In this document: piece after piece, positions 1 through 9,047 of the stretch
Layout: every line of letters starts with the position of its first letter
How positions within the stretch are numbered: the stretch's first letter is position 1
NCBI GenBank assembly: GCA_036845085.1
Contig: DAIUEN010000023.1
Coordinates: 1 to 9,047 of the forward strand
DNA length: 9,047 nucleotides
Source: Candidatus Nanopusillus sp.
GTDB taxonomy: Archaea > Nanobdellota > Nanobdellia > Nanobdellales > Nanobdellaceae
Reading direction: 5' to 3'
Translations under genes and position numbers: made by a program
The notes under the pieces: generated by a model
What the model was told of the DNA's origin: nothing
Seen by the model: the letters and a program-made list of their open reading frames with translations, nothing else
Databases searched by the model: none

Positions 1-57
1 ACAGGTAATTCGGCTGAAATTGATGTTGAAGTATATCCTTTGATTGAACAAAAATGA
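1..57 (+). CDS. 3' end of an upstream CDS (partial, hypothetical protein); probable first visible cistron of the ATGA-coupled operon
   Basis: Frame 1 is open from the window edge (...TGNSAEIDVEVYPLIEQK*). Its TGA at 55-57 shares the tetranucleotide ATGA (54-57) with the next start codon, the same junction used at the three following gene boundaries. Confidence 0.4.
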   Translation, partial: TGNSAEIDVEVYPLIEQK

Positions 58-1127
58 ACGAAAGTATATTAGAAGCTATTTTAGCAACAATTTTTCTATT
101 TCTAGTTATATTAATAGCTATTAATATACCTTATTTAGCAGCTAAACTATTTGGGGTAAATAATCCTTTATTATTACTAGAAACTTCGGCATTTCTAACA
201 TATTCTACATCCAACATAGGAAATATGACAAAACTAGTTTATATCCAGTCACAACCAGTTTTAGGGGCTGAATTCAGAATATCACCTCCGGAAAAATCTC
301 AAGGTTTTCAAGGTTATTATTTAATGTACGGATACTGCATTACTAAAGATCTATGGCAAGAGCTTTTATCTTCGACAATAGATGCGGCTATATCTACTTT
401 TCTACCGTTAAAAGTTACTGGCCAAACCGGAAAAGATATAATTATAAACTTATTTAAGTATAATTACAGACAACTATTTACTGAAACAAAATTTTTAGTT
501 GCTACAGATTTATCTTTAACTTTTTCCCAAAATTATTTATATTATTACGAACAAAAGGCTTCAGATGCCTTAACAAGATCTTTAGTTGATACATTTAGTC
601 CAGAATCTTTACTGCAAACAGCAGCTATGACTACTGTTACTACAACACAAACAATTGTAACTTCTGTATTGAGAGGTATTGGTATGTTTGGTGGAATTGG
701 AGGTATGTTATTAGCTTTTGGTGCAAATTTTGCAATAGGGAGTAGTTTAGTATTATATGATTATCTCACATCTAGAAATGACGAATTTAAAGGATGCTAT
801 ATGCCAGAATTCTTTAAAAATGAAAATCCAAACATCTATTTTAATTATATTCCAATTTATACTTTTCCAATATATTTTAATGAAAATTTCTATATAATAG
901 ATGGATGTAACGAGAAAAAAGCAGAATTTATATGCGATATAAATAAGGGAAATACTCCAATAAATTCAGAAAAAGATAAACATATTATGAGAATATCTTT
1001 AGGATTTTATGATGAAAAATCTAATAAATACTATTACCCAACATATTTAATATTAAAAAAAGAAAAAGATTCTAGTGAAAGAGAAAATGGAAAAATAATT
1101 GTAGGATTTATAATGAATTCAAGATGA
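54..1127 (+). CDS. Hypothetical integral membrane protein, 357 aa. N-terminal TM helix plus an internal Thr-rich/glycine-zipper hydrophobic segment and a Cys-containing C-terminal domain.
   Basis: Long ORF in a genome where stop codons are cheap. ATGA overlaps at both ends. N-terminus is MNES + ILEAILATIFLFLVILIAINIPYLAA. A second hydrophobic region lies at aa ~188-235 (TAAMTTVTTTQTIVTSVL-R-GIGMFGGIGGMLLAFGANFAIGSSLVLY). There are 4 Cys (95, 248, 285, 294). I recognise no family. Confidence 0.75.
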   Translation: MNESILEAILATIFLFLVILIAINIPYLAAKLFGVNNPLLLLETSAFLTYSTSNIGNMTKLVYIQSQPVLGAEFRISPPEKSQGFQGYYLMYGYCITKDLWQELLSSTIDAAISTFLPLKVTGQTGKDIIINLFKYNYRQLFTETKFLVATDLSLTFSQNYLYYYEQKASDALTRSLVDTFSPESLLQTAAMTTVTTTQTIVTSVLRGIGMFGGIGGMLLAFGANFAIGSSLVLYDYLTSRNDEFKGCYMPEFFKNENPNIYFNYIPIYTFPIYFNENFYIIDGCNEKKAEFICDINKGNTPINSEKDKHIMRISLGFYDEKSNKYYYPTYLILKKEKDSSERENGKIIVGFIMNSR

Positions 1128-1957
1128 GATCCGTATCTATAAAAGATATTATAGAATATATTTCAGCTTCAGTAATAATCATAATAGAGTTATTTATAAT
1201 TTTATCTTTCTATCAATTAGTAGTAGTTCAAGCACAATCGCTAAAAAGTTATCAAATCTTTGTACAAAGTTTATATGCAGATAGATTACACTATTGTACA
1301 TATTCAGCTACTGGAAATCCATACTATTTATTTTATTTGCCAGATAATAAAACAATATACGAAAATAAGGAAAAAATAGATAAATGCTATTCTTCTCTAA
1401 AAGGAAATTTTGCTGTAACAGTTTCTAATGAATCTACTGATAAAAAAGTTGAAGTAGAGTTTTGGTCTTTAGAATCTGAAATAAGACCATTTTTCTTTTT
1501 ACTTAGTCTAAATAATATCTCATACTATTATTTTTATACTCCTATAAACATAGAATATAACTCATTAGAATATGGAGCACGATATGTTCATTATATTATA
1601 AATAATACATCTTTGAATATATTTGAGAGAAATAAAAATTTATCTGAAAAGCTCATTACAGAAATATTTGAGATATTAAAGAAATATAAAGAAAATATTA
1701 CTGAAAGTATTTTTAATTTTGAGAAGTTATTATCATCTATGGAAAATATATATATAGAAGGATTTACACAATATAATTTGTATACTTTACAAAGTATAGA
1801 AGCCCTTCCAGTTTTTGTTACTAATTATGAAAATAATCATTTAATGTTTCTATATCCTTTAGGAATAGGGAATATATACAATGCTAAGAAAATGAAGATG
1901 GAATGTGATGTATTATCGGGAAGTGTTAAGAATTGTAAATTAGAAGAAATAAGATGA
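1124..1957 (+). CDS. Hypothetical N-terminally anchored extracytoplasmic protein, 277 aa, Cys-paired and sequon-rich
   Basis: ATGA overlaps at 1124-1127 and 1954-1957. N-terminus is MRSVSIKD + IIEYISASVIIIIELFIILSFYQLVVV. Cys at 58, 88, 261 and 271. Seven N-x-S/T matches (NKT, NES, NIS, NNT/NTS, NLS, NIT). I recognise no family. Confidence 0.75.
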   Translation: MRSVSIKDIIEYISASVIIIIELFIILSFYQLVVVQAQSLKSYQIFVQSLYADRLHYCTYSATGNPYYLFYLPDNKTIYENKEKIDKCYSSLKGNFAVTVSNESTDKKVEVEFWSLESEIRPFFFLLSLNNISYYYFYTPINIEYNSLEYGARYVHYIINNTSLNIFERNKNLSEKLITEIFEILKKYKENITESIFNFEKLLSSMENIYIEGFTQYNLYTLQSIEALPVFVTNYENNHLMFLYPLGIGNIYNAKKMKMECDVLSGSVKNCKLEEIR

Positions 1958-2454
1958 AGGGACAACTATCATTTTATTTAGCTGTAGGATTTTCTGCATT
2001 ATTTATAGTTTTTATGATATTAGTATTTCTATCCTACATAGTATATCCTTCTGGATATATGAGATCAATTTCATCACTACAGCAAATTGGATATGAATAT
2101 AAAATAGGAAATTCTTTTTTGTCGTCTTCTATTTATGTAGATAATTATTATATAGTGGCTATAGATCTATTAGCGGGATCTTATTTAAATGAAGATAAAT
2201 ATGTAAAAGAAAAAATTAAGATCCTTATTAATAATACAACAGTACCACATTATATTAATAATAGTGTTATTTTTGGTATAAATTTGGGAAATGATACAGT
2301 AGGTTTATGTGTTAATAGATTATTCATTTCTTATAAAATAAGTGAAGATAAGGAAATTCAAATATGCCCACCAGTTATGATATATCCTCCAATATTTGTT
2401 GCAGTAAGGGCTGATATTAGTGGAACATACCATGAAGTACATCCAGTAGTATGA
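1954..2454 (+). CDS. Hypothetical small surface protein, 166 aa, with a class III (type IV pilin-like) signal-peptide-like N-terminus
   Basis: N-terminus MKG-QLSFYLAVGFSALFIVFMILVFLSYIV has a basic residue plus Gly directly before a ~25-aa hydrophobic helix, with Gln at the putative +1. There are 2 Cys (119, 138) and 4 sequon matches (NNT/NTT, NNS, NDT). ATGA overlaps on both sides. The size fits a pilin or FlaF/FlaG-type subunit. Confidence 0.7.
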   Translation: MKGQLSFYLAVGFSALFIVFMILVFLSYIVYPSGYMRSISSLQQIGYEYKIGNSFLSSSIYVDNYYIVAIDLLAGSYLNEDKYVKEKIKILINNTTVPHYINNSVIFGINLGNDTVGLCVNRLFISYKISEDKEIQICPPVMIYPPIFVAVRADISGTYHEVHPVV

Positions 2455-3680
2455 AGTCATCATATGCTCCTCTTTTATTAGTAATAGGATCTATTATATT
2501 AACTGTAGCTGGAATATATTATATTACTACGTTTAATGATTTAGTATATAAAAGTGCTCAGTATTTAGCTGAAGATTATGCAAATACTCATATATCTTAT
2601 TATTATATCTTTGTATATCAGCCTTTTGTAATAAGATATAATTTTTTAAATTATGTAGTAACAAATTTATTTTCCAAAGATGAATATAATTTAGAAAGTA
2701 TTTATAGGTCAGATTTAATATCCGGCTATCCAAAATGCAAAAAAAATTATATTATTTATTTATATGATTATGATAATGGAAAAGTAACTTATAAACCTTG
2801 TATTCCTCCGTTGCCAACGGATAATTATTTATCGAAAATTAATGGAATAAATTCTTTATTAAACAAAATTAATCAAGAATTGAATAATATGAATAATCTA
2901 ATTGAAGAAGATGGTATACCTATAAAAAATAAAGGATGCAAATATTCTTTAGGTGTATTTGAATGTGATTACGAATATAATTTCCAAAGAGATATATACT
3001 TCAGTAGATATTTTAACTTAAATGTAGAATATCATTTAATAGAGAATATATTATATTATAATTACTTATTGGGTCAAATATATAACAATACTTTTGCACT
3101 CTTTAATCTTTCTTTATTAAATCTTTCATTTTTGCTAGATAACTATGAAAAATATGAAATTATGGAAAATGGTAATTATATAAAAGTAAAGTTATCTCCA
3201 AAGTCTAATTCTCTATTTCTATTGAATATATATTCAAAAAATAAAATATTTAATGACAATATTAACATTGATATAATTTTACCTTGTTCTTATTTAGAGA
3301 CATATTTAGGTTCATGTAATTTATCTTTAGCAAATAAAGATAATTATGTATCCTTATCTGAGGACATAGAAAAATGCTTAGAAGGTCCTTATGGTGAAAT
3401 TAATCAGACTATAAAAAATATTTTCTTCACGGAAGTAAAAGAATATTATTTAATTGAAAAAAATATAACTTTAACAGATTATAAAGAAGATACAATAAAA
3501 TATGCAAGATTGTCTGATGGTGGATTGCCAGAAATAGAATTATATGATTATTATTTATTATTTACTCTATATAACTGTACAATAGGTTTAGATTCTAATG
3601 GAAATGAAGTAGTATCTTTAGAATATAAAGATTTTAGTTTATTGTTTGAGAATATTCCTTTACTTAAAATTAGAAAATAA
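2451..3680 (+). CDS. Hypothetical N-terminally anchored extracytoplasmic protein, 409 aa, with 8 Cys and sequon-rich; last cistron of the operon
   Basis: ATGA overlap at 2451-2454. N-terminus is MKSSYA + PLLLVIGSIILTVAGIYYITTF. Cys at 96, 117, 163, 172, 279, 289, 309 and 376. Seven N-x-S/T sequons (NNT, NLS x3, NQT, NIT, NCT). The 3' end overlaps the convergent taw3 by 21 nt. I recognise no family. Confidence 0.75.
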   Translation: MKSSYAPLLLVIGSIILTVAGIYYITTFNDLVYKSAQYLAEDYANTHISYYYIFVYQPFVIRYNFLNYVVTNLFSKDEYNLESIYRSDLISGYPKCKKNYIIYLYDYDNGKVTYKPCIPPLPTDNYLSKINGINSLLNKINQELNNMNNLIEEDGIPIKNKGCKYSLGVFECDYEYNFQRDIYFSRYFNLNVEYHLIENILYYNYLLGQIYNNTFALFNLSLLNLSFLLDNYEKYEIMENGNYIKVKLSPKSNSLFLLNIYSKNKIFNDNINIDIILPCSYLETYLGSCNLSLANKDNYVSLSEDIEKCLEGPYGEINQTIKNIFFTEVKEYYLIEKNITLTDYKEDTIKYARLSDGGLPEIELYDYYLLFTLYNCTIGLDSNGNEVVSLEYKDFSLLFENIPLLKIRK

Positions 3681-4250
3681 TAAATCATAAAATCTTCTTG
3701 TATTTTCCATTACTCTAATTAATTTTTTATTAGCTTCTTCTACTAATTCTCTAAAATATTCCTCACTTATTAATAATTTTTTATTTTTACTTATAATTGT
3801 TTCTATTTTTTCATTTCCTATAACCTCCAACATTACTCTTTCTTCTTTTATTAAAAAAATTCCAGAATGTTTAAAACCAGCTTTTCTTGCTATATCTAAC
3901 ATAACAATTGCCGAATTTATATCTTTAGCTGCTATGTGTAATATTAAAGGTTCTTGTTTGAAATATATTTTTTCTTTATATTTATCATAGACTTCTAATA
4001 ATTTTTGATATATTTCTTCAAACTTTACTGGATAATGCGATTTAAATAAAAACTTAGCATCTTTTTTCTTTCCAGATTCTGGTATTTTTATCAATATTAT
4101 CCTACCAGCACAAGAAGATGTTGTAAAATAGTTATCCAAACTGTTAATATAATTTAACAAATAATATATTGGTTCGTCTGCTTCTCCACTTTCCATAGCT
4201 TTTTTTAGTCTTTCAACATGATATCTTTTTAATTTATCGAATGTAATCAT
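3660..4250 (-). CDS. taw3: tRNA wyosine-derivative methyltransferase Taw3 (TYW3 family; tRNA(Phe) 4-demethylwyosine-derivative N4-methyltransferase)
   Basis: At 196 aa the length is typical of archaeal TYW3. It has the N-terminal F-D-K-x-K opening, an (A/V)DEPI..LL..IN....Y(F/Y)TTSSC(A/S)GRI block (here ADEPIYYLLNYINSLDNYFTTSSCAGRI), and the later EPLILHI..........A...GFKHSG pattern characteristic of the family. Confidence 0.85.
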   Translation of the reverse strand: MITFDKLKRYHVERLKKAMESGEADEPIYYLLNYINSLDNYFTTSSCAGRIILIKIPESGKKKDAKFLFKSHYPVKFEEIYQKLLEVYDKYKEKIYFKQEPLILHIAAKDINSAIVMLDIARKAGFKHSGIFLIKEERVMLEVIGNEKIETIISKNKKLLISEEYFRELVEEANKKLIRVMENTRRFYDLLFSNFK

Positions 4251-4255
4251 AATAA

Positions 4256-4738
4256 ATGGATAAGAATAAAATTTTGATAAATGTAATATTTTTTATAATT
4301 GTTTTTCCTGTAGCAATTTTATTATATTATTCATATAAAACTTTTTTAAAAGAAAAAGAAAGTGTAAATCCTTTAAATATATATAATCTGCAAGTATATA
4401 GTATAGTTTCTGATAATAATGAGCTGAAAATATACATATACAATCCGAATAATTATTCTGTTGGAATAACATTTACATATTTAGGTCTTATCAATTCTTA
4501 CAAAACTTCTTCAATAGTTACATCTGGAAGTTTTATTGGAAGTATATATGAAATAAAACCAAATTCTACTATAGAATTATCTTATAATTATATTGTAGAT
4601 TTTAATACGAAGTCGGTAATAGAACAATGGAAAAAATTGGGCGGTAGTTTAATGATAACTTTATATTATCAAGATATATATGATAAATCTATAATAGGAA
4701 TAATAAATTATGAAGTAAAAAATATAAAAACTAAGTAA
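4256..4738 (+). CDS. Hypothetical membrane-anchored protein, 160 aa; tentative LEA_2/WHy-like (NDR1/HIN1-type) beta-sandwich ectodomain
   Basis: N-terminus is MDKNK + ILINVIFFIIVFPVAILLYY. It is followed by alternating beta-like segments including ELKIYIYNPNNYSVGITFTY ... IKPNSTIELSYNYIVDF, which resembles the 'l.l.v.NPN..~i' core and later 'a.~.t.v.v' strand of LEA_2/WHy domains. No Cys. The domain assignment is from memory of the motif, not from a search. Confidence 0.6.
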   Translation: MDKNKILINVIFFIIVFPVAILLYYSYKTFLKEKESVNPLNIYNLQVYSIVSDNNELKIYIYNPNNYSVGITFTYLGLINSYKTSSIVTSGSFIGSIYEIKPNSTIELSYNYIVDFNTKSVIEQWKKLGGSLMITLYYQDIYDKSIIGIINYEVKNIKTK

Positions 4739-5921
4739 CTTTGTCTAAGTCGCTTAGAGTATAGATCTTTACTTTATCGCTAGATTTCTGTACAGTTCCT
4801 AAGCATATTATATACTTTATATTTGTCTGTTTTTCGATTTCTTCTAGCATTTCTCTAGTTAATATACCATCCATAACCAAATAAGTTACATTTGGATTTT
4901 TTAATATATTAATATTTAGTTTGTCTATTGGTAATTTGTTTATTATTGAAAAATTACTATCTAATAATATTGCTTGTTCTGTTCTGAAAATATTTTCCAT
5001 TATTGGCTTTAATTTTAATAGTACATTGTCTTTTATCTTTTTTTCTTCTCTTAATCTAAATATATCTTCAATACTTCCTTCCAGTTTTTCATAATAACTT
5101 TTAACTTGGCTAAACTCTATTCTATTCTTCAAGGCTGTCATTATTTCTTTTCTCGATAGTTCTTCAACTTCTTTTCCTGGTTCTGGTCTAGCAACATAAT
5201 CAATTTCTACGTTATTTAACATGGCTTCTTTTATAAGTAGTTCTCCAGCTCTATCTCCGTCGAAAAATACAGTAACAATTTTCTTTTTAGATAGTTCAAC
5301 TATGGTTTTTGGTATATTTAATCCGTTTAATGCAATTACATTAGTTATTCCATATTTTAATAGATTTAATACATCTGCTCTTCCTTCTACTAATATTATT
5401 TCTTCAGATCTATCAATATCAGGACCTGCTGGTAATTTTTCTGGTCCATATTCAATTAAGGTTTTCATTTTTTGAGAATATTCTAAATATAATAAAAGTT
5501 CTTTAGTGTCTGGTAGTTCTTCATTTATTAATCTATTTAGCAATTCTTTTGCTCTTTCTAATATATACTGTACTTTAGTTTTTCTAACATCCTCTATTTT
5601 TGATACTTTAATCGTTGCATGTGCAGGTCCTACTCTATTTACTGTTTCTAATGCAGCTCCTATCAATGTAGTTTCAAATCTATTCAAACTTGTTGGTATT
5701 ATTATTTCTCCTATTGTTTTGTTTTCTTCATGCCTTAATTCTACATTTATTCTCCCAATTTTTCCAGATCTTTGTAATTCTCTAAGATCCAATTCTGGCC
5801 CCAATAGTCCTTCTGTTTGTCCAAATATAGCTCCTATTACATCCGGTTTTTCTACTACACCATCAACATATATTGTAGCATATATTATGTACTTTACGAA
5901 TGGAGGTGCTACCTTCGCCAT
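4731..5921 (-). CDS. dnaG: Archaeal DnaG (TOPRIM-domain primase-like protein, exosome-associated)
   Basis: Conserved archaeal DnaG N-terminal domain (YIIYATIYVDGVVEKPDVIGAIFGQTEGLLG...LRELQRSGKIGRI). TOPRIM core with catalytic Glu in ILVEGRADVLNL (E179, nt 5385-5387) and the DxD motif FFDGDRAGE (D221/D223). Conserved C-terminal LVMDGILT....E block. 396 aa. Confidence 0.93.
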   Translation of the reverse strand: MAKVAPPFVKYIIYATIYVDGVVEKPDVIGAIFGQTEGLLGPELDLRELQRSGKIGRINVELRHEENKTIGEIIIPTSLNRFETTLIGAALETVNRVGPAHATIKVSKIEDVRKTKVQYILERAKELLNRLINEELPDTKELLLYLEYSQKMKTLIEYGPEKLPAGPDIDRSEEIILVEGRADVLNLLKYGITNVIALNGLNIPKTIVELSKKKIVTVFFDGDRAGELLIKEAMLNNVEIDYVARPEPGKEVEELSRKEIMTALKNRIEFSQVKSYYEKLEGSIEDIFRLREEKKIKDNVLLKLKPIMENIFRTEQAILLDSNFSIINKLPIDKLNINILKNPNVTYLVMDGILTREMLEEIEKQTNIKYIICLGTVQKSSDKVKIYTLSDLDKVT

Positions 5922-5956
5922 TAATAAATATTCTTGAAAAATTATTTAGATTTATA

Positions 5957-6145
5957 CTATTCTATTATTTCCATAGTTTTATTGGAAATATTCTTTACAG
6001 TTTCATTTGTAAAGTTAGATAATTTTTGTGAAGCTCCAGATCCTCCTTTTTCTAAGTTAAGTACAATATAAACAGAAACTATTAATATTATTATCGCAAT
6101 AATAAGAAGTATTATTGTTGACATTGAAACATCTGATTTTTTCAT
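5957..6145 (-). CDS. Hypothetical 62-aa membrane-anchored mini-protein with a sequon-dense C-terminal tail (possible small pilin-like or glycosylated surface peptide)
   Basis: MKKSDVSMS + TIILLIIAIIILIVSVYIVL (strong TM helix), then a flexible GGSGAS linker, then NFT, NET, NIS and NKT within the last 20 residues. It is co-directional with dnaG and 35 nt upstream of it. A TATA-like box sits ~27 nt upstream of its ATG. Small size limits confidence. Confidence 0.5.
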   Translation of the reverse strand: MKKSDVSMSTIILLIIAIIILIVSVYIVLNLEKGGSGASQKLSNFTNETVKNISNKTMEIIE

Positions 6146-6150
6146 AATGT

Positions 6151-6159
6151 ATTATAAAA
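6151..6159 (+). promoter_or_regulatory. Candidate TATA box for a leaderless or near-leaderless argS transcript
   Basis: ATTATAAAA is centred ~26 nt upstream of the argS ATG (6181). No Shine-Dalgarno-like GGAGG/GGTGA lies in the spacer. TATA-like strings are cheap in this AT-rich DNA, so confidence is low. Confidence 0.35.
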
Positions 6160-6168
6160 CTTTTCTTA

Positions 6169-6176
6169 TTTTTAAA
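6169..6176 (-). promoter_or_regulatory. Candidate TATA box for the 62-aa gene (and possibly dnaG), opposed to the argS box
   Basis: The minus strand reads TTTAAAAA, centred ~27 nt upstream of the minus-strand ATG (6145-6143). Confidence 0.3.
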
Positions 6177-6180
6177 TATT

Positions 6181-8109
6181 ATGTGGTTACTGAAAAAATA
6201 TTTAAATGATCTGGATTTAGAATATTCAGAGCCCCCTAGAGGAATAAAATATGATATATCCATAAAATTGTTTAAAGAACTAAAAAAAGGGAAAAAAGCC
6301 GAAGAATTAGTAAATGAAATAATAAGTAGAATAAAAGATTATGTATTAGAATATAAATTTATTAATGGATATCTTAATTTAAAATTAGATTTTAGAAAAA
6401 TATTAGATGAAATTGAGAATTTGTTTATATTTGAAAAAAAAGATAAAGTAATTTATATAGAACATACTTCTGCAAATCCAAATAAACAATTACATATAGG
6501 ACATTTAAGAAATTTTATTCTGGGAGATTCTATATATAGATTATATGAATCTCTAAACTATAAGACATATGTTATAAATTATATAGACGATACTGGAGCG
6601 CAAGTTTCAGATGTAGTCTTAGCAATATATTTATTAAAATTTCCAGAAGATCCAAAAGAATTTGAAATAAATAAAGTTAAAGAAAATATAATCAATTTTT
6701 TAAAGAAAGAAAGTATATACAAAGAAGAATATGATAAAAAAATATTAGAAATTATAAAAGAAAGAACTGATGCAATTAGGAAACTATATGGATATGATGT
6801 TCCAAAAAAATATGATCATTATATTGGGGATTTTATTTATGTTATAGTTAATAAATTATATGATCTAATTCCAGATTTAAAAAGATACAAGTCTTTCATA
6901 AATGATAAAATAGAAAAGGGAGACAATGAAATATATGACTTAGCTAAGAGAATTGTAGATAATGTATTAGAATCTCAATTAGAAACCTTATGGAAATTTA
7001 ATGTGTATTACGACTTATTTGTAAGAGAATCAGATATAATAAAATATAATATATTTGATAAAGCCTTTGAGATTTTAAAAGAAAAGAATTTAATAAAATA
7101 TGAAACAGAAGGAGAGAAAAAAGGATGTTGGGTTATTGATTTAGATAGATGGGATGAATTCAAAAACTATGAAGATAAAAAGAAAGTTTTAATAAGGTCT
7201 GATGGAACATCTGTATACTTAGCTAAAGATATAGCATATGCTTTCTGGAAGTTAGGAATTATTAAAGATAGCATAAAATTTAAAGAATACAAACTACAGC
7301 CAAATTCTAAATATATTTATGAAATAAATATAAATGGAAACTTTATTCCAGAAGTTTGTGATATATCTATAAATGTTATAGGGTTTGAACAAACATATCT
7401 TCAATTAATAATAAAAAAAATAATAGAAGAATTAAATGTAAATAAAAAATATATTCACTATTCTTACGGACTAGTTATGTTATCTAAGAATACTGCAAAA
7501 ATATTTGGTATAGATGAAGATATTGTAAGAATGTCTGGAAGGAAAGGTATAAATATAAATGTAGATGATTTATATGAAAAATTATATCAAAAAGTTTATA
7601 ATTTGATGAAAGAAAGATTAAAAGATCTTGATGAAAAAAAATTAGAAGAATTAAGTCACAAGGTAACAATTTCTATTATATCATATGAAATATTAAAATA
7701 TTCTAGAAACAGTTTAATAGTATTTGATTTTGATAAAATATTAAATTTCGAAGAAGGAAATGGAATATATCTTTTATATACTTATGCAAGAATAAATTCT
7801 CTTTTAAAAAAAGCTCCAAAAATTGAGAAAATGTATTTTACAGAATTAAATGATTTAGAAAAGAAATTAATAGTAAAAATATTACAGTTTAAAGATGTAT
7901 TATACGATGTAGAAAAATCTTTAGATATAAACGACCTAGTTAAATATACAATAGATCTTGTAAAATCTTTTAATGAATTTTACCAAAGTGTTCCAATTAT
8001 TAGTGAATTAGATAAATATCCTCACAGATTACTTTTGGTGTTATTGACTAAGAAGGTATTAGAGAAAATCTTTTATATATTAAAGATAGAGCCTGTAGAA
8101 GTAATATAA
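6181..8109 (+). CDS. argS: Arginine--tRNA ligase (arginyl-tRNA synthetase, class I)
   Basis: Block EHTSANPNKQLHIGHLRN with HIGH at nt 6493-6504. YIDDTGAQ follows the Rossmann start. MSGRKG (nt 7531-7548) sits at the KMSKS-equivalent position typical of ArgRS (MSTRxG). C-terminal DALR-type anticodon-binding helices (YLLYTYARINSLLKK...). 642 aa. Confidence 0.95.
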   Translation: MWLLKKYLNDLDLEYSEPPRGIKYDISIKLFKELKKGKKAEELVNEIISRIKDYVLEYKFINGYLNLKLDFRKILDEIENLFIFEKKDKVIYIEHTSANPNKQLHIGHLRNFILGDSIYRLYESLNYKTYVINYIDDTGAQVSDVVLAIYLLKFPEDPKEFEINKVKENIINFLKKESIYKEEYDKKILEIIKERTDAIRKLYGYDVPKKYDHYIGDFIYVIVNKLYDLIPDLKRYKSFINDKIEKGDNEIYDLAKRIVDNVLESQLETLWKFNVYYDLFVRESDIIKYNIFDKAFEILKEKNLIKYETEGEKKGCWVIDLDRWDEFKNYEDKKKVLIRSDGTSVYLAKDIAYAFWKLGIIKDSIKFKEYKLQPNSKYIYEININGNFIPEVCDISINVIGFEQTYLQLIIKKIIEELNVNKKYIHYSYGLVMLSKNTAKIFGIDEDIVRMSGRKGININVDDLYEKLYQKVYNLMKERLKDLDEKKLEELSHKVTISIISYEILKYSRNSLIVFDFDKILNFEEGNGIYLLYTYARINSLLKKAPKIEKMYFTELNDLEKKLIVKILQFKDVLYDVEKSLDINDLVKYTIDLVKSFNEFYQSVPIISELDKYPHRLLLVLLTKKVLEKIFYILKIEPVEVI

Positions 8110-8119
8110 TTTATAAAAA
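8110..8119 (+). promoter_or_regulatory. Candidate TATA box for rps10
   Basis: TTTATAAAAA lies immediately after the argS stop, centred ~28 nt upstream of ATG 8143 (a second ATG is at 8146). No SD-like motif. Confidence 0.4.
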
Positions 8120-8142
8120 TTAATAACAACAAAATATTTACA

Positions 8143-8448
8143 ATGATGGTAAGAATTAAAATGTGGAGTACTAATTTACAAGCACTAAATTCATTCACAA
8201 ATGAAATATTAAAAATTGTAGAACAATTAGGGATAGAAAAAAAAGGACCTATATATTTACCAACAAAAGTTATGAGAGTACCTACTATGAGAACATTTGG
8301 TAGGAGAGGTACTAAAATATACGAAACATATCAAGCAAGACTTTATAGGAGATTTATTGATGTAGCATATGACGAAAGATTTTTTAAGAGTTTCTTAAGA
8401 CTTCAGATACCACCAAACATAAATCTATTAATAAAAATTTTAAAATAA
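8143..8448 (+). CDS. rps10: 30S ribosomal protein uS10 (S10)
   Basis: 101 aa. RIK(M/L)....L......I......G....GPI.LPTK......R.......T...(F/Y)..R...R.ID pattern (here VRIKMWSTNLQALNSFTNEILKIVEQLGIEKKGPIYLPTKVMRVPTMR...YQARLYRRFIDV). TTTATAAAAA box lies ~28 nt upstream. Confidence 0.9.
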   Translation: MMVRIKMWSTNLQALNSFTNEILKIVEQLGIEKKGPIYLPTKVMRVPTMRTFGRRGTKIYETYQARLYRRFIDVAYDERFFKSFLRLQIPPNINLLIKILK

Positions 8449-8455
8449 GCTATAA

Positions 8456-8465
8456 TTTATAAATA
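8456..8465 (+). promoter_or_regulatory. Candidate TATA box for nop5
   Basis: TTTATAAATA is centred ~25 nt upstream of ATG 8485, in the 36-nt rps10-nop5 spacer. Confidence 0.4.
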
Positions 8466-8484
8466 ATTTTTTTATTTAAATTAT

Positions 8485-9047
8485 ATGCAGTATGTGCTAA
8501 TAAGATATGATTATGTATACTATTTTGATGAGAATCTTAATCTAATAAAAAAAGAAAAAGCAAATTTTAGTTATGATGAAATAAAAAGTTTGTTTAATGG
8601 AGAAATAGATAAAATTAGGGAAAAATTCAAGGATTATAAAATATTAGGATTTGATGTTAAAGACACAAACTTAATAAGAAAAGCTTTAGATTACATTGAA
8701 ATAAAGAATGATCTAGATTTGTTTTTATTAGTATTGAAGAAATCTATATCTGATAAAATTTCAAAAGACTTAATAGTAATACAGTCGATAGAATTTTTAG
8801 ATGATTTAGATAAGATAATTAATTTATTTATGGAGAGATTTAGAGAGTGGTATGAGCTATATTTTCCAGAAATATCAAAAAAGTATGGAGATCACGAAAA
8901 ATTTGTTAAAATAATATTAAATAAAAAAAGAGAAGAGTTAATGGAAGAATATAATATACAGGAGACTATGGGTGGAAAAATATTTGATGAAAATGATTAT
9001 AAGATTCTAAATGAGATTGCAGAAAAAATAGATAGCCTATATAAATT
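8485..9047 (+). CDS. nop5: Nop5 (Nop56/58) C/D box sRNP core protein, 5' partial (continues past the window end)
   Basis: Not in the supplied ORF track because no stop is reached. I translated it by hand from ATG 8485. MQYVLIRYDYVYYFDENLNLI... (N-terminal fibrillarin-binding domain) is followed by LIVIQSIEFLDDLDKIINLFMERFREWYELYFPEISKKYGDHEKFVKII...ETMGGKIFDENDYKILNEIAEKIDSLYK. This matches the hallmark ...AI..LDD.DK.IN....RLREWY.LHFPEL... and ...SMGA.....D...I..LA..I..LY segment of archaeal Nop5. Confidence 0.85.
   Translation, partial: MQYVLIRYDYVYYFDENLNLIKKEKANFSYDEIKSLFNGEIDKIREKFKDYKILGFDVKDTNLIRKALDYIEIKNDLDLFLLVLKKSISDKISKDLIVIQSIEFLDDLDKIINLFMERFREWYELYFPEISKKYGDHEKFVKIILNKKREELMEEYNIQETMGGKIFDENDYKILNEIAEKIDSLYK

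Follow-up and report, generated by a model that had tools for sequence, protein, structure and literature searches.

An operon of nine N-terminally anchored, probable surface proteins as candidate parts of host-attachment structures in Nanobdellales

The window (the whole 9,047-nucleotide stretch of nanoarchaeal DNA analysed here) opens with a run of overlapping genes whose products each carry a hydrophobic helix close to the N-terminus. This raised the question of whether the products form one structure at the cell surface, and of which kind. An earlier note on this DNA had described a five-cistron operon of orphan proteins and proposed a pilin-like assembly. The features are given in Table 1.

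Table 1. Features of the window, with the basis of each assignment.
Feature	Position	Strand	Basis
G5 homologue, last 18 codons and stop	1..57	+	C-terminal pattern and position match G5 of relatives
P1 (G6 family, 357 aa)	54..1127	+	Orthologues at the same position in all loci
P2 (G7 family, 277 aa)	1124..1957	+	−4 overlap with G6
P3 (G8 family, 166 aa)	1954..2454	+	Orthologue alignment
P4 (G9 family, 409 aa)	2451..3680	+	Full HMMER search and alignments
TYW3	3660..4250		Pfam E = 1.5e-48; convergent to P4, overlap of 21 nt
P5 (G10 family, 160 aa, N-anchored)	4256..4738	+	Always between TYW3 and DnaG
62-aa paralogue of the small A60/G4 proteins	5957..6145	−	TM helix and sequon-rich tail

Reading of the sequence bore out all four ATGA junctions (54–57, 1124–1127, 1954–1957, and 2451–2454). 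From base 1, frame 1 runs open to a TGA at 55–57 and encodes the peptide TGNSAEIDVEVYPLIEQK. Bases 1–3680 cover the distal part of an operon of nine genes, G1–G9, which is inherited vertically and is ~6–7 kb long; the window holds the end of G5 and then G6–G9. The terms "five-cistron" and "orphan" had to be given up, because both arose from the window edge, which cuts inside G5, and from the low sensitivity of single-sequence searches. Metagenome contigs lengthened the G5 fragment by at most 86 nt. Homologues exist, restricted to one lineage: the order of G1–G9, convergent TYW3, G10, and DnaG was identical in 12 genome and 16 metagenome loci (about 28), including those of Nanopusillus acidilobi, Nanobsidianus stetteri, Nanobdella aerobiophila, and YN1. 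The operon is confined to the Nanopusillaceae/Nanobdellaceae nanoarchaea. The lineage of the window is an uncultured relative of their members, and its DnaG is only 74–77% identical to any of theirs.

Among the relatives, the −4 overlap was found between G6 and G7 in 19 of 19 loci and between G7 and G8 in 15 of 18, and the spacing among G2 to G8 never exceeded 6 nt. The translational coupling is genuine, yet it is a common trait of compact operons. As noted earlier, the operon ends against a convergent tRNA-modification gene (TYW3). If the A60/A780 pair, gene B, and G10 are counted too, the conserved block covers roughly 11–12 kb, well over 1% of a genome of 0.6–0.77 Mb. The position of G10 (P5 in the window) was kept in every locus extending that far, with identities of 44–52% and a dN/dS of 0.13–0.16; a Pfam search with P5 gave no match, and G10 is possibly associated with the surface system.

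The dN/dS of the operon genes was 0.14–0.61, compared with 0.06–0.12 for the neighboring TYW3 and DnaG, and the operon genes evolve 3–9 times faster than these flanking genes. Since dN/dS is below 1, the ORFs are real genes under purifying selection. Identity between the window and its relatives was 26–34% for G6–G9 (28–32% for P1 and its orthologues) and 59–65% for TYW3. It could be supposed that there is no surface system at all and that the ORFs are spurious products of AT-rich DNA, parts of an integrated virus or mobile element, or genes of cytoplasm-facing transporter subunits. A G+C content of 20–32% does ease long chance ORFs, and the initial two word-index searches returned no homologues, but dN/dS is well below 1, and cysteines and sequons are conserved. 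The fixed housekeeping flanks in about 28 loci and the lack of relatives in IMG/VR or PHROGs also speak against this supposition. Transporter families gave no match, and P1–P4 have a single transmembrane helix each, P1 alone with a weaker second hydrophobic segment (Gly/Ala-rich, residues 216–235). This supposition is effectively refuted.

Every G1–G9 product consists of a very short polar leader, a hydrophobic helix of ~22–30 residues, and a family-specific C-terminal part; across the families, the leaders have 2–8 residues and are partly acidic. In P1–P4, as the earlier note had stated, a leader of 4–8 residues is followed by one long hydrophobic stretch (Kyte-Doolittle 19-residue mean of 2.2–3.0). 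P1 has the acidic leader MNESILEA before its helix and four conserved cysteines. P2 begins with MRSVSIKDIIEYI, in which K7, D8, E11, and Y12 are invariant, and has four conserved cysteines and nine conserved sequon sites. The leader of P3 is MKG↓QLS, with Q4 invariant, and its one conserved cysteine pair comprises C119 and C138, the latter inside a CPP motif. P4 carries the leader MKS↓SYAP (S4 and A6 are invariant in the G9 family), eight cysteines, and six conserved sequon sites. The full HMMER search found four homologues of P4 (E from 1e-19 to 1e-6); in most relatives, G9 is 487–515 aa long and P4 is shorter, without the C-terminal Cys-rich module present in orthologues. G5 of the relatives has 273–315 aa, an N-terminal helix, and six conserved cysteines.

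The described richness in Tyr (7–12%) and Asn (6–11%) was likewise found in P1–P4, and K+R accounted for 7–9% of residues, compared with 15–19% in TYW3, DnaG, ArgRS, and S10. The cysteine counts are even (4, 4, 2, and 8), and most of these residues are kept across orthologues. The richness in sequons held only in part: they exceeded shuffles in P2 (p = 0.035) and P3 (p = 0.022), showed no excess in P4 (p = 0.18), and were fewer than the shuffle mean in P1. Conserved cysteines, and in most families conserved sequons, sit in the C-terminal parts; the tails of G3 and G4, which with G2 are the small products of 43–63 aa, also carry conserved sequons. From these N-glycosylation sequons and cysteine pairs, the bulk of most products is therefore predicted to lie outside the cell. 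Because only one conserved sequon was found in G6/P1 and none in G2, the topology of these two is uncertain. There was no sign of a cytoplasmic bulk for P2–P4. Of the outcomes that the earlier note had named as refuting its reading, none was encountered: no unrelated family matched, the gene order held in relatives, and P2–P4 showed nothing to suggest a cytoplasmic location. The products are membrane-anchored surface proteins that evolve fast and are probably sugar-coated. The multi-subunit extracellular reading thus kept its coupled operon of anchored products with most of their bulk outside, and P1 is the ambiguous member.

The N-termini do not resemble cleavable signal peptides of the signal peptidase I type (an n-region, an h-region of 7–15 residues, and a c-region whose −3 and −1 residues are small), as judged by eye: the hydrophobic stretches extend over ~22–35 residues, and there is no c-region. 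In contrast, an adjoining N. acidilobi surface protein carries the signal MKNKFKAIAIIFILSLIMLGTKIIAQ↓T.

The first 35 residues of G6, G7, and G9 were 42–51% identical between the window and its relatives and the remainder 25–28%, although transmembrane-helix composition can inflate such N-terminal identity; the N-terminus was the more conserved part in G1, G5, G6, G7, and G9 and not in G8. When 13 families were compared all-against-all with hhalign, similarity between families was restricted to the first ~40 residues, with exceptions of at most 10% probability. The values were 97% for A60–G4, 90% for A60–G3, 78% for G2–G5, and 74% for G3–G4, and the same helix composition can inflate them alike. 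Eleven paralogous families have only this N-terminal module in common. The pilin-like architecture, with a common N-terminal helix and unrelated C-terminal domains, is genuine. We favor the reading that the products are a type IV pilin-like subunit set of three tiny (G2–G4) and six large (G1 and G5–G9) members, to which we give slightly less than an even chance.

Nearly equally likely is a membrane-anchored envelope complex, not a type IV filament, in which the N-terminal helices are uncleaved signal anchors; this is a tenable though tentative explanation. An example would be fixed-ratio glycoproteins forming the extracellular portal, collar, or sheath of a cone-type organelle, or an S-layer-associated scaffold. 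Anchoring, exported ectodomains, coupling, and synteny fit it as well as they fit pilins, and G1 and G6 have a second hydrophobic segment. Plain signal anchors, however, normally keep hydrophobicity and not sequence, whereas conservation in G5, G6, G7, and G9 is highest over the N-terminal 35 residues and includes invariant polar ones, and an N-terminal module as the only part shared by paralogous families is the pilin pattern.

The profile searches bear on both readings. P1–P4 had no match in Pfam, NCBIfam, PHROGs, or PDB sequences, which agrees with the earlier statement that no family motif is recognizable and gave no unrelated known family. Class_IIIsignal/DUF361, Pilin_N, Arch_flagellin, N_methyl, Flp_Fap, and TadE likewise gave no match, at E up to 1–5, to the window proteins, to the YN1 set (G1–G5, A60, A780, and B), or to 14 G8 members. 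Searched against PDB chains, the family profiles retrieved neither a pilin nor an archaellin, and the small-protein profile found generic single transmembrane peptides only. The products do not look like the archaellum components ArlB, ArlF, and ArlG: there was no Pfam match, and the arl genes of N. acidilobi lie elsewhere (Nps_00925-00940, 01995, and 02010). In the pilin fold, a long alpha1 helix packs against a beta-sheet domain. The AlphaFold models of P4 and P3 were both of unusable quality: that of P4 had a pLDDT of 42 and a helix at 6–73, and the single-sequence model of P3 (pLDDT 43) had a helix at 2–30 (mean pLDDT of 85–96 over the first 30 residues) and low-confidence beta strands in the rest. 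Foldseek with these poor models returned nothing meaningful.

A FlaFind-type rule expects ~20 hydrophobic residues directly after a leader that is short, usually basic, and closes with [KR(DE)][G/A(S)]. This class III signal pattern fits P3 (KG↓QL) and P1 (EA↓IL) and does not fit P4 (KS↓SY) and P2 (VS↓IK). Leaders often end in [KR/DE][G/S/T/A], for instance [KR][TSG]↓S in the G9 family and KT↓Q or KG↓Q in the G3 family. In most families, G, S, T, or A stands at −1, and the G8 orthologues have I, F, N, G, or S there; position −2 of G7 is neither basic nor acidic, and the G6 leader is purely acidic. These non-canonical −1 residues favor the envelope complex, as do the missing pilin profile match, the missing linked ATPase, and the lack of a known prepilin peptidase. 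The pilin-like set proposed in the earlier note has the shared N-terminal architecture in its favor; a match to pilin, archaellin, or pseudopilin profiles, a consistent G/A/S at −1, and a known prepilin peptidase were not found.

No assembly ATPase or platform gene (PilB/FlaI or PilC/TadC/FlaJ) is present in the window, as stated before, or within ±10 kb in the YN1, MJ1, and JGI loci. Several copies occur elsewhere in the genome, unlinked to the operon: the gene table of N. acidilobi has four entries for arCOG01817, one for arCOG01818, six for TadC arCOG01808, and two for arCOG01814, with only two archaellins. These other ATPase and TadC genes have neighbors of their own that encode proteins with a single predicted transmembrane domain, possibly the pilins of those modules. 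FlaI paralogues are also present in Nst1 (PMC3655853), and comparative genomics found pilus-type ATPases of these genomes without identified pilins. Two nanoarchaea lack the A24 prepilin peptidase (PMC4858521), and the gene table of N. acidilobi contains neither arCOG02298 nor a "prepilin" entry.

Several known systems offer parallels. The Epd pili of Methanococcus maripaludis consist of a short glycosylated major pilin and several minor pilins. Bacterial minor-pilin and pseudopilin operons (fimU-pilVWXE and gspGHIJK) encode coupled one-helix subunits that form a tip or priming complex, and Tad/Flp systems combine pilins of roughly 50 aa with the pseudopilins TadE/TadF. Flp pilins are as small as G2–G4, and the likeness to these bacterial systems is a functional analogy. 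G5 and G7 share with bacterial pilins an invariant acidic residue near the helix start, but G1–G9 have no in-register N-methylation or G↓XXXXEY motif and no sequence relationship to them, and belong to another domain of life. Archaeal type IV pilin sets (Epd and the operons in PMC4858521) resemble G1–G9 in their tandem genes with only the leader and N-terminal helix in common, unrelated glycosylated C-terminal domains, tiny and large subunits, and fast evolution. G1–G9 differ from them in the absence of a profile match, in a −1 residue that is not consistently G/A, in leaders of 2–8 residues that are sometimes acidic, in a genome without a recognized prepilin peptidase, and in a locus without ATPase/TadC. 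"Dark-matter" DPANN pilins without similarity to known pilins have been inferred from signal peptides and gene context (PMC6393860, Fig. 2A); their loci have ATPase, TadC, and surface-protein markers, whereas G1–G9 have none of these and sit between housekeeping genes.

In cultivated Nanobdellales (MJ1, YN1, YN4, and N. acidilobi), cryo-ET has revealed an attachment organelle with cone, portal, and filament, a second 15-nm appendage, and nanotubes. For N. aerobiophila, YN1, and YN4, the organelle is described with cone, portal, filament, and sheath, together with a 15-nm "rough" appendage and nanotubes (PMC11104419, PMC11420986, bioRxiv 10.64898/2026.06.04.730037). The published papers state that the proteins of these surface structures are unknown; for the attachment organelle (PMC11420986), this leaves room for the envelope complex. 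Both MJ1 and YN1, which bear the organelle, have the operon; the cone faces the cytoplasm, whereas most operon products are predicted to be extracellular. The operon products are candidate parts of host-attachment structures or appendages. That G1–G9 and the adjoining A60/A780 form a peptidase-free pilin-like fibre, whether the filament, sheath, or portal of the organelle, the 15-nm appendage, or the nanotubes, is unlikely.

For a pilin-like set, we propose that translational coupling would deliver the subunits in fixed ratios, that they would insert N-in/C-out, and that their conserved N-terminal helices would bundle. A non-archaellar FlaI/VirB11-type ATPase and TadC-type platform module, encoded elsewhere, might then extrude a short fibre or pseudopilus made of them, and the exposed, host-contacting part would be the large, fast-evolving ectodomains of G5–G9 (P1–P4 in the window). 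The products could instead act independently at the surface, for instance as adhesins or enzymes, and be co-transcribed without forming a joint structure. The ectodomains of the separate families are indeed unrelated, and the N. acidilobi proteome gave no co-detection (none of Nps_00205-00255 was detected), but order and tight junctions are strictly kept across lineages at ~30% identity, and the three products of 43–63 aa are too small to act alone, which makes this quite improbable.

With its conserved order, lineage specificity, mostly exported products by prediction, and fast evolution, the operon is a concrete candidate gene set for one surface structure of the Nanobdellales. If the products are pilins, the type IV filament superfamily would widen to partly acidic leaders of 2–8 residues and to organisms without a known prepilin peptidase. 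If the fibre reading is true, these would be the first genes for a structure that bridges these ectosymbionts to their hosts, and host specificity would be mirrored in the rapidly diverging ectodomains.

The 62-aa paralogue of the A60/G4 proteins stands alone in the window. In the relatives, A60 is ATGA-coupled to an N-anchored protein of 780–880 aa. The match of the paralogue to the A60 HMM (E = 3.7e-33) is inflated, since the A60 seed included the window sequence; it also cross-matches the G4 and G1 profiles and shares 30–37% identity with the other A60 members.

The window was archaeal and strongly AT-rich (G+C 20–32%). The earlier note had described, in its left part, a partial upstream frame followed by four complete proteins (here P1–P4), and the sequence reading bore this out. 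The upstream frame was open from base 1, all four junctions were the tetranucleotide ATGA, and each complete product had 4–8 polar residues at its start and then a single strongly hydrophobic stretch. Cysteine counts were even in all four, and no family motif was recognised in Pfam, NCBIfam or PHROGs, which were all empty. Relative to the window's housekeeping proteins, P1–P4 were generally higher in Tyr and Asn, and also in Ser and Thr, and their K+R content was half as high (7–9% vs. 15–19%). Only the term "sequon-rich" had to be narrowed, because P2 and P3 alone exceeded the shuffled expectation; for P1 it did not hold.

Features of the window (families G5–G10 and A60 are those of the related loci)
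Feature	Position	Strand	Length (aa)	Basis or remark
G5, 3′ end	1–57	+		stop TGA at 55–57
ATGA junctions	54–57; 1124–1127; 1954–1957; 2451–2454	+		sequence reading
G6 (P1)	54–1127	+	357	
G7 (P2)	1124–1957	+	277	
G8 (P3)	1954–2454	+	166	
G9 (P4)	2451–3680	+	409	
TYW3	3660–4250	-		Pfam, E = 1.5e-48
G10	4256–4738	+	160	N-anchored; no family match
Toprim-domain protein (DnaG)	4731–5921	-		Pfam and N. acidilobi gene order; counterpart of the gene annotated DnaG primase there
A60-like ORF	5957–6145	-	62	paralogue of the small A60/G4 proteins
ArgRS, ribosomal protein S10	right part of window			named by eye and from N. acidilobi gene order
Nop56 start (putative N-terminal part of Nop56/58), open at right end	about 8460–9047	+		resemblance and N. 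acidilobi gene order; contains FMERFREWYELYFPE

The ArgRS-S10-Nop56 order in Nanopusillus acidilobi (Nps_00155–00165) agreed with the ORF at the right end of the window. The convergent pairs overlapped, P4 and TYW3 by 21 nt (3660–3680) and G10 and DnaG by 8 nt (4731–4738), and only 5 nt separated the divergent TYW3 and G10. The genome is extremely compact.

P1–P4 had been regarded as orphans, but homologues exist in related archaea. In word-index searches, P1 and P3 matched nothing but themselves, and a search with a concatenated alignment of G6–G9, aimed at all four families together, gave no match, probably because words of low complexity crowded its candidate list. Scanning genomes with only the window DnaG also gave no match, since its fixed 8-residue patterns differ in the relatives. 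A full HMMER scan with P4 recovered four distant homologues (E = 1e-19 to 1e-6, identity 30–38%), whose contigs included the complete genomes of Nanobdellota archaeon YN1 (AP031373) and Nanobdella aerobiophila MJ1 (AP019769). Scanning species-representative genomes with the G7 alignment added 12 loci, all from Nanopusillaceae/Nanobdellaceae, among them N. acidilobi 7A and two Nanobsidianus stetteri genomes, and the G5 alignment detected 16 further loci in metagenomes.

All loci were annotated with family HMMs, and the gene order was identical in every locus to the extent of its contig. A60 (about 62 aa) is ATGA-coupled to A780 (778–879 aa) and is followed by B on the opposite strand, G1 (about 400 aa), G2 (42–48 aa), G3 (60–63 aa), G4 (49–53 aa), G5 (273–315 aa) and G6–G9; downstream of G9 come the convergent TYW3, then G10 and DnaG. 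The operon therefore comprises nine cistrons (G1–G9) instead of the five proposed, and the window, which opens with the last 18 codons of G5, carries the final four. The junctions from G2 to G8 were overlaps or gaps of ≤6 nt in all loci, and the G6–G7 overlap was -4 in 19/19 loci. None of the observations that the earlier note had listed as contrary to its reading was made: profile searches for known families were empty, and the cluster and its gene order were kept across relatives.

The N-anchored families (A60, A780 and G1–G10, counted as eleven) all had a leader of 2–8 residues and a long hydrophobic helix. In A780, G1, G5, G7, G8, and G9, the C-terminal parts contained conserved Cys as well as conserved sequon sites, and the tails of G3, G4, and A60 each carried one or two sequon sites conserved in ≥70% of orthologues. 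This distribution argues for a predicted N-in/C-out topology with glycosylated ectodomains. How P1 sits in the membrane is uncertain, because G6 has a purely acidic leader and, like G1, a second and weaker Gly/Ala-rich hydrophobic segment. In an all-against-all profile comparison, similarity between families was confined to the first ~40 residues (probabilities: A60-G4 97%, A60-G3 90%, G2-G5 78%). The first 35 residues were clearly more conserved than the remainder in G1, G5, G6, G7, and G9, with G8 as the exception. Invariant polar residues lay within or beside the helix (K7, D8, E11, and Y12 in G7; Q4 in G8; S4 and A6 in G9), and G5 kept a conserved IF[DE] motif in or next to it. P4 is about 80–100 aa shorter than most of its orthologues (487–515 aa) and has no counterpart of the Cys-rich module at their C-terminus; MAG KM4331-16 encodes an orthologue of only 275 aa. 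Structure predictions for P4 (five-sequence alignment) and P3 (single sequence) were both of low confidence (pLDDT 42–43), and the Foldseek output for the P4 model was noise.

Between close genome pairs, dN/dS was 0.14–0.61 for the cluster genes and 0.06–0.12 for the adjacent TYW3 and DnaG. The window lineage shared 74–77% identity with its relatives in DnaG and 59–65% in TYW3, and only 26–34% in G6–G9. This divergence is compatible with surface proteins that evolve under relaxed or diversifying selection, and the cluster consists of real, constrained, fast-evolving genes. Spurious ORFs were ruled out by the constrained dN/dS and the divergence pattern, and a viral or mobile origin was rejected because neither IMG/VR nor PHROGs held relatives; an artefact or a mobile element can hardly account for the cluster. 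G10 was more constrained than the operon genes (dN/dS 0.13–0.16, identity 44–52%); its orthologues (152–157 aa) stood between TYW3 and DnaG in all related loci reaching that far, and it may be part of the same system.

The cluster is thus an operon with translational coupling, conserved and specific to its lineage, whose N-anchored products share only an N-terminal module and evolve fast, and most of these proteins have predicted glycosylated, disulfide-stabilised ectodomains. That these are independent surface proteins which are merely co-transcribed appears improbable beside the coupled junctions and the fixed gene order, for all that their parts beyond the N-terminal module are dissimilar.

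A short leader and a conserved N-terminal helix on otherwise unrelated parts are the defining pattern of the type IV pilin superfamily. Many leaders also end in [KR/DE][G/S/T/A], such as MKG|QLS in P3, KT|Q or KG|Q in the G3 family and [KR][TSG]|S in the G9 family. The Epd pili of Methanococcus provide an archaeal precedent for very small glycosylated pilins together with larger minor pilins. The genomic context of pilus-type genes is favourable as well: N. stetteri Nst1 has three extra FlaI paralogues (Podar et al., PMC3655853), and the N. acidilobi gene table holds four arCOG01817 and one arCOG01818 ATPases, six TadC platform proteins (arCOG01808) and two arCOG01814 members, with only two archaellins. 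We tentatively favour a type IV pilin-like fibre or pseudopilus, into which one ATPase and platform module lacking assigned pilins would assemble the operon products.

The pilin-like interpretation of the earlier note stood only in part, however: the coupled operon of N-anchored proteins and the shared N-terminal module favour it, and several findings oppose it. No member matched pilin, archaellin or class III profiles. Profile searches (Pfam, NCBIfam, PHROGs, PDB sequences) were empty for G3, A60/G4, G5, G7, G8, and G9; against PDB sequences no family profile hit a pilin, and the small-protein profile matched generic transmembrane peptides only. The -1 residue of G8 was I, F, N, G or S, and G7 had no charged -2 residue. 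No A24 prepilin peptidase was recognised in these genomes (PMC4858521; N. acidilobi gene table), no ATPase gene was present within 10 kb of the operon, and the other ATPase/TadC genes adjoin genes of their own whose products have a single predicted transmembrane domain. An envelope complex anchored in the membrane, which would form no type IV filament, is only slightly less probable than the fibre.

The cluster corresponds to Nps_00205 to Nps_00255 in N. acidilobi (G10 is Nps_00265) and to Nst1_035 to Nst1_047 plus Nst1_049 in Nst1; in MJ1 it occupies 36–44 kb of AP019769. All the N. acidilobi and Nst1 genes carry the annotation "uncharacterized", a single transmembrane domain is predicted for most of them, and only A780 (arCOG10265) and B (arCOG10353) have an arCOG. 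The N. acidilobi shotgun proteome contained no cluster product, whereas the neighbouring DnaG and FBPase were detected. Papers on the cell surface of N. aerobiophila, YN1, and YN4 list other surface proteins and archaellin-like genes, and this cluster is named in none of the main texts searched. According to these papers, the attachment organelle consists of unknown proteins (PMC11420986), and a second, 15-nm appendage is of unknown identity. That the operon is linked with the attachment organelle, or with some other structure still without genes, is an attractive idea of low probability.

Between B and G1, the Nanopusillus/Nanobsidianus loci encode an additional protein of 413 aa (in N. acidilobi at 4909–6150 of locus L016, minus strand); YN1 and MJ1 are without it. 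It combines a classical Sec signal peptide with a Ser/Thr-rich stalk and a C-terminal anchor, whereas the N-termini of the operon proteins look uncleavable.

The A60-like ORF stands alone in the window, between DnaG and ArgRS, whereas A60 in the relatives is upstream of the operon with its N-anchored partner of 780–880 aa. The window lineage is thus rearranged relative to N. acidilobi, which has FBPase after DnaG and carries ArgRS-S10 about ten genes ahead of the cluster.

Leftward, all contigs of the window lineage ended ≤86 nt from the left end of the window, and a metagenome scan with the G5 profile for the missing part found other lineages only. All four independent P1-bearing assemblies (window 1–57 and the left ends of L001–L003) broke within about 86 nt of one another, inside the 3′ end of G5; this recurrent break could be due to strain variation or to a repeat in G5. 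The window organism was absent from the species-representative genomes recovered by the scans. Its DnaG was about equally distant (74–77%) from those of Nanopusillus, Nanobsidianus, Nanobdella and YN1, a distance that points to an uncultured lineage of its own at genus level. Two JGI metagenomes (3300009596 and 3300022545) and ENA ERZ27245618 contained the same sequence.

Follow-up and report, generated by a model that had tools for sequence, protein, structure and literature searches.

A candidate class III-signal, pilin-like protein in a conserved orphan surface operon of Nanopusillaceae

Introduction

What is the product of a 166-codon reading frame that sits in the middle of a run of overlapping genes in a nanoarchaeal genome, and is it made and used like a pilin? 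The window analyzed here is the entire contig C23 (9047 bases) of a Nanopusillaceae (Nanoarchaeota) metagenome-assembled genome (MAG) of 570 kb in 58 contigs, with a G+C content of 24% and an estimated completeness of 89%. The relatives of this genome are Nanopusillaceae, namely MAGs of that name, Candidatus Nanobsidianus stetteri, strain YN1, and a closed 605,887-bp genome, and a contig scan for the locus returned five loci in all, each from Nanopusillaceae. The cultured relatives Nanobdella aerobiophila and strain YN1 carry three kinds of surface structure, namely archaella, a second (15-nm) appendage, and an attachment organelle of large size that is visible by cryo-tomography; no protein components of the latter two have been identified in the literature (PMC11104419, PMC11420986).

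An earlier note on this DNA had read the start of the 166-aa protein as a class III signal peptide of the kind found in archaeal pilins. We think it fairly probable that the protein is a class III-signal, pilin-like subunit encoded by a conserved orphan surface operon, and we set out below the evidence that leads to this view together with the readings that compete with it.

Results

The 166-aa protein is encoded by the third of four complete genes with start/stop overlaps (Table 1). It is preceded by genes for proteins of 357 and 277 aa and followed by one for a protein of 409 aa; 3' of this run lie taw3, a gene for a 160-aa anchored protein, dnaG, a gene for a 62-aa anchored protein, argS, rps10 (S10), and nop5. 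The rest of the gene that ends at position 57 is probably located on contig C52, where a 281-aa ORF (C52:1194-2039) that starts MKGSAGLFLKIIFE and runs off the contig end has an N-terminus resembling the ~300-aa proteins that precede the homologues of the 357-aa gene in relatives, and contigs C52 and C3 appear to carry the upstream part of the operon in this assembly. In every relative examined, the gene order is ~400, ~300, ~360, ~280, ~160, and ~500 aa, followed by taw3, a 157-aa anchored protein, and dnaG.

Table 1. Coordinates in the window of the 166-aa protein gene, its parts, and its operon partners (a slash within a motif marks the putative cleavage site).
Feature	Position	Strand	Basis
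Upstream operon gene, last 18 codons	1..57	+	Translation; stop overlaps next start (ATGA 54-57)
Operon partner, 357 aa, acidic N-terminus MNES/ILEA followed by a helix	54..1127	+	ORF list; gene order kept in relatives
Operon partner, 277 aa, MRS/VSIKDIIEYI	1124..1957	+	ORF list; orthologues retain [KR][SGA] at the site
166-aa orphan protein gene, stop included	1954..2454	+	ORF list; first-start ORF of the frame; ATG overlaps previous stop (ATGA 1954-1957), stop overlaps next start (ATGA 2451-2454)
Putative class III leader M-K-G, predicted cleavage G3/Q4	1954..1962	+	KGQL fits FlaFind 1.2; archaellin identity; K/R at -2
Uncharged hydrophobic H-domain, residues 4-30, predicted helix	1963..2043	+	AlphaFold, conservation
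Second helix, amphipathic, residues 34-56, after the break Y31-P32-S33	2053..2121	+	AlphaFold
Alpha/beta head domain, residues 57-145, no recognisable relatives	2122..2388	+	
Four N-x-S/T sequons, N93, N94, N102, N113	2230..2298	+	Four vs 1.1 expected
Cys119 (2308-2310) and Cys138 (2365-2367)	2308..2367	+	Both invariant in all alignments
Operon partner, 409 aa, MKS/SYAPLLLVIG	2451..3680	+	ORF list; most orthologues retain [KR][STG]-S

The reading frame begins MKGQLSFYLAVGFSALFIVFMILVFL..., exactly as quoted in the earlier note, and has no alternative upstream start in frame. The note had described a start MKG/QLSF leading into a hydrophobic helix, and the ORF, its translation, and an uncharged run that extends to R37 agree with that description; K2 and R37 are separated by 34 residues, all of them uncharged. 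The two cysteines and the cluster of sequons that had been pointed out are likewise present. We consider a C119-C138 extracellular disulfide probable.

Could the N-terminal segment simply be a secretion signal? A Sec-type secreted protein would also show a brief basic n-region ahead of hydrophobic residues, and signal peptidase I would remove the segment. The h-region of a Sec signal is far shorter than 34 residues, and the uncharged stretch of the 166-aa protein, most of it in a confidently modelled 29-residue helix, far exceeds it. The best conserved residues of the protein, moreover, are 4-10, which makes no sense in a peptide that is to be discarded. We therefore regard secretion of this type as very unlikely.

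The class III assignment rests in the first place on residues 2-5, K-G-Q-L, which satisfy the FlaFind 1.2 core motif [KRDE][GA][ALIFQMVED][ILMVTAS] (PMC4307647). The same tetrapeptide is the site given for EpdD, one of the DUF361 pilins of Methanococcus maripaludis that are processed by EppA; the sites of EpdA-E are KG/QV, KG/QL, KG/QI, and RA/QI, with KG/QL, KG/QI, and KG/QV recurring among EppA substrates (PMC4371748). Their leaders are 5-13 residues long and they carry Glu at +5 (PMC3875500). The 166-aa protein resembles EpdA-E in its Gln at +1, its small size, and its sequons, and differs from them in having Tyr at +5 (Q-L-S-F-Y) and a leader of only three residues, although PibD-type enzymes have been shown to cut leaders of just 3-4 residues (PMC4307647). 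Thus, the suggestion that the protein is EppA/DUF361-like holds for the putative cleavage site and its Gln but not for the family: a Pfam search (E <= 0.1) that included DUF361 (PF04021) gave no match, and neither did NCBIfam. Nor does the protein match Pilin_N (PF07790), whereas another protein of the same genome (C12:11715-12215) scores 27.5 bits with that profile, and an hhalign comparison with this Pilin_N pilin gave a probability of 0.4%. We accordingly reject membership in the DUF361, Pilin_N, and archaellin families; the protein lies outside these as well as outside FlaF/FlaG.

How much weight can a three- or four-residue match bear? By chance, 0.6 of the 669 ORF products of the genome would carry [KR]GQ within residues 2-10; four do. 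The other three carriers are two PF01917 archaellins (E 1e-21 and 2e-17) and a FlaG/F-like protein on contig C11 with a weak PF01917 score (29.3 bits), so that the remaining carriers are all archaellum proteins. The two archaellins (C43:993-1835 and C43:3027-3620, both on the minus strand) share with the 166-aa protein an identical M-K-G-Q and a hydrophobic helix; one of them reads MKGQMGF where the 166-aa protein reads MKGQLSF, with Phe at +4 in common and Gly instead of Ser at +3. The resemblance ends there. No homology extends beyond ~21 residues, hhalign with an archaellin gave a probability of ~1% and aligned the first 21 residues alone, and the predicted heads differ. The class III motif claimed in the note is thus borne out both by the published pattern and by comparison with the organism's own archaellins.

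These figures also bear on the possibility that the 166-aa protein stays in the membrane as an uncleaved type II signal anchor, in which the helix is only a tether, the resemblance to a prepilin site is incidental, and the operon builds an envelope complex with no pilus-like fibre. By the positive-inside rule, a basic residue is expected in front of the hydrophobic helix of any N-in anchor, and K2 fits such an anchor. The exact archaellin M-K-G-Q is, on the counts just given, unlikely to arise by chance.

A broader signature points in the same direction. In this genome (G000), [KR]-x-Q near the N-terminus occurs in 16 of 104 N-terminally anchored proteins and in 5 of 565 others (odds ratio 20, Fisher p = 4e-10). 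Similarly, it occurs in 23 of 99 anchored proteins and 7 of 571 others in a closed relative (G001; odds ratio 24, Fisher p = 6e-15). When N, S, T, E, D, G, or A is substituted for Q in the same test, there is no excess. The 16 carriers of G000 show no BLAST similarity to one another beyond residue 35 and hence are not recent paralogues. The residue at -1 is S in seven of them, G in four, N in three, and L and Y in one each; among the 23 carriers of G001 it is T, S, or L in four each, G or N in three each, E in two, and I, A, or K in one each. Small residues thus occupy -1 in 11 of 16 and 12 of 23 carriers, respectively, and the Gln at +1 is conserved between orthologues while -1 varies. An enrichment of Gln two residues after a basic one in anchored proteins, conserved in this manner, argues against a passive anchor.

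The archaellins provide a guide to what the peptidase of this lineage can cut. Archaellin-type proteins are present in 18 of 19 family genomes and mostly start MKG/Q, MAKMKG/Q, MVRA/Q, MVRT/Q, MIRG/Q, MVKT/Q, or MMSRS/Q; related proteins of the archaellum cluster mostly start [KR][GATS]/Q. The peptidase must therefore accept such a site, and leaders of three residues. This changes the assessment of the operon partners, in which the note had considered Ser after a basic residue unusual. That view was too strict, given that the long archaellins of the lineage have A, T, S, or G at -1. The partners mostly start with [KR] and G, A, S, or T followed by a hydrophobic helix; one starts with acidic residues, and one orthologue of the 409-aa partner has N-T-S in place of [KR][STG]-S.

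Is the site conserved in the relatives of the 166-aa protein? When the sequence alone was searched against a collection of 5.8 billion proteins, nothing but the query was recovered. Genome and profile searches assembled a family of 24 distinct sequences, with orthologues at 24-35% identity in 12 of 13 Nanopusillus genomes, in one genome of another genus, and among hot-spring metagenome proteins. The residue at -2 is K or R in all 24. At -1 it is S in ten members, N in five, G in four, I in four, and F in one; at +1, Q in eleven, F in ten, V in two, and Y in one; at +3, S in twelve, G in ten, and D in two; and at +4, F in 22 and Y in two. Nanopusillus orthologues read MKIQIGFF, MKNQIGFF, MKFQIGFF, or KKSQIGFF, and a second clade has M[KR][GS]FISFFL; the orthologue with MKIQIGFF lies at G001:47796-48293, and one with KKSQIGFF at ~344.6 kb of AP031373. 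The strict K-G of the 166-aa protein is therefore not constant across the family, and the ten members with I, N, or F at -1 speak for an uncleaved anchor: for neither FlaK nor PibD is cleavage after a bulky -1 residue known, and in Methanococcus voltae FlaK the -1 Gly is critical, with the +3 Gly also of importance (PMC4307647). Even so, 23 of the 24 members have either a small residue (G or S) at -1 or Q at +1. A bacterial-style cleavage after residue 6 (Q-I-G/F-F in Nanopusillus, Q-L-S/F-Y here) was considered as well and rejected, since the residue there is Asp in two members.

Conservation within the family is highest over residues 4-10 (QLSFYLA), with a column mean of 0.78 compared to 0.44 for residues 11-30 and ~0.5 for the head. 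A strongly conserved N-terminal segment is usual in pilins and unusual in passive anchors; a simple tether has no need for its first residues to be conserved above the rest of the helix.

What fold follows the helix? AlphaFold with six sequences gave an unusable model (pLDDT 46), and we used a 17-sequence alignment instead (pLDDT 79.9, pTM 0.60). In this model, a helix at residues 2-30, with pLDDT values of 88, 97, and 85 in the first three 10-residue blocks, is separated by the break Y31-P32-S33 from a helix at 34-56, which leads into an alpha/beta head made of four beta-hairpin-like strand pairs and two helices; the tail is disordered from residue 146. The comparison with the lollipop shape of pilins that the note had called for is thus partly favourable: the model has an extended N-terminal helix and a globular head, and comparison with solved structures matched the head to no pilin, pseudopilin, archaellin, or FlaF/FlaG structure. 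The lack of a pilin-like fold or sequence signal in the head is a further point in favour of an uncleaved anchor.

The model also bears on the alternative raised in the note, that the protein is a FlaF/FlaG-like archaellum component, i.e., an anchored, S-layer-binding beta-sandwich. In size, and in having one helix at the N-terminus, the protein does resemble FlaF and FlaG. The predicted head is alpha/beta, however, with no FlaF/FlaG among the Foldseek matches, and there is no PF01917 match, whereas the FlaG/F-like candidate on C11 obtains 29 bits. Furthermore, the gene belongs to a separate conserved operon far from the archaellins, which lie on contig C43 in this assembly and at a distance in G001 (351-355 kb versus 48 kb). 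On the grounds of fold and genomic context we reject a FlaF/FlaG identity, which we regard as the least credible of the readings considered here.

The note had further proposed a glycosylated pilin-like subunit. The 1.1 sequons expected for the 166-aa protein were computed from its own composition, against the four observed; anchored proteins genome-wide contain 12.7 sequons per 1000 aa (observed/expected 1.35), compared to 5.7 per 1000 aa (1.01) in the remaining proteins. From this excess, the head is probably glycosylated. No oligosaccharyltransferase homologue (PF02516, STT3/AglB) was found, however, in this genome or in four closed relatives; either the enzyme is too divergent for detection or the sequons are unused.

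Does the organism encode an enzyme that could cut the leader? An A24-family peptidase gene was sought in the genome, since its absence would have counted against the class III reading, and a divergent, split copy was found. The single PF01478 match (23 bits) lies at the start of contig C27 (C27:45-152), in an ORF that reads MLEYYYIIFYLNGLLLMIASYYDFKQKSVPD... and runs off the contig. The gene is split over two contig ends, C27:3-188 and C18:10584-11072; by tblastn, the C-terminal 160 residues are located at the C18 end and include the invariant LVEGDW and EGAPF(I/V)P motifs. The middle of the gene is lost in the assembly gap, at the point where relatives carry an invariant AIGD (the second catalytic Asp region). 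PF01478 homologues occur in 17 of 19 family genomes, with one match each and full-length products of 280-334 aa. The Pfam cut-off is passed by two of them (41 and 27 bits), and the others score 17-26 bits; counted by genome, the homologues fall below it in 17 of 19, which speaks against the assignment. Six aligned homologues share an invariant Asp in the first hydrophobic segment (membrane helix) and the invariant AIGD, which is a one-residue variant of the GxGD/GxHyD motif (PMC4307647). NCBIfam and PDB sequence searches, the latter also with a six-sequence profile, returned no match, and the profile did not pick up FlaK in the PDB; the assignment consequently rests on the PF01478 scores and the invariant motifs. 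We consider it probable, not certain, that the lineage encodes a divergent A24-type prepilin peptidase.

Finally, we examined the operon for assembly genes. Pfam matched none of the 357-, 277-, and 409-aa partners and none of the ten cluster proteins of G001. In that closed genome, the operon and its flanks contain no T2SSE, T2SSF, or peptidase gene; the nearest T2SSE match is weak and lies at a distance of ~40 kb, and T2SSF comes no closer than 290 kb. Elsewhere in the genome studied here, T2SSE and T2SSF genes that pass the Pfam cut-off number six each. The absence of assembly genes in cis from closed genomes is what an uncleaved anchor in an envelope complex would lead one to expect.

Discussion

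Four observations stand against a pilin: the Gly at -1 varies within the family, the protein has no Pfam match, its head has no structural match, and no machinery is encoded near the operon. The main alternative is an uncleaved signal anchor, which we regard as a possible but less likely reading on account of the archaellin-like M-K-G-Q, the [KR]-x-Q signature, and the conservation of residues 4-10.

We propose that the 166-aa protein is a pilin-like subunit that acts as follows. The protein would be inserted with its N-terminus on the cell interior, and the single divergent A24 peptidase of the genome would remove M-K-G, so that the mature protein would begin at Gln4, perhaps in the form of pyroglutamate. 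The 27-residue hydrophobic helix would anchor the protein in the membrane and dock with the helices of other helix-headed proteins from the translationally coupled operon, giving rise to a pilus-like or pseudopilus-like surface assembly that may be powered by a type IV ATPase/platform pair encoded elsewhere. The outward head (57-145) would then be a lineage-specific alpha/beta domain with one disulfide, C119-C138, and probably glycans. Such an assembly might take part in contact with the host.

How does the protein compare with known systems? Like the class III, or type IV pilin-like, proteins recognized by FlaFind (substrates of PibD, FlaK, and EppA), it has a short basic leader, a K-G/Q-L site, a long uncharged helix with a globular head, an A24 gene in its genome, and a place among other helix-headed proteins, as in sets of minor pilins. 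Unlike them, it has a head with no detectable relative, a -1 position that is not confined to G or A in its family, and an operon that lacks an ATPase/platform pair; its processing is a prediction. Similarly, the consecutive coupled genes, each encoding a helix and a divergent head, recall minor-pilin and pseudopilin operons such as M. maripaludis epd and the bacterial T2SS genes gspG-K, whereas the Nanopusillaceae cluster has no Pfam matches, is not linked to machinery, and includes one acidic N-terminus. We note as well that the archaellins of this lineage also carry Gln at +1, so that here, unlike in Methanococcus, the site is no guide to whether a protein is a pilin or an archaellin.

We put forward a bolder idea as speculation and think it rather improbable: all prepilin-like proteins of the Nanopusillaceae, archaellins included, may be marked by [KR]-x-/-Gln, with Gln at +1 and not a small residue at -1 as the main determinant for their single, highly divergent A24 peptidase, and the 166-aa family together with its orphan operon may provide subunits of the 15-nm second appendage or of a filament or tube belonging to the attachment organelle.

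This analysis contributes the [KR]-x-Q statistic across the genome, a comparison with the organism's own archaellins, a tally of sites over the family, and the split A24 gene. It also indicates that an A24-type peptidase is probably present in the lineage yet mostly missed at standard thresholds. By itself, the 166-aa protein would be a further divergent pilin-like orphan, albeit the non-archaellum carrier with the most canonical site, and a candidate part of the surface structures of these cells. More broadly, the signature yields 16 candidate prepilin-peptidase substrates in this genome and 23 in the closed relative, from ~670 ORF products each, and would thereby narrow the search for parts of the second appendage and of the attachment organelle.

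Gene order around the operon

Where does the upstream half of the surface-protein operon lie in the Candidatus Nanopusillus sp. genome? It appears to reside on contigs other than the window, for which candidate genes are listed in the table below; the window itself opens with the final 18 codons of an ORF (1-57). Past dnaG the gene order diverges (window 4731-9045 versus the relatives' loci L018-L022): the relatives carry genes of ~370 aa, ~100 aa and 286 aa, with a long ORF closing the stretch, whereas the window carries a gene of 62 aa, argS, rps10 (for ribosomal protein S10) and nop5. The counterpart of the relatives' block is found on contig C3, adjoining a 730-aa anchored protein. The 160-aa N-terminally anchored protein keeps its position between taw3 and dnaG in all relatives examined, and 5 bp separate its start from that of taw3, which is read divergently. 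No family matches it with confidence, the best being a weak SLAP-domain match (19 bits, under the cut-off).

Features of the window and of other contigs of the same genome
Feature	Location	Strand	Remarks
281-aa ORF	C52:1194-2039	+	begins MKGSAGLFLKIIFE; runs off contig end
Further upstream-operon candidate ORF	C52:73-1140	+	
407-aa protein	C3:589-1812	-	begins MKKASTGS; resembles relatives' first operon gene
160-aa anchored protein	window 4256-4738	+	begins MDKNKILINVIFF
Small helix/Gly-Ser-tail protein	window 5957-6145	-	
Same type	C3:70-258		
Same type	C3:3676-3879		
Same type	C3:3872-4066		
Same type	C2:8455-8853		
Pilin_N-like pilin	C36:3751-4212	+	MAKG|ISPIIATI
274-aa protein	C36:4248-5072	+	starts MKYQ; follows the pilin
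A24-type peptidase, two pieces	C27:3-188 and C18:10584-11072	both -	contig ends

Prepilin peptidase, sequons and pilin-like proteins

The genome's sole A24-type prepilin peptidase gene is broken over two contig ends, and the gap takes in the stretch that holds AIGD, a variant of GxGD, in the relatives' peptidases. Most A24 homologues of this family score under Pfam's gathering threshold and would therefore be overlooked by routine annotation. Enrichment of N-x-S/T sequons (observed/expected 1.35) is limited to the anchored proteins, despite the fact that no STT3/AglB (PF02516) homologue was detected in this genome or in relatives G001, G004, G007 and G020, closed genomes included.

The 274-aa protein, whose counterpart in the closed relative genome G001 (211983-212825) starts MKLQ, is a case of the [KR]-x-Q motif with a bulky −1 residue adjoining a canonical pilin. 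Finally, several proteins of 60-130 aa share a layout of basic leader, single hydrophobic helix and short Gly/Ser tail; the G001 counterparts of the one on C2 begin MVKRTQGLPINTIVLAIIA and MVKKGQSIAINTIIILIIA. These small single-helix proteins seem to form a family of mini pilin-like proteins.
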